Part shown: piece by piece, positions 1-64,000 of the stretch
Numbering within the stretch: the first letter of the stretch is position 1
Layout of the letters: each line of letters starts with the position of its first letter
NCBI GenBank assembly: GCA_965200315.1
Contig: OZ241362.1
Location: forward strand, 768,001 to 832,000
Direction: 5' to 3'
Source of the DNA: Candidatus Latescibacterota bacterium
GTDB lineage: Bacteria; Latescibacterota; UBA2968; UBA8231
Length of the DNA: 64,000 nucleotides
Notes under the pieces: model-generated
Databases searched by the model: none
Told to the model about the DNA's origin: nothing
What the model saw: only the letters and a program-made list of their open reading frames with translations
Made by a program: the position numbers and the translations under genes

Positions 1-73
1 GGACTTCGGCCGGCGTTACTTCGGCGATTTCGGCCTTTACGCTCTCTAATAGCTGATTAGATGTAACAGTCAT
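1..73 (-). CDS. 5' part of a gene running off the window, probably a rhodanese-domain / MoeB(MoeZ)-like sulfur-transfer protein
   Basis: ATG (71-73) overlaps the iscS TGA (ATGA). It reads MTVTSNQLLESVKAEIAEVTPAEV, resembling the N-terminus of rhodanese-MoeB fusions. Only 24 codons are visible. Confidence 0.5.
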   Translation of the reverse strand, partial: MTVTSNQLLESVKAEIAEVTPAEV

Positions 74-1251
74 ACTCGCTCCTCGATTGCTAATGCACAG
101 TCGCGCACCTGCGCGACCTGCGCGACCATGCAGTCGATGGCAAATTCCACTTCTTCCATACTATTAAAACGCCCTAACCCAAAGCGCAGAGAAGCTCGCG
201 CCAAATCATCGCTTGCGCCGATGGCTTTGAGGACGTGCGAGGGTGCGCTCGTCCGCGATGAACAAGCCGCACCCGAAGACAACGCGATCTCCCGCAATCC
301 CAAGAGCAGCTCGGTTCCGTCCACCCCAGGAAAGCTCACGTTGAGATTGCCCGGCAGGCGTTCTTCCGCGTGACCATTGACGACCAAGGGGCCAAGCGCA
401 GCCTCTAGCCCGGCGCACAACCGCTGCCGCATCTGCACCAGCCGCGCCGCTTCCGCGGGCATTTCCTCGCGCCCCAACTGACAGGCACGCCCTAAACCGA
501 CGATGCCCGGCACGTTGAGGGTGCCGCCACGCAGGCCGCGCTCCTGTCCGCCGCCCTCGACTTGGGCCTGCAAGCGCACGCGCGGCTTGCGCGAGCGCAC
601 GTAGAGGAAACCGACGCCTTTGGGAGCGTAGAGCTTGTGGCCGGAGGCCGAGAGCAGGTCAATGCCGAGCGCCTCTACATCGAGCGGCACCTTGCCAACG
701 GCTTGGGCTGCGTCGCAGTGCCACAAGACGCCGCGCTCGCGGGCCAATCGCCCAATCGCCGCGAGCGGTTGCAAGACCCCAATTTCGTTGTTGGCGGCCA
801 TGAGCGAGATGAGGGCCGTCTGCGGCGTGATGGCCGCCGCGAGCTGGCCGAGGTCAATCTGACCGTAGCGGTCCACAGGTAAATAAGTTACCTCCACCCC
901 TTGTTTTTCCAAGGTGTGGCAACACTCCAAGACGGCCTTGTGCTCAGTGGCACAGGTGATGATATGCGCTTTAGGGGGCACCATCTGCACCGCGCCTTTG
1001 ATAGCCAAATTGTTGGCCTCTGTAGCTCCGGCCGTAAAGACGATCTCCTGAGTGCGCGCACCGATTAACCCGGCCACCTGTTCCCGCGCCTTGTCGACCG
1101 CGGCGGCGGCGGCCAAACCAAAGGCGTGGGTCTTGCTAGACGCATTGCCGAAGTGCGTACCAAAGTACGGCAACATGTCCGCCAAAACGCGCGGGTCCAC
1201 CGGCGTGGTGGCCATATTGTCCATATAAACTGGAATTTGCACGACCGTCAC
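70..1251 (-). CDS. iscS: Cysteine desulfurase (IscS/NifS group I)
   Basis: Motifs YMDNMATTP, FTAGATEANN, HCDAAQ, PLP-lysine SGHKLYAPKG and catalytic SSGAACSS. Confidence 0.95.
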   Translation of the reverse strand: MTVVQIPVYMDNMATTPVDPRVLADMLPYFGTHFGNASSKTHAFGLAAAAAVDKAREQVAGLIGARTQEIVFTAGATEANNLAIKGAVQMVPPKAHIITCATEHKAVLECCHTLEKQGVEVTYLPVDRYGQIDLGQLAAAITPQTALISLMAANNEIGVLQPLAAIGRLARERGVLWHCDAAQAVGKVPLDVEALGIDLLSASGHKLYAPKGVGFLYVRSRKPRVRLQAQVEGGGQERGLRGGTLNVPGIVGLGRACQLGREEMPAEAARLVQMRQRLCAGLEAALGPLVVNGHAEERLPGNLNVSFPGVDGTELLLGLREIALSSGAACSSRTSAPSHVLKAIGASDDLARASLRFGLGRFNSMEEVEFAIDCMVAQVAQVRDCALAIEERV

Positions 1252-1575
1252 TCAGGCACTGAAGGACTCACCGCAGCCGCAGGTGGTGCGGGCGTTGGGG
1301 TTTTCAATTTTAAAGCCCGCACCCATCAACCCGTCTTGGTAGTCGAGGATTACGCCGTTGAGATAAAGGCTGCTCTTCATGTCGATGAAGACCTTGACGC
1401 CGGCGATCTCAAAGACATGGTCCATGTCGCCGGCACCTTCCTCGAAATCGAGCTTGTATTGGAACCCTGAACACCCCCCCCCCATCACGCCCATGCGCAG
1501 CCCATGCCCCTCGTTGCCCTGTTCGCCGAGCAAGTCCCTGATCTTCTCGGCTGCCGCTTCCGTTATAGTTACCAT
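1252..1575 (-). CDS. iscA: A-type Fe-S carrier (HesB/IscA/ErpA family)
   Basis: MVTITEAAA start, GGGCSGFQY and C-terminal CGCGESFS; start trimmed to the ATG at 1575. Confidence 0.93.
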   Translation of the reverse strand: MVTITEAAAEKIRDLLGEQGNEGHGLRMGVMGGGCSGFQYKLDFEEGAGDMDHVFEIAGVKVFIDMKSSLYLNGVILDYQDGLMGAGFKIENPNARTTCGCGESFSA

Positions 1576-1586
1576 ATTGTATCCCC

Positions 1587-2048
1587 TCAAGATTCGTAAA
1601 TGGCGCATTCGATGAGGTCGGGAACCTCGTCGTGCCGCCGATAGACCTCGCAGTGGTGACAATCCCGCTCAACGACCTTGACCGTACAGCAAAAACAGCC
1701 ACTGAGAATTTCAATGGCCCGCCGGTTCCGCTCCTTCATCAGCGAATACTGGCGAATGCGCTCGTCGATCCGACGCTCTTGCTCGGTGAGGTGCTCGACG
1801 AGCTCGCGCGCCAAGCCGCCGCCCGACTCGTTGTAGTGCTTCAGGTTGAAGAACACGCGAATGTGCTCTAGATCGAACCCCAAATTTTTGAGGCTTTGGA
1901 CGATTTGCAAACGGCGCAATTGCGCTTCCGAATACAGGCGGAACCCGCCGGTGGTGCGCTCTTCTGGCTCGACGATTCCCAGTTCTTCATAGTAGCGAAT
2001 CGTGCGCGGTGTGACCCCGGCCTTGGCGGCCAAATCCCCTATTTGCAT
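1587..2048 (-). CDS. MerR-family transcriptional regulator with Cys-rich C-terminus
   Basis: MerR HTH IGDLAAKAGVTPRTIRYYEELG...GGFRLY, coiled coil, then CFCC-x8-CHHC-x14-C. Confidence 0.92.
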   Translation of the reverse strand: MQIGDLAAKAGVTPRTIRYYEELGIVEPEERTTGGFRLYSEAQLRRLQIVQSLKNLGFDLEHIRVFFNLKHYNESGGGLARELVEHLTEQERRIDERIRQYSLMKERNRRAIEILSGCFCCTVKVVERDCHHCEVYRRHDEVPDLIECAIYES

Positions 2049-2081
2049 GGAGGCATCCTTCGCTGCGAAGTTCTGGCAAGC

Positions 2082-2110
2082 AATGTACTTGACGTGAACG
2101 TAAGTGTCAA
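2082..2110 (-). promoter_or_regulatory. Sigma70-type promoter of the merR-iscA-iscS operon with an overlapping palindromic operator
   Basis: Minus strand TTGACA (2110-2105), 17 bp, TACATT (2087-2082). Contains TTGAC...GTCAA (2089-2110) and an inner ACGT-N2-ACGT. Confidence 0.7.
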
Positions 2111-2197
2111 TGAATCAACCACACACAAGCCTCTTATCCTATATTCTATTAAAATATGTCAAGCCAACATCTCCGAAAGAGCGAGGATATAAGCGCA

Positions 2198-2758
2198 ATG
2201 ATCGCATGCATTGCATTCTGTCTAGTCTGGTTGACCACTCCCCTAGCGGCTACTACAGTCCAGCACTTCAACCTAGCGGCCTTGACTGCCAACTCCGAAC
2301 GCATCGTCGTCGGGGTCTGCCGCCAAGCCCAGCCCCAATGGGTGCGCGGGCAGATCTATACCCGCTATGTGTTCTCCATCTCCCAAGCCATCAAAGGGCC
2401 AGCGACCACGCAACTGGAATTGCACCTGCCCGGCGGACATCTGCAAGACACTGTTACCCGCATCGTCGGCATGCCCATCTTCGTCCCGGGGGATGAAGCC
2501 GTGCTCTTTCTCACCGCGGCAAACGCATTGGGACACTCTTGGCCGGTCGGACTCGCTCAAGGACGCTTCGCCATCAAGCGCAGCACAACCAACAGCCCAC
2601 GCGTCTTTCAAGAGTTAGACGGACTTGCGCTGCACACCGAGCCACACAGCGCCCCCAAAAAGGCACCGCCCGACGAACCCGTCCAAGGTATGCCGCTCGA
2701 TCAGTTTTTGGCGCGGGTGCGCACCCTGACCGAAGCCCAAACACCCGATGCGTACTAG
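2198..2758 (+). CDS. Secreted hypothetical protein (possible propeptide or partner of the downstream protease)
   Basis: Hydrophobic signal peptide MIACIAFCLVWLTTPLAA; overlaps the next start codon. Confidence 0.75.
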   Translation: MIACIAFCLVWLTTPLAATTVQHFNLAALTANSERIVVGVCRQAQPQWVRGQIYTRYVFSISQAIKGPATTQLELHLPGGHLQDTVTRIVGMPIFVPGDEAVLFLTAANALGHSWPVGLAQGRFAIKRSTTNSPRVFQELDGLALHTEPHSAPKKAPPDEPVQGMPLDQFLARVRTLTEAQTPDAY

Positions 2759-5246
2759 CAGCTTACTGCTTGGCTGCCTGATCGTCGCCATGCCTAGCCA
2801 CGGCTTTCTCATCCAGACCTTTGAATCCCGGTTTGGCAACCAAGTCCAGCAGAGCTGGCGCCACCCCGACCGCATTCCCTTTGTGCTCCACGCCGCCGGT
2901 TCCGACGACCTATCCCCTGCTCAGACCCATGCGTTGCTCCGCGAGAGTTTTCAGGTCTGGAGCAACGTACCTACGGCACGGGTGAATTTTGTCGATCAGG
3001 GCACAATCCGCAACGTCCCAACCCAAGGAGATGGGCGCAACCTGATCTACTTCGACGAGACAGGACGCTATCTGGACGCCCCGCCCGAGGCCGGCGTCAT
3101 TGCCATAACCCGCATCCAGTCCCATTCTGCGACCGGCCACATCACGGACGCGGACATCATCTTTAACGGGCGCGATTTCCGCTTTTCCGCTAGCGACGAC
3201 AGCGGCAACCTCAAAGACGTGGCCGTCCACGAAATCGGCCACCTGCTCGGGCTTGAACACACCCCGCTCGACGGCCCCCCGCCTATCCGCCCCACCATGA
3301 CCCCCTTCAACCACAGTGAAGCGCAAAGCCTCGAACCCGATGACATCGCTGGCGTCAGCTTCCTCTATCCGGCCGTTGGCTACCAAGACAGCGTCGGCAG
3401 CATCGCCGGCCAAGTCCGCAACTTCGACCAACAGCCACTCTTCGGCACCCATATCAAGGCCGAAAACCTCGACACCGGCGAACTGTTCAGCACCGTCTCG
3501 GGTGCCGACCCAAGCTCCGTTACGGTCGGCCACTACCGGCTGCACGGCTTGACGCCGGGCCGCTACCGCCTGAGTCTCGCGCCCATTGCCGGGGCGATTA
3601 ATGAAGAGAACTTCGGCGGTGTTTTCACTGATTTTGCCACTGGATTCCCCGCGGAGTTCTACGACAACGACCACGACCACACCTACGCCCGCGTCCTCGA
3701 CTTGGCCGCTGCCCAGCACATCGGCGATGTCGATTTCATCTCCGATTTTGCCGTCCCCGGCTATCCCTTCGTCCTCCCCATAGCCCTGCTCACCAACACC
3801 CCCGATACCCAAGGCCCTTATCCAGTGCGCGTCGCAACCCGCGATGCTGTCATCGCGTGGCTCCTCTATCAGGTTGACGGCAGGAACACACAGCGCCTGC
3901 AAATGCAGCCGCAAGACAGCCTCTTCGTCGCCCAAATTCCCGGCCAGCGCACTGGCACGCGCATCGCCTATCAACTCGAAGCCCACGGTGCCGACGGCAA
4001 GGTCTCGTACTTTCCCTATGCGGACGCTTGGCTCGACTTCACGGTCGTCGAACTGACCGGAGCCCCACTCGCCTTTACCGCCTTGCGCGGCGACGATGCC
4101 ATCGGCGTGGTCGATACAGGTACCCGCCGCGAGCTAGCGCGCATCCCCGTCGGCGACGAGCCGATCCAAATGATCCTAGCCGGCGACCAACTCTTCGTGT
4201 CCAACCTCTCATCGAACGATCTCCGCATCATCGACACCGCGACCTTCCAAGTCCAAGCGCACATCGAGACCGCGGTCCAGCCCCTCGACCTAGCCCTTGC
4301 ACCCGACGGCAAAACGCTCTACGCGACCAACTCGGGCGCGAATGCGCTGACCATCGTCGATGTTGAGTCGGGCCAAGTGCGCACCGTTGAGATCGCCAAC
4401 GCGGGTGAAGGACTGTACGGCATTGCCGCCACGACCGACAAGATATTCACCACCGACATCGCTGGCAGCCAAGTCCTCGTCCTCTCGCCGCAAGGCCGCA
4501 TAACCGGCCGCATCCCAGTGCCAGCGAAACCGCGCTCGCTTGCCCTCGCACCCGATGGCAAGACGCTTTATGTAACCAGCATGGACACGGGCCGCTTGAC
4601 TGCCATCGACGCCGACGGCGCAACCGTCGCGCACACCATCGACTTAGGCGTCAGCGGCACCTTTGCCATCGCGGCCAGCCCCGACGGCCGCAAGCTCTAT
4701 TCGACCGCGTATCGCGAAGGCGCCCTCCTAGTCGTCGATGCGGCCAGCGGAACCCTGCACAAAAAGCTCGCCATAGGCCGCAATCCACGGGCCATTGCCT
4801 TCGCGCCCGACGGTACGCAGGCGTACGTCACCAGTTCCTTTTCCAATGAGATCCACATCGTCGATGCCGTGCGCGACTCCGTTGTCGGCCACTACGCAAC
4901 CGGCCAGAATCCCCGCGGCATCGCGCTTACCCAGCCGGTTCGGCCCACGACTACAGTCCGACATCCCACCCACTTCTCCCTAGCACCAACCTTCCCCAAC
5001 CCTTTCAACGGCTCGACGCAAATCACCTACACACTCGCCGCCGAGACCCCGGTCGAGCTCCACGTGTACAACGCCCTCGGCCAAGCCGTGCGCACTCTTT
5101 TGCGTCAGCAGCGGGCGGCGGGGACGCATCGGATTTATTGGGATGGAAAAGACGATCAAGGACGGGCGCTGGCCAGCGGCACCTACTTGCTCATCATGCG
5201 CGCCGGCGCGGTGCACCAAACGACGAAGATGTTACTCCTGCGCTGA
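2748..5246 (+). CDS. Secreted matrixin-like (M10) metalloprotease with YVTN beta-propeller and C-terminal FlgD-Ig/T9SS-like domain
   Basis: Signal peptide; HEIGHLLGLEH plus Met-turn (PTM); repeated xxPDGKTLYV blades; FPNPFN...YNALGQ...WDGKDDQG...SGTY...TKMLLLR. Confidence 0.88.
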   Translation: MRTSSLLLGCLIVAMPSHGFLIQTFESRFGNQVQQSWRHPDRIPFVLHAAGSDDLSPAQTHALLRESFQVWSNVPTARVNFVDQGTIRNVPTQGDGRNLIYFDETGRYLDAPPEAGVIAITRIQSHSATGHITDADIIFNGRDFRFSASDDSGNLKDVAVHEIGHLLGLEHTPLDGPPPIRPTMTPFNHSEAQSLEPDDIAGVSFLYPAVGYQDSVGSIAGQVRNFDQQPLFGTHIKAENLDTGELFSTVSGADPSSVTVGHYRLHGLTPGRYRLSLAPIAGAINEENFGGVFTDFATGFPAEFYDNDHDHTYARVLDLAAAQHIGDVDFISDFAVPGYPFVLPIALLTNTPDTQGPYPVRVATRDAVIAWLLYQVDGRNTQRLQMQPQDSLFVAQIPGQRTGTRIAYQLEAHGADGKVSYFPYADAWLDFTVVELTGAPLAFTALRGDDAIGVVDTGTRRELARIPVGDEPIQMILAGDQLFVSNLSSNDLRIIDTATFQVQAHIETAVQPLDLALAPDGKTLYATNSGANALTIVDVESGQVRTVEIANAGEGLYGIAATTDKIFTTDIAGSQVLVLSPQGRITGRIPVPAKPRSLALAPDGKTLYVTSMDTGRLTAIDADGATVAHTIDLGVSGTFAIAASPDGRKLYSTAYREGALLVVDAASGTLHKKLAIGRNPRAIAFAPDGTQAYVTSSFSNEIHIVDAVRDSVVGHYATGQNPRGIALTQPVRPTTTVRHPTHFSLAPTFPNPFNGSTQITYTLAAETPVELHVYNALGQAVRTLLRQQRAAGTHRIYWDGKDDQGRALASGTYLLIMRAGAVHQTTKMLLLR

Positions 5247-6185
5247 CTCTACTGATCCGACAAACCCATCGACACTGAAATAGCGGAATCCCGTATCGCA
5301 AAGCATGGTCACCAGCCGGGCCTCCGGGCCCAGAGCACTGGCCACCTGCAAACTGGCCGCCACATTGGCCCCAGAAGAAGGCCCCAACAGCAACCCTTCC
5401 TCGCGGGCTAAGCGGCGAGTGCAGTGAAACGCCTCGTCGTCGTCTATCTGCACGATCTGGTCAATCAATTCCCGGTCGAGGACTTCTGGCACAAAACCCG
5501 CGCCAATCCCCTGAATGCCGTGCAAGTCGGCTGCGCCCCCCGCCAGCACGGGCGAGCGCTTAGGCTCGACCGCTACTATACGCACGTCCGGCACGGCCTG
5601 CTTAAGCACCTCCCCAACGCCGGTTATGGTGCCGCCAGTCCCCACTCCGGCGACAAAGGCGTCCAACTCGCCTCTGGTGGCCGCGAGGATTTCCTCGGCC
5701 GTGGCCCGGCGATGGGCCTCCGGGTTGGCCGGGTTAGCAAATTGCTGGGGAATAAACACGCCTGCGGGATCGGCCGCCTTCATCTCTTCGGCCCTGCGGA
5801 TGGCCCCGACCATGTCTGCGGCCGCCGGCGTCAGCACTATCTCTGCGCCGTAACTAGCCATGACTTGTCGCCGCTCCAAACTCATGCTCTCGGGCATGGT
5901 CAGCACCAGTCGGTAGCCTAGTACGGCCGCGGCGAGAGCCAGTGCGATTCCGGTGTTGCCGCTGGTAGGCTCGACGATGGTCATGCCCTTTTTGAGCTGG
6001 CCAGTCGCCTCGGCGGCGCGGATCATGCTAACGCCGATGCGGTCTTTGACGCTGCCGGTTGGGTTGCGCGCTTCGAGCTTGCCGTAGAGCTGGCTGCCGT
6101 TGGCCGGCGCGACTCGGTAGAGGCGCACGAGCGGCGTGTCCCCCACCAACTGCAACATATCGTCTGCGGTCTTGCGCTTGCTCAT
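5232..6185 (-). CDS. cysK: Cysteine synthase A
   Basis: [45 protein letters not shown]; start trimmed to MSKRKT. Confidence 0.93.
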
Positions 6186-8242
6186 CCCTCGGCCTTTAGC
6201 TGCTCCGCCAACTCTGCGGCCGTGGACAAGGGCCGCGAGCAGGTCGCGTCGCGACACACGTACGCCCGTCCACCGACGGACAGCTTCCCCTCTAGGAGCG
6301 GCAACGCAGCTTCGGCTTCATCCGCCCCAACGCCGGCAGCCAACACGACCTTATTGGGCACAAAGCACCGATGCAGCGCGGCCGCAAAAGCGCGGCACTC
6401 GGCTTGGTCTCCCACCAAGGCAACCTCCGTGGGCCTAGTCAAGTAGAAGTCGAGGGCGCAGAGCATCTGCGCTCCAGCGGAAGGGGCACGGCGCAATAAC
6501 TGCTCAAAGAGGACGAGGGTCTGCTCGCCCTGCTGCCACAACGCCTGATCGCCCTTCATCGCCCCCAAGCGCAACAGCACCAAAGCACCCAGCGAGTTGC
6601 CCGAGGGCGTGGCGTTGTCAAACGGGTTCTTGGTGCGCACGATCAAGTCGGTCGCCTCGGCCCCCGCATAGAAAAATCCTCCGCGCTCCCCATCCCAAAA
6701 CCGCGCAACCATGTCGGCGGCCCAGTGCTCGGCGGCGACCAAGAAGCGCAACTCAAAACTCGCCTCATACAGGTCGAGCAAGCCGTTGACCAAACCAGCG
6801 TAATCGTCCTGATAGGCCGGAATCCGCGCCCGACCATCCTTGTAGGTGTGCAGGAGACGGCCGTCGCAGACCATGCGCTCCAAGATGAAGTCGGCCGCCT
6901 CGACCGCCGCTCGTAGGTAGCGACGCTCCCCGATAACCTGATAGGCGCGGGCCATCGCGCTGATCATCAGCCCGTTCCAAGCCGTCAGGATTTTGTCGTC
7001 GCGCCCGGGGGCCACGCGCTCCTGCCGCACCGCCAATAGCACCGCGCCCCCGCGCTCTACGACTTGTGCCAGCCGCTCCGGCGCTACCTTGAGCAAGCGC
7101 GCAACGCCCTCTAGTTCGTTTTCCACGTGCAAGATATTGCGCCCGTGCTCGAAGTTGCCCTCGGGCACAACGCCGTAATAGCGGGCAAAGAGCGCGGCAT
7201 CTTCTTCGCCCAACAGGGCCTCAATGTCCTCCAAAAGCCAAGTAAAAAACAGACCTTCTTCGCCCTCGCTGTCCGCGTCCTGCGCCGCGTAGAAGCCACC
7301 TTTGGGCTGCGTCATCTCGCGCAGCACGTAGCCGAGGGTGTGCTCGACGACCTCGCGGTAGAATTCGTCTTGAGTCGCCTGATAGGCTTCGAGATACGTC
7401 CACACCAACAAGGCGTTGTCGTAGAGCATTTTCTCAAAGTGGGGCACGAGCCAGCGCTCATCCACCGAATAGCGGTGAAAACCCCCGCCAAGCTGGTCGT
7501 ACATCCCTCCCCTAGCCATGCGCTTGAGCGTGTGCTCAGCGATTGCCAGCGCGCGTTGGTCTCCTCGTCTAACATAGCGCCGCAACAGCAGGGACAAGCT
7601 CATGCTCGGCGGAAATTTAGGCGCACCGCCAAATCCGCCAAACCTATCGTCATACGTGGATTTGAGCTGCGCACAGGCTCCGTCGAGGACCTCTTCTCCG
7701 GGAACGCTGCCCGGCGTCAAAAACTCGGCGTGCTGCTGGAGTGCGCGCATCAGTTCAGCGTTTTTTTCGGCGACGCCAGCGCGATTTTCCCGGTAGTAAT
7801 CCGCTATCGCTTGCAGCACCCGCGGAAAGCCCGGCCGCCCATAGCGATCTTCGGGCGGGTAGTACGTCCCGCCGTAAAAAGGCTGCAAATCCGGCGTCAG
7901 AAACACCGTCATCGGCCAGCCTCCTTGGCCGGTCATGGCCTGCACGGCCGTCATGTAAATCTCATCGACATCGGGCCGTTCTTCGCGATCAACCTTAATG
8001 TTGATAAAGTGCTCGTTCATGCGCTGGGCGATTTGCTCGTTTTCAAAAGATTCGCGCTCCATGACGTGGCACCAATGGCAGGCCGAATACCCCACTGAAA
8101 GCAAAATGGGCCGATCGGCGGCCCGGGCCGCGGCCAGCGCTTCCTCGCCCCAAGGATACCAATCGACGGGGTTATGGGCGTGCTGGCGCAAGTACGGGCT
8201 GGATTCGTTGGCGAGGCGATTGGTGTGCTTGGGATCAGACAT
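6182..8242 (-). CDS. Thioredoxin-domain + six-hairpin glycosidase-like protein (YyaL/SSP411 family)
   Basis: [61 protein letters not shown]; the true start lies inside the longer 1020-aa ORF. Confidence 0.92.
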
Positions 8243-8292
8243 GGTATTAATAATACGATTCACTAGCCGTTGGCGATAGGGTGCGGGCGGTC

Positions 8293-9244
8293 CTATTGAC
8301 CGCACACCTGAAGGTAGTCTTCTAGCTCGCCGACGATGGCGCGGAAGCACCGCTCGGCCTCGGCGCGGATGTCCGCCCTCTCGCGGCGGCAGTGCAGGGG
8401 CCACACCTGCTCCCGATAGCACCTTTCGAGGGCATCCTGATAGGCCGAGGGTAAGGCCGCAATCTGCAATGCGCGAATTTCCGCCAAAGCTGATATTCGG
8501 CGTACCCACTCCGTTGGCGTAAGCGGCGATCTGCTCGCGACCCAGCCGCGTCTTAAAAAAAACCAAACGTAAAACGGATTGAGCCCCTCCAAGCGCTTCT
8601 GGCGGCTTGCTGCGGCGCAAGACAACCAAGGCCGTCTGCACCTTGTCGAAGGCTTTAGGCAGAGCGACGACCGCCCGCACCTCAGCGCACGCTAACAACC
8701 AGTCGCGCTCGGCCTGCCGCCGGGCATTGGCGAGGAAGCCCTCGGGCAATATCAGGGCCATCCAACCAGCGGGCCGGGTCAGTTGCAGGGCGCGCTCGAC
8801 AAAAAGCAACTCCACCGGGAAGGAGCGCACCTGCTTTTGTCCATCGAGCAGCCCAAAGCGCCGGGCGAGCCGACAGGGATCATCGGCCCCAAACAAGGGC
8901 AACATCGGCCCCAATTTGCCAAAAGGCGGGTTGGCCAACACGCAATCGAACGACTCGTCCGCCACCTCGGGAAAGGTGCCGAGCAAGCCGTCTCCGGTAT
9001 AAAAGCGATCGGCCTGACTGCGCCCCCGCTCGGCTAACCCCGCGTCAATCTCAATGCCTGTGGTCTGATAGGCTCGCCCGACAACACCCAACAACGCCCC
9101 TTCGCCCGCTGCTGGCTCAACCACGCGCGCTCCAGCCCCCAACTCTTTTCCCGCGAGCGTGCGCACCGCGTCCCAAACCAACTGCGCTACTGCCGGGGGT
9201 GTAAAGTGCTGCGCTAGAATTTTCGCGTTTCCTCCGTTACTCAT
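8293..9244 (-). pseudogene. Degenerate N6-adenine DNA methyltransferase with a remnant HsdS/TRD-like C-terminus
   Basis: QHFTP, motif I VEPAAGEG, motif [15 protein letters not shown]. The C-terminal TRD-like segment is split between two frames. Confidence 0.7.
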
Positions 9245-9343
9245 TAGTGTATCCCATTTGGGGCAATGGCCGCTTATCGCGGCTCGTCAAACGACCTACA
9301 TAACAAATTGCCGAACAGACCATTGGGCACTCAAGCGGATCGC

Positions 9344-9359
9344 TGGCACACTTTCTGCT
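9344..9359 (+). promoter_or_regulatory. Putative sigma54 (-24/-12) promoter upstream of the ssb paralogue
   Basis: TGGCACACTTTCTGCT with GG at 9345-46 and GC at 9357-58 (GG-N10-GC). An imperfect palindrome TATCCCATTTGGGGCA at 9250-9265 is a possible upstream activator site. Confidence 0.55.
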
Positions 9360-9431
9360 AACACCCTAGCCAGGCGGTCCGCCAACGGACCCTCACCCAT
9401 TCATCCACGCTCATCTATCAGGAGAAACCCC

Positions 9432-9818
9432 ATGCCGACCTTACGGATGCCCAACATCAACCAAGTCGCCCTCAGCGGCCGTTTGGTGCAAGAACCCGAC
9501 TTTCGCTTCATGGACAACGGTGCCGCCCGTTTGCGGGGGCGGATAGCCGTCAACCGCTCCTATCGCGATCGCAATCAAGAATGGCAAGAGGAGACCTCCT
9601 TTTTCGACATCATCCTGTGGCAGAAAGCCGCCGAGACCTTGGCCAAACGCCTGCACAAGGGCACGCCGGTCTTTATAACCGGCCGCCTGCAAAGCCACTC
9701 TTGGCGCGACAGCGACGACCAGCCCCGCTTCCGCGTCCAAGTGCAGGTGCGGAACCTGCAAGTTCTGGAAAGAGATGCAGAAGACCTGAAGGAAGAAACC
9801 GCCCTCCAAGCGGCTTGA
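9432..9818 (+). CDS. ssb: Single-stranded DNA-binding protein (short paralogue, no acidic tip)
   Basis: INQVALSGRLVQEP, WQEETSFFDIILW, KGTPVFITGRLQ; RBS AGGAG upstream. Confidence 0.9.
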   Translation: MPTLRMPNINQVALSGRLVQEPDFRFMDNGAARLRGRIAVNRSYRDRNQEWQEETSFFDIILWQKAAETLAKRLHKGTPVFITGRLQSHSWRDSDDQPRFRVQVQVRNLQVLERDAEDLKEETALQAA

Positions 9819-9834
9819 GCAAGGCTGCGACAGC

Positions 9835-9852
9835 TCGGCTGAGCTCAGTCGA
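9835..9852. repeat. Short REP-like palindrome between convergent genes
   Basis: TCGGCTGAGCTCAGTCGA followed by AGG; near-perfect inverted repeat. Confidence 0.4.
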
Positions 9853-9919
9853 AGGGAATGCGCGCGGGCAGGCGGGTGCAGTCGGCGGACGAACGAGACG
9901 CGCCGCGCCCAGCCCGCGC

Positions 9920-11101
9920 TTATTCCGCTCGCTCAAAGAGCGCGGCAATGCCCATTCCCCCGCCAATGCACAGCGCCGCTATACCCAGCCTGACGCCGCG
10001 CTGCTGCATCTGGTGTAAAAGCGTGGTGGCAATGCGTGCGCCGCTGGCACCGACCGCGTGGCCGATGGCAATGGCTCCGCCTTGGACGTTGACCTTATCC
10101 CAGTCCCAATCCAGCTCCCGCCCCACAGCCAAGCTCTGGGCAGCGAACGCTTCGTTGAGTTCGATCTGATCTACATCTTCGAGCCGGGTCCCAGTCTGGG
10201 CCAACAGTTTGCGGATCGCGGGGGCCGGGCCGATGCCCATAATGCGGGGATCGACGCCAGCACTGGCCGCGCCCCGGAGGTAGGCCAGCGGGACCAGTCC
10301 GCGCGCCTTGGCCCCTTCTTCCGTCATCAACAGCAGCGCGGCGGCCCCATCGTTGATCCCCGAAGCATTGCCCGCCGTCACGGTCCCGTCTTTCTTGAAC
10401 GCCGGTTTGAGCTGGCTTAGCTGCTCGACGGTAGTCCCGGGGCGCGGATGCTCATCAGTTGCAAAGACCGTCTCCCCGCCTTTTTGCGCGATGGATATAG
10501 GCACGATCTGACCTTTAAACGCCTCCTGCTCTTGGGCGCTGGCCCACCGCTGTTGACTCCGGGCGGCGAATTGGTCCTGTTCAGCGCGAGTAATGCCGTA
10601 TTCTGCGGCCAGATTCTCGGCCGTAATCCCCATGTGGCAGTCGTAAAAACAATCCCATAGCCCATCGAGCAGTAGCATGTCCTCGACCTGACCGTGTCCT
10701 AGTCGCTGACCCCACCGCCCGCCGTGCAGGACATAGGGTGCTTGGCTCATATTCTCCATGCCCCCCGCCAGCACGACCTCGGCCTCGCCAGTCCGCAGGC
10801 TCTGGGCGGCCAGCGCAACCGCCTTCAGCCCCGAGCCGCAGAGCTTGTTGACCGTCGTCGCCGGCACCTCGTACGGCAGCCCGGCGGCGATGGCCGCTTG
10901 GCGCGCCGGATTGGCCCTGGCCCCGCCCTGATACACCATGCCCATCAGCACTTCATCTACTTCGCGCACTTCCACTTGGCACGCTTCCAATGCTGCGGCG
11001 AGCACCTTGCCGCCCAATTCCACAGCCGTCACGTCTTGCAGCGCACCGCCAAAGCGGCCCGTGGCCGTGCGTTGGGCGCTGACTACAACTGGCTCTGCCA
11101 T
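9920..11101 (-). CDS. Acetyl-CoA C-acetyltransferase (thiolase)
   Basis: [39 protein letters not shown]. Confidence 0.95.
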
Positions 11102-11130
11102 GTCTTACCTTTCGCTTCTAGGTGGCCGCG

Positions 11131-11159
11131 TTGACGCGGTGTAGCCACTAACTTAACTT
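11131..11159 (+). promoter_or_regulatory. Putative promoter of tRNA-Ala
   Basis: TTGACG-17 bp-TAACTT ending 16 bp before the tRNA. Confidence 0.5.
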
Positions 11160-11175
11160 TTTGCATACCGGATAG

Positions 11176-11251
11176 GGGGCTGTAGCTCAGCTGGGAGAGC
11201 GCGGGCTTTGCAAGCCTGAGGTCGTCGGTTCGATCCCGATCAGCTCCACCA
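11176..11251 (+). tRNA. tRNA-Ala (anticodon TGC)
   Basis: Acceptor GGGGCTG/CAGCTCC with G3:U70, D-arm TAGCTCAGCTGGGAGAGC, anticodon loop TTTGCAA, T-arm GGTTCGATCC, encoded CCA; 76 nt. Confidence 0.97.
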
Positions 11252-11465
11252 TATATCGCGTCGCGCACGGGTTGGGCACAATTGGTCCAGCCCGACTTCG
11301 ACTCACCTTCGGCGCTCGACAGCGATCCCACCGCAAAGCCCTTCTTTTTTGCTTCATAAAAATAAACGTTGCTTCGCTTAAAGGCGAGATTCGCATAGTT
11401 GGTCAAGCAAAAGTCGTCCGCGCAACCTTGCGACTCGGCGAAGTTAGATCCTACTGGAGGACAAG

Positions 11466-13040
11466 ATGCCGCACGACCAATGGAGGCTTATTTACGTCAG
11501 CGACCCCTCGGGCAATGCCAACTACGATTTTGACCCGGGCCAAGCGCGTCCCCTCATCACCTCACACCCGGCCAAGCCAGCGGAGCTGCGGCAAATAATC
11601 GACCACGTCGCCGCCAACAAGCCCGATACCTTTATCCAAGAGGTCTATAACGCCGGCTGGACTCTGTACTTTCGCTCTCCGCGCTTTGAGTACGACGCCC
11701 GGCCCCAGCACCGGCGCTTTATTCCCATGATGGACGACGGGATCATGCCGCTACAGGTGATGCTCGACCAAGCCCGCAAGCACGGGATGAACTTCCTCGC
11801 TGGTTTTCGCATGAACGACAGCCACGGCGCACCCGACCAAGGGGGGATGTTTCTCCACAAGAACCCGCAGTGGAAAATTGCGGAGATGCCGCAGGGCACG
11901 GCCTTCGTCCCCGGCAACAGGATGGATTTCACCTTTGCCGAGGTGCGCGATTACCTCTTTTCAGTAATGGCCGAGGTCGTCGATCAATTCGACGTAGATG
12001 GGCTTGAGCTGGTCTTCCGCGAAGGTCTCTACTTTCCGGCTCCCCAAGGCGATAGAAATCTCGCACACGAGCGCCAACCGCTTATGACGGAATTGATCCA
12101 GCGGGTGCGAGACATGCTGGACCAAGCCGGCAGCCGCCGGGGCCGCGACCTGCAGTTGGGGGTCCGCGTCCCGGAGACGTTAGCGGAGTGCCACAACTGC
12201 GGTCTCGACGTGCCCACTTGGATAGCGGAAGCACTCATCGACTATGTCGCGCCCCAAGATGCCATGTATTCGGATTGCAACGCCCCACACCAAGAGTTCA
12301 GCCAGCTCACCAAGGACACCAAGTGCGAGCTCATCCCCGGCCTCCTCCCCTATTGCGCCAACCTCGACCGCACCGGTCCGCCGTTGACGCTCGAAAACTA
12401 CCGAGCCTTGGCCCACTCGTTTGCCCGCCAAGGGGCCGACGGGGTCTCTATGTACAATTTTCAGATGCACTGGGATGCTTTCTGGAAAGCGACCCGAGAT
12501 CCAGGACCGGAGGCTATGTATCCCTTGGCCCTCAGCTACCTGCGAGAGCTGCGCGATCCAGCCAAAATTGCCGCTGGCACTCGGCACTATCTCTTTCGCC
12601 CTATGTGGGGGGGCTCTACGGCCTTTGGAGCCCCGGGCATGACCGCAGGTGGGGTTATCCGAGACGCCAAGATCGACCTTGAGCGGACAGAGCAGCAACC
12701 TTATGGGCAGTATCATTTCCGCCTGTGCGAAAACTTCGCCGAGATCGTCTTCGCCAAGCTCTTTTTTCGCGCTACGGGCTTGGGGCCGTACGATCAGATT
12801 GCGGTCGATATCAACGGCACGGCCATTCCCGCCGACCAAGTGCGCCGCATCTGGCACAGCGACGGCCGGCACCCGAATCAGGGGCGGGCGCTTCCGGCGC
12901 ATACAACCTGCATTATCGATCTGTCGTCGCCGCCTGTACGCAACGGCGACAATGCCCTCGGCGTCCGCTTGCTGTTTTCTGGCCTCCCTGAAGGCTCTGT
13001 CGTCATCGACGAAGTAGAAGTGACCGTGCTGCCGCGCTAG
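11466..13040 (+). CDS. Glycoside-hydrolase-like TIM-barrel protein (GHL10-like) with C-terminal beta-sandwich
   Basis: GFRMNDSH, MDFTFAEVR, FDVDGLELVF, GADGVSMYNF; RBS GGAGG. Confidence 0.7.
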   Translation: MPHDQWRLIYVSDPSGNANYDFDPGQARPLITSHPAKPAELRQIIDHVAANKPDTFIQEVYNAGWTLYFRSPRFEYDARPQHRRFIPMMDDGIMPLQVMLDQARKHGMNFLAGFRMNDSHGAPDQGGMFLHKNPQWKIAEMPQGTAFVPGNRMDFTFAEVRDYLFSVMAEVVDQFDVDGLELVFREGLYFPAPQGDRNLAHERQPLMTELIQRVRDMLDQAGSRRGRDLQLGVRVPETLAECHNCGLDVPTWIAEALIDYVAPQDAMYSDCNAPHQEFSQLTKDTKCELIPGLLPYCANLDRTGPPLTLENYRALAHSFARQGADGVSMYNFQMHWDAFWKATRDPGPEAMYPLALSYLRELRDPAKIAAGTRHYLFRPMWGGSTAFGAPGMTAGGVIRDAKIDLERTEQQPYGQYHFRLCENFAEIVFAKLFFRATGLGPYDQIAVDINGTAIPADQVRRIWHSDGRHPNQGRALPAHTTCIIDLSSPPVRNGDNALGVRLLFSGLPEGSVVIDEVEVTVLPR

Positions 13041-13211
13041 TTGTCGCTTTTCAGCTAAGGAGGAATCTTGCTGAGGAACGATCCCGAGTTCTGGAACCGA
13101 CGGGCGAGCGCGGCTACCTTGCGGTAGCCGGGTCATCTACTACTGGCATGTCGCCGACCCGGATACCTTCGAGCGGCTGGCATCACTGTGAGTTTGAGTA
13201 ACAGCCGACCA

Positions 13212-13244
13212 GACTCAGAACGAGCGCAAACTCGCTTCTGAGTC
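13212..13244. terminator. Hairpin between convergent genes
   Basis: GACTCAGAA-CGAG-loop-CTCG-C-TTCTGAGTC; no clear U-tract. Confidence 0.45.
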
Positions 13245-13262
13245 CAAGCCTCTCTTGCACAC

Positions 13263-14411
13263 CTACGGATCCACCTGCTGGTAAAACTTCTTTACACCAT
13301 TTTCAATGGTCATAATGACCGCGCTTTTAGTTGGATGGCGGTTTTCGTTGTAGCTGGCAATGCGCGTCGCCCCAGCGTACTGTTCGGTGGCCAACAGTTG
13401 CTGCCGTATCGCATCTGCGTCGAGGCTACCCGCGCGCTCGGCAGCTTCCAAGAGCAAGCGCACCGCATCGTAGCTCACCGCATCGCCGCCAGTGGGCGCA
13501 ATCCCGTACAAGGCTTGGTATGCGTCGATGAACGCACGCGCATTCGGCTCGTCCGTGTCCGGCGAAAAGTGGCTGCTAAAAAAGCTGCCATCCACAGCGG
13601 CGTCCTCATTGTCCAACAGGGTCGGATTGTCCCAAGCATCGGCCCCGAGAAAAAGCGTCGGTTCCCCGGCCGCGTTTTGCAGCGGCAGGGCCCGCGCCTG
13701 CTTGGTCACAAGCGCAACCTCCGGCGGCAGACCCGATAGAAAAACCGCCTCGGGAGCCGCCGCCGCGATGGGGGTCAATTGCGCAGCGAAATCCGTCGCA
13801 CCGCTCTCGTAGAACTCTTCGGCGACTATCCCCCCCCCAAAGCCGCTAAAATGGGCGGTAAAAAACTCGGCGATTCCCTCGGTATAGACTTCCCCGCGCT
13901 GCGTCAAAACGGCCGCTGTATTCACCCCGAGCGTCTCTTTGGCAAACTGTGCCATGACGCGCCCTTGAAACTGGTCGGTGAAAGCAGCCATGAAGACAAC
14001 GTCGCCAGCAGCGGTCACGGCTGGATTGGTGGCCGCCGTAGTAATCATCGGCACGTTATGGCGCTGGGCTACAGCCCCCACCTCAATGGCGTGCGAGGAG
14101 CGATTGGGGCCAATGAGGGCGATGACTTCGTCGGTGAGGATCATGGTCTCCGCAGCCTGCACCGCAGCCGCCGCTTCCTGTATGTTAATCTCGGTGACCA
14201 ATTCAACAGACCGGCCCAACAGGCCCCCGCGCTCGTTGACTTCGTCCACTGCGATCTTAGCTCCATTGGGATAGGTAATGCGGTCGCCCGAGACGAGGAA
14301 CCCAATCTTAACGGGGGTGCCTTCGCCATCCTCAGTAGAAGACAGAGAACTCTTATCTTCACAAGCGGCGAACGCGATAGCTGCAACGCAGGCGACGCAG
14401 AAAAATTTCAT
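13263..14411 (-). CDS. ABC transporter substrate-binding lipoprotein (LivJ/LivK-like)
   Basis: Lipobox FAAC, VNERGGLLGRSVEL, IGPNRSS, ATNPAVT, YDAVRLL. Confidence 0.88.
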   Translation of the reverse strand: MKFFCVACVAAIAFAACEDKSSLSSTEDGEGTPVKIGFLVSGDRITYPNGAKIAVDEVNERGGLLGRSVELVTEINIQEAAAAVQAAETMILTDEVIALIGPNRSSHAIEVGAVAQRHNVPMITTAATNPAVTAAGDVVFMAAFTDQFQGRVMAQFAKETLGVNTAAVLTQRGEVYTEGIAEFFTAHFSGFGGGIVAEEFYESGATDFAAQLTPIAAAAPEAVFLSGLPPEVALVTKQARALPLQNAAGEPTLFLGADAWDNPTLLDNEDAAVDGSFFSSHFSPDTDEPNARAFIDAYQALYGIAPTGGDAVSYDAVRLLLEAAERAGSLDADAIRQQLLATEQYAGATRIASYNENRHPTKSAVIMTIENGVKKFYQQVDP

Positions 14412-14491
14412 GGCAGCTCTTCTCCTAAAGGGGTGGATGGATTCTGACTTTATCAGATTGACTATGGTTACAGTTAGGAGATGCCCTCTGA

Positions 14492-15706
14492 TCAAGGCGT
14501 TCCGCCGTGCCCCTGCGCCAAGTAGTCTTTCAGCAGTTGCGCGATTTTCGCTGCCGCCTCTTGGCACAGCGGGGCCATAGGCTCCTTGCCGCCCGGAGTA
14601 GATTTACGCACCGACACAATCAGAGGCGAGGTCTGTTCAAAGAGAACTCTTCTTTCCGACAGGAGAATTAGCTGTACGCCGATTTCGGCAACGACGGAGG
14701 CGCGTCTTTCGCTATCATGCCAGAAATTAAGCCTCATAATGTCGAAAGCCAATTTGTAGTCGCCCTTCCAAGGAAAATACTGCATGGGCGACTCGCCAAT
14801 CTGCTCGACCAAAGCGGCCACCAACGACTGATGGAGATCGGTCGTCTGCTCTTTTATATATGATACATCAATCGTGCCGAAATAAGCGTAAAAGGGGCTG
14901 TCGGGCAGATTCCCTCCTCCGGCGATAAACTGCTCCAGTCCTTGCTCGAATTGATGGGTACTGCGCCCCGCAATAAGCAGCCCCGACTCCGCTGGCACTT
15001 GCGCGACGAATTCGCTTTCTCCCGCCGCAAACAGCAGGGGCATACGGCCGCCCTGCTCATGAGCCGTAGTCGCATCGGCGGGGACAACCGAGTGCAAGAT
15101 CGCCCGGTGTTCTCCCTCCAAAAAGGATTGCGCTAGGACGGGCATCCTCTTCTCGGGGAACGACGCTGTGCTAAACGAATACCATTTCGCTACGATCTCG
15201 CCGATCCTGCGGTCCTTTAGCTCGTAACGTCCCATAAGACCGCGCTGGGTGACGATCTCCCGCCCACTCGTCTCCGCCACCCATATAGGAACGGGTACAT
15301 CGACAAATTCTTTGGCCATTATGCTCTCCTTCTCATGGCGGGCAAACCAAGCCCCGTACAAACTCAACTCGTACGCCGGCTTTAGGCTGTAGGTCAAGGG
15401 GTCTTCGTAGCGCGTGACGTGCTCAAATAGCCCTAAACCCTCCACTTCCTTCAACAGTTTCCACTCCAAACCATCAGCTTCCCGATTCGTGAGTGGGGTA
15501 AAAGCCTTCTCGGCCCCACGCCATGAGTACGGATCGTAATCCCTTGCTAAGACCAAAACTGCTATGTTCCTCTCGTTTAGCTCCTTGGGTGCTTTACCGC
15601 CGCTGCTAACGGCGCACCCGTACAGACAACAAAATGTAACAATAAAGAGAACGATCAAATGGCCGTATCCTACATGGTTCTGGTGCCACCAAAACAAAGA
15701 TTTCAT
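14492..15706 (-). CDS. Hypothetical lipoprotein (start uncertain)
   Basis: Long ORF with lower GC, hydrophobic stretch ending LYGC; no recognised family. Confidence 0.6.
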   Translation of the reverse strand: MKSLFWWHQNHVGYGHLIVLFIVTFCCLYGCAVSSGGKAPKELNERNIAVLVLARDYDPYSWRGAEKAFTPLTNREADGLEWKLLKEVEGLGLFEHVTRYEDPLTYSLKPAYELSLYGAWFARHEKESIMAKEFVDVPVPIWVAETSGREIVTQRGLMGRYELKDRRIGEIVAKWYSFSTASFPEKRMPVLAQSFLEGEHRAILHSVVPADATTAHEQGGRMPLLFAAGESEFVAQVPAESGLLIAGRSTHQFEQGLEQFIAGGGNLPDSPFYAYFGTIDVSYIKEQTTDLHQSLVAALVEQIGESPMQYFPWKGDYKLAFDIMRLNFWHDSERRASVVAEIGVQLILLSERRVLFEQTSPLIVSVRKSTPGGKEPMAPLCQEAAAKIAQLLKDYLAQGHGGTP

Positions 15707-15837
15707 AGCTCGCATCTCTAATAAGGGGAATAGGATGCGTTCAAAAAGTAAGGTGCTTGCCGCCGATTTATTGACTTTTTCCAAGCATCCACGTTCTTTG
15801 CTTTCGTTCCCTTTTGCCAACAGGAAAAGCTCTTACT

Positions 15838-16107
15838 ATGACGACGAAAAATAAAAAGCGCAAACTTTTCAAACTTTTAGCCCCGCAGGCGGAAAGCGTT
15901 TACTTGGCCGCCTCCTTCAACGACTGGGACCCGCAGGCCCGCCCGCTAAAAAAAGACGCCCAAGGCTTGTGGAAAACTTCGGTCACTTTGCCTTTGGGCA
16001 AACACGAATACCGCTTTGTGGTCGATGGCGAATGGCGCGATGATCCGCAGTGCGAAGAGCGCCGTCCCAATCCCTTCGGCACCACCAACTGCATTTTGCA
16101 CACCTAA
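15838..16107 (+). CDS. Stand-alone glycogen-binding (CBM48/AMPK-beta-like, isoamylase early set) domain protein
   Basis: APQAESVYLAASFNDW, GLWKTSVTL, EYRFVVDGEW..DP, NPFGTTN. Confidence 0.88.
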   Translation: MTTKNKKRKLFKLLAPQAESVYLAASFNDWDPQARPLKKDAQGLWKTSVTLPLGKHEYRFVVDGEWRDDPQCEERRPNPFGTTNCILHT

Positions 16108-16159
16108 TACGACGACGTAAACGGCACGGAAATCCTCTCCGTGCCGCGGAGACGAAGCC

Positions 16160-16990
16160 TTATTCCTCGGCGCGAGGCCGATATCTGCCGAGTGCGTTCC
16201 AGCCGGGATACTGCGCTTCCAAGGCGGCAAGCGTCTGGCGGGTGTAGTATGGGTGGTCGGGCGGCGGGAAGCGGAAGAGCTGGCGGTCAGCGGCGGAGAG
16301 GCCAGCGATAAACTCGCAAAAGTGCGGGTTGCGACCCACGTGGGTGTAGTGCTCGACGCCTTCCCAATAGTGGTCGGCGCGGCCATAGGCGAATTTCCAG
16401 ATATAGCGCTGCCCGTCGGCGCACCGATAGTCGCTGGCGGCGTGCCAAGAATAGTTGTGGAAGATGGCTACCGAGCCGCCAGGAGCGACCATGGGCTCAG
16501 CTCTGGCCGCGTCTTGGTGCTGGCCATCCCCGTCGGCGACGAAGAGAGTCGGGGCCTGATCCTCCTCGACATCTTCGAGGCAGAACCAGAAGTTGAGCTG
16601 GCTGTGGCGACGGTCGGATTCGGTGGGCGGCAGCAGCGAGTTGTTGCCATTGTCGATGTGGAACGGCCCACCCTTGCGGCCCGGATAGCTGACCAGACCC
16701 AAGCCGGGCCGGTAGTGAATTTGGTCAGTGCCGAGCCAGCGTCGGGCAAAGTCGATGGCCTCGCGATCGACGATGGCGCGGTTGAGGCATTGTTCGGGAT
16801 AGGGAAAATAGCAGGAGCCGATGCGGTCGGCGGGTGGGTTGTCCGCGATTTCGTCCCAAGGTTTGAGGATGCGACGGAGAGCAGCGGCCATTTCCGCGCG
16901 TTGGGCTTCGGGGAGGTAGTTGTGGACGATGACAAAGCCGCGCGTGGCAAGCGCTTTAAATACTTCGTCGTTTAGTCTTTGCTCCTGCAT
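16160..16990 (-). CDS. Phytanoyl-CoA dioxygenase (PhyH) family protein
   Basis: GFVIVHNYL, HID (HxD), distal WHAA. Confidence 0.8.
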   Translation of the reverse strand: MQEQRLNDEVFKALATRGFVIVHNYLPEAQRAEMAAALRRILKPWDEIADNPPADRIGSCYFPYPEQCLNRAIVDREAIDFARRWLGTDQIHYRPGLGLVSYPGRKGGPFHIDNGNNSLLPPTESDRRHSQLNFWFCLEDVEEDQAPTLFVADGDGQHQDAARAEPMVAPGGSVAIFHNYSWHAASDYRCADGQRYIWKFAYGRADHYWEGVEHYTHVGRNPHFCEFIAGLSAADRQLFRFPPPDHPYYTRQTLAALEAQYPGWNALGRYRPRAEE

Positions 16991-17001
16991 GATGGATTCC
17001 T

Positions 17002-17316
17002 TTAGGCAACGTATTTCTGGATGCCGACGACGAGGGCGATGCTCAGGGCCGAGATCAGCGCGACACCGACGAGCGTGATGGTCAGGGTCTCGCCTATGAA
17101 CAGGTATATCCCCAAGCCCATCAGGATGGTCACCACTCCCATGAGGAAGGTCATCAGCCCTACCCAGCGAGCTAACCCATCCTTGTCGGCGACCCGGTCC
17201 GGGTTGAGACCGGAGATCAGACCGACGCGTTTCTTAACCCCGATCAGATAGGCAATGACGTAGAGCGGCAGGGCGCAGAGCAGCATGACGAGGAAGATAA
17301 TTAGGCCTGTGTCCAT
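17002..17316 (-). CDS. Small three-TM membrane protein (DUF3784-like)
   Basis: Three hydrophobic helices; LISG...DKDGLARWVG. Confidence 0.7.
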   Translation of the reverse strand: MDTGLIIFLVMLLCALPLYVIAYLIGVKKRVGLISGLNPDRVADKDGLARWVGLMTFLMGVVTILMGLGIYLFIGETLTITLVGVALISALSIALVVGIQKYVA

Positions 17317-17345
17317 CTGGATGTCCTTTCATTGGTTGGGAGTCG

Positions 17346-19322
17346 TCACGACGGAAACGGCACGGGAATCCCATCGCCGTGCCACGGGAAGGCGTAACTC
17401 GGCGCATTGCAGAAGCGGTCTAGTCCAGCTCCGATGCGGATCGCCGTTGACGGCGGCAGTTCCACCGAGAAGTACTTCCCTTCTACAGTCGTCGCCACCT
17501 CGCCATCCTTTCCTGCGGCGCGGTATTTGAGCTGCGTGAAGCGGTGCTCGCCAAAGGCACCGGCCTGTACAATGAGGCGGCGCGCCTCGTGCCGCGACGT
17601 GTTGACGAGTTGGATGCCGACCACATCCGGCCCCAGTTCATCCACTAAAGCAGCCACGTCTAAGGGCAGCCCCGGTCGCAGGCGGTCGGCGTCGAAGTAG
17701 CGCACCGTGGCGCGCAACAAGCCGCCGTTATAGACCGACTGCGGTGCCCCCAGCGTCACTTGGGTCAACCCCTTGGTCAACACCGGCTGCGATGGGAGTC
17801 GGTTAGTCGCAATGATCTCCAAGGGACTGCGCTCGTCAGCGCGCATAGCCTCGTAGGTCTCCAGAGCCTGCTGGTACTCCGCCCGCAGGATTTGCTCTGG
17901 CCAGCCCGGATTCTTGCCGTCGTAGTACTGGAAGCGGGCGAATTCAGTATTGCCCCAGTTTTTCTCTCCTAGGGCCGTCCCCACGTCGTTCCAGTCGCGC
18001 TCCACGTCGCCGTCGCGCACCAAGGTAATTATCTCGTAGTCTTCTTGGGCCATAGAGGCGTGGTACAGGTGCATGATATCCTGACCTCGCAGCGGAGTGG
18101 GTTCCAGCCAGTAGCCCCGCATCTCAATGCCGTCGCTTACGTGCAGTCCCGGCGCAGGATTCCATTCCCAGCCATCCGACCCGTAGCGCACCGGCACGAG
18201 GAATTGCCCATCCTCCCGCTTCCTGCCGTTATCGACTTGCAGCTTGATTTGCGAGCGCAAAAAGTCGAGATACCCGCTGTCGCCGGTGAGCAGTTGAGCG
18301 CATTCGACTGCGATGTTGATGCCGTGGTACATGATGTTGTAGCCTTGGTAGTGATTCCAGCCGTACTGGCCGCCCCACCACACGCCCTCGCGTCCCCCGC
18401 CGATGACGCCCTTGGCATCGACGTTGTCCGGGCAGATACCGCCGTTCTTCTCGGTGCGCTCCATCCACACCTCAGTGTAGTCGAGAACCCACTGTTTGTA
18501 CTTGGCGTCGCCGGTGTACAGATAGGCATTGGTCACCAGCGCAGTAGCCGCCAAGCTGTTGGGCGTGTCGCACTGCAAGACGAGCCGGTCGAACAGATCG
18601 ACGATCTGCTTGCGCCGCGCTGGATTTTCAAACCACCGCGTCTCCAAGTTTTTGACGATGGGATACAGACTAGCGCGCACTCCGTAGTAATTGGCCTGCC
18701 CACCTAGGCCGCGCCCGGCCAGTAGCATGGTGTTGGCGTATTCCGCGTCCGCGTGGAGCTTGGGTCCTTGGCTCGAATGGAAGGGCGAGCGCAAGATGCG
18801 GTATTCGGGATCCCAGTTGGGCGCTTGGGGATCCTCGCCAATGAACATGGCCGCAAAACTCCGCGTCCGCCGCATGTTTTCCGATACTGCGGGGTCGGCC
18901 ACCCCAAAGTCGTAAAAGGCCATATTGCCCTCGCCCAAGTGGTGCCACTCCATGGCTTGTTCAAAGTTCCAGAACTCGTTGTGGATGGACGGGCGGAAGA
19001 CCTTCTTGTGGTCGTTGTAGCGCGTACGGTGATGGATGCGCTCGTCGCTGATGCGGGTGACGGCGTTCCAGTTGCGGAAGTGGAGGTCGAGCAAGTCGTC
19101 GGCCGCACCAATCGCGTAAAACAGGCCGAAGTTGTACATCTGTTCGTAGAGATCATCCACATCCTCGGCCAGTAAGGTGCCGCCGCCGCGCTCAAAGTAC
19201 TGCCGGGCAAACAAGCGGCCCGACTCCTCCATCAGCGCGATCAAGTTCCGCTCCATCAAAGCCCACGCCGGCGGGGCTGCAACCTCGGTCGCCTCGATCT
19301 TGGTCATATTATTTGTCACCAC
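17346..19322 (-). CDS. Conserved hypothetical protein (possible (alpha/alpha)6 glycosidase-like fold)
   Basis: 658-aa ORF with strong codon bias; NAYLYTGDAKYKQW, PDNVD, WWGG.YGW, QAGAFGEH. Confidence 0.75.
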   Translation of the reverse strand: MVTNNMTKIEATEVAAPPAWALMERNLIALMEESGRLFARQYFERGGGTLLAEDVDDLYEQMYNFGLFYAIGAADDLLDLHFRNWNAVTRISDERIHHRTRYNDHKKVFRPSIHNEFWNFEQAMEWHHLGEGNMAFYDFGVADPAVSENMRRTRSFAAMFIGEDPQAPNWDPEYRILRSPFHSSQGPKLHADAEYANTMLLAGRGLGGQANYYGVRASLYPIVKNLETRWFENPARRKQIVDLFDRLVLQCDTPNSLAATALVTNAYLYTGDAKYKQWVLDYTEVWMERTEKNGGICPDNVDAKGVIGGGREGVWWGGQYGWNHYQGYNIMYHGINIAVECAQLLTGDSGYLDFLRSQIKLQVDNGRKREDGQFLVPVRYGSDGWEWNPAPGLHVSDGIEMRGYWLEPTPLRGQDIMHLYHASMAQEDYEIITLVRDGDVERDWNDVGTALGEKNWGNTEFARFQYYDGKNPGWPEQILRAEYQQALETYEAMRADERSPLEIIATNRLPSQPVLTKGLTQVTLGAPQSVYNGGLLRATVRYFDADRLRPGLPLDVAALVDELGPDVVGIQLVNTSRHEARRLIVQAGAFGEHRFTQLKYRAAGKDGEVATTVEGKYFSVELPPSTAIRIGAGLDRFCNAPSYAFPWHGDGIPVPFPS

Positions 19323-19449
19323 AGCCTACGGTCTCCTGTGCGAGAAAAGGTCGGACATAATTCTAGGCGGCGGTACATGCGCAGGCAAGCGGCCCGCTTT
19401 TAGCCGCTCCGTTTGGTCGCTCCAGATGCATCCATTACTTTAAAATTCC

Positions 19450-20235
19450 ATGAACAGTAAAGACTACCTACACGACCTCTTCGGCTGCCAAGGCCGCAAA
19501 GCCATCGTCACGGGGGCCTCCAGCGGCTTAGGCGCCGAACTAGCCCGCGTCCTCGTCTCGGCAGGAGCTGACGTCCTCGCTGTTGCCCGCCGCCGTGAGC
19601 GCCTCGAAGCACTCGCCCACGCCTTGCAAGACCGCGCCGGAACCATCCACGCACACGCGGCCGATCTCAGCGACCACGCCACCATCGCCGCCCTGCCCGA
19701 GCAAGTGGGCGAGCGACTCGGCGGCTGCGATATCTTGGTCGCCAATGCCGGCACAGCCACTCGCGTCCGCCTCGAAGATATGGCCGAGCAAGACTTTGCC
19801 GCGGTCGTCGACTTCAACCTCAAAGCCCAGTGGCTGCTCGCCAAAACCTGCTTCCCCTTGCTCCGCGAATCTGGTGCCGGCCGGATCGTCAATATCGCCT
19901 CGATCTACGGTTTGGGAGCCTCGGTAATCAACGGCCTGAGTGCCTACACAGTCAGCAAGCACGGACTCGTAGGACTGACGCGCTCGCAGGCCGTGGAATG
20001 GAGCAGACACAGCATCACTGCAAACGCCATCGCCCCCAGCTATTTTCCCACCGAAATGACCGAGACCGCCCTCGACAACGAGAAGATGAGCACTCGCCTG
20101 CGCACCTTTACGCCGCAGGGCCGCTTTGGCCAGCCCGCAGAGTTAGCCACTGCCCTGCTCTTTTTGTGCTCAAAGGCCAGTGGCTATGTCAACGGAACCA
20201 TTGTACCGGTGGACGGCGGCTGGACGGCGTGGTGA
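19450..20235 (+). CDS. SDR-family oxidoreductase
   Basis: TGASSGLG, NAG, YTVSK, VDGGW. Confidence 0.93.
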   Translation: MNSKDYLHDLFGCQGRKAIVTGASSGLGAELARVLVSAGADVLAVARRRERLEALAHALQDRAGTIHAHAADLSDHATIAALPEQVGERLGGCDILVANAGTATRVRLEDMAEQDFAAVVDFNLKAQWLLAKTCFPLLRESGAGRIVNIASIYGLGASVINGLSAYTVSKHGLVGLTRSQAVEWSRHSITANAIAPSYFPTEMTETALDNEKMSTRLRTFTPQGRFGQPAELATALLFLCSKASGYVNGTIVPVDGGWTAW

Positions 20236-20258
20236 TGTACGCCACTTAGGAATTGATT

Positions 20259-21243
20259 ATGAAAAAGCGAACCCTCGGCCGCACGGGGCTAGCCGTGAGT
20301 GAGCTGTCGCTCGGCGGGCTTTTTGTATCGTCCCATGGCGCGGCCTTTGCGCAGAGCAAACAGGCCGTGCTGCGAGCGCTCGAATTGGGAGTCAATTACA
20401 TCGATACCGCGCCGACCTATTTCGACAGCGAAGAGGTCTTGGGCGAGGCATTGGAATGCGTGGAAACGCCCTTTTACCTTTCGACCAAGATCGGGGGACG
20501 CCTTACCCCCTTCCGGCCGCAAGACCCCGCCTGCTTGCGGCGCTCGGTGGAGGAAAGCCTAGCGCGCCTCAAGCGCGACCGCGTCGATATCCTGATGGTC
20601 CACGAGCCAGACCGACCGCGGATGTACGATTGGTGGACAGACGAGGAATACAACGGCCCGGTGTTAGACGTTCTAGACGAACTCAAGCAGGAGGGCCTCG
20701 TCAATTACATCGGCCTCGGATATTACATCGGCCTACCACATCGATCCTATTATTCGCACGGGCCGCTTCGACATCCTGCTCACCGCTCTCAACTACAGCT
20801 TGCTCTGGCGCGAAGCCGCGCACTGCGCCTTGCCAGCGGCACACGAACACAACATGGGCATCGTCATCGGCTCGCCGCTGCAAATGGGTGCGCTGTCCCC
20901 GGCCCACGAGGAAGAAATACGGCGAGGGGTGCTATGGCTGAGTAAGCCGCGCCAGCAGCAGTTTTGCGCCCTCTACGACTTTGCCCGCGAAATCGGTATT
21001 TCCCTGCCCGAACTAAGCCTGCGCTTCGTACTCTCCGACCCGCACGTCGCCTGCGCCCTGATGGGAGCTCGCTCGCCGGCAGAGGTCGAAGAGAACGCCG
21101 CCGCGGTCGCCAACGGCCCCTTGAGCAGCGAAGTACTCGCCCGACTCGACGGGATCGCCGCCATGGTGCCCTTCCGACCTTGCGAAGAACCCTTCGTCCT
21201 GCCGCTAGGCCGGGCGTACGCTGGGCTGGGACAGGCCCGATAG
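20259..21243 (+). pseudogene. Aldo/keto reductase, frameshifted near 20720
   Basis: LGRTGLAVSELSLG, IDTAPTY, STK, MVHEPD. After GLG one extra base; the next frame continues ITSAYHIDPIIRTGRFDILL...GSPLQMG...GARSPAEVEEN. Confidence 0.85.
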
Positions 21244-21250
21244 AGATCGC

Positions 21251-21967
21251 TTAAACCGGCGGCGCTTCCAAAAAGACGCGCACTCCCATATCGGCATAGC
21301 GCGACCGGCTCTCGGCCGTGCCATTGCGAAAACAGACCGCAGTCTCTGTACCCTGCAAGGCTGCGACCACGTGGCGTACGCAATCATCGACGCTTTTGAG
21401 ATGGGGATGCCCCCGGTGATTTAGGTCCATCTGCAAGTCCGTGGGGCCAAAAGAGAGGCAATCGACCCCAGGCCGCGCCAAACTGAATGCACTGGTCGCG
21501 GCCGCTACCGATTCGACTTGCAGCCACAGCACCCCGTACTGGTTCCACCAATCCGCATACGCTTGGGGGCCGCTGCTCGTGTCGCCGACGCGGGCACCGC
21601 CGCCGTGGCTGCGCACCCCTTGCGGCAAGTAATAGAAATTGGCCACCGCCTCTTCAGCGGTCGCCACGGTCTCCACCTGCGGCACTTCAATCCCCGAAGG
21701 CCCCAAGTCCAAGCAGTTGCCGATCAGATAGGTGTGGCGCGTGTGCTTGATGCGAAAGTGCAGCGGCAGGTCGAACTCCCCGGCCATGCTCGCCAACGCG
21801 ACCAAGCGGGCTTCGCTATAGGGCGAGTGCTGGCTATCGACAAAGACGAAATCGCACGCGCCCAACTCGGCGATGCGCTTGAATGCGTCGCGCTCAATGT
21901 CGCCGCGGATGCCAAACCCCACTACCTGTTCGCCCCGCTTGATCTTCTGCTTCAAATTCGCTGCCAT
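21251..21967 (-). CDS. HpcH/HpaI aldolase family protein
   Basis: DFVFVDSQHS, LDLGPSGIEVPQV, QVES, SFGPTDL. Confidence 0.85.
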   Translation of the reverse strand: MAANLKQKIKRGEQVVGFGIRGDIERDAFKRIAELGACDFVFVDSQHSPYSEARLVALASMAGEFDLPLHFRIKHTRHTYLIGNCLDLGPSGIEVPQVETVATAEEAVANFYYLPQGVRSHGGGARVGDTSSGPQAYADWWNQYGVLWLQVESVAAATSAFSLARPGVDCLSFGPTDLQMDLNHRGHPHLKSVDDCVRHVVAALQGTETAVCFRNGTAESRSRYADMGVRVFLEAPPV

Positions 21968-22003
21968 GCTCGCGTCTCCTTTAAGAGAGTGCCAATGCCT
22001 CGG

Positions 22004-22885
22004 TTAGGCGTACAGTCCGAATAGGCTAGCCACCAGCCAGAGCAAGGTATTTATCTGCAAAGGCCGATCACTCCAGACGACTGCCGTCGGGTCGTCCCCC
22101 TGCCCCCGGTGATACACTAGATAGAGATAGCGCAACACGCCGTAGAGCACAAAAGGGATCGTCCACTGCATTTGTGTGCCCTCTGCACCCATCCCCATCG
22201 CGTATAGCGCGTAGCAGACTATGGTCACGGCTGTGAGGACGGCGATCATCTGGTCGAGAAAAGGCACGCTGTATTCTTCGAGGATAGCGCGGTGATCCGC
22301 GGCCTCATCCGCCAGTTGCACGAGCTCCTGCCGACGCTTGACCGCCGCCATGAGGAGCACCAAGGCAAAGATACAGACGATAAACCACGTGGAAATAGAC
22401 ACCTCAATGACCACGCCGCCGCCGACAGCGCGCAGCAGGTAACACGCCGCCACGATCAGCACATCCACCAACACCACCTGCTTGAGCCGAAGCGAGTACG
22501 CCGCGTTGAGCGCCGCGTAGAGCACGGCTACCCATCCCAAATGAGGATGCAGCCAAAACGCGCCGGCCAACGCAAGGACCAACGCGACCAAAGCCGCCCC
22601 CCAAGCCAACGCAACCGACAGGTGGCCAGCGGCAATCGGCCGATGGCACTTTTGGGGATGCAGGCGATCGTACTGGCGGTCGAAGATGTCGTTGAACAAA
22701 TAGACGCCTCCGCTCAGCAAGACGAAGCAGAGGGCCGCCCCTAAGCTGCGGACTAGGTTGGGAACTTCAAATAGATGTTCGGAAAAAACGAGGGCGGGAA
22801 AAACGAAGACATTCTTGATCCACTGCCGGGGGCGCATGGACCACAGGATGTAGTAGAGCAACAAAACGGGGCTATGCTTCTGCAC
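22004..22885 (-). CDS. UbiA-family decaprenyl-phosphate phosphoribosyltransferase-like protein
   Basis: MRPRQWIKN, YLFNDIFD...DRLHPQK..RPIAAG, KRRQEL, multiple TMs. Confidence 0.85.
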   Translation of the reverse strand: MQKHSPVLLLYYILWSMRPRQWIKNVFVFPALVFSEHLFEVPNLVRSLGAALCFVLLSGGVYLFNDIFDRQYDRLHPQKCHRPIAAGHLSVALAWGAALVALVLALAGAFWLHPHLGWVAVLYAALNAAYSLRLKQVVLVDVLIVAACYLLRAVGGGVVIEVSISTWFIVCIFALVLLMAAVKRRQELVQLADEAADHRAILEEYSVPFLDQMIAVLTAVTIVCYALYAMGMGAEGTQMQWTIPFVLYGVLRYLYLVYHRGQGDDPTAVVWSDRPLQINTLLWLVASLFGLYA

Positions 22886-22905
22886 AACCGGAGAGCAGGG
22901 GCCGT

Positions 22906-23466
22906 TCAGACCTCCATGATCTCCTTTTCCTTGTTCTCGATGATCCCGTCAATGGAGGCCACGTATTCAGCAGTCAACTCCTGCACCCTTTTCTGCGCGC
23001 TGCGCGACTCGTCTTCGGAGATATCCCCGTCCTTTTGTGCTTCTTGGAGCAAGTCTATCCCGTCGCGCCGCGCATGGCGCACTGCGACCCGCCCTTCTTC
23101 GGCGCGATGCCGGGCGACTTTGGTGATTTCTACCCGCCGCTCCTCGGTCAGTTCGGGAATGGGCAGTCGGATGATGGCGCCGTCGTTGGCCGGGTTGAGC
23201 CCTAAGCTCTTGTCGAGGAGAATGGCCTTCTCAATCACGGGAATCAAGGTCGCCTCCCAAGGCTTGATCGCCAACAAGCGCGGCTCGGGGACGCTGATCG
23301 TCGCCACCTGATTGAGCGGAGTCTGTTGGCCGTAGTAATCCACCCGCACGTTGTCGAGCATGGCGGCCGAGGCCCGCCCCGTGCGAATAGAGGCTAAGTC
23401 GCGATGCAGGGACTCAATGGCCTTATCCATAGCCTCTTTTACTGTTTCAAGGACCTCTTCCAACAT
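22906..23466 (-). CDS. frr: Ribosome recycling factor
   Basis: IRTGRA, VDYYG, PELTEERR, KEKEIMEV. Confidence 0.97.
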   Translation of the reverse strand: MLEEVLETVKEAMDKAIESLHRDLASIRTGRASAAMLDNVRVDYYGQQTPLNQVATISVPEPRLLAIKPWEATLIPVIEKAILLDKSLGLNPANDGAIIRLPIPELTEERRVEITKVARHRAEEGRVAVRHARRDGIDLLQEAQKDGDISEDESRSAQKRVQELTAEYVASIDGIIENKEKEIMEV

Positions 23467-23484
23467 GGCGGCCTCAATGTATTT

Positions 23485-24087
23485 TCAGGCGTCTTCTCCT
23501 AAGACGAACCGCTCAAAGCGACGCACGGTAATTTTCTCGCCGATTTTCGCGGTTATCGCGGTGACTAATTCGCTAATGGTCTGGTCGGGATTTTTGACGA
23601 AGACCTGTTCCATCAGGCAATTTTCCTGATAGAACTTCTCCATGCGGCCCTCGACGATTTTCGCGGCAATATGCTCGGGCTTACCTTCGTTTTTGGCCTG
23701 TTCGAGAAAGATGGCTCGCTCCCTTTCCACGGCATCGGCAGGAATGCCCTCCCGCTCGACTGCCAAAGGCTGAGAGGCGGCAATGTGCATGGCCACATCC
23801 TTGGCGAACTCTTGGAAGTCGTCGGTGCGAGCGACGAAGTCGGTTTCGCAGTTGACCTCTACCAGCACGCCGAGGCGACTGCCCTGGTGAATATACGCTT
23901 GGATCAGGCCCTCACTGGCGTCGCGGCCGGCCCGCTTCTCCACCGCGGACAGGCCCTGCTTGCGCAAGTACTCAATGGCCTTTTCGCTGTCGCCGCCGGT
24001 TTCTTGCAGGGCTTTCTTGCAATCCATCATGCCCAAGCCCGTCTTCTCCCGGAGCATTCGTACGCTTTGTGCGGTAATCTGAGTCAT
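23485..24087 (-). CDS. tsf: Elongation factor Ts (short form)
   Basis: LREKTGLGMMDCKKAL, EVNCETDFVA. Confidence 0.97.
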   Translation of the reverse strand: MTQITAQSVRMLREKTGLGMMDCKKALQETGGDSEKAIEYLRKQGLSAVEKRAGRDASEGLIQAYIHQGSRLGVLVEVNCETDFVARTDDFQEFAKDVAMHIAASQPLAVEREGIPADAVERERAIFLEQAKNEGKPEHIAAKIVEGRMEKFYQENCLMEQVFVKNPDQTISELVTAITAKIGEKITVRRFERFVLGEDA

Positions 24088-24118
24088 CGTCGTTTGCTTT
24101 CAAAAGTAGTTGGTCTAG

Positions 24119-24880
24119 CTATGCAGTGGCCGCGGCTACATCCGCCGGGGCCTCTTCGGCCTTTTGCTTGTCGTCGCGCGCCGCTTTTTCGGCTTCGGCT
24201 TCGGCCCTACCCTCAACCACCGCGTCGGCGATGAGGCGCGTGATGAGGGCGATCGAGCGGATGGCATCGTCGTTGCCGGGAATCGGATAGGTCACCAAGT
24301 CGGGATCGCAGTTGGTATCGACGATGGCCACGCAGGGGATACCGAGCTTGGCGGCCTCGCGCACGGCGATGTGCTCCTTCTTGATGTCTATGATAACAAC
24401 CAAGCCGGGCAGACCGCCCATGTTGCGGATGCCGGCCAAGGTTCGCTGGAGCCGGGCGCGCGCTTTTTCGAGCAGCAGGACTTCTTTTTTCTTGAGATTC
24501 TCGTAGGTGCCGTCGCTCGAGATGCGGTCGAGATGCTCTAGGTGCTCGATGCTTTGGCGGATGGTCTGCCAGTTGGTCAACATCCCGCCGAGCCAGCGCT
24601 CGGTGACGTAAAACATGCCACAGCGCTCGGCTTCTTGGCGCACGAGTTCGGCGGCCTGTTTCTTCGTGCCGACAAAGAACACGGCGCGCCCGGCGCGCAC
24701 CGTCTGGCGCACGGCCTCGCAAGCGGCCTCGACCTTGCCGACCGTCTTTTGCAGGTCAATAATGTGGATGCCGTTGCGCTCGGTGAAGATGTAGGGCCGC
24801 ATCTTGGGATTCCAACGCCGGGTCTGGTGCCCGAAGTGGGTCCCCGCTTCCAGCAAGTCGCGGATAGTGAAGTCAGCCAT
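24119..24880 (-). CDS. rpsB: 30S ribosomal protein S2
   Basis: [29 protein letters not shown]. Confidence 0.98.
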
Positions 24881-24884
24881 GATC

Positions 24885-24995
24885 GCTCCTCAGTGTTAGT
24901 TGGGCCTCCGCCTCCTTCATCTACACACAGAAACCCCGCAGACGCCGAACGCCCACGGGACACTCTCTGTCGTGCATCGGGAAGCGTGTGTATTG
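24885..24995 (-). ncRNA. Probable rpsB (S2) leader cis-regulatory RNA
   Basis: Minus strand ACACACG...GGGGU...GGAGGC upstream of the RBS, resembling S2 autoregulatory leaders. Confidence 0.5.
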
Positions 24996-25003
24996 GAATG
25001 GAA

Positions 25004-25396
25004 CTAGCGCTTGGAGAATTGGAAACGCTTGCGCGCGCCGGCCAATCCGTACTTTTTGCGCTCTTTCTCGCGGGCGTCGCGTGTCAAAAAGCCGCCTTTC
25101 TTCAACGCTTCCCGCTTCTGAGCGTCGTACTGCACCAAGGCGCGGGCAATGCCCAAACTCGCGGCACCAGCTTGACCGCGCAGGCCGCCGCCACGGGTGG
25201 AAATGTGGATGTCGAAAGTGTGTCGCGTCTCGGTCAGATCCAGAGGCTGCACGAGGATCATCTCCAAAGAATCTCGGCGCAGGTACTCGCTGACCGCGCG
25301 ACCGTTCATGTAAATGCTGCCATTGCCGAGCTGCATGCGCACTCGGGCGACCGAGGTCTTTCTGCGACCGGTCGCTTCATAGCTTTCTAAGGGCAT
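25004..25396 (-). CDS. rpsI: 30S ribosomal protein S9
   Basis: GRRKTSVARV, GGG..GQAGA, ERKKYG...QFSKR. Confidence 0.98.
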   Translation of the reverse strand: MPLESYEATGRRKTSVARVRMQLGNGSIYMNGRAVSEYLRRDSLEMILVQPLDLTETRHTFDIHISTRGGGLRGQAGAASLGIARALVQYDAQKREALKKGGFLTRDAREKERKKYGLAGARKRFQFSKR

Positions 25397-25414
25397 GGGC
25401 GCGTTGCCTTTGGC

Positions 25415-25849
25415 TTAAAGTTCGAGAGGCTGGGGGTTTTGCGCTTGGTGCCGGTGTTCGCCGCCGGCATAAATGCGGAGCTTCTTTAGCTGCATCCGGC
25501 CCAATTTGGTGTGCGGCAGCATACCCCGCACGGCCTTGCGGATGATGCGGTCGGGATGCCGTTCGGCCATGCGGCTGTAGGGAGTGACCCGCAAGCCACC
25601 TGGATAGCCGGTGTGGCGGTAATAGACCTTTTTTTCGGCCTTGTTACCCGTGACGCGCACCTTGTCGGCATTAATCACAATGACGTGGTCGCCCACATCG
25701 GCATGTGGGGCATATTCGGGCTTGCCCTTGCCGCGCAGCACTTGGGCGATTTCCGAAGCCAGCCGCCCTAGTACCTTGTCAGTGGCATCAATCACAAACC
25801 ACTGCCGCTTGATTTCGCCCGCTTTAGGGGCGTAAGTAATGTCGTTCAT
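25415..25849 (-). CDS. rplM: 50S ribosomal protein L13
   Basis: WFVIDA...LGRLAS, YYRHTGYPGG, VRGMLP. Confidence 0.98.
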   Translation of the reverse strand: MNDITYAPKAGEIKRQWFVIDATDKVLGRLASEIAQVLRGKGKPEYAPHADVGDHVIVINADKVRVTGNKAEKKVYYRHTGYPGGLRVTPYSRMAERHPDRIIRKAVRGMLPHTKLGRMQLKKLRIYAGGEHRHQAQNPQPLEL

Positions 25850-25905
25850 CGTCTTTTCTCAGATTATATAGAAATCGTTTAACCTAAGCCCTCTATTCCC
25901 ACTTG

Positions 25906-26514
25906 TCAAGACTGGTCGGCCCGTCGCTTGCGCCACCAGCGCCAAGTTAGCGCGGCCCCTACCAAGCACAGGATGCCCACCAATAATCTATTGTATTGTG
26001 CGAGCAGGTCCGCGACCTGTTCCCAGTTTTCACCCACCAAAATTCCGACGTAAAGCAGCAATCCATTCCAAGCTGCCATGCTAATCGCGCCGCAGAGCGC
26101 GACAATCGGCCAAGGCATGCGTCCCAGACCGGCACCGATGGCGATGACCGACCGAATGCCGCTTAAAAATCGGTTGCCTAAAATGAGCACGACTCCGTAG
26201 CGACTGAGCCACTGCTCGGCTTGGGCTAGCTTTGCCGTGCCCCGACGACCTGCGAAAAAGGCGTGCCCCCGGCTATAGCCCAAATAGTACATGGCTAAAA
26301 AGCCGGCCATGCCCCCGACACAAGTAGCAAAAAAAACCGGCCATATATCCAAGAGGCCGCGCCCCACCAAATAGGCGCTAAACACCACCACCGTATCGCC
26401 CGGTATAGGTGGCACAATGTTTTCCAAAAAGGCGCTAAGCAACAAAATGCCATAGGCCCACAGTGGATCAACGCCAGACAGGGCCGCGAGCAGAGAATCC
26501 AAATAGGCCGCCAT
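25906..26514 (-). CDS. DedA family membrane protein
   Basis: FLENIVPPIPGD, NRFLSGIR. Confidence 0.9.
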   Translation of the reverse strand: MAAYLDSLLAALSGVDPLWAYGILLLSAFLENIVPPIPGDTVVVFSAYLVGRGLLDIWPVFFATCVGGMAGFLAMYYLGYSRGHAFFAGRRGTAKLAQAEQWLSRYGVVLILGNRFLSGIRSVIAIGAGLGRMPWPIVALCGAISMAAWNGLLLYVGILVGENWEQVADLLAQYNRLLVGILCLVGAALTWRWWRKRRADQS

Positions 26515-26517
26515 GCT

Positions 26518-27684
26518 TTATAGCTCCAAAAGGGCCACGGCTTGGGCCTCCATACCTTCCTCGCGCCCGACAAACCCCAAGTGTTCAGTCGTGGTGGCCT
26601 TGAGCGAAACCTGCCCCATCTCTAGGCCCAAGGTCGCCGCTAGCGCTTGGCGCATCGCAGCTATGTGTGGCGCGAGCTTGGGCTGTTGGGCTGCGACGAC
26701 GGCGTCGATGTGCAGGACCCGCGCCCCTCGTTCCGCTATCAGGGTGCCGACCTGCTTGAGCAGCACTAAGCTCGATATATCCTTGTATTGCTCGTCCGAG
26801 TCGGGAAAGAGCTGGCCGATATCCCCGGCCGCCAAGGAACCCAAGAGCGCGTCGATTATGGCATGCGTCAGCACATCCGCGTCTGAGTGGCCCGCCAACC
26901 CCCGGTCAAAAGGCACGACGACTCCACCCAAAATTAGGGGCCGCCCTTCCTCCAAGCGATGCACGTCGTAGCCCTGTCCTATGCGCAAGCTCATAGTAGG
27001 GACCTCCTCCCTTGCACGCACTCGCCACTCGGCCCAAGCCAAATCCTCGGGCGTGGTGAGCTTGCGGTTGTCGGCGTCGCCGGGTACGACGCAGACTGTG
27101 TGGCCTATCCGCTCGATCAGCGCGGCGTCGTCCGTGGCCACCGCATCGGGCCCGGCCGCGTGGTATGCCCTCAGAAGCAACTCGCGGTCAAAGCCCTGTG
27201 GGGTCTGCGCCTGCCACAGCCGCTCGCGACGCGGCGTACCCACGACCCGACCGCCGGCCACTTCCTTGATCGTCTCTGCCACTGGCAAAGCAGGCAGTGC
27301 CGCTCCGTGCTCGCGGGTGGCGGCTACCACCCGCTCCAGCAGCCCTTCCGAAATAAACGGCCGCACGGCGTCGTGAACCAAGACCATATCGGCGCGGGTC
27401 TCCTGTAGGCCCTGATACACGGATGCACTGCGCTCAGCCCCCCCGGGCACGAAAGCGGCGATTTTGCCAAAGCCTCCTCCCTCGCGCAATTGGCTGCGGC
27501 AATAGTCCATGTCCTCGCGCCGCACGACCAAGACGATATCAGAAACCAGCGGGCTAGCTTCGAGACGCACGAGCACGTGCCAGAGTACGGGCCGCCCCCC
27601 TAACGGGAGGTACTGTTTGGGCCGATCGGCTCCCATGCGCTGCCCCCGACCGCCGGCCGGAATGATGGCGGTTATATTTTCCAC
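26518..27684 (-). CDS. ispDF: Bifunctional IspD/IspF (MEP pathway)
   Basis: [24 protein letters not shown]; then [22 protein letters not shown]. Confidence 0.95.
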
Positions 27685-27688
27685 GATC

Positions 27689-28717
27689 TCACACGATCAT
27701 CATGGCATCGCCATAGCTGTAAAAGCGATAGCCCCGCTCTATGGCCTCGCGGTAGGCGGCCAAAAGCCGTTCCCGCCCGACAAACGCCGCCACGAGCAAT
27801 AACAGACTCGAGCGCGGCAAGTGAAAGTTCGTCACCAACGCATCGACTGCCTTGAATGCGTAGGGCGGATAGATAAAAGCATTTGCCAATCCCTCGCAGG
27901 CACCCACATGGCCCTCGGCATTGACGCTCGACTCCAAGGTCCGCACCACGGTAGTACCGACGGCGACGATGCGTCCACCGGCCGCGTGGCAACGCCTGAG
28001 CGCGGCCGCCACTGGCTCGTCGATTTCGCAGTATTCAGACTCGAGTACATGTTGGCGCGGGTCAGCGTAGCGCACCGGCTCGAACGTGCCCGGCCCCACG
28101 TGCAAAAGTACCTTTAAGACAGCCACACCCTTGGCAGCAATCTCAGCGATTAACTGAGGGGTAAAGTGCAAGCCAGCCGTGGGCGCGGCAACGGCTCCTG
28201 GGCGCGCCGCATAAACAGTCTGATAGCGCTCTCGGTCCCCAGCCTCGGGCGGCCGCCGAATATAGGGAGGCAGCGGTATTTCCCCGATCTCTTCCAGACG
28301 CGCCAGCACGTCCTCGACGGCAAAGCGTACGCGGAACCTCCCCGGCGCGAGCTGATCGACGATGTGCGCTTCCACCGCTCCGTCGCCAAACTCCAACCGC
28401 GTCTTTGGTTTTAAGCCCCGCCCCGGCCGCCCCATCGCCAGCCAATCGCCCGCAGCTAGCGGCCTGAGCAGCAGCAGCTCAACCCGACCTCCAGTAGCGG
28501 TTTTACGGCCCCGGAGCCGAGCCGGTACGACCTGTGTTTGATTTAATACGAGGGCGTCGCCGGGCGCGAGCTGATCGACGATGGCAGCAAAATGCAGGTG
28601 CTGCAATGAACCATCCGCCCGGTTTAGGAGCAAAAGGCGCGCTTGATCGCGCTCGGGCGGCGGGCGTTGGGCGATCAGGGCATCGGGCAGGTCAAAATCG
28701 TAGTCCACCAGTTGCAT
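27689..28717 (-). CDS. queA: S-adenosylmethionine:tRNA ribosyltransferase-isomerase
   Basis: [35 protein letters not shown]. Confidence 0.96.
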
Positions 28718-28731
28718 TGAGCGGTGCCAAC

Positions 28732-29439
28732 CTATCCCCGAGACCGCGTAGGACGCCACCGCGCATAGCGGAAAATGGTCCAGAGAATTTTGTATCCGGC
28801 CCGCAGCGTACCGCCGAGCGTACCGGTGATCTTGGAGGTGCCGATGCGGCGGCGATAGCGCACGGGCACTTCGGCTGTGCGCAGGCCCAGCCGAGCGGCT
28901 TTGACCTGCATCTCTGCGGTCCAGCCAAAGTTGCGGTCCTGCATCTCTAACCGCATGAGCACTTCGTAGCGCAATGCGCGAAAAGGCCCCAAATCCGTAA
29001 AAGAGACGCCAAACAACAGGCGGATTAAAAAGGTGGCCAACCAGTTGCCAAAGCGAGCCTGCGGCAAAAGAGCCCCCTTTTCTCGCTGGCCCAAGACCCG
29101 AGAACCAATGACCATATCGGCACCGTCTGCGATGATCGGTTTTACTAGAGCCAGCATGTCCTCGGGGTAATCGCTGTAATCGCCGTCGAGAAAGACGACG
29201 ATATCCGGGCCATCAAGGTGGGCCATGCCCGCCAGACAGGCCTGACCGTAGCCGCGGCGCGGCTCGCCGACGACGCAGGCACCCAAGCGGCGGGCCACCT
29301 CGGCGGTGCGGTCGGCCGATCCATTATCAACGACGATAATCTGCTGTGCGATATCTGGTATGTCTTGCAGAACCTTGCCGATGGCTTCTTCTTCGTCGCA
29401 GGCGGGAATGACGACGGCAATAACAGGCGGCGAGTCCAT
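28732..29439 (-). CDS. Glycosyltransferase family 2
   Basis: VVDNGSADRT, GYGQAC, FLDGD, DLGPFRA, GWTAEMQ. Confidence 0.92.
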   Translation of the reverse strand: MDSPPVIAVVIPACDEEEAIGKVLQDIPDIAQQIIVVDNGSADRTAEVARRLGACVVGEPRRGYGQACLAGMAHLDGPDIVVFLDGDYSDYPEDMLALVKPIIADGADMVIGSRVLGQREKGALLPQARFGNWLATFLIRLLFGVSFTDLGPFRALRYEVLMRLEMQDRNFGWTAEMQVKAARLGLRTAEVPVRYRRRIGTSKITGTLGGTLRAGYKILWTIFRYARWRPTRSRG

Positions 29440-29466
29440 GCGCTGGTACTGCAGGTGAAGTGCTGT

Positions 29467-30300
29467 CTAGAGGTTTTGCTCCAACCAGAGGAAGAACAGA
29501 TCCTGCGCCTCGACCACATTGTCGAGCAAGGCATAGCCGTGGTCAGCCGAGTCTGTAAAAACGCGCAAATCCTTCGGCTCGGCTGTCTGCTCCTCTAGGA
29601 AAGAAGCGAAATCTTTATAGCTAAGGATGCGGTCCTCGCTCACAATAATTTGGTCCTGATCGCCTACCATAAAGAGCATGGACCGCGGACCAAACGATTC
29701 AAGGCCGGTCCCAATGACCAACCGCTCCAGCGAAGAGGCTCCCCACAGCCCCGGCGAGAGGGAGACGCTGGTTTTTATTAGCTCGGAAAAGACTCCCGAA
29801 CACACGTAAGCCACATTGCCTCCCGAGCCACTGCCCACAACCGCGATGCGGCTGATATCGATCTCGGACTGACTCTGTAGCCAGAGTAGCGCAGCGTGGA
29901 CATCGCGAAAGCTCTGTTCCAGATCTATCAATTCCAAGACCTGTCGGTCATCGGGCAGCGGAGTCTCGCCGTGCCCGCGCATGTCGATGGCCAAGGCAGC
30001 GTAACCGCGATTGAGCAAGGCCACGTACGTGTCGGTGCTGGTCAACCAGTCGGATTTGTTCCCGCCCAGATCGTGCAGGAGGATCACCACTGGCAGCGAT
30101 TCGCCTTCTTGGGCTGTGCCAAAAAGTGCGCTCACTTCGACACTGTCGATGGACGTGAAGCTAACGGCTGAAATGGGATAGGCGCGACCCGGCCCTTTCG
30201 GTAGATCGGGGCCGACGATCTGTAGCTTCTCTTCCGAATCGCTGCACCCCACGACTCCAACGGCGAGCACCCAAATCCACCGACACAGTATCTTACTCAT
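29467..30300 (-). CDS. Alpha/beta-hydrolase-fold lipoprotein (start uncertain)
   Basis: Lipobox VVGC, VILLH, DMRGHG, SLSPG, DHG. Confidence 0.8.
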   Translation of the reverse strand: MSKILCRWIWVLAVGVVGCSDSEEKLQIVGPDLPKGPGRAYPISAVSFTSIDSVEVSALFGTAQEGESLPVVILLHDLGGNKSDWLTSTDTYVALLNRGYAALAIDMRGHGETPLPDDRQVLELIDLEQSFRDVHAALLWLQSQSEIDISRIAVVGSGSGGNVAYVCSGVFSELIKTSVSLSPGLWGASSLERLVIGTGLESFGPRSMLFMVGDQDQIIVSEDRILSYKDFASFLEEQTAEPKDLRVFTDSADHGYALLDNVVEAQDLFFLWLEQNL

Positions 30301-30420
30301 AAGAGCCATAATCCTAACCCAAAGTGCGTTGCGAGCGCCCGCGATTGGCAACGCTCCTGATTTTCGTAAATCCTTAAATTTGAATAAACCACCTCCCCCT
30401 CTAGCTGTCAACTTGACGCC

Positions 30421-30449
30421 TTGACGACAAAATTCTTTTGCCGTATGCT
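30421..30449 (+). promoter_or_regulatory. Sigma70 promoter, probably yielding a leaderless mRNA
   Basis: TTGACG-17 bp-TATGCT with the ATG 8 bp later and no SD sequence. Confidence 0.55.
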
Positions 30450-30457
30450 GCCGCGCT

Positions 30458-32164
30458 ATGATCTGCGTCGAAAAACTCAGCCTTAGCTATCGCAGGGGGC
30501 TGTCCGCTTTGCGCTCCATCGACCTCCACATCAGCCCTGGGGAAGACATCGCCCTCATCGGTGCCAACGGTTCGGGCAAAACCACCCTCGCTCGCTGCCT
30601 AAACGGACTGCAACAGCCCCAAACAGGCCGGATTCTCGTCGATGGCATGGATACGAGCAATTCGGCCCAACTCCACTCCATCCGCCAGCTAGTTGGCATG
30701 GTCTTGCAAAACCCGGACGATCAGCTAGTCGCCACCACGGTCGCCGACGAATTGGCCTTTGGCTTGGAAAACCTAGCCCTAGCCAGCGATACAATTCACC
30801 GCCGCGTCGAAGAAACACTCGCCGCTTTCGACCTTGAAGCCTATCGCCACTATCCGCCACACCAGCTCTCCGGCGGCGAAAGGCAGCGCGTGGCCATTGC
30901 CGCCGTAGTGGCGATGCGACCGCGCTATCTCGTCTTGGACGAATCGACGGCTCTGCTCGACCCCGGTGAAAGACAGCAAGTGGCCGAGTTGCTTCAGCGA
31001 CTGCGCACCGCATACGGCATCGCGACCATACTCATCACCCAGTCTCCAGAAGAAGCCGCTCGCGCCGACCGCGTCATCATCCTTCACGCGGGTCGGGTCC
31101 ATGCAGACGGCCCCCCTGCCGCCCTCTTTGCCGACTCGCTCAAGCTCCGCGCTCTCGGCCTCGCCCCCCCCTTTGCAAGCACCCTCGCCGCGCACTTGTC
31201 GCTGGCCGAGCTCCCCTTGGAGCTAGACGCTTTGTCCGACGCGCTGATCGCGTTAAAACCCCAGACATCCCTACCCCCTTGGACTCCGCCCACTCCACCG
31301 CGACCCGTTCCGAGCAAACTAGCGACCGAAGGGCTTACATACCTCTACGACGAGCATCTGCCCACCCAGCGACTCGGCATTTGCGACATCACCATAGACA
31401 TCCCCACCGGCTCCGTCCTAGCCCTCGTGGGCACCAACGGCGCGGGCAAAACTACCCTCGCTCAGCACTTCAACGCCCTGCTCAAGCCCTCGCACGGTCG
31501 CGTGCTCCTCGACGGCTGCGATATCGACTCCCAGCCCCCGGCTCGCGTGCGCCAGTGCATCGGCTTGGCCTTTCAGTTTCCCGAACTCCAGCTCTTCGCC
31601 GAAACCGTGGCCGAGGATGTGGCCTTTGGGCCGTGCAACCTCGGCTTTGCTGCCGAACGCGTCGATGGCCTCGTGGCGCGCGCACTCGCCATGGTAGGTA
31701 TGCCGCTGGCAGAATTCGGGCCGCGCCAGCCCCTCTCGTTGAGCGGGGGCGAAAGGCGTCGCGTTGCGCTCGCCGGCGTCCTCGCCATGGATCCAGAGGT
31801 CTTGGTGCTCGACGAACCGACCGCCGGCCTCGATCCTCAGACTACGGCCAGCTTGTGCCAGCTCTTCGCCAAGCTAAGCAACCAAGGACGCACCCTCGTA
31901 CTAATCAGCCACGATATGGAGCTAGTCAGCCGCCTAGCCACCCACGTAGTGGTGCTACGCCAAGGCCGCATCGAACTGCAAGGACCGGCCCGCGCCGTAC
32001 TCGCCCATTTCGAATTCGAGTCTATCAGCGGGCTTGTACCCCCAATGTCCGTGCAGTTAGCTCGCTGCCTGCGACAACAAGGCCTAGCTTTGGCTGGCGA
32101 CCCATTGACCCTAGAAGAAACCATCGATTGGCTCGCTCCACTCGTCGCCCTCTCCCATGTCTAA
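30458..32164 (+). CDS. Tandem ECF-transporter ATPase (EcfA-EcfA' fusion)
   Basis: Two Walker A motifs (GANGSGKT, GTNGAGKT), QNPDDQ and QFPELQ Q-helices, two LSGGE. Confidence 0.92.
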   Translation: MICVEKLSLSYRRGLSALRSIDLHISPGEDIALIGANGSGKTTLARCLNGLQQPQTGRILVDGMDTSNSAQLHSIRQLVGMVLQNPDDQLVATTVADELAFGLENLALASDTIHRRVEETLAAFDLEAYRHYPPHQLSGGERQRVAIAAVVAMRPRYLVLDESTALLDPGERQQVAELLQRLRTAYGIATILITQSPEEAARADRVIILHAGRVHADGPPAALFADSLKLRALGLAPPFASTLAAHLSLAELPLELDALSDALIALKPQTSLPPWTPPTPPRPVPSKLATEGLTYLYDEHLPTQRLGICDITIDIPTGSVLALVGTNGAGKTTLAQHFNALLKPSHGRVLLDGCDIDSQPPARVRQCIGLAFQFPELQLFAETVAEDVAFGPCNLGFAAERVDGLVARALAMVGMPLAEFGPRQPLSLSGGERRRVALAGVLAMDPEVLVLDEPTAGLDPQTTASLCQLFAKLSNQGRTLVLISHDMELVSRLATHVVVLRQGRIELQGPARAVLAHFEFESISGLVPPMSVQLARCLRQQGLALAGDPLTLEETIDWLAPLVALSHV

Positions 32165-33455
32165 ATTTTCTGCCGACTTGCTCGTCCGCCAAGGACGCCT
32201 CATCGACCCGGCCAACGGCATCGATGGTCTAGGGGACATCCTCATCCGCCAAGGGAAAATAGTCGAGTCGGCCCCCAGCCTTCCACCTCCGCCAGACGTA
32301 CCCGTCCTGACAGCCACCGGCTTGGTCGTCGCCCCGGGTTTTATCGACATTCACACTCACCTCCGCGAACCGGGCTACGAACACAAGGAAACGATTCACA
32401 GTGGCACCGCCGCGGCCGCGGCCGGCGGCATTTGCGCGGTCGCCGCCATGCCCAATACCAACCCTCCCCCGGACAGCAGCGAGCACTTGCAGTTAATGCT
32501 GGGGCGAGCGCAGACAGCCGTGGTACGCTACTATCCAATAGCCTGTGTAACAGTAGGTCGCCAAGGACGCGGTGCGCTCGCCCCCCTCGCGGAATTGGCC
32601 GAATTGGGCGCGGTGGCCTTTTCCGACGACGGCGCCCCGGTCGAAGACGCGGGCCTGATGCGCCGCGCCCTCGAAATTGCCCGCGATCTCGACCGGCCCA
32701 TCTTCCCGCACGAAGAGGTCAAGTCGCTTACGGCCGGCGGCTGTATGCACGCAGGTGAAGTGGCGGCGCACCTCGGTGTCAAGGGGATGCCAGCAGCAGG
32801 TGAGGAGAAAATGGTCGCCCGCGATATAGGACTAGTCCGCCAGACCGGCGGCCCTTTGCACATCGCCCACATCAGCACGGTCGGCACCGCCCAATTGGTC
32901 CGACGTGCCAAGGCCGAGGGCCTGCCCGTGACCTGCGAAGTACTGCCCCATCACTTCGCACTCACCGACCGCGAGGTCGAGCGCCAAGGCACGGCCGCTA
33001 AGATGAGCCCGCCGCTGCGCGAGGCCGCCGATGTCGAGGCCATGCTCGCCGGGCTAGCCGATGGCACCATAGAGGTCATTGCAACTGACCATGCGCCCCA
33101 TACGGACGCGGAAAAAGCCCAATCCCTAACCCAAGCTCCCATGGGCATTGTCGGCCTAGAGACAGCCGTCGGCCTCACCTTGACCCATTTGGTGGACCGC
33201 GTTCTGCCCTTGCACAAAGCCATTGCGTGCTGGACTTGCCACCCAGCGCATATCCTGCGCCTGCCCGGGGGCGCACTCACTCCAGGGATGCCTGGGGATC
33301 TAACCCTGCTCGACCTGACGCGCGAATGGGAGGTAGTCCCCGAGCACTTCCGCTCCAAATCGCGCAACACCCCCTTTGCTGGCTACTCTCTAACGGGCAA
33401 GGCCGTGGCCACCATCGTCGGCGGCCAGATCGTCTATAGCGAATTGGCCCCTTAA
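32157..33455 (+). CDS. pyrC: Dihydroorotase
   Basis: DIHTHLREPG, MPNTNP, FSDDG, HIAHIS, ATDHAPH, SRNTPF. Confidence 0.94.
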   Translation: MSKFSADLLVRQGRLIDPANGIDGLGDILIRQGKIVESAPSLPPPPDVPVLTATGLVVAPGFIDIHTHLREPGYEHKETIHSGTAAAAAGGICAVAAMPNTNPPPDSSEHLQLMLGRAQTAVVRYYPIACVTVGRQGRGALAPLAELAELGAVAFSDDGAPVEDAGLMRRALEIARDLDRPIFPHEEVKSLTAGGCMHAGEVAAHLGVKGMPAAGEEKMVARDIGLVRQTGGPLHIAHISTVGTAQLVRRAKAEGLPVTCEVLPHHFALTDREVERQGTAAKMSPPLREAADVEAMLAGLADGTIEVIATDHAPHTDAEKAQSLTQAPMGIVGLETAVGLTLTHLVDRVLPLHKAIACWTCHPAHILRLPGGALTPGMPGDLTLLDLTREWEVVPEHFRSKSRNTPFAGYSLTGKAVATIVGGQIVYSELAP

Positions 33456-34798
33456 TCAAGGGGCTTGAACGCGTCCGGCCAATGCTCAATTTTCGCATCG
33501 GCCGCGCACAGCCACACGGCAATCACGTCGAAGCGGCAGACCGAATCGGCTGTGGTGCAGTGTTGGATATAGTGCCGGGCAGCCCGCGTCAGACGCTGCC
33601 GCTTGGCGCGATCCACCCTTTGTTCGGGGCGAGAGTCGTGCTGAGTGGCCTTTACTTCGACAAAGACTAACTCGCCTTTCTCCTCGGCCACCAAGTCGAT
33701 CTCGCCTCCAGCGGCGCGATAGCGGCGTACCCAAATCCGATAACCCCGTTCTTCCAAATAGGCTGCGGCCGCCGCTTCGCCCCGCCGCCCGATGTCTCCT
33801 AGCTTGTCGCGCTGCTCCCGATAGGCCCCTCTCAGGGCCACTAGCTCGTCAGCCGCTAACTCGGCGGTGGCCTCTCTGACTAACTGTCCCAACCGCTCTA
33901 GTTCGGCGAGGTTGGCGCAGTCGTATATGCCCTCTTCAAAAGAAAGAAAAAGCTCCGAGCGCGGCTCGGCGACCCGTGCGGCCACCGGACCAAAACTGCG
34001 GCGATGCAGGGGGCAAGGGCCATGAGCGTCAAGCGCGGCTAAGTGCGCGGCACTGCCGTAACCTTTGTGCGCGGCAAACCCGTATTCGGGATAGCGGGCA
34101 TCGCATTCGCACATCAGGCGGTCGCGGTGTACTTTGGCCACGATTGAGGCCGCAGCAATCGACAGCGAGCGAGCGTCTCCGTCGATGATGGCTTGCTCGA
34201 GATAGGGGCTGCGCGCCGGCAGGTGTCCGTCGATCAGCACCCGGTCGGGCGGAGTGGACAAATTCTCCAGCGCCAAGCGCATGGCCTTGAGCGAGGCCTG
34301 CAGGATGTTCAACCTGTCGATCTCGGCGGCTTCAACTTGTCCAATTCCCACCGCTAGGGCCTTGGCCGCGATCTCCTTGTACAGAGCTTCGCGCTGGGTC
34401 CGCGACAGCTTTTTAGAATCGTCGATCTTGGCGATGACACAGGCCGGCGACAAGATGACCGCGGCGGCCACCACAGGCCCCGCCAAGCAACCGCGCCCCG
34501 CTTCATCGACGCCAGCTACTCGATGCACCCCCTGTGCCCAAAGGTGCCGTTCAAAGTGCAGGAGCCGCTCGCGCCGCTGAGACTCTGCCTGCTCCCGCGC
34601 ATCGCGCCGCCGCCGCTCAACCACCAAGCGCCGGACGCCAACGCGGCGATCCTTTTCGAGCACGGCCCAACCCGGATCGCCGCTTGCCCACTCCGCCACC
34701 TGTGCGCGTATCTGGGCAATCGTCATTTCGGCGAGTTTGGTCGCGGCATCCTGTTCGCAGGAACGGTTCATGCCGACAGCCATCTCATCTATTGACAT
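33452..34798 (-). CDS. rnhB: Ribonuclease HII fused to a YraN (UPF0102) domain (start uncertain)
   Basis: AGVDEAGRG, DSKKL, IAAASIVAK, HKGYG, HRRSF; then GRRGEAAA..YL, GEIDLVA, VFVEVK, RFDVIAV. Confidence 0.92.
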   Translation of the reverse strand: MSIDEMAVGMNRSCEQDAATKLAEMTIAQIRAQVAEWASGDPGWAVLEKDRRVGVRRLVVERRRRDAREQAESQRRERLLHFERHLWAQGVHRVAGVDEAGRGCLAGPVVAAAVILSPACVIAKIDDSKKLSRTQREALYKEIAAKALAVGIGQVEAAEIDRLNILQASLKAMRLALENLSTPPDRVLIDGHLPARSPYLEQAIIDGDARSLSIAAASIVAKVHRDRLMCECDARYPEYGFAAHKGYGSAAHLAALDAHGPCPLHRRSFGPVAARVAEPRSELFLSFEEGIYDCANLAELERLGQLVREATAELAADELVALRGAYREQRDKLGDIGRRGEAAAAAYLEERGYRIWVRRYRAAGGEIDLVAEEKGELVFVEVKATQHDSRPEQRVDRAKRQRLTRAARHYIQHCTTADSVCRFDVIAVWLCAADAKIEHWPDAFKPLD

Positions 34799-34847
34799 TA
34801 GGTATCGACCTTGTATATTTGCGAAAAGTTACCCAGAGGAGCCTTAA

Positions 34848-35432
34848 ATGAAGCACTACACGGCGTTAGTTGCCTGCTTTTGCCTCGTTTTGCAGCCCGT
34901 CATGGCCCTTGCAGAGCCGGAACCGTCACCTATCACCGGGGCAGATACCCGCCTCTATCTGGCCGATGGCAGCTTGGTGGAAGGCAATCTAATCGAAAAG
35001 GACCAAGATCTGGTCATCATGCGCGTCAACGACAAGATCTTCACTTTCGACAAGACCGAAATCGACAAAATTATCACCCTCGAATCGCTGGGTGGCGGGG
35101 CTCAAACAATCTCGGTGACCGAGTTCCCCTACATTAGTTTTCTCGGGGGAGCCCTTGCCTTCGGCCTGCTCTCTTGGCTGCAATTCGACCGGGCTTCCGA
35201 CAACGAAGCCGAAGCGGGCCTCAACCGCGAACACAACCAGCTCTCCCGCGCCCAAAAGCTCGACGACAAAGCCGACCGCGCCCGCCTCTACGGCTGGTCC
35301 ACCGCCGTTCTCGCCGCCGGCAGCTTTGGGGTGGCCCTGATCCCGCGCAAAACCACCCGCCGCGTCTTTCCCGAGCTCAGTTTCCACCACGGCGAGCCGC
35401 GCGTCGGCGTATCCTACGTCTATTCGTTTTGA
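34848..35432 (+). CDS. Hypothetical exported or membrane protein
   Basis: Signal peptide, [11 protein letters not shown], two TM-like segments, ends YVYSF; upstream TTGACA-16-TATATT and GAGGAG. Confidence 0.75.
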
Positions 35433-35884
35433 GCACCTCCCGCCTCCCTCAGATGATGCACCAAAGCCTCTAACCCAAGCACGTAGCTAAAACTGCCAAA
35501 CCCAGCGATTTGCCCGAGACAAACGGGCGCGATAACTGAGTGCTGGCGAAACGATTCCCGGGCGTGGACATTGGATAGATGCACCTCAATGGTCGGCAAC
35601 CCCTTGGCCGCCACGGCGTCGCGCAGGGCAAGGCTATAGTGGGTAAAGGCCCCCGGATTGAACAGCAGGCCCTGCTCTTGGGCTTCGTGCAGGGCGTCGA
35701 TTAGTGCGCCCTCGCTATTGGATTGGCGACAGCGCACCTGCACCCCGAGCCGCTGCGCGTGAGCTGCAATCAACGCGTCAATTGCGGCCAAGGTCTCCCG
35801 ACCATATACCTCGGGCTCGCGCGTTCCCAGCAAGTTGAGATTGGGGCCGTGTAGGACTAGGATACTAGTCAAATTGACCTCCAC
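35420..35884 (-). CDS. aroQ: Type II 3-dehydroquinate dehydratase
   Basis: [36 protein letters not shown]. Confidence 0.96.
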
Positions 35885-36746
35885 TGTTTCGCGCGACCAC
35901 GCAGATCCACGCTTCTTTTGTCAAGATGGTATCGACCTCCAATTTAGCTTCTGTGACCCAGCGGCAAAAAGCCGCTTCTTCCCGCGCCAGCAACCCCGAA
36001 AACGCGATCCGGCCATCCGCGGCCAATAAGCCGCGCAAAGAGGCCAAAAGGGGCCGTAGTACATGGCTTTGGATGTTGGCCAAGACCAAGTCAAAGGGCC
36101 TTTCCGCAACGGCCTCCACTCCCCCTAGGCGCACTTCTACCTGCTCAGATCCGATGCGGTTGTGTGCCAAGTTTTCCCGCGCATTGGCCACGGCCTTCTC
36201 GTCGATATCCACGGCGAGCACCGGTCCGGCCCCCAACAGCGCGGCGGCAATGCTGAGAATGCCGCTGCCCGTCCCCAAATCCAAGCAGCGCGCTCCGGGG
36301 CGCAGGCAGCACTCCAACGCCCGCAAGCAAAGCTGGGTCGATTCGTGCCCACCCGTGCCAAAGGCCATTTGGGGGTCTATGCGCACGGCGATTTGGCCCT
36401 CGGCTAGCTCGACCGGAATCCACGAAGGATGAACGACGATCCTCTCGGTAGCCCACACCGCCGCAAAGAACCGCCGCCACTCAACCTCCCAATCCCGTTC
36501 CTCCACGCATTCGGTACCTATCGGCGACGCCAAACCGAGCGCGGCAAGTCTATGCGTCAGCTCGCGCCGAATCCCAGCCAAATCGCACATCGGCTCAGCA
36601 GCGAAGTACGCACTCAACTGCGTCCACTCCCCCGCTTCCTCAGCCTGAAGACCGCAGCTACCCAACTCGTACGCCCACGCACTCACGTCCTCAGCGCAGG
36701 CCGCAGGCACCGCTAGCCGCAAGCAGTGCCAAGCCCGCTTACTCAC
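35865..36746 (-). CDS. prmA: Ribosomal protein L11 methyltransferase
   Basis: [28 protein letters not shown]. Confidence 0.94.
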
Positions 36747-37512
36747 TGGCCTCCAAGCGGCGCAACTGGGCGACTAGCCCCTCGCCAATGGCGGCGAACA
36801 GAGGGTCGGGAGCAGCTCGTCCTTCATCCCCACTTTGGCGAATTGCAGCCGACAGGGGCAGCGCCCCCAAGAAAGGCAACCCCAACCGCTCTGCGGCCTC
36901 GCGGCCGCCACCGCAGCCGAAAATCTCGTGGCGTTGGCCGCATTGGCTGCACAGGTAATAGCTCATGTTTTCGACGATCCCGAGGATATCCACCTCGACC
37001 TTGGAAAACATGGCAATGCCCCGCTCCACATCCTCCAGCGCCACGCTTTGCGGCGTAGTCACGATCAAGGCCCCGGAAAGAGCCACGGCTTGGCTCAAGG
37101 TAAGCGGCACATCTCCGGTGCCGGGCGGCAGATCGATCAATAAATAGTCGAGCGGCCCCCACTCTACTTGATGCAAAAACTGCTGCAACGCCCGAGCCAA
37201 GAGCGGTCCTCGCCAGACCACGGGCGCGTCCTTGCCGGCGATAAAACCAATCGACATCAGGGCTACTCCGGCCTTGTACACCGGGCGCATGGTGCCCTCC
37301 TGCCCGGTTGCGGGCTGCTGCCTGATACCCATCATCAAGGGAATGCTCGGGCCGTAGATGTCGGCGTCGAGCAGGCCGACGCGAGCCCCTTGAGACGCCA
37401 GACTCACGGCCAAGTTGATACTCACAGTCGATTTGCCCACGCCGCCCTTGGCACTGGCAATGGCGACGGTATGGCGCACTTGGGCTAAGGGGCCGGTTCG
37501 GGGAACGGACAA
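36739..37512 (-). CDS. mrp: Mrp/ApbC Fe-S cluster carrier ATPase
   Basis: SAKGGVGKST, DADIYGPS, DLPPGTGD, VENMSYYLCSQC. Confidence 0.93.
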   Translation of the reverse strand: MSVPRTGPLAQVRHTVAIASAKGGVGKSTVSINLAVSLASQGARVGLLDADIYGPSIPLMMGIRQQPATGQEGTMRPVYKAGVALMSIGFIAGKDAPVVWRGPLLARALQQFLHQVEWGPLDYLLIDLPPGTGDVPLTLSQAVALSGALIVTTPQSVALEDVERGIAMFSKVEVDILGIVENMSYYLCSQCGQRHEIFGCGGGREAAERLGLPFLGALPLSAAIRQSGDEGRAAPDPLFAAIGEGLVAQLRRLEASE

Positions 37513-37524
37513 GTGTACCTGCTC

Positions 37525-38670
37525 TTAGGAGTGGAAGGCTTTGCACACTTTGGCGAAGAAGCTCTCACCCTCTTGGGCCACGCGCACTTGTTCGAGCTCG
37601 GCTAGCTCGGTGAAAAGCTCGCGCTCGCGTCGGCTGAGGCCCTCGGGCGTCCACAAGACGACCTCGACTAGCTGGTCGCCAACACCGCGGCCGTTGACGT
37701 CCGGAATGCCTCGGCCACCCATGCGGAAGACGCGCCCGGATTGGGTGCCGGGGGGGATCTTCAACAGGGCTTTGCCGGCGGCCAAGGTCGGAACTTCTAC
37801 TTCTGCGCCTAGTGCAGCTTGGGCAAACCCCAAGGGCAATTGGTAGATGACGTGGTTGCCGTCGCGCGTGAAATAGTCGTGCTCTTTTTCTTCTATAAAA
37901 ACCAAGCAATCCCCGGGCGGCCCACCGCGCGGCCCGACTTCGCCTTGGCCGCGCAATGGAATGTAGTTGCCCTCTTGGACGCCAGCGGGAAAAGGCACCG
38001 TCAAGGTCGTCTGGCCGCGCTCGCGGCCCTCGCCGCGGCAGGCTGGACAGGGATTGGCCACAATGTGGCCCTCGCCTTCGCAGGCCGGACACGTCACCAC
38101 GGTCATCGACGGGCCAAAGAGGGTACGCGCCATCTGTTGCACTTGGCCCTGCCCACCGCAAGTGCTGCAGGTCTTGCGGCCCGCTCGACTAGCCGCACCG
38201 GTTCCATCGCAGCTTTTGCAGCGCTGCAAGCGCGTCAACGCGATGTTCTTTTTTATGCCAGTGGCGATCTCTTCTAGCGTCAAGGCCACCTTAATTTTCA
38301 AGTCGCGGCCCTTTGGCTTTACCGATCCTCCTCGCGCCTGCCGACGCCCGCCAAAGAAGCTCTCGAAAATATCGCCGAAAATGTCTTGAAAATCGCCCGC
38401 ATGCGTAAAATCCGACCACTGAAAGCCACCGCGACCGAAATCGCTCTCAACACCGGCGTGCCCATGGCGATCGTATGCGGCCTTCTTCTCGGGATCCGAA
38501 AGCACTTCGTATGCTTCGGATGCCTCCTTGAATTGCTCCTCGGCGGCCGCGTTTCCAGGATTGCGATCGGGATGGTACTTCAACGCCTTCTTGCGGTAGG
38601 CCCCTTTGATCGCGCTTTCGCTGGCGTCCCGCTCGAGGCCCAGTACTTCGTAATAGTCCCTTTTGGACAT
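37525..38670 (-). CDS. dnaJ: Chaperone DnaJ
   Basis: J domain with HPD, G/F region, four CxxCxGxG repeats. Confidence 0.97.
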
Positions 38671-38678
38671 TCAGTTCC

Positions 38679-39326
38679 TCAGCTCTCTGCGCTCGCCTTG
38701 CTGACGACGACGCGCGCGTAACGAACTACCTTGTCGTTGAGTTTGTAGCCCTTCTCCATCTCCTCAATGACCGTACCAGGAGCGTGCTCGTCGTCTGGGA
38801 CTTCGGCTAGGGCCTCGTGGACTTCGGGGTCAAAAGGCTGGCCCAGCGCCTCGATCTCGGCTAGTCCATAGCCTTTGAGAACATCGTTGAACTGGCCACA
38901 GATCAATTCGACGCCCTGCTTGAGCAACTCGGCTTCTTGGGTCTCCTGACGAAGGGCGCGGCGCAAGTTGTCCAAGACGGGCGCGACTTGCAACAAGATA
39001 TCGCGCAATATCTCATCCCGCGTTTCCGCACGCATCCGCACCGTGCGCTTGCGGTAGTTATCCAACTCGGCGACCGCCCGCACATAGCGGTCGTAATTAG
39101 CCGCTACCTCGGCGCGAGCTGCTTCAAGTTCGGCCAGCCCGTCGGCCTCATCGGCCGCTTCGTCCTGTGATTCTGCTGCTGTTTCCTGCGACTCCGCTGC
39201 TACTGCTTTTTGCGGCTCGGTCGCTTCTTGTTCGCATGGCTCCGCCGCTTCGTCCTGCGATTCGACGGAACCCTCCGCGCTCGCCTCGTCCACCGCGACA
39301 TGGTCCTGAGTTTCGCGCTCGCTCAT
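38679..39326 (-). CDS. grpE: Nucleotide exchange factor GrpE
   Basis: AELDNYRKR, FDPEVHEA, KGYKLNDKVVRYARVVV; AAGGAG RBS. Confidence 0.95.
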   Translation of the reverse strand: MSERETQDHVAVDEASAEGSVESQDEAAEPCEQEATEPQKAVAAESQETAAESQDEAADEADGLAELEAARAEVAANYDRYVRAVAELDNYRKRTVRMRAETRDEILRDILLQVAPVLDNLRRALRQETQEAELLKQGVELICGQFNDVLKGYGLAEIEALGQPFDPEVHEALAEVPDDEHAPGTVIEEMEKGYKLNDKVVRYARVVVSKASAES

Positions 39327-39373
39327 CGACACTCCTTACTGCTTGACTGTGAATAGATTGGGACAAAAACTCA

Positions 39374-40408
39374 TTAACAGATCAAATTTGCCGCTCGGGA
39401 GGCCGCGCAATTGACCAAGTTCACCAAGGACCTATAGGGCATGCGCGTCGGGCCGATTACGCCGATTACGCCGATTACGCCTTTGGCTCCGGTAACCTCG
39501 TAGCTAGCTGTCACCATACTGCATCGCCCCATCGCCCGCGGCCGGTGCTCGGAACCAATGGTGATGACCACGCCGCGCCGCTCGCTCATAAGCTGGGCGA
39601 GGAGATCCTTTTTCTCCACTAAATCGACCAAACCAGCCACGTGGCTCGGATCGTCAAATTCGGGCTTTAGGCAAAGATTGCGGGTCCCCGAGACGTGGAG
39701 ATCGGCACCACGCGTGGTAGCCAAGCCTTCGATCTGACCTACGACGGCCTCCACCACCGGCCGCGGAACTGACCCCAACTCGGCCATCCGCGCCTCGACC
39801 ACGTGTTGGATTTCAGCCATCGTCAACCCGTGCAAGCGCTCGTTAAAAAGCCGGCTCAGGGCCTCTAAATCGCGCTGCGACACCGCGCAATCTACCTCAA
39901 TCATCAAGCTCTTTGTCAGACCTTCACGGATCGTGACGTCGAGCAACAAGCGGCGCTGCCCCAAGTGCCAAAGATCCAGCTTGTGAAAGATGCTCTGATT
40001 GAAGCGCGGGGCCAAAACCAACCCGAGTTGGTTCGACAGGTCGCCGATGGTCCTCGCCATTTGATGCAGGATCTCCTCGTAATCGCCCTCCTGTTGTGCG
40101 GCCTCTAGCTGCTGCCGCAGGGTGATCTCAGCCTCGTCCAAGCCAGTATCTGCCGTTGCCATGCAGCGCTGCACGTAGAATCGGTAGCCTTTTTCAGAGG
40201 GAATGCGGCCCGCCGAGACATGGGGCTGGGAGACGTAGCCTTTTTCTTCTAGAGAGACTAAGGTGTTGCGTATGGTAGCCGAACTGACGCCCAAGTCCTC
40301 GCGCTGGTTCAACGTCTGTGAGCCAACCGGAACGCCAAGGGCAACGTGGGCTTTGACCAAGGCAAGTAGAACTTGGATTTCGCGTTTGGATAGTGGGCTA
40401 GTGGCCAT
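39374..40408 (-). CDS. hrcA: Heat-inducible transcription repressor HrcA
   Basis: PVGS, SSATIRN, PHVSAGRIPS..GYRFYV, IGPTRMPY. Confidence 0.93.
   Translation of the reverse strand: MATSPLSKREIQVLLALVKAHVALGVPVGSQTLNQREDLGVSSATIRNTLVSLEEKGYVSQPHVSAGRIPSEKGYRFYVQRCMATADTGLDEAEITLRQQLEAAQQEGDYEEILHQMARTIGDLSNQLGLVLAPRFNQSIFHKLDLWHLGQRRLLLDVTIREGLTKSLMIEVDCAVSQRDLEALSRLFNERLHGLTMAEIQHVVEARMAELGSVPRPVVEAVVGQIEGLATTRGADLHVSGTRNLCLKPEFDDPSHVAGLVDLVEKKDLLAQLMSERRGVVITIGSEHRPRAMGRCSMVTASYEVTGAKGVIGVIGVIGPTRMPYRSLVNLVNCAASRAANLIC
39452..39481. repeat. 9-bp tandem repeat (GCCGATTAC x3.3) inside hrcA
   Basis: Exact copies at 39452, 39461 and 39470; encodes GVIGVIGVIG. Confidence 0.9.
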
Positions 40409-40464
40409 GGCCGGAAAGCATCTCCAGCGGTATAAACGCCAGATAAATACTGAGTCTTTGAGAA

Positions 40465-40540
40465 ATAATAAAGGCCGCCGATTGCTTGTCAAGGCTCGCC
40501 TACCAGCTTGCTTGACAGCCAATTTACAGGATCGTACTAT
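40465..40540. promoter_or_regulatory. Back-to-back sigma70 promoters for hrcA (-) and glnA (+)
   Basis: Plus strand TTGACA(40512)-17-TACTAT(40535-40); minus strand TTGACA(40492-87)-16-TATTAT(40470-65). Confidence 0.7.
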
Positions 40541-40599
40541 TAAACCCTTTAATTTTTTTACCACCCTAAAGCATTGTTCGACCGAGAAAGGACGCTCTC

Positions 40600-42057
40600 A
40601 TGGCGAAAGCCAAGGCGAAAGCCAAACCAAAGTCATCCGGCTCCAGCGCGGTGGAGTCGGCGCTGGCCTTAGCCGGCGACCAGCGCGCACAGATGGTCGA
40701 TTTCAAGTTCGTCGATCTGCCCGGCACCTGGCAGCACTTCACCATGCCCATACGCCACTTAGACGCCGCCGTGTTCCAAGACGGCCTCGGCTTCGACGGC
40801 TCCTCCATTCGCGGCTGGCAGGCCATCGACGAATCGGACATGCTCGTCCTGCCCGATCCCACCACCGCCTTGATGGACCCGTTCACCGAGGTGCCGACCC
40901 TGTCGTTGGTCTGCTCCATTGAAGACCCCATCACCCGCCAGCCCTATGCGCGCGATCCCCGCGGCGTCGCCCAGCGCGCCCAAGCCTACCTGTTGCGCAC
41001 CCAACTGGCCGACACGGCCTTTTTCGGACCGGAAGCGGAGTTTTTCGTCTTCGACAACATCCGCTTCGACCAGCAAGCCCATTTGGGGTTCTACGAGATC
41101 GACTCGGTGGAAGGCCGCTGGAACAGCGGCTCGGACGAAGGCCCCAACTTAGGCTACAAGCCCGACTACAAGGGCGGCTACTTCCCCGTGCCGCCGGCCG
41201 ACTCCCAGCAAGACCTGCGCACCCAAATGGTGCAGACGATGCTCGCCTGCGGCATCGACGTGGAGCTTCACCACCACGAGGTGGGCACCGCCGGCCAAGG
41301 CGAGATCGACATTCGCTTTTGTCCGCTGCTTATTTGCGGCGACCGGATGATGCTGTACAAATACATCGTCAAGAACGTGGCGCGGCAGCACGGCAAGACG
41401 GCCACGTTCATGCCCAAGCCGCTGTTTGAAGACAACGGCACGGGTATGCACACCCACCAGAGCCTGTGGCAGGGCGACCAACCGCTGTTTGCTGGCAGCG
41501 GCTATGCGGGGCTGAGCCCGATGGCGTTGCACTACATCGGCGGGCTGTTGCAGCACGCGCCGGCGCTGTTGGCGTTCACCAATCCGACGACGAACTCCTA
41601 CAAGCGGCTGGTGCCGGGCTACGAAGCGCCGGTGAACTTGGCCTATTCGCAGCGCAACCGCAGTGCGTCGGTGCGCATTCCGATGTATTCGCCTTCGCCC
41701 AAGAGCAAGCGGGTGGAGTTCCGCTGTCCCGACCCGTCGTGCAACATCTACTTGGCGTTGTCGGCGATGCTGATGGCAGGGTTGGACGGGATTGAGCGTC
41801 AGTTGGATCCGGGCGAGCCGTTGGACAAGAATCTGTATGATTTGTCGGCCGAGGAGCGAGCGGACGTGCCGCAGACGGCGGCCTCGTTGGAGGCGTCGTT
41901 GGAAAACTTGGAGCAGGATCGGGACTTTCTGTTGCAGGGCGATGTGTTCTCCGACGACCTCCTCGATGCCTGGATCGACTACAAGCGCACCGAGGAGGTC
42001 GACCCCATCCGATTGCGGCCACATCCCTACGAATTCGCACTATACTACGACGTGTAA
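40600..42057 (+). CDS. glnA: Glutamine synthetase type I
   Basis: [29 protein letters not shown], adenylylation motif NLYDL. Confidence 0.98.
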
Positions 42058-42147
42058 ACAACTGCTAACTGCGGGTACTCGGGGCAAGGGAAGATTTCCA
42101 CTGGAGGAGTCTTCCCTTGCTCTATATACATCCTACGGCCCCATCCC

Positions 42148-43053
42148 GTGAAACTCGTCATCGGCAGCCGCGGCAGCCAACTCGCCCTCATTCAAGCCCA
42201 CGAGGTCCGCAACCGCTTGCTAGCACGGCACGACGGGCTAGACGTTGAGATCTCAACCATCCGCACCGCCGGCGACGCGACGACAGGTTCGCTGCGGAGT
42301 TTGGTAGGCACGGGCGTTTTTACCAAAGCCCTCGAGTCCGCCCTGTTGGATGGGCACATCGACTTAGCGGTTCACAGCCTGAAAGACCTGCCGACCCAGA
42401 TGCATCCCGCGCTCGCCCTCGTCGCCACGCCCGAGCGCGAAGATGTGCGCGATGCCCTCGTCGGGCCCGGCCTATCCTCACTCGCCGACTTGCCGGATGG
42501 CGCGCGAATAGGCACGAGCAGCCTGCGCCGCCGCGCCCAACTCAAGGCCCTGCGCCCCGACCTAAACATCCTAGATATTCGCGGCAACCTAGACACCCGC
42601 ATCGACAAAGCCATGCGCGGCGAGTGCGATGCCGTCATCTTGGCCGTTGCCGGACTCAACCGTCTCGGCTGGCAGGAGCGCATCGGCTGCTACCTGCCCC
42701 TGAATCAGGTCCTACCCGCGCCCGGGCAAGGCGCTTTAGGACTACAAATGCGCGCCGCCCACCCTGCGCGTACCGCCGTCGCAGCCCTCAACCACGCTCC
42801 AACCCTAGCCTCAGTGCAAGCCGAGCGCCATTTACTGCACACCCTGCGCGCTGGGTGTCACGCGCCCGTCGGCGCTTGGGGCCGCATGGAGGGCGACCTT
42901 CTCGCGCTCGATGGCTTGGTCGGCCATCCCGAAGGCACCCGGTTACTGCGCGCCGAACGCCGCACCGCTCCTACCTGCACCGCATCCCTTGCCGAATCCC
43001 TTGCCGAATCCCTGCACGCCCAAGGTGCCGACGCCCTCTTGCAGGTGCTCTAA
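42148..43053 (+). CDS. hemC: Hydroxymethylbilane synthase
   Basis: GSRGSQLAL, AVHSLKD, GTSSLRR, RGNLDTR, AGCHAPVG; 12-bp repeat ATCCCTTGCCGA x2.5 at 42984-43013. Confidence 0.96.
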   Translation: MKLVIGSRGSQLALIQAHEVRNRLLARHDGLDVEISTIRTAGDATTGSLRSLVGTGVFTKALESALLDGHIDLAVHSLKDLPTQMHPALALVATPEREDVRDALVGPGLSSLADLPDGARIGTSSLRRRAQLKALRPDLNILDIRGNLDTRIDKAMRGECDAVILAVAGLNRLGWQERIGCYLPLNQVLPAPGQGALGLQMRAAHPARTAVAALNHAPTLASVQAERHLLHTLRAGCHAPVGAWGRMEGDLLALDGLVGHPEGTRLLRAERRTAPTCTASLAESLAESLHAQGADALLQVL

Positions 43054-44582
43054 TGTCGGCCGAATACACCACCCCGGGCATCGTGTACATCGTCGGGGCC
43101 GGCCCCGGTGACCCCGGCCTGCTGACCCTCAAGGGCCTGCGCTATCTGCGCGAGGCTGACGTCGTCCTGTACGACAACCTCCTCGATAGCCGCTTGCTCG
43201 ACCTAGTGCCCAGCACGTGCGAGCAAATTGCGGTGGGCAAACGAGGCGGTCGCAAAAATCCCTCTCAAGACGCGATCCATGCACTCCTCGTCGATCGCGC
43301 TCGCCAAGGCCATGTTGTCGTCCGTCTCAAAGGCGGCGATCCCTTCATCTTCGGTCGCGGCGGCGAAGAGGCCCTGCACCTGCGCCAAGCCGGCATCCCC
43401 TTTGAAATCGTCTCCGGGGTCTCTGCGGCCTCTGGCGTCTTGGCCTACGCCGGCATCCCCCTGACCCATCGCGGCACCGCCTCGTCCGCGCTGCTAGTCA
43501 CCGGTAACGAAGACCCGGCTAAGCCCGACGCGACCATCGAATGGGATCAACTAGCGGCCTTTGACGGCACGCTCGTCATCTTCATGGCCGTTCGCAAGCT
43601 CGCCAGTATATGCCAACATCTCGTCGCTCGGGGCCGGCCGGCTTCGACGCCAGCTGCGGCCATCGAATGGGGCACTTGGCCCGATCAGCGCACGGTCGTC
43701 ACCGATCTCCAACACCTGCCGGCCCGCGCCACGGCCCAGCAAATCCGCTCACCGGCCCTCATCGCAATCGGCCCAGTCGTAGCGCTGCGCCAAGAACTCA
43801 ACTGGTTTGAGAGCAAACCGCTCTTTGGTCGCCGCTTGCTCGTCACCCGCAGCCGCGAACAGGCCGGCCCCCTCCAGCAGCACCTCGAAGCCGAAGGAGC
43901 GGCCGTATCGACCCTGCCTCTCCTGCACATCGGCCCGCCCGACGACTGGACGGCTGTAGATGCGGCCCAAGACCGGCTCGGGAACGTTGCTTGGGTCGTC
44001 TTCACCAGCCCCAACAGCGTGGCCTTTTTCTGCGACCGGCTCTACCAGCGCGGCCTCGACGCCCGGGCCTTTGCCCACACGCGCCTAGCAGCCGTCGGCT
44101 TGGCTACGGCCGCGGCACTGCGCCAACAGGGCTTAGTCCCCGATCTCGTGCCCCCGAGCCAATCGCAGGCCTCGCTAGCCAGCGCCTTTGCCACATTCGA
44201 TGTGGCTGGCCAAGAAATCCTCTTGCCGGCCTCTTCCATTGGCCGCACTGAACTCGCCGATACGCTCGCCGCACGCGGTGCTCGAGTTCACCACCTAACG
44301 ACGTACGTAAATCGCCTGCCAGACCAAGTCGAACTTCCCGCCGTGCTAACCGAAAACAGACTCGACCTCATCGTCTTCGCCAGCCCCTCCAGCGTCCACA
44401 ATTTTCATCAGGTCCTAGGGCCAGAACGCGTCGAGGCCGTATTCGCCCGCACCCACATCGCCTGCATTGGTCCCACCACAGCTAAAGCCGTGCGCCAGCT
44501 CGGGTTTGCCGTTCACGTGCAGCCCAGCGAAAGTAGCATCCCCGCGCTCGTCCAAGCCATCATCGCCTTCTACGCTCCGTGA
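43053..44582 (+). CDS. cobA: Uroporphyrinogen-III C-methyltransferase / uroporphyrinogen-III synthase fusion (CobA-HemD)
   Basis: VGAGPGDPGLLT, RLKGGDPFIFGRGGEE; then LLVTR, FTSPNSV, FASPSSV, CIGPTT. Confidence 0.94.
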   Translation: MSAEYTTPGIVYIVGAGPGDPGLLTLKGLRYLREADVVLYDNLLDSRLLDLVPSTCEQIAVGKRGGRKNPSQDAIHALLVDRARQGHVVVRLKGGDPFIFGRGGEEALHLRQAGIPFEIVSGVSAASGVLAYAGIPLTHRGTASSALLVTGNEDPAKPDATIEWDQLAAFDGTLVIFMAVRKLASICQHLVARGRPASTPAAAIEWGTWPDQRTVVTDLQHLPARATAQQIRSPALIAIGPVVALRQELNWFESKPLFGRRLLVTRSREQAGPLQQHLEAEGAAVSTLPLLHIGPPDDWTAVDAAQDRLGNVAWVVFTSPNSVAFFCDRLYQRGLDARAFAHTRLAAVGLATAAALRQQGLVPDLVPPSQSQASLASAFATFDVAGQEILLPASSIGRTELADTLAARGARVHHLTTYVNRLPDQVELPAVLTENRLDLIVFASPSSVHNFHQVLGPERVEAVFARTHIACIGPTTAKAVRQLGFAVHVQPSESSIPALVQAIIAFYAP

Positions 44583-45592
44583 AAACCTACCCAGCCGGCA
44601 AGCTGCCTCCCACCGAATTAAGCCGTCTGCTCGACACCTATACCCACCGCCACGAACGCCTGCTCGTGCCGCCGACCGTGGGCGAGGACGCAGCGGTCAT
44701 CGACTGCGGCGACCGCTTGCTCGTGGCCAAGACCGATCCCATCACTTTCGCCAGCGACGAGATTGGCTGGTACGCCGTTCACGTCAATGCCAACGACATT
44801 GCAGCCATGGGAGCGACGCCCCGCTTCTTCCTCAGCACTATCCTCCTCCCCGAAGAACGCGCCACGCCCGAGTTGGCGGAATCCATTTTCCGCTCCATCC
44901 ACCAAGCGGCCGAGCGCTTGGACATCGCCGTCTGCGGCGGGCACACAGAGGTGACTTACGGACTCGACCGTCCCTTAGTCATCGGCCAGATGCTCGGCGA
45001 AACCACGCGCGACCGCTTGGTGCGCTCTTCGGGCTTGCAGCCCGGCCACGCCCTGCTCCTGACCAAGGGCTTGGGCATTGAAGCCACCGCTATCATCGCC
45101 CGCGAAAAACGCACCCAACTGCGCGACTGCGGCTGTATGTCCGCCTTTTTGGACGCCTGCGCCGACTTTCTCCACATCCCCGGCATCAGCGTCGTGCGCG
45201 ACGCCCAAATCGCCGTCCAAGCCGGAAACGTTACCGCCATGCACGATCCAACCGAAGGCGGGGTCGCCACGGGCCTGTGGGAATTGGCCACCGCATCTGC
45301 TGTGGGCGCAGAAATCAACTACCATGCGCTACTCCTCGATCCAGCTACAGCGCATCTTTGCGCGGCCTTTGCGCTCGATCCGCTCGGCGTAATTTCTTCG
45401 GGTGCGCTGCTGATCGGCTGTACGGACGATTCCGCCGACGCCATCCTCGCGTCCCTGCACGACGCCAACATAGCCGCAGCCCGCATCGGCACAGTGCGTC
45501 CTCCTTCCTTCGGGCTTCAGCTACGCCGCGACGGCCACCTGACGCCATTGCCCACTTTTCCGGTGGACGAAATCGCGCACCTCTTTGCCTAG
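44579..45592 (+). CDS. AIR-synthase-related (HypE/PurM/ThiL-like) protein
   Basis: GEDAAVI, TDPITF, NANDIAAMGA, GGHTE, MHDPTEGG. Confidence 0.88.
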   Translation: MKTYPAGKLPPTELSRLLDTYTHRHERLLVPPTVGEDAAVIDCGDRLLVAKTDPITFASDEIGWYAVHVNANDIAAMGATPRFFLSTILLPEERATPELAESIFRSIHQAAERLDIAVCGGHTEVTYGLDRPLVIGQMLGETTRDRLVRSSGLQPGHALLLTKGLGIEATAIIAREKRTQLRDCGCMSAFLDACADFLHIPGISVVRDAQIAVQAGNVTAMHDPTEGGVATGLWELATASAVGAEINYHALLLDPATAHLCAAFALDPLGVISSGALLIGCTDDSADAILASLHDANIAAARIGTVRPPSFGLQLRRDGHLTPLPTFPVDEIAHLFA

Positions 45593-45682
45593 GCCAGTTA
45601 ATCGCGACCGACGACGCGGCGGTGCCAAGGTTTGCGATGATGGGTCGGCAGGCGTTTTTGTTTGGATGAATAGACTCGCACA

Positions 45683-46166
45683 ATGATACAATTTACTCTT
45701 TTGCTTTTGACCTTATACTTGGGCACCTCACTCGTTTTTGCCCAAGAAACGCAAGCGCGAGCAGATTCTACGCAGAGTGAGCGACCGACATTTTCGCAGG
45801 TACTTACCTGAGTGGGCTGACTTCTTGTTCACCGAGACACAGACGCGCCCGGCGTTCTTTTTGGGCACGAGCTCAGATCGAATTGGTTCGCCATCGGGTG
45901 AGCAGTCTTACTTCGCGACTGTAAGTAAATACATACCTCGGTTGCGCTCTTCTTTTTACGGCAGTTTGAACTATTCGGAATGGGATGGAAAGTTCAATGT
46001 TACCTTTGGCGTGGGCTTTGAATTGGGCAAAGGCTTTTCATTGCGACCGATGTATGATGGCGACCAGAGGCATGTAATGCTAAATTATTTCACCGCGCAA
46101 TACGGTGTCAGTTTGCTGTACGTGTGGCTTGAAACCATGGATATTTCGCTTTCTCTTGGATTTTAG
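45683..46166 (+). pseudogene. Disrupted secreted / outer-membrane-like protein gene
   Basis: Signal-peptide ORF 45683-45811 ends in TGA. A different frame carries TRPAFFLGTSSDRIG...beta-rich...SLSLGF. Confidence 0.6.
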
Positions 46167-46222
46167 TGTGGAGGATCCATACGTTATTGCAATTTTTCAT
46201 TGCTAATTGTTTTCGCAAGTAA

Positions 46223-46381
46223 ATGGATATTTCTCATCCCATCTTTGGCGACGCGAAACAGACGCCCGCTTGGCATCAGTTTAAGGTGAAAGCGATTCCT
46301 GCGCTGTATCTTCTCGATCGAGAAAGTCAGATCGTAGCTCAGTAGGTGGGCAAGATAGATTGCGACGAAGTGGAGAAGTAA
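46223..46381 (+). pseudogene. C-terminal remnant of a TlpA/redoxin-like gene
   Basis: Reads ...WHQFKVKAIPALYLLDRESQIVAQ*VGKID (cis-Pro loop IP, internal TAG at 46343); the CxxC part is missing. Confidence 0.6.
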
Positions 46382-46523
46382 TTCTTGCGACGGTTAGAAA
46401 AAAAACTCGACATTGAAGGGCCATGAGCGAATTTATTGCGAAGAATACTCAGGCTCGTTTTGCTGCGGCTCGCTCCAAGTACGTCCCCCACTCCTTTATC
46501 TTTTTGACAACCCAATAAATCCC

Positions 46524-47522
46524 ATGACACAAATAATCTCCACGGTCGACTTTGACCGCGATGGCAAGCAAATCGGCTGGCTGCATCTGCCGCATTCGGT
46601 CACTCGCAGTGCCTACGGAGTACTGCCCATCCCCGTCGCCGTCATTCGCAATGGCCCCGGGGCTCAGGTCTTGCTTATAGCCGGCAACCACGGCGACGAG
46701 TACGAGGGCCAAGTGGCCCTGACGCGCTTGATCCAAAAGCTGCAGCCCGCGCAAATCTGCGGCGGCCTCATCATCATACCGGCGCTGAATCAGCCAGCCG
46801 TGCTAGCGGCCACGCGGGTCAGCCCGCTGGACGCCGGGAATCTGAACAGGGTTTTTCCGGGCGACCCCGAGGGCGGACCGACGTGGAAAATTGCGGACTA
46901 TGTCGAACGGCATCTGCTGCCGCGGGTTGAAGTGGTGGCCGACTTCCACGGCGGCGGGGCCTCCCTCGACTACCGACCACATGCCAGCACCCACTTCGGC
47001 CCCAACACGTCCTCCGAGCACAAGCATCTAAGCCTAGATTTGGTTTCCAAGCTGGGGGTGCCGCACGTCATGGTTTTTGAGCACAACACGGATAAGGGCG
47101 GGCTACCCAACGCTGCCATCCGGCAGGGCGTGATTTCTCTGGGCGGGGAATACGGCGGCACGGGTAGCGTATCGCGGTCCGGGGTAAAGCTGGTGCAACA
47201 GGTGGTTGACCGATTGCTGGCAGCCTTGGGGGTCAAGGGCGCACTGCCGGACGACCTCGAAACGCCTCAAGTCCTCCACATCTTCGGCCCCGACGCGTAC
47301 GCTTATGCAACGGAATCAGGCCTGTTCGACCCGGCCACCGATCTGGGCGACGAGGTGAGTGCCGGCGATCTGTGTGGTCAGGTTCTGTTTCCGGAAAATC
47401 CTTCGCGCCCTCCCGTGCCCGTCACTTTTCGAGGCGAAGGTACGGTGGTTTGCAAACGGCACCCGGGCAGAGTGGAAGCCGGCGACTGCGTCGCTCACCT
47501 AGCAGCCCCTGTAAGCGACTGA
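46524..47522 (+). CDS. Succinylglutamate desuccinylase/aspartoacylase family deacylase (DoeB-like)
   Basis: AGNHGDEYEG, NLNRVFPG, DFHGGG, GGEYGG. Confidence 0.9.
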   Translation: MTQIISTVDFDRDGKQIGWLHLPHSVTRSAYGVLPIPVAVIRNGPGAQVLLIAGNHGDEYEGQVALTRLIQKLQPAQICGGLIIIPALNQPAVLAATRVSPLDAGNLNRVFPGDPEGGPTWKIADYVERHLLPRVEVVADFHGGGASLDYRPHASTHFGPNTSSEHKHLSLDLVSKLGVPHVMVFEHNTDKGGLPNAAIRQGVISLGGEYGGTGSVSRSGVKLVQQVVDRLLAALGVKGALPDDLETPQVLHIFGPDAYAYATESGLFDPATDLGDEVSAGDLCGQVLFPENPSRPPVPVTFRGEGTVVCKRHPGRVEAGDCVAHLAAPVSD

Positions 47523-47540
47523 CCCCTTCCCGTCAACCTC

Positions 47541-48281
47541 TCACTCAATTTCATACACCACAGCGACATTCACGGTGACAGTGAGTTCACCTATGGCGAT
47601 GGGAGTGGCAGTACGCGCGACATCATCGAAGGCCACTTCTGTAGTCGCAAACGGGATTGGCGGACCTTCAAAATAGGTACTCTCAGTGATAGTAACAGGT
47701 TCCCCTAGCCTTACACCACTTGCTTTCGCTAGGGTTTGTGCTTTCGCTTTAGCATCCTGTACCGCCAAACTACGCGCCTCGGTTTGCAATGGTGCAGTAT
47801 CATCGATCATAAATTGAATAGAGTTAATAACAATGCTATTCCCTCCCGCGGCGGCGGCATTATCTATGACATCACTGAGGATTGCCAATTCTCGGACCTT
47901 CGCCCTCACAGTGTTATTTACTCTGTAACCGCGAAGTACGCGTCCGTCGTCCTTATAGTCGTACTGGGGATAGATACTGAAATTCTCGGTTTTAATGTCT
48001 TTTTCCGCAATGTCGTTTGCTTGCAGAGAAGCTATTAACGCCGTCATCGCACTCGCCGCTTCTTCACGAGCCTCGGCGACGGTCTCTCGCTCAACAGACA
48101 CACCTACATCGAGCATTGCAATATCCGGTTCACCAGTAACGGAACCGCTCCCGGTTACATAGATAGTTCTGTCTGTTGCTGAAGACGATAATACCTCCGA
48201 GGCAATATTCACATCACAGGCCATGAGGGTTAGAGTCAGCAATGTGCCGATCGTTAAAAAACAGTAATTATATCTTTTCAT
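47541..48281 (-). CDS. SIMPL (DUF541) domain lipoprotein
   Basis: Lipobox LMAC, IYVTGSGSV..EPD, FSIYPQY, AKAQTLAKASG; AT-richer than its flanks. Confidence 0.9.
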   Translation of the reverse strand: MKRYNYCFLTIGTLLTLTLMACDVNIASEVLSSSATDRTIYVTGSGSVTGEPDIAMLDVGVSVERETVAEAREEAASAMTALIASLQANDIAEKDIKTENFSIYPQYDYKDDGRVLRGYRVNNTVRAKVRELAILSDVIDNAAAAGGNSIVINSIQFMIDDTAPLQTEARSLAVQDAKAKAQTLAKASGVRLGEPVTITESTYFEGPPIPFATTEVAFDDVARTATPIAIGELTVTVNVAVVYEIE

Positions 48282-48398
48282 TTGACCTGACCTCCTAAAA
48301 GTCCCTTTATAATTCCGACACACCAGTGGGGCTTTTTATTGATACCTTTAATCTGTTTATCCCCTAGTGGTTTGTCAATCTATAGCGAGAAATATCCC

Positions 48399-48680
48399 AT
48401 GTCACTTCACGAACCCTTGGCAGAAGAAGACCTAGTGCCGATTCTCGAAAATTTTTACAAAAACGGCGTGACCATCATCCACAATGTCTCGTCCCGGGAA
48501 GAATGCGAGCAAATATGCCGACGCGTCGACCAGATCTTCACCGAACCTTATTTCACCGAAATGCGGAATGTGAAAATAAGACCAGCGCTCGATGGCAAAG
48601 CACCCATCGTTGTACATCGGCTATTTGAATGCGACCGGATGTTCCGCGATCTGCTCGTGCGCGAGCCTATCATATCCAGA
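48399..48680 (+). pseudogene. N-terminal fragment of a PhyH-family dioxygenase
   Basis: FYKNGVTIIHNV...RLFECDRMFRDLLVREPIIS, then an abrupt junction into the RBS of the next gene; no HxD motif. Confidence 0.65.
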
Positions 48681-48693
48681 GAGGAGATCATCA

Positions 48694-49539
48694 GTGGCGT
48701 ACCAATTTCAGCCGGGCGCGATGTACCTCATGCCCACTCATTTCGGACCGATGACGGGACCGCGGCGCGGCCCCGACGGCAAGGGGTATCCCTGCATCGA
48801 TACCCCCAAGTCCACCAGCTACTCGGTCAGCTTCCTGACCAACGCCGAACAGCTCGCGGAGCTACTGCCGGAGGGATTCGCGCTGCACGGCGAGCCGGTA
48901 GTGACAGTGTACCAGATCCACATGAAGGAGATCGAGTGGTTGGCCGGACGCGGCTACAACATAATGGGTGCGACCTTTCTGGCGACCTACACCGGCAAGC
49001 GCGACCGCGCAATGGGACCGTTTCTGACCGTCCTGTGGGAGAACATGACCGAGCCGATCCTCACCGGCCGGGAACAGCTCGGGTTCTCGAAGATCTACTG
49101 TGAGATGCCAGAGCCGGCCGTGTGCCGAGGCGAGACCCACGTCATCGCGCACTGGCAGGGGTTTCGCTTCTTGGACATGAAGCTGACCAACATGCGCGAG
49201 GTGCCACCTGCCGACTATCCAGCGTCGACAGCACCGCGCACCGACGGCGTACTGACCGGCCTGCTCCACTACAAGTACATCCCCCGCACCGGCCACTGGG
49301 GCGAAGCAGACGCAGCCTACGCCTGCCTGACCCCTGAGGAGGGCAGCAACAGCCGCTTGACCGGGTTGTGGAAAGGCGATGGGACGGTCGAATTTCACCC
49401 GGCGCGCTGGGAGGACATGCCGACCCAGTACATGATCGTCAACGCGTTCCACAACCTAGAGATCAAGGAATTCCGCGGTGGCACTATCAGCAAGACCGTG
49501 GGCAGCAAGGACCTCAGCGACCAGCGCATGTTGGTATAG
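48694..49539 (+). CDS. Acetoacetate decarboxylase family protein
   Basis: GTG after GAGGAG; MPTHFGP, LAELLPEGF, WLAGRGYN, GREQLGFSK. Confidence 0.85.
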   Translation: MAYQFQPGAMYLMPTHFGPMTGPRRGPDGKGYPCIDTPKSTSYSVSFLTNAEQLAELLPEGFALHGEPVVTVYQIHMKEIEWLAGRGYNIMGATFLATYTGKRDRAMGPFLTVLWENMTEPILTGREQLGFSKIYCEMPEPAVCRGETHVIAHWQGFRFLDMKLTNMREVPPADYPASTAPRTDGVLTGLLHYKYIPRTGHWGEADAAYACLTPEEGSNSRLTGLWKGDGTVEFHPARWEDMPTQYMIVNAFHNLEIKEFRGGTISKTVGSKDLSDQRMLV

Positions 49540-49587
49540 GGATCGGGCCAATATTCACGGTCCCTGAACCGATTCTGCGGTGGGCAC

Positions 49588-50798
49588 TTACCGGTTGAGC
49601 GCGTCGAGTGGTTGCTTGACCTCGTTCCACGCAACCTGATGAGGAAGTACACCGGTTAGAACTGCTCGGGCCGCACAAACGCCCGCCGCTTGGCCCATGG
49701 CCACGGCGTTGCCGGTGACCCGATAGCTCGAATGGGCGATGAAATCCCCGCTGATGCAGCGTCCAGCCATGAGGAGCCGTCCACGTCCCGGGCGATCAGT
49801 GCCCGCAGGGGAATGTCGTAGGGTTGTGACCGATGCGGCTTGGCCTCGACCGCATTGGTCTTTGCCGGATCAGTCGAATGCACATCGATCCCCATGGTCA
49901 CGCGACAGACAGCGTCGTCGAAACGCGCGCCCTCAAGTAGGTTCTTTCCAGTCACTTCATACCGGCCATGTATGCGACGCCCTTCCCGCACGCCGATCTG
50001 CGCCGTGGATACAATGCGGATACCAGACCAGACTCCGCCTAGCTGTCGCAGCGCGGCCACCTGCTGATGGACCTCGCGTCGGCCGCTGATAATCGCCTCG
50101 GTGATCCGGTCTGGATCGTCACAGGTCCCACCGTATTGATGGTTCGACATCAACGCGAACAGGTCGTCGCGGATGCGGAACAGCGTCGGGTGGCCGTCCG
50201 ACGGTGCCACGCCAATTTCGCTCATCAGCGCACCCAAGCGCTCTTTGGGCTCGCGCAGGGACCCGCCCACATAGGACTCTACCGCGTCGAACTTAATGCC
50301 CCCGATCAGGGCCATCAGACTCATGGGTTGAACTGCACCTGTTTCTGGATGGCCCATGTCGAACCCACAGCCGGCTTGGGCACCCAGATCACCGTCGCCG
50401 GTCGCGTCGATAAAAGCCTTGGCGTGCCAGGCTTCGCGCCCCGCCTTCGACTCCGTGATGACAACGGAAAGCCGATTATCCGAATCGCGTCCCGCTGCCA
50501 CAACCCGCGTCAGCAGCCGCACATCGACGCTGGCCTCCAGACACATATAGTCGAGTAGCCGCTTCATCTCCTCCACATCATAGGCGTAGTTCTTGCCGCC
50601 GTCGTGCCGCAGCCGCCTAAGCACTCCCGTGGTCCAAACGCCGCCCAAGCAACCGTGCAACTCGATCAGCCGTGTCTTTACCCCTTGGCGGGCAGCAGCA
50701 ATCGCCGCGGCCACACCCGCAGGTCCCCCACCACAGACGACCACGTCTGTTTCCTCAACGATGGGAACGTCCCGGGCCTGTTCCTGATGCGATCTCAA
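49588..50798 (-). pseudogene. FAD-dependent oxidoreductase, frameshifted near 49777
   Basis: DVVVCGGGPAG, IDATGDGD, IGVREGRR, YDIPLRAL. The C-terminus (MAGRCISG...AMGQAAG) is in another frame, and there is an apparent short deletion near 50620. Confidence 0.8.
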
Positions 50799-50850
50799 GC
50801 TCTGTCCTCCTACTTCTGCCCCTGAATTGGATATCTAGGCCACAGGAGAA

Positions 50851-52314
50851 TCACTGCGGCGTCACGTCTCCCGCAAAAGGGCCGTACATGCCCTTCCCCC
50901 ATTCGATCCGCGCCGTCGCCACATTTGCCACAACTTTGGGATCGGCCGGCGCTGACGCGATCTCTGCATCATCTTGGGCGATCGCAATCCGGTTGCTATC
51001 CGCGATGAATTCCAGTGTGGTTTCCCCCTGTCTCCAAGCCACTGGACCTGCGGCGCATCCCAGCTTGCGCATCCGGTGCATCGTCCGATACTCGTTCCAG
51101 ACCTCGTCGTCGTGCAAAAACTCCATTCTCATGTCCCGTTCCGGGCAACTCTTCGCACTGGTCGAGATGAAGAGCGAGTCGCCCATCGGGGCCAAGCCCG
51201 TGATTCGATTGCCCCAGCCGTTCCAGACGAGTTCTGAGCCGTGCATCTTGTTGTAGCCAAGGACCCGATCTTCCCAAGGGTGGTTCATCTCGTCCGTGAC
51301 TGTGGGATGCTCGAACATCCTGCGGACAAAGTGCCATTCGTCGCCGGGGTGGTCGTAGCGCCATAACTCAGCCCACGGCCAGACCCCCACGTACACATCT
51401 CCCCCGAACAGGCAGGTTGTCTGCGCCTCGCGTACGGCAGTCGAAACACCGGGCATCACCGGCGGCCAATCCTCCAAGTGCCGCAGCGTCGTCCCCTTTT
51501 TCACGTATTCCAGCAGGTTCCCAGTCGGATAGTGGCCAATCAGCATCCGATCATACCAGTTCAGCATCGAATAGAGTTGGTGGCTGACGCCCGTCTGAGA
51601 CTGGATAATGAGCCTCCATGCCGAGCCGTCAAAGGCGTAGACCCCTCCAACATTCGAGGACTGAATGAGCTCGTCGCCCAACTGACCGGCGGCGAAAGAG
51701 GTTTCGCTCGCATAGCGCAGCTCCAGCGTAATCGCCCGGTCCAGATCGAGCGGACCAGCGCCCGGCCGCCACAGAACCGCATGCAGCTTGCTCCATTCGG
51801 GGTCGTTGTTCTGATAGAAGATGAGGTGGCCGTGGGAGTAATAGAAATGGTGGTAGTGGCCCTCGTCGGGCTGCATCAGGATCTTCACGCCGTCGTACCA
51901 TGCCTCGCCGCCTTTGAACTGGAGCAGTTTTCCGGCCAAACGCATCATCCCCTCGCCGCTTGCCGTCTCCTTGACGCCAAACCTTTCGTCAACGACCCAA
52001 GCCTTGGATTCGTCATCGTACCATCGCGCAGTGCGATCGAGCTGATTGCTGAACTGGTAAACCTTGCCGTCAAGGTCAAATAGATAATTGCCACCGTCGT
52101 CGGATGGAAACGGCAGCTTCTCGTAAGTCACCTCTCCGCCATCGTGACGGACGAAAAACTGCAGAGTCCAGCGGTCCATGCGAAAGTGCGTATTGAAAAG
52201 CCCCATGAACCCCGCGCCAAACAGCACTCGACCGTCGCTGTCTCGGGCTTCAAATACGGTCCCTAGATTCTGCCCGAGATCTTCCCCGAAGTTCACCTTC
52301 GCGGTGATATGCAT
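50851..52314 (-). CDS. Hypothetical protein, probable beta-propeller
   Basis: 487-aa ORF rich in Trp/Gly beta motifs (GGVYAFDGSAW, VYVGVWPWAELWRYD). Confidence 0.75.
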   Translation of the reverse strand: MHITAKVNFGEDLGQNLGTVFEARDSDGRVLFGAGFMGLFNTHFRMDRWTLQFFVRHDGGEVTYEKLPFPSDDGGNYLFDLDGKVYQFSNQLDRTARWYDDESKAWVVDERFGVKETASGEGMMRLAGKLLQFKGGEAWYDGVKILMQPDEGHYHHFYYSHGHLIFYQNNDPEWSKLHAVLWRPGAGPLDLDRAITLELRYASETSFAAGQLGDELIQSSNVGGVYAFDGSAWRLIIQSQTGVSHQLYSMLNWYDRMLIGHYPTGNLLEYVKKGTTLRHLEDWPPVMPGVSTAVREAQTTCLFGGDVYVGVWPWAELWRYDHPGDEWHFVRRMFEHPTVTDEMNHPWEDRVLGYNKMHGSELVWNGWGNRITGLAPMGDSLFISTSAKSCPERDMRMEFLHDDEVWNEYRTMHRMRKLGCAAGPVAWRQGETTLEFIADSNRIAIAQDDAEIASAPADPKVVANVATARIEWGKGMYGPFAGDVTPQ

Positions 52315-52534
52315 GCCTATCCTCTTCCTAAGTCTAGATTCATAAAGATCATAAAAGACCTTTTAGATATGTGTCCAGCGGTGTGGTTGTCCTAGCGACC
52401 GATTGGCTGCCGATTATGCACGTCAATGCCGACAAAAACGGTTGCTTGGTGCAGCGACTTTTCGTATTCCTAAGGCATATCAGCCTCCCATGTAGGAGGA
52501 TACGCCAACGCAGGCTCTTTGGTCTGCTGATGTT

Positions 52535-55138
52535 ATGCCTAAACCGTACAAAATTCAGTGGATTACCCTAGTTGCGCTGCTAAGCTGGTTCGCGGGGACC
52601 GAGGCGCAGCAAGCCGGGCACCGCATTGCCAATTCCCAAATCATAGTCAACAGCCCGCGTCATTGGAAAAACTGGATATTCGCTCCGGGCACGATAGGGA
52701 TCTCACCGACCGGTGAGGTGCGGCCCAATGAATTGCGCAAAAACACCAATGCGATGCCCCAAATCGTAAAATTCCTCCGCTTCCACCCACCGGATGATCT
52801 GGCTAAAAAAGAACCAGAGGAATTGAGCCTACTCGATGCCATTGAGGCTGGCTCGAACCTAGCTGATGTAGTCAATGTGATCGACGGCGACCCTGCTACC
52901 TACTGGGAGCCGGAGGCGCTGAAAGGCACAGCGGATGTACGAGGCCAGTGGTGGTTCGGGTTGGATCTGGGACGCTTGGTATTCGCCCACAAAATTGTCT
53001 TGCGCTTTGTCGAGGAAGGCCAAGGAGATCCCTTTCTGCTCTTCGATGTGCTGGTGTCCGAAGGTTTAAAGCCGAGTCGCCTGCAGGGCGGGGACGCCCT
53101 CGCCTTCAAGACGGTGCTGCGCACGGTGCAGCCCAATAAGAGCCAACGTGTTTTCAAAATCGATCTGCGGAACGCCAACCACGAAGTTCAAGGCGAGCCT
53201 TTGCGCTTCGTACAGGTGGTGGTAACCAGAACCGATTCGACCCAAGGTCGAGAAGTCTCTCTCGCAGAGTACGGGCAACTGGACGATGCGAACCGAGGTG
53301 CCGTCCGTTTTTTCAAGCGCCAGCCCGACGGTCGCGAGACCGCAGTGCCAGAGGCCGTACACCAGCGACTGGACGAAGAGCGGCAAGGGGCCGTGCGCTA
53401 TTTTCGCCGCGAGCATCCCCGCCTAGCCGAACTGGAGGTGTGGCACGAGGGGGATGAGATAATGAGCGGCATAATCGCACGAGGCGGCTCGATGGCCCTC
53501 TCGGCGAAAGAAGTGGTTAATCTGGGCGCTTTTATCGATGGCAATGTGGACTCTAATTCGGGCGTACTCATCTCTGGAGCCCAAGCCGTCTCAGACCCCG
53601 AGCGATTTTTGTTTTTCGATCTGGGCAGCTTCTACTGGATCGATGCCCACCGCCAAGCTTATGGTCGAGGTTCGTACCGGGGCAGCTTCGCCAATTACCG
53701 ACTCGATTTTTCAGACGGCTCGCTGGCCCCCGACGGTAGCCTCTGGTGGACTAGGGCCGTAGATCGAGACCAAGCGCGGGTGTCGGGACGCCCCTATGAG
53801 GGCAATCGCTTCGATCCAGTCAAAGCCCGTTTCTTCCGCATCCACTGGTCGATGCAGGTGCGCGGTCTGATTGTCGCCACACTGGCGGAGGTACAGCTCT
53901 ACGGGGAGGGTTTCCAACCAGAGGTGAGCCTCGAATCAGACCTGATCCAGTTGGGCGGGACTCGCAACCTGATCTCGGTCGAGTGGGACGCCGATACCCC
54001 CGTCGGTACCCAAGTCCTAGTCCAGACCCGCACCGGCAACCAACTGGGCGAACGCCTGCACTATTTCAAGAAGGACGGTACTGAGGTGACCGAAGCCGAG
54101 TACAACAAGTTGCTCTCGCTCTTCAAGGGGGATATCGTCGCCGAGCCAATGCCCGGCAGCGACTGGAGCGACTGGAGCCAGCCCTATGAGCATAGTGTCG
54201 GCAGTCCGATCACCTCGCCGTCGCCACGCGAGTTCTTAATGATTCGCGCGACGTTGACTTCAGACGATCCGCAAATCAGTGGTGCGCTCCGGTCCATTCG
54301 CCTCCACTTCGCCGACCCGGTGGCCCAAGATCTGGTCGGCGAGGTCGCGCCCGTCGAGGTGGATTCGCTGGGCGTGGAGCGCCCCTTCTCCCTCTATATT
54401 CGGCCTCGATTCGTCGCCACCGATCTTGGATTCGACCACTTGTTAATGGTCGCTCCTGCTGATATGCGACTAGAGTTCAAGAACTTGTACGCTGGGAAGG
54501 CCACCGATTTTGCCGGGCCCACCACCGATCTGTCCGGGCTCGTTCAGGACCAAGTCGAGGTGCTGGCGACGGCTGGGGACACCCTGCGGCTGGCCTTCCC
54601 TACGATCAGCCCCGCAGCAGGAGTTGAAGTTTTGCGTCTCGACTTTGACACAGCCCTATTCTCAGCCGGAACGATTCTGCGCGCGGCGCTGAGCAACAGC
54701 GCCTCAGACGAACAAGCCTGGCAATGGCTCAGCCCAGGTAATGCACTCGATCAGGTGGAGAGCAATACGACCACCCTAGTCGGAGCGGTAAGACGCAAAG
54801 AATTGATCAGCCAACTGTCGCTGCACCCCAGCGTATTGACCCCCAATGGCGACGACATCAACGACCGAGTCGAGATCGCCTTTTCAGTAGTCTTGGTCGG
54901 CGACAACAGTCCCGTCCGGGTGCAGATTCGCGATTTGCGCGGCCGGCGGGTGTGGCACACCGTCGAGCATAAAGCAGTGGCTAGGGGGCATTATACCGTG
55001 TCTTGGGATGGCAGAGACCAAGCGGGGAATTTAGTACCCCCCGGCCTCTATGTGGTCGAGATCGACGTCGCCGCCGAAACAGAACAGACTGGTATCGCGC
55101 GTGGCAATGTGCTGCGCACCGTAGCCGTCGCCTATTGA
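52535..55138 (+). CDS. Large secreted protein with discoidin-like modules and a C-terminal FlgD-Ig domain
   Basis: Signal peptide; IDGDPATYW...LDLG...LAELEV twice; TPNGDDIND, WDGRDQAG.LVPPGLY. Confidence 0.8.
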   Translation: MPKPYKIQWITLVALLSWFAGTEAQQAGHRIANSQIIVNSPRHWKNWIFAPGTIGISPTGEVRPNELRKNTNAMPQIVKFLRFHPPDDLAKKEPEELSLLDAIEAGSNLADVVNVIDGDPATYWEPEALKGTADVRGQWWFGLDLGRLVFAHKIVLRFVEEGQGDPFLLFDVLVSEGLKPSRLQGGDALAFKTVLRTVQPNKSQRVFKIDLRNANHEVQGEPLRFVQVVVTRTDSTQGREVSLAEYGQLDDANRGAVRFFKRQPDGRETAVPEAVHQRLDEERQGAVRYFRREHPRLAELEVWHEGDEIMSGIIARGGSMALSAKEVVNLGAFIDGNVDSNSGVLISGAQAVSDPERFLFFDLGSFYWIDAHRQAYGRGSYRGSFANYRLDFSDGSLAPDGSLWWTRAVDRDQARVSGRPYEGNRFDPVKARFFRIHWSMQVRGLIVATLAEVQLYGEGFQPEVSLESDLIQLGGTRNLISVEWDADTPVGTQVLVQTRTGNQLGERLHYFKKDGTEVTEAEYNKLLSLFKGDIVAEPMPGSDWSDWSQPYEHSVGSPITSPSPREFLMIRATLTSDDPQISGALRSIRLHFADPVAQDLVGEVAPVEVDSLGVERPFSLYIRPRFVATDLGFDHLLMVAPADMRLEFKNLYAGKATDFAGPTTDLSGLVQDQVEVLATAGDTLRLAFPTISPAAGVEVLRLDFDTALFSAGTILRAALSNSASDEQAWQWLSPGNALDQVESNTTTLVGAVRRKELISQLSLHPSVLTPNGDDINDRVEIAFSVVLVGDNSPVRVQIRDLRGRRVWHTVEHKAVARGHYTVSWDGRDQAGNLVPPGLYVVEIDVAAETEQTGIARGNVLRTVAVAY

Positions 55139-55149
55139 TTGGATATCTC

Positions 55150-57066
55150 ATGCGATTGCGGCTTTTCCATTGCGCGTTGGCGATCCTCTTACTCGGCTTT
55201 GTCCGCCCTAGTGCCGGGCTGACGGTCTTTCGCCTCGGCGGAGAGACCCTGCCCCGTCCCGAGTTAGATGGCCCCTATGAATTCATCCAGCTCAGCTGGA
55301 ACGAAATCGAAGCGCGGCGGCACGGCAGCGCCGAACGGCTGGACTTTGACCCCGATTTCATTCGTCCTCAGCGATTGGACCCCAAGGTCAATCTCATCCC
55401 GCTCATCGAGGAGCAAGGTGGGCAGATCTTCAATTTAATATGGCATGGTTGGGTCTCGCCTCAGCAGGAAGATTTTCTCATGTACGATGGGGATCCCGAG
55501 ACCTTCTATCTGGGCGATGGCCGTTTCGCCGTGCACGGACCGCCCATCAAGTTCACAATCTTCGATTTCGGCGCTCGTTTGCGGCTCGAACGCATCCGCT
55601 TTTTTCCGCGCCCGAAACACCGCAGCGATCGCTTTATGCAGCGTTTTAGAATTGGCATCAACGACGGCGATCCGTTCAAAGACGGTACGCGGGAAATGAC
55701 CGTGCGGCGCGGGGATGGCTTTTCCGATTTCGACATTGCCTACCAAAGGACAGAAAATACCGAAGCCGTTGTCGATGTCGAATTGCCCGCCGTACCCGTG
55801 CAACGCCTGCTCTTCGAGGCCTATGAGAATACGCGCGGCATCTGGGAAATCGCCGAACTCGAGATCTATGGCAACGGCTATGTCCCCTTCACCAGTTACG
55901 TCTCCAACGTGATCGATCTGGGCGGTCCCGCCAGTCTGGGGCAGCTAAGCTGGAGCGGCCATATCGACGCGGGGGCCCAAGTTGACCTGACCATGCGCAG
56001 CGGCGTTGACGACGATCCCAACACCTACTGGCGCACCACCTTCCGCGGCAGCGAACGCACCCGCTTCGACAGCAAGGGCATACCACTCAACCGAGCCTCT
56101 TACAACAAGCTACAGCGCGGCGAACAAGACGGCATTACCCACGACACCGAAAACTGGGTTTTCTGGAGCGCGCCCTACGACTTTGGCGCTGGGACCGGCG
56201 CGATGATCGGCACTGGGACCCGGCGCTATGTGCAGTTGCGCACCGATTTCACCTCTACCCAGACGGCCGGTAGCCAGCTAAACTACGTCCAATTCGCCGT
56301 GTCGATCCCGCCGGTGGCCAGCCGCGCCTTGGCCGAGATCGTCCCGGGCACCGCACTGCCGGGGCAGGTGACGGGCTTCACCTATAAACTGCGTCCGACC
56401 ATAGACTCCGAGGATTTGGGCTTTGACAGCATCGGCATCGATACGCCTACCAAGGTGAAGAGCGTCGATCAAGTGCGCATCTCAGGGATCCCCGTGGATT
56501 TTGAGGTGGTGGAAATAGGCGAGACCGGCTTTGTCGTGCAGATCCCGCGCATCGACATCCAGCTCACCACAGAGCTGATAGAAGTGGATTTCCAAACCGA
56601 GGTGTTCAAGTTCGGCACGGTGTTCTCGGGACGGCTCTTCGATAGCCAGCAGCCGTTGGAAGTGCCGCAGAGCATCGCGGCAGGCGATGCCGACGAATTG
56701 GAAGACAGCAATAGGCTGAGTGTGGATCTGGCGCGTTTTGGCGAACGCACGATCGGCTCGTTGACCCTCGACCCGCCGGTGTTCAGCCCCAATGAAGATG
56801 GCGTCAACGACGCGGTGAGGATCGACTACGATTTGCTTAACCTGGTGGGTGCGGTGCCGGTGCAGGTGGAAATTTTCGATCTATCGGGTCGCTCGTTGGG
56901 CGTAGTATTGCAGGAGCAGACGGCGAGCGGTCGTTTCTCGGTCACTTGGGACGGGCGCGACGGGGACGGTGCATTGTTGCCGCCGGGCCTCTACCTAGTA
57001 TGTCTGCGCGTGGAGTCCGACAAGTCGGAAGACACCCGACAGGCCCTATTGTCACTCGTTTACTGA
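55150..57066 (+). CDS. Paralogous large secreted protein with a discoidin-like module and C-terminal FlgD-Ig domain
   Basis: Signal peptide MRLRLFH...; YDGDPETFY, FDFG, IAELEIYGNG; SPNEDGVND, WDGRDGDG.LLPPGLY. Confidence 0.8.
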   Translation: MRLRLFHCALAILLLGFVRPSAGLTVFRLGGETLPRPELDGPYEFIQLSWNEIEARRHGSAERLDFDPDFIRPQRLDPKVNLIPLIEEQGGQIFNLIWHGWVSPQQEDFLMYDGDPETFYLGDGRFAVHGPPIKFTIFDFGARLRLERIRFFPRPKHRSDRFMQRFRIGINDGDPFKDGTREMTVRRGDGFSDFDIAYQRTENTEAVVDVELPAVPVQRLLFEAYENTRGIWEIAELEIYGNGYVPFTSYVSNVIDLGGPASLGQLSWSGHIDAGAQVDLTMRSGVDDDPNTYWRTTFRGSERTRFDSKGIPLNRASYNKLQRGEQDGITHDTENWVFWSAPYDFGAGTGAMIGTGTRRYVQLRTDFTSTQTAGSQLNYVQFAVSIPPVASRALAEIVPGTALPGQVTGFTYKLRPTIDSEDLGFDSIGIDTPTKVKSVDQVRISGIPVDFEVVEIGETGFVVQIPRIDIQLTTELIEVDFQTEVFKFGTVFSGRLFDSQQPLEVPQSIAAGDADELEDSNRLSVDLARFGERTIGSLTLDPPVFSPNEDGVNDAVRIDYDLLNLVGAVPVQVEIFDLSGRSLGVVLQEQTASGRFSVTWDGRDGDGALLPPGLYLVCLRVESDKSEDTRQALLSLVY

Positions 57067-57358
57067 CGAATACTTCTACTCAGTATTAAAAGACAGGAAA
57101 TTGGTTGATGCGGGATAAAGCATCGGATCGTTGGATTGAGAAGGGAGATTGGTCGGGAACAGAAATTATAGAAATCTATTTGAAAAAATCGCATCTCGCT
57201 ATGGTGACTCCTCATACAAGCCTTTCTGTGCAGATTTTGTCGCGAAACCTGAATAGGGCTCGGTGAATACGCCGTTCCAAATATCGGATATATCATGGGT
57301 TTGCAGACCGCTTCTAAAGGCCCTTTATAATCCCTATACATAAAGGAGAGACAGGTCC

Positions 57359-58363
57359 ATGATTAAACTGGGTATGATTGGCTGTGGCGGCATGGGGGGT
57401 GCCCACATGCGGCGGTTTCACACCCTGAGTGATCGGGTCGCATTGGCCGCGGCGGTCGATGTTGTTCCCGAACGCGCAGAAGCCGTCGCGCAACAATTTC
57501 CAAGTGCCTGTGTGGCGACGGATTATCGCGAGATTTTGGACTCGGTAGATGCCGTATTGCTCGCGCTACCCCACCATTTGCACGCTTCCGTAGGATGTGC
57601 GTGTCTCAATGCGGGCATCCACGTCTTGCTCGAAAAACCCATGGCCAATAGTGAAGCCGCCTGCCAAGACCTAATTGCGGCATCTGCAACCTCGGGCAAA
57701 GTGCTGATGATTGCGTATTGCATGCGCTTTCATCCAATAGTCCAGCGTCTGCAAGCATTGTTAGATGAAGGCGCGTATGGCGATGTATTTCAAGTGTCGA
57801 TCTGGACCGAGCAACTCACGCGCTATCCCCCCGATCACTGGGCTTCGAGCCAAGAGCACTTGGGCGGCGGGCAATTGTTTAGTCATGGCTGTCATTACAT
57901 CGATTTGCTGCTCTGGTTTTTGGGGCGACCCGTGCAGGGCATGCATATAGGCACCAATTTTGGCACGCCGTGGATGGAGCGCGAAGGCACGAGCAATGTG
58001 ACGATGGAATTTGCCGATGGCCGCCTCGGATATCACTTTGGCACTTGGGGTGCGCGGGGCACCCGGTTGCGCTACTCAATCCACGCGCATTGCACCGAAG
58101 GGATGCTCGATGCCGATATCTCAGGCGGCAAACTCGTACATATCCTGCGCGGCCAAGAGGAAGTTCTGTTTGAAGCAGAGCCGGGCAAACACACGGAAAA
58201 CGAGATGGCCCATTTTCTCGATTGCATTGAAACTGGGCAAACGCCGCTGACCGATGGCAAAAGCAGCTTGCAGGGCTTGCGCGTGATCTGGCGGCTATAC
58301 GAAGCCGAGCAAGCAAGGCAGATTGCAGATTTGACGGGATTGGGTTTGGATGAAGCCGAATGA
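57359..58363 (+). CDS. Gfo/Idh/MocA family oxidoreductase
   Basis: GMIGCGGMG, HVLLEKP, GGG.L..GCHYID. Confidence 0.93.
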   Translation: MIKLGMIGCGGMGGAHMRRFHTLSDRVALAAAVDVVPERAEAVAQQFPSACVATDYREILDSVDAVLLALPHHLHASVGCACLNAGIHVLLEKPMANSEAACQDLIAASATSGKVLMIAYCMRFHPIVQRLQALLDEGAYGDVFQVSIWTEQLTRYPPDHWASSQEHLGGGQLFSHGCHYIDLLLWFLGRPVQGMHIGTNFGTPWMEREGTSNVTMEFADGRLGYHFGTWGARGTRLRYSIHAHCTEGMLDADISGGKLVHILRGQEEVLFEAEPGKHTENEMAHFLDCIETGQTPLTDGKSSLQGLRVIWRLYEAEQARQIADLTGLGLDEAE

Positions 58364-58372
58364 ATTGGACGC

Positions 58373-59440
58373 CTACGCACTGTATTGATCAATTTTTGCT
58401 TCGTCCACTTCAACGCCCAGTCCCGGCCCCAACGGCACGCGGATGCGCCCATTTGCAAACTGCAACGGTTCGGCCAGCACGTCATCCGTCAGGCCGTGGT
58501 AGCAGGTGTCGTTCGGGCCGGAAAAATTGGGGGTTGCTGCCGCAATGTGCGCGATGGCGGCGGTCTTGAGTCCGAGGTCGTGCGAACAGTGCATCAGGCA
58601 CGGCACGTCATATGCCCCTGCGACAGTAGCGACTTTCTTGACAGGTAGCACTCCGCCCGCCGCTGGGGTATCTGGCATCAGCATGTCAGTGCCCTCGTTG
58701 GCCAGCAGGTTCACAACGGAGTCCGCAGTACCAACACCCATGTTCACCAAGATACCCATGCCGATTTCCGTGCGGAACCGGACCAACGCGTCGAGGTACT
58801 CGGGCGAGCAGGGGTCTTCAAAATAGCGAATCCCCATATCTTTCATTTTTAGCAGTGTAGCTTCTGCCTCTGCGGGGGAATACCCGCTATTTGCATCTGG
58901 GCGGAGTACGGCTTGGTCGCCAACAGCGGCTTGTATGGCCTCGGCAATCTGCAGGTCCTGTTGTGAGTCGTCACCCGCTTTTGTTTTTAAGAAGCGAAAT
59001 CCCCACCGCTCCACGTACTCGCGAGCCGTTGCGGCGGACTCCGATGGGACCTTGAGTCCCATGCAGGCGCAGAAGTCCACTTCCTCCCGCACCACGCCGC
59101 CGAGCAGTTTACAGACCGGCAAATCTGCACTCTTGCCCATGGCGTCCCACAGTGCCATCTCAATGCCAGACATAGGGCCTTTGCTAATGCCTCCTGCTTC
59201 CAGCGCGGCAATAGCCCCTTCGATGTTGGCCGCATCTTTGCCCGCCAGCATTGCATTTGGGTCCGTTTCAAACCGGCCCGTCCCTTCGCCCCAACCCACT
59301 ACATCCGCGTCCGTTTCAACTTTCACGATAAGTCCGGCTGCGCCCAAAGTGCCACTACCACCACCTCGCCCAACGTAAGGGCCAACGGGCGAAGCGTATG
59401 GGATTGCAACGCTAGTTCCTGTAATTCGCTTAATTTTCAT
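58373..59440 (-). CDS. Enolase-superfamily (mandelate racemase/MLE; glucarate-dehydratase-like) enzyme
   Basis: GWGE, EMALWD..GK, KTK, PDAN, FEDP, VNM, PGLGVEVD. Confidence 0.88.
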   Translation of the reverse strand: MKIKRITGTSVAIPYASPVGPYVGRGGGSGTLGAAGLIVKVETDADVVGWGEGTGRFETDPNAMLAGKDAANIEGAIAALEAGGISKGPMSGIEMALWDAMGKSADLPVCKLLGGVVREEVDFCACMGLKVPSESAATAREYVERWGFRFLKTKAGDDSQQDLQIAEAIQAAVGDQAVLRPDANSGYSPAEAEATLLKMKDMGIRYFEDPCSPEYLDALVRFRTEIGMGILVNMGVGTADSVVNLLANEGTDMLMPDTPAAGGVLPVKKVATVAGAYDVPCLMHCSHDLGLKTAAIAHIAAATPNFSGPNDTCYHGLTDDVLAEPLQFANGRIRVPLGPGLGVEVDEAKIDQYSA

Positions 59441-59600
59441 TTTGGCACCTATGAATGAGATTGGTGGTTTCCACTTGGCGTAGCCTAACACCCATAGTGC
59501 CTTGCTGTCAATGTTTGGCTGGTGTCCGGTTGACGAGTGTGCGGGGGGCGTTACCTTACGGCAGGTTTAAAACTAACCTTTCGCGAAGGTCGATTCGCCG

Positions 59601-60419
59601 GTGAGCGCAATCTCGGAAAAAGACAAGGAAACGTACGCCGCGCAGGGGTTTCTCATCCTGCGCCAAGCCTTTGCACAAACCCGAATCGCGGCGCTGCTCG
59701 AAGCGGTCGAACGCCTGATCGACAAAGGGCGGGCGAGCGAGTGCGAGATAGGCTGGATTGACCGCGAGCGCCGTTTGCCGTCCCGCACCGGCCACCTGCT
59801 CAATCCCGACAAGTACCACCCCGCCTTCGCCGACTGGATTGACGACGATCTCGCGCCCTATCTCGAAGCCCTAGTCTGCGGCCCGGGAATACGCCATAGC
59901 CTGTTTGGCATGCTCGCCAGCGGCGGCGGAAAGCCGTACACCCAGAAATGGCACCGCGATCTCGGCAAACCGGGAGACGAGGCGGAAACTGCGTACCTGC
60001 GCCGACACGAGGGCCGCTTCGTGCAGTTCAATGCCCCGCTCGTTGCCGGGGATCGCTTCCTCAACATCGTCCCCGGGAGTCACCTGCGAGCGTCGACGGC
60101 CGCGGAAATCACAGCGTCCCGCAGCGAATCGGGGGACATGCCCAACGCCCTCGTCGTCGAGTTGGAACCGGGAGACATCGCTTACTACAACGCCAACCTC
60201 TGGCACCGGGGATGGAACCCGGAGGGACACAAGCGCTGGACCATGCACTGCGCCTTCTGGAACGCTGGGGCAACGGTGATGCAGCACGAGTACGGACAGC
60301 GCGAGCCGCTGACCCAGCCGGGGCATCTGGAGCAGATGCCCCCCGTTACTCGGCAGTACATCCAGAGCTACCTCGACAACTATCCCGAGGTGGCCCCGCC
60401 CTCCATATTCGATCTGTAG
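59601..60419 (+). CDS. PhyH family dioxygenase
   Basis: QGFLILR, WHRD, VPGSH, WHRG. Confidence 0.88.
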   Translation: MSAISEKDKETYAAQGFLILRQAFAQTRIAALLEAVERLIDKGRASECEIGWIDRERRLPSRTGHLLNPDKYHPAFADWIDDDLAPYLEALVCGPGIRHSLFGMLASGGGKPYTQKWHRDLGKPGDEAETAYLRRHEGRFVQFNAPLVAGDRFLNIVPGSHLRASTAAEITASRSESGDMPNALVVELEPGDIAYYNANLWHRGWNPEGHKRWTMHCAFWNAGATVMQHEYGQREPLTQPGHLEQMPPVTRQYIQSYLDNYPEVAPPSIFDL

Positions 60420-60455
60420 ACATGCACAGTTTGCAAGTGCTAGGGGCGGCCCATA

Positions 60456-60896
60456 TTGCAAAGGATATCAATCATACTCGTAAGCGTTGTAACTTCCGCC
60501 GCTTACAGCCAACCTGCGGCGACCACGCCCGCTATGGCCGCATCCCCCAGCGACCACTCACCTACCAAGTCCCAACTCACACTAACTTGGCATCTAGCCG
60601 AACATGTGAGAGAAAGCTATAGTGGCTGGAACAGCCTCGCCCATATCGGCGCAGTCGGGACCACTTGGCTGTTGAGCAAATCCGGCGTCGACGCCGACGT
60701 CCAAGCTTGGTCGGCGCGGCGCAATGAGACCTTGTCTATCGCCGCTAGCGTCCCCGCGCTTATCGGCGGCTTCTTCGTCCCCGTCGCTGTGCCGCTCTAT
60801 ATGAGGCGCTCCGACGCTACCCGCATCCGCAACGGCGGCTTCGCTTGGGGCTACTTGCAGCCATTAGCTGCTCCCGGCCATTGGGGACTCAACTGA
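60456..60896 (+). CDS. Secreted or membrane hypothetical protein, possibly internally deleted
   Basis: Signal peptide plus two hydrophobic segments; abrupt change of character near RNGG|FAWG. Confidence 0.5.
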   Translation: MQRISIILVSVVTSAAYSQPAATTPAMAASPSDHSPTKSQLTLTWHLAEHVRESYSGWNSLAHIGAVGTTWLLSKSGVDADVQAWSARRNETLSIAASVPALIGGFFVPVAVPLYMRRSDATRIRNGGFAWGYLQPLAAPGHWGLN

Positions 60897-61025
60897 CGCT
60901 AAACACCGATTAGCGACTGGCCACGCACCTCAGTGTCTTGAGTTTGCAAATATGCGATACCATGGTGGCACAAGAGACTGTGGCATTTTAGTATTATTTG
61001 CGCGGTGAAACGGAGATCGACGGCA

Positions 61026-61967
61026 ATGAACGCAAAATACGAATGGCACTGCGTCACTGAGAGCGCGGCCTTCGCGGCTCGCGATGGCGCTGGCGCATTG
61101 GTGTTCCACGATAAAATGTGGCTGCTGGGCGGCTGGAACCCAAGAGATAAAGTCCACTTCCCGCAGATCTGCAACAGTGAGGTCTGGTCGTCGGCCAACG
61201 GTGCCTCTTGGACGCTTGAGAATCCCCAAGCGCCTTGGGAAGGAAGGCATACGGCCGGCTATGTGGTGCACGACGGCCGGATGTGGATCGTAGGCGGCGA
61301 TTGCAATCAGGGCCATTATCAGAACGATGTCTGGAGCAGTGCGGACGGCATTCATTGGGATCTAGCCAATGATCACGTGCCGTGGGCTCCCCGAGTACTC
61401 CATTATACCCTAGCCTTCGACGGTCGGATATGGGTTATGGGCGGACAAACCATCCCTAATTTTGCCGACGCCGACGAGGTCTTCCACAACGATGGGTGGA
61501 GTTCGGACGATGGAGTAAACTGGACCCAAGTTACCGAGCGCGCTCCGTGGGTGCCCAGAGGGATGATCGGCGGAGCCGCTGTGCACGACGACAGGATGTG
61601 GATTCTGGGTGGGGGCACCTACGATACGCCTGCAACTCCTATCCGCAATTTCTACAATGATGTGTGGAGTTCAGACGATGGGATAAACTGGGAACATCAC
61701 ATAGCACATGCTCCGTGGACGCCGCGGCAATACCACGAGGTGGCCGCGTTCGATGATCATCTGTGGGTGTTGGAAGGCTATGCGGCAGAGAGCGGCAATC
61801 GCCGCGATGTGTGGTATTCGCCCAATGGCGTGGACTGGACCGAATTGCTCGATACCCCTTGGGCACCCCGCCATGCCGGGAGCGTGTTCGTGTACGACGG
61901 GTCGCTGTGGATGGTGGCCGGGAATAATATGGAGCCGGATGTCTGGCGGCTTTCGCGCAGAAAATAG
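61026..61967 (+). CDS. Kelch-repeat beta-propeller protein
   Basis: About six repeats of PWxxR...DGxMWxxGG...NDVWSSxDGxxW. Confidence 0.9.
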   Translation: MNAKYEWHCVTESAAFAARDGAGALVFHDKMWLLGGWNPRDKVHFPQICNSEVWSSANGASWTLENPQAPWEGRHTAGYVVHDGRMWIVGGDCNQGHYQNDVWSSADGIHWDLANDHVPWAPRVLHYTLAFDGRIWVMGGQTIPNFADADEVFHNDGWSSDDGVNWTQVTERAPWVPRGMIGGAAVHDDRMWILGGGTYDTPATPIRNFYNDVWSSDDGINWEHHIAHAPWTPRQYHEVAAFDDHLWVLEGYAAESGNRRDVWYSPNGVDWTELLDTPWAPRHAGSVFVYDGSLWMVAGNNMEPDVWRLSRRK

Positions 61968-61975
61968 GCGTCTTT

Positions 61976-62821
61976 ATGGACCGAAGAATGGAAGAATACC
62001 GCGCTCAGGGTTATACCGTATTCGAGGGGCTGTACGACGAAGCCACCATGCAGACTTGGCGCGACGAGCAGGATCGCCTGCAAGCCCTCGCCACAGAGGG
62101 GCCCCATGTGCAAGAACGGACCCATTGGTTCGGCAATATGCTCGAACGAGCGCCGCAACTGATGTGGCCAGCCGTGGTTCATCCGGCCATTCTCGATTTT
62201 GCCGAGCAGGTGGTGGGGCCTTTCGTGCAGCTCGACAACCTCACCTTGGCCGCCTTTCCCGCCGTGGAGCCGAAAGAAGCCGCCGGTAAGGTCAGCGCTT
62301 GGCACCGAGACCGCTGGGCTCGCATGCCCAGCGGCGCGTACGAACGCCCGCTGGCCTTTAATGCCATCTGCTATCTACAGGACTTAGACGACGAATACGG
62401 ACCGCTCAGGGTGCTGCCCGGTTCGCACGTCGAGGCCATTGCCCTAGCCGAAGAAGAAATCCGCAAGCCGCACCAAGACGAACTGTTGATCTACATGAAA
62501 GCCGGCGATGTGGTTTTGACCCACAACGGCCTGCTGCACTCGGGGACGCCCAATACCTCGGGACGCAAGCGCTACTTCTTCAGTGTGTACTACAACATCT
62601 CTTGGCTCAAACACACGGATACATTCACCGGCCCCAACTGCCAACAGCTCATCAACTGGGCCCGGAGCCGGCAGGATCACCGGGCCCTGCGTCTGTTGGG
62701 TCAGGACGAGCACTTGCAGAGCCGCGCCAACAGCGGTTTCCAACAGCCCGACGAAACGCGTTGGCATCAGTGGTCCCAAGCCGACCAACGCGTGCTTGAA
62801 GAGACCGCCAAACGGGAATAG
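61976..62821 (+). CDS. PhyH family dioxygenase
   Basis: QGYTVFE, WHRD, LPGSH, LHSG. Confidence 0.9.
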   Translation: MDRRMEEYRAQGYTVFEGLYDEATMQTWRDEQDRLQALATEGPHVQERTHWFGNMLERAPQLMWPAVVHPAILDFAEQVVGPFVQLDNLTLAAFPAVEPKEAAGKVSAWHRDRWARMPSGAYERPLAFNAICYLQDLDDEYGPLRVLPGSHVEAIALAEEEIRKPHQDELLIYMKAGDVVLTHNGLLHSGTPNTSGRKRYFFSVYYNISWLKHTDTFTGPNCQQLINWARSRQDHRALRLLGQDEHLQSRANSGFQQPDETRWHQWSQADQRVLEETAKRE

Positions 62822-62829
62822 TGCCCGCG

Positions 62830-64000
62830 ATGTTAGCTTTCAAACCACCTAAACCGAGTGTGCCAACGATTCAAATTGTACAAGCCCTGATACCGCTTGC
62901 GAATCGCTTGTATTTGAAAGGGTTGACGCTCGATGTCGATGAAGCGTCCATTGCTTGGTTGGAGGCTATACGTGGGCATTCTACGGTCTTAGCCCCTAAC
63001 CATCCGGCGCATGAAGACCCTATGGTTATGTTCCTCTTATCAAAGCAGTTATCGCAACCGTTCTACTACATGGCAGCGCGGGAAGCCTTCGACAAGGGTA
63101 GATTCGGGGCTATCCGATGCTGTTTGATGCAGCGGTGCGGTGTGTACTCGGTGGTACGCGGCACTGTAGATAGAGACGCCTTCCGCACGACTCGGGAGCT
63201 TTTGTTCAAAGGCGACTGGCCGGTTGTCATCTTTGGCGAAGGGGAAATTTCGCGCCAAAATGCCACTGTCATGCGCTTTGAGAGAGGCATCGTCCAGATG
63301 TGCTTTTGGGCCTTGGACGATATGAAAAAAGCGCAAGTTAGCAAATCGCTCTACGCCGTGCCCGTCGGCATCAAATATCACTATCCGCACGACATGTGGA
63401 ATTCTATTGATGCTGCTCTCACGAGGTTAGAACGGTATATCCTTCCGTCGGCCGAACAGACGCCGGTAGAACGCTATGATCGGTTGCGCCGCATCGGTGT
63501 TGCGATATTCAGGACACTCGCAGCGGAATATCAGTACAAGATAGACGAAACTGTGTCCCTTGATGTCCATATCGAAAGGTTGAAAGATGCGATCCTGTCC
63601 CATGCCGAAGGGATTATGGGTATCCACACTGAAGCCGACATACTCACAAGGACACGGGCATTGAAAAACATAGTCGATGCCGAAATCTATCGGGACATTG
63701 AGCAGATGACGGAGTACGAGCAGAAAATACACGGAGAGCAACTCCAGAAATTTCAACAATTCTATCCCGATCTGGAGAGGTTGATCAATTTTATATCAAT
63801 TTCAGACGGGTATGTTGCTGAAGAACCATCGCCAGAGCGGTTTCTCGATGTGATTATTCGTCTTGAAAGAGAAGTCTTTGGTAGGTCAGAAATGCGCGGA
63901 CCGCGGGTGGCATCAGTCCGCGTCGGCGAACCGAAAGATCTCCGGGCATGTTACGATACCTACAGAACTCAGAAAAGGGAGACCGTAGAACAGATAACCC
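62830..64000 (+). CDS. 1-acyl-sn-glycerol-3-phosphate acyltransferase family protein (3' end outside window; not in the ORF track)
   Basis: My translation: MLAFKPPKP...LAPNHPAHEDP (NHx4D)...YYMAARE...GVYSVVRG...IFGEGEIS...PVGIKY; no stop seen before the window end. Confidence 0.88.
   Translation, partial: MLAFKPPKPSVPTIQIVQALIPLANRLYLKGLTLDVDEASIAWLEAIRGHSTVLAPNHPAHEDPMVMFLLSKQLSQPFYYMAAREAFDKGRFGAIRCCLMQRCGVYSVVRGTVDRDAFRTTRELLFKGDWPVVIFGEGEISRQNATVMRFERGIVQMCFWALDDMKKAQVSKSLYAVPVGIKYHYPHDMWNSIDAALTRLERYILPSAEQTPVERYDRLRRIGVAIFRTLAAEYQYKIDETVSLDVHIERLKDAILSHAEGIMGIHTEADILTRTRALKNIVDAEIYRDIEQMTEYEQKIHGEQLQKFQQFYPDLERLINFISISDGYVAEEPSPERFLDVIIRLEREVFGRSEMRGPRVASVRVGEPKDLRACYDTYRTQKRETVEQIT

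Follow-up and report, generated by a model that had tools for sequence, protein, structure and literature searches.

A MerR-family protein with a conserved four-cysteine motif heads a sulfur-mobilisation operon in a Latescibacterota bacterium and shares a predicted operator with a sigma factor gene

Gene organization of the merR operon

Four genes lie in close succession on the minus strand at the beginning of the window (the whole 64,000-nucleotide stretch of DNA analyzed here), as judged from the open reading frame listing and the sequence. The first, merR (1587..2048, stop codon included), encodes a 153-aa protein comprised of an N-terminal MerR helix-turn-helix, a long dimerisation helix and a Cys-rich tail. 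It is separated by a gap of 11 bp (1576-1586) from the gene of an A-type Fe-S carrier (IscA/ErpA-like; 1252..1575, with its ATG at 1575; 107 aa, Cys35 and a C-terminal CGC, PF01521), the stop codon of which abuts the GTG start at 1251 of a gene for a class-V (group I, IscS/NifS-like) cysteine desulfurase (70..1251; 393 aa, SSGAACSS loop, PF00266 at 279.6 bits). The desulfurase gene ends at 70 and overlaps, through an ATGA at 73..70, the start at 73 of a fourth gene, which encodes a rhodanese-MoeB/ThiF adenylyltransferase/sulfurtransferase (PF00581 and PF00899). The first 24 codons of this gene lie in the window (1..73, minus strand); the complete gene (395 aa) leaves the window and ends at G000:C1:766886. 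The Pfam and NCBIfam domains of the four products are, in order, MerR_1/MerR/MerR-DNA-bind, Fe-S_biosyn, Aminotran_5, and Rhodanese with ThiF.

The tight coupling of these genes had been pointed out in a first-pass annotation of the sequence, and the 11-bp gap, the abutting genes and the ATGA overlap are all borne out. The same annotation had proposed reading beyond base 1; there, trmB comes next after the completed rhodanese-MoeB gene, ahead of an mraZ-rsmH-ftsL-ftsI-murE-murF-ftsW cluster. The order merR-iscA-iscS-rhd/moeB-trmB is kept in 11 of 12 orthologous loci, and the twelfth ends at a contig edge. In one study, contigs assembled from three RNA libraries span trmB through merR unbroken, which is no proof of transcription. 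Such contigs carry no information on strand or start. In L002 coordinates, the RNA contigs from three runs of one study end near 7950-7955 and restart at 8182-8481, where the DNA run is unbroken; this gap is not taken to mark an operon boundary because it comes from a single study and from contigs only.

The product of the second gene is assigned to the A-type Fe-S carriers by TIGR00049 (126.1 bits vs. a cut-off of 58.8) and to ErpA by NF010147 (118.5 vs. 117), and its translation contains the three conserved Cys of such carriers, in GGGCSG and in the C-terminal CGC. The desulfurase scores below the equivalog cut-offs of both IscS (508.7 vs. 548) and NifS (459.9 vs. 530.75). The rhodanese-MoeB protein belongs to PRK08762 (534.7 bits vs. 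a cut-off of 449), with residues 5-386 aligned to profile positions 3-384 of 387.

The Cys4 motif of the MerR protein

Membership of the MerR family is clear from PF13411 (70.6 bits vs. a cut-off of 21.6), PF00376 (53.6 vs. 28.2) and PF09278 (29 vs. 25.4). The tail of the protein, ...SGCFCCTVKVVERDCHHCEVYRRHDEVPDLIECAIYES, has the form CFCC-x8-CHHC-x14-C, with Cys at positions 118, 120, 121, 130, 133 and 148. The six-Cys tail described by the first-pass annotation is thus present, but conservation is confined to four of its residues: among 46 homologues, C118 and C133 never vary and C121 and C130 are retained in at least 90%, whereas C120 and C148 are variable. The conserved Cys4 motif, C118-x2-C121-x8-C130-x2-C133 (1650..1697, minus strand), lies where helix alpha5 ends, in the position of the metal-binding loop, and the sequence comparison supports the Cys tail as a conserved candidate sensor site. 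A hydrophobic C-terminal tail (VPDLIECAIY / LPxxhxxhh) is also conserved beyond the Cys motif.

In a first AF2 model, built from 46 close sequences, the tail was poorly resolved (pLDDT 76 falling to 45). A second model, built from 74 diverse sequences, reached a pLDDT of 94.7 and shows alpha5 as residues 76-120, with the Cys4 motif at the end of this helix and each CxxC at a helix end; the start of alpha5, where the divalent-metal sensors of the family have a Cys, reads ESGGG and contains none. The closest folds are a Listeria MerR-family protein, HiNmlR, CadR and CueR, with MerR-family structures matching at up to Z 13.6 and HiNmlR (5d8c/5e01) at Z 12.8 (rmsd 2.7 Å over 122 residues). Searches with Foldseek and VIA returned MerR-family folds only and no match specific to the tail.

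The SoxR motif, CX2CXCX5C, differs from the CxxC-x8-CxxC found here, and the SoxR model TIGR01950 gives 41.7 bits vs. a cut-off of 116.9. The protein also falls below the cut-offs of the metal sensors ZntR (75.3 vs. 143), CueR (70.6 vs. 147.4), CadR (55 vs. 151.45) and MerR (62.3 vs. 150.85), of HspR (NF047375, 49.5 vs. 105) and of NmlR (NF041849, 48.9 vs. 175), the last of which is among the closest by structure. Some of its homologues carry a precomputed assignment to PF28507, and the names of their clusters are generic (MerR, ZntR-like, CueR-like).

In a search of 1.84 billion proteins, CxxC-x7-10-CxxC was identified in 103 representatives out of the top 150, with the x8 spacing in 90. By these sequence comparisons, the MerR protein is a member of a multi-phylum and apparently unstudied 4-Cys subfamily, which carries CxxC-x8-CxxC where other MerR proteins hold a metal or a cluster. 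The subfamily is defined here by the motif directly after alpha5 together with a dyad at the protein's own promoter, and the MerR in the window shows both. Most of its occurrences are in phyla without cultures, among them Latescibacterota, Planctomycetota and Bdellovibrionota.

The first-pass annotation had suggested scoring the neighborhoods of homologues for iscA, iscS and moeB. Fe-S genes do recur: homologues head sufB-sufC-sufD (L128) and a NUBPL/Mrp-type gene (L029), one precedes a CCG/Fer4 protein gene (L024), and cysteine desulfurase genes lie 3′ of others (L023, L043, L081). In a Planctomycetota sample, a desulfurase follows 5 of 13 homologue loci, one of which (L136) is the same place as L023. 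At L014, the homologue is followed by a sigma factor gene and a rubrerythrin gene. Most annotated 4-Cys homologues, however, are not beside Fe-S genes (e.g., L015, L018, L019, L022, L050, L072). No efflux or metal-resistance gene adjoins any homologue examined, and no chaperone gene adjoins any annotated homologue. Within-family counts overstate their support because related genomes are not independent. The literature covered, from which subscription journals are mostly absent, contains no MerR protein with CxxC-x8-CxxC and no MerR protein acting on isc, suf or nifS genes or on a sigma factor.

Promoter and candidate operator

A consensus scan places the promoter of the merR operon at TTGACA-17-TACATT (10/12 matches), with the -35 hexamer TTGACA at 2105..2110 and the -10 hexamer TACATT at 2082..2087, both on the minus strand. 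Among spacers of 15 to 20 bp, this is the top -35/-10 pair, and the architecture is kept in orthologous loci; the best pair likewise has a 17-bp spacer in 9 of the 11 subfamily promoters examined. The over-long spacer of 19-20 bp that accompanies MerR-type activation is therefore not found in the window, where the spacer is 17 bp. The whole of it is occupied by the candidate operator, CTTACGTTCACGTCAAG (2088..2104, minus strand).

This site was recognized only through comparison with distant members of the subfamily: when the orthologous upstream regions were screened for palindromes under a strict threshold (at least 8 matches and 75% or more), none emerged, and a looser threshold gave weak dyads only. 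The predicted subfamily operator is the dyad CTTwACGT-N1-2-ACGTwAAG, which precedes 4-Cys merR genes from several phyla, and related dyads lie 5′ of the gene at ten loci (L147, L029, L124, L125, L128, L129, L130, L133, L014, L024). The site in the window departs from the consensus at two positions of the left arm. At six Planctomycetota loci (L023, L137, L139, L140, L043, L081), no clear dyad was found within 140 nt upstream; the true starts may lie further upstream.

Sites of the form TnACGTnnACGTnA number only three in the 5.36-Mb genome, including the operator in the window. Each of them is promoter-proximal, and of 54 looser matches these three have the lowest local GC; the remaining 51 ACGT-N1-2-ACGT sites lie in GC-rich contexts with flanks that do not match. 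A strict search of the whole genome with full CTTN...NAAG arms retrieved nothing beyond the same three sites. Within the family, 32 of 42 loci have an ACGT-N1-2-ACGT core no more than 150 nt upstream of merR; it is missing from the other 10, mostly in more distant genera, and autoregulation may therefore be confined to part of the family.

Because the 17-bp spacer is filled by the operator and is not of the 19-20-bp class, repression is indicated rather than activation of the SoxR style. A MerR protein and RNA polymerase can share a spacer on opposite faces, however; thus, MerR in the spacer need not mean occlusion.

A sigma factor gene as a second predicted target

A second occurrence of the predicted operator closely follows the -10 of a sigma-70-family (RpoS/RpoH-like) gene located 1.5 Mb away, with the dyad at G000:C1:2265569-2265582. 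Besides the merR promoter and this sigma gene, an MpaB-like gene is a predicted place of binding. Among close loci, 27 of 30 have the dyad upstream of the sigma gene, as do 15 of 20 regions from distant genera. In sister families, a sigma factor gene lies directly 3′ of the merR homologue at five of six annotated loci and at L014, and the best match in this genome for all six such sigma factors is the one that bears the operator. Judged from this sequence conservation, the most conserved predicted target of the 4-Cys MerR is the sigma factor gene and not the Fe-S genes.

The operon in the context of the genome

A canonical ISC operon (iscRSUA-hscBA-fdx) encodes IscU, HscBA, ferredoxin and IscR, none of which is encoded in the merR operon, where only the iscA-like and iscS-like genes are followed by rhd-moeB and trmB. 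NifU_N genes are located outside the operon, at 315944 and 3902254. The rhodanese-MoeB protein gives the sole strong ThiF-family (E1) match in the genome (284.6 bits; next best, 46.8), and MoaD-MoaE and JAB-ThiS-PALP (Mec-CysO-CysM-like) loci are present elsewhere. With the only strong E1 here and those loci elsewhere, the merR operon is best interpreted as a module for sulfur relay rather than as a canonical ISC system. This agrees with the suggestion of the first-pass annotation, which is strengthened by the PRK08762 assignment. The operon would offer a concrete account of sulfur delivery to the MoaD and CysO pathways in this lineage.

The genome also contains a separate SufB/SufS/SufU locus, at which an Rrf2 regulator adjoins SufS/SufU; thus, a conventional candidate regulator exists for Fe-S homeostasis. 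A genome scan for operator-like sites found none at this locus.

Proposed mechanism and alternatives

We consider it somewhat more probable than its contrary that the 4-Cys MerR represses its own sulfur operon and the distant sigma factor gene through the dyad, and that repression is relieved when the Cys4 site changes. Of the two main places at which the protein would bind the 18-bp dyad, one is the spacer of its own strong promoter and the other closely follows the -10 of the sigma gene; this location of the dyad would make MerR most likely a repressor of both targets. The first target would be the merR-iscA-iscS-rhodanese/MoeB-trmB operon, the products of which may mobilise cysteine sulfur for the MoaD/CysO thiocarboxylate pathways and supply an Fe-S carrier; the second would be the stress sigma factor. 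A change in the state of Cys4 would then end repression. On the precedent of SoxR, IscR, RisR and SufR, the favored trigger is that a bound Fe-S cluster is lost or oxidised, and a Zn-thiolate/disulfide switch is nearly as likely.

The second of these triggers gives rise to a model in which the protein, the operator and the repressor role are the same, and Cys4 constitutes a Zn(II) thiol-disulfide switch like those of RsrA and Hsp33: once oxidants or electrophiles had oxidised both CxxC pairs, zinc would leave, and the sigma factor and sulfur/Fe-S repair genes would be freed. CxxC pairs about eight residues apart are a typical feature of zinc sites, too, whether structural or redox-active, and the spacing of CxxC-x8-CxxC, with its pairs at helix ends in the AF2 model, suits such a site. 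The thiol-based sensor HiNmlR is among the nearest solved folds, a stress sigma factor is the target with the strongest conservation, and the L014 homologue precedes a rubrerythrin gene as well as a sigma gene. Homologues nevertheless adjoin Fe-S assembly genes repeatedly (suf, nifS-like, mrp), which is the pattern of own-cluster sensors, and we give the zinc switch a substantial but minor share of the probability. It would be rather improbable that Cys4 binds a purely structural zinc and that the signal comes from a chaperone or partner titrated by stress, as with DnaK on HspR. Such a model would accommodate the association with an RpoS/RpoH-like sigma gene and would employ the hydrophobic C-terminal tail as a docking element, and HspR is likewise a MerR-family repressor within an operon under its own repression; on the contrary, the HspR model is not reached (49.5 vs. 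105 bits), the operator is unlike the HspR inverted repeat, chaperone genes were not found beside annotated homologues, and four invariant Cys at the canonical sensor-loop position suggest more than scaffolding.

The proposal of the first-pass annotation that this MerR replaces IscR is contradicted by the separate SufB, SufS and SufU genes with their adjoining Rrf2 regulator. It is very unlikely, therefore, that the protein is the master regulator of Fe-S assembly in place of IscR or SufR, even though iscA and iscS belong to the operon that its gene leads, since the genome scan also found no operator-like site at the suf locus. An equally low probability attaches to a classical activator responsive to Zn, Cd or Cu: the best partial NCBIfam matches are ZntR and CueR, and some sources name homologues ZntR-like or CueR-like, but every metal-sensor equivalog cut-off is missed by a factor of at least two, efflux and metal-resistance genes were not found beside the homologues examined, and the spacer is 17 bp and not 19-20 bp.

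In the repressor model with an Fe-S trigger, it is also tempting to speculate, with considerable reserve, that the 4-Cys MerR proteins represent a third, phylum-spanning class of cluster sensors for the homeostasis of Fe-S and sulfur, in addition to SufR and the Rrf2 type. The holo-protein, with an Fe-S cluster on CxxC-x8-CxxC, would occupy CTTwACGT-N1-2-ACGTwAAG and repress at normal 17-bp promoters; oxidative stress or shortage of Fe or S would strip the protein of its cluster, so that a general stress sigma factor would be released together with Fe-S and sulfur genes (isc-like, suf, nifS, mrp). The subfamily is distinguished by a new Cys4 motif, a conserved predicted operator of its own, normal 17-bp promoters, and predicted targets in which a stress sigma factor is joined with sulfur/Fe-S genes; if confirmed, it would represent a new type of sensor and a new regulatory logic.

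Comparison with known systems

MerR-family proteins are known mainly as activators that distort DNA at long-spacer promoters, and SoxR, a [2Fe-2S] redox sensor, activates at a promoter of this kind. The 4-Cys MerR resembles SoxR in its fold, in having four Cys of a single subunit in the loop that follows the dimerisation helix, and in a predicted two-tier cascade, in which the sigma gene would be controlled by the 4-Cys MerR as soxS is by SoxR. By contrast, its promoter spacer is 17 bp, and its second candidate operator lies downstream of a -10. The SoxR cluster motif is CIGCGCLSxxC, of 12 residues (PMC11672702), compared with 16 residues for CxxC-x8-CxxC.

In the literature covered, regulators of Fe-S assembly use a cluster of their own to sense supply and are either Rrf2 proteins (IscR, RisR) or SufR. 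Holo-RisR represses isc and suf (PMC9973013). The 4-Cys MerR is similar to IscR, RisR and SufR in being first in, or adjoining, operons for Fe-S assembly or sulfur mobilisation, in its predicted negative autoregulation, and in a site rich in Cys through which the supply of clusters could be sensed; it differs in fold and family, in its operator, and in having a sigma factor as an additional predicted target. Furthermore, this genome encodes an Rrf2 protein in addition, at the suf locus.

HspR is a MerR-family repressor rather than a distortion activator, and it controls its own operon and a stress regulon. HspR is not known to carry the Cys4 motif; the predicted targets of the 4-Cys MerR are a sigma factor and sulfur/Fe-S genes instead of chaperones, and the operators differ. 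The NmlR operator has an 8-N2-8 layout that begins with CTT and ends with AAG, and the dyad of the 4-Cys MerR has the same layout and the same CTT...AAG ends. NmlR/AdhR proteins also share with it a short C-terminal region that contains the sensing Cys, and the fold of HiNmlR is near; however, NmlR has one or two Cys in place of the CxxC-x8-CxxC quartet. Its targets are aldehyde and alcohol dehydrogenase genes (PMC11672702).

Control of a module composed of a rhodanese-fused E1 and a desulfurase by a MerR protein is not reported in the literature searched. With regard to its products, the operon is comparable to MoeZ/MoeBR systems, as its fourth gene fuses ThiF/MoeB with rhodanese and adjoins a desulfurase gene, and MoaD-MoaE and Mec-CysO-CysM-like loci are present in the genome. 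The arrangement of domains is nevertheless different: the rhodanese is N-terminal here, as in the PRK08762 type, and C-terminal in MoeZ, the model of which (PRK07878) gives 423.8 bits vs. a cut-off of 647.

Organization and conservation of the operon

Four tightly coupled genes occupy the minus strand at the start of the window: merR (2048..1587; 153 aa in the ORF listing), a gene for an IscA/ErpA-like A-type carrier that follows after an 11-bp gap (1575..1252), a class-V cysteine desulfurase gene whose GTG start stands directly behind the iscA stop (1251..70), and a fourth gene whose ATG at 73 forms an ATGA overlap with the desulfurase stop. This coupling within positions 1-2110, as well as the MerR tail CFCC-x8-CHHC-x14-C, had been described in the first-pass annotation and is borne out here, and domain searches agree. 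The window (G000:C1:768001-832000) belongs to a single 5.36-Mb contig, and reading beyond base 1, as had been proposed, completed the fourth gene. Its 395-aa product has a rhodanese domain at the N-terminus and ThiF/MoeB at the C-terminus (domain search) and, along its entire length, scores above the cut-off of PRK08762, an NCBIfam model for MoeB (534.7 vs 449). It is followed by trmB (TIGR00091, 153.6 vs a cut-off of 112.65) and, by reading of the translations, by a mraZ-rsmH-ftsL-ftsI-murE-murF-ftsW cluster. Three RNA libraries of a single study yielded contigs that run unbroken from trmB to merR, which is compatible with expression without being proof of it. DNA nearly identical to L002 7400-12500 (window 1-2500 plus the 2.6 kb before base 1) occurs in a DNA run labelled as sponge metagenome, a possible source of the window's DNA, and in three metatranscriptome libraries from that study; at L002 11053, all four runs (one DNA, three metatranscriptome) differ from the reference DNA by T to C.

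A locus scan with one genome per species retained 80 loci, 12 of them with full-length merR orthologues (61-97% identity). The order merR-iscA-iscS-rhd/moeB-trmB is kept on one strand in 11 of these 12, and the twelfth (L006) ends within iscS. Since the wider synteny, comprising divergent genes for 200-aa and 832-aa proteins and a PALP/cysteine-synthase-like gene, is kept too, part of the operon's conservation is due to shared ancestry. The divergent genes, which keep their synteny with merR in 11 related loci, encode a 200-aa protein without a Pfam match (2156-2758, plus strand) and an 832-aa protein in which a metzincin-type HEIGHLLGLEH motif is joined by repeats of YVTN-like beta-propeller sequence (2748-5246, plus strand); the PALP-family gene (5232-6257, minus strand; 341 aa with an N-terminal extension) is a conserved neighbour of the operon in each of the 12 orthologous loci, and a second Mec-CysO-CysM-like locus is situated at roughly G000:C1:552,000-555,000. 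Across the phylum, a match at 1e-15 is present in 105 of 168 genomes, and orthologues that are full-length and at least 52% identical are confined to the window's own family (64 of 75 genomes).

A MerR subfamily with four conserved cysteines

Of the 468 MerR homologues that a word-indexed search gave at E <= 1e-5, those with names come from Latescibacterota- or Gemmatimonadota-labelled MAGs. When the window MerR was aligned with 45 of 120 listed matches, hand-picked to span 56-90% identity, C118 and C133 were invariant and C121 and C130 at least 90% conserved, whereas C120 was often N, R, S or L and C148 had given way to S, F, Y or H in a number of homologues. Thus, of the six-Cys tail originally emphasized, the conserved unit is CxxC-x8-CxxC. 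A profile of alignment A1 retrieved 55,325 matches at E <= 1e-3 among 1.84 billion representative proteins, which amounts to the MerR family at large; 103 of the best 150 contain CxxC-x7-10-CxxC near the C-terminus (exactly x8 in 90 of the 103), and among the others are several fragments or sequences with CxxC...CxxxC. Atlas look-alikes fall in clusters mostly from Planctomycetota, Spirochaetota, Chloroflexota and Bacillota. Source names for the homologues are generic (MerR, or ZntR-like/CueR-like by automatic annotation), and the window MerR reached the cut-off of no equivalog model for a characterised MerR. Some subfamily members (P0143, P0151, P0156, P0158, P0160, P0185 and P0229; 234-273 aa, two-stretch profile match) have an extra N-terminal part before the MerR-Cys4 module.

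An AF2 model (pLDDT 94.7), made with a 74-sequence alignment that was picked by motif and whose invariant Cys columns are circular, places C118 and C121 at the end of alpha5 (residues 76-120) and C130 and C133 on short helical turns, ahead of a last helix at 144-150. Among solved structures, those closest to this model are a Listeria MerR-family protein (Z 13.6), HiNmlR (Z 12.8), CadR and CueR.

Gene neighbourhoods of distant homologues

Linkage of such homologues to Fe-S and sulfur genes, a check suggested by the first-pass annotation, was found in part. Among 13 annotated distant loci (141 ORFs), a cysteine desulfurase lies directly downstream of merR in three from Planctomycetota (L023, L043, L081), and the neighbours include a NUBPL/Mrp-type Fe-S carrier ATPase in Bacteriovoracaceae (L029), a CCG/Fer4 protein in Thermoleophilia (L024), and a sigma-70-family gene followed by a rubrerythrin gene (L014); in the remaining 7 of 13 the neighbours are unrelated or unannotated. 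The merR homologue is present in 13 of 301 sampled Planctomycetota genomes, and a desulfurase follows it in 5 of the 13, one of which (L136) is the same place as L023. Another of these five is a distant branch (L147), with a desulfurase 57% identical to that of the window.

From sister families in the window's class, 12 loci were fetched and 6 annotated. A gene for a 273-320-aa sigma-70-family protein is directly downstream in five (L124, L125, L129, L130, L133), and the merR of the sixth (L128) heads sufB-sufC-sufD, with an IscS-like match further on. L128 and L129 are paralogues in one genome (G037), the latter preceding its sigma gene near moaA and an Aminotran_5 gene, and they offer a natural case for telling the two roles apart.

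A shared operator and a second target gene

Comparison of 140 nt upstream of distant merR genes revealed a common dyad: TACTCTAACGTTAACGTTAGAGTA, a perfect 24-bp palindrome, in L147; ACTTTAACGTTACGT(C/T)AAAGT in L125, L130 and L133; AACTTTAACGTAACGTCAAAGTT in L124; CTTGACGTAACGTAAA(G/A) in L128 and L130; CTTGACGTTTACGTTAAAG in L129; and CGTTAACGTCATAACGTTAACG in L029. The consensus, CTTwACGT-N1-2-ACGTwAAG, is matched by the window promoter spacer CTTACGTTCACGTCAAG (2104..2088) with two left-arm departures. The merR upstream core occurs in 32 of 42 family loci, the ten without it being mostly from distant genera, and L011-L013 carry a variant, ACGTCACTTGACGT, downstream of the merR -10. Three TnACGTnnACGTnA sites exist genome-wide, at the merR promoter, 2265569-2265582 and 1981831-1981844, and these have the lowest local GC (0.36-0.45) among 54 looser ACGT-N1-2-ACGT sites.

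The second site, CCTTAACGTGAACGTAAAAG (2265569-2265582), lies upstream of a sigma-70-family gene outside the window (G000:C1:2264694-2265536, minus strand; 281 aa; regions 1.2, 2, 3 and 4), following by 4 nt the -10 of a promoter that was identified by eye as TTGCGC-N17-TATGTT. This sigma factor matches RpoS, RpoD and RpoH best, in each case partially and below the cut-off. It is of the kind that adjoins merR in sister families: for all six merR-adjacent sigmas, it is the top match that the window's genome offers, by narrow margins (e.g., 231 vs 217 bits). A paralogue with 58% identity is located at 3152101-3152904. Of 30 close loci, 27 have the motif no more than 200 nt ahead of their sigma orthologue, and in two of the remaining three the upstream DNA is truncated. 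Regions taken from the family's more distant genera carry it upstream of the sigma gene in 15 of 20 cases. The third site, AAACTGACGTTGACGTTAAG (G000:C1:1981831-1981844, outside the window), is 7 nt after TATATT and directly upstream of a gene for a 411-aa MpaB/Lcp_cat-like protein (PF09995), a possible third regulon member.

Role of the operon

The most economical reading of the operon is a sulfur relay, in which the desulfurase would hand persulfide to the rhodanese domain, MoeB would next adenylate and thiocarboxylate MoaD and CysO, and the A-type carrier would ride along. The earlier proposal of a sulfur-relay module rather than a canonical ISC system is thus supported: Rhd-MoeB is the genome's only strong ThiF-family enzyme (284.6 bits vs 46.8 for the next), and three ThiS/MoaD-type carriers are present, one adjoining MoaE, one flanked by a JAB protease and a PALP enzyme in a Mec-CysO-CysM arrangement, and one adjoining a molybdopterin oxidoreductase.

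The accompanying suggestion that MerR replaces IscR finds no support, given that the genome has, elsewhere, two SufB/D-type genes, a SufS-type desulfurase (its best Aminotran_5 match, 506 bits) adjoined by a NifU_N (SufU/IscU) gene, and, ~500 bp beyond the latter, an Rrf2-family regulator that scores above the Rrf2 superfamily cut-off and below that for IscR. A second NifU_N gene is at 315944. The suf region is split (L089; G000:C1:3886001-3905500), its SufB/D-type genes of 487 and 597 aa being ~9 kb from each other and separated by large unrelated genes. Downstream of this, one sigma-54 activator domain extends over two overlapping ORFs (17882-18412 and 18354-19115 of L089), which may reflect a frameshift or an assembly error.

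Predicted mode of regulation

In the window promoter, and likewise in 8 of 10 distant ones, the elements of the best -35/-10 pair are 17 bp apart; no pair above the threshold applied was obtained for the remaining two distant promoters. Because of these spacers, the near-consensus promoter hexamers and the position of the dyad over the start region at sigma genes, we infer that this MerR is probably a repressor, under which the window's operon would be negatively autoregulated. The trigger for release from the predicted repression would act through the Cys4 site. That this site holds an Fe-S cluster is tentatively favoured, because it is located where SoxR holds its cluster, because homologues recur near suf, nifS-like, mrp and isc-like genes, and because the Fe-S assembly regulators RisR (PMC9973013) and SufR (in reference titles therein) sense through their own clusters. 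A Zn-thiolate/disulfide switch, which suits both the sigma-factor target and the NmlR-like fold, would be nearly as good an explanation, if a somewhat doubtful one.

Comparison with known MerR-family regulators

The MerR passages of a 2024 Chemical Reviews survey (PMC11672702) treat CoaR, MliR, NimR, SoxR, NmlR and AdhR as unconventional and redox-sensing members and name no CxxC-x8-CxxC type; a text search of PMC11559095 for "MerR" gave 0 occurrences. A full-text literature search, with subscription journals largely outside its reach, returned no account of a CxxC-x8-CxxC MerR, and an earlier description is possible. According to the same passages of the survey, MerR activators untwist a promoter spacer of 19-20 bp, in contrast to the 17 bp at most of the 4-Cys MerR promoters analysed. 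The protein shares the place of its Cys4 site with the SoxR cluster site, SoxR being similar in fold at Z 10.3 (AF2 model against solved structures), and it counts NmlR among its nearest folds. We rate it as a member of the MerR family that has a sensor motif and an operator of its own, and whose promoter geometry and targets differ from those of its known relatives.
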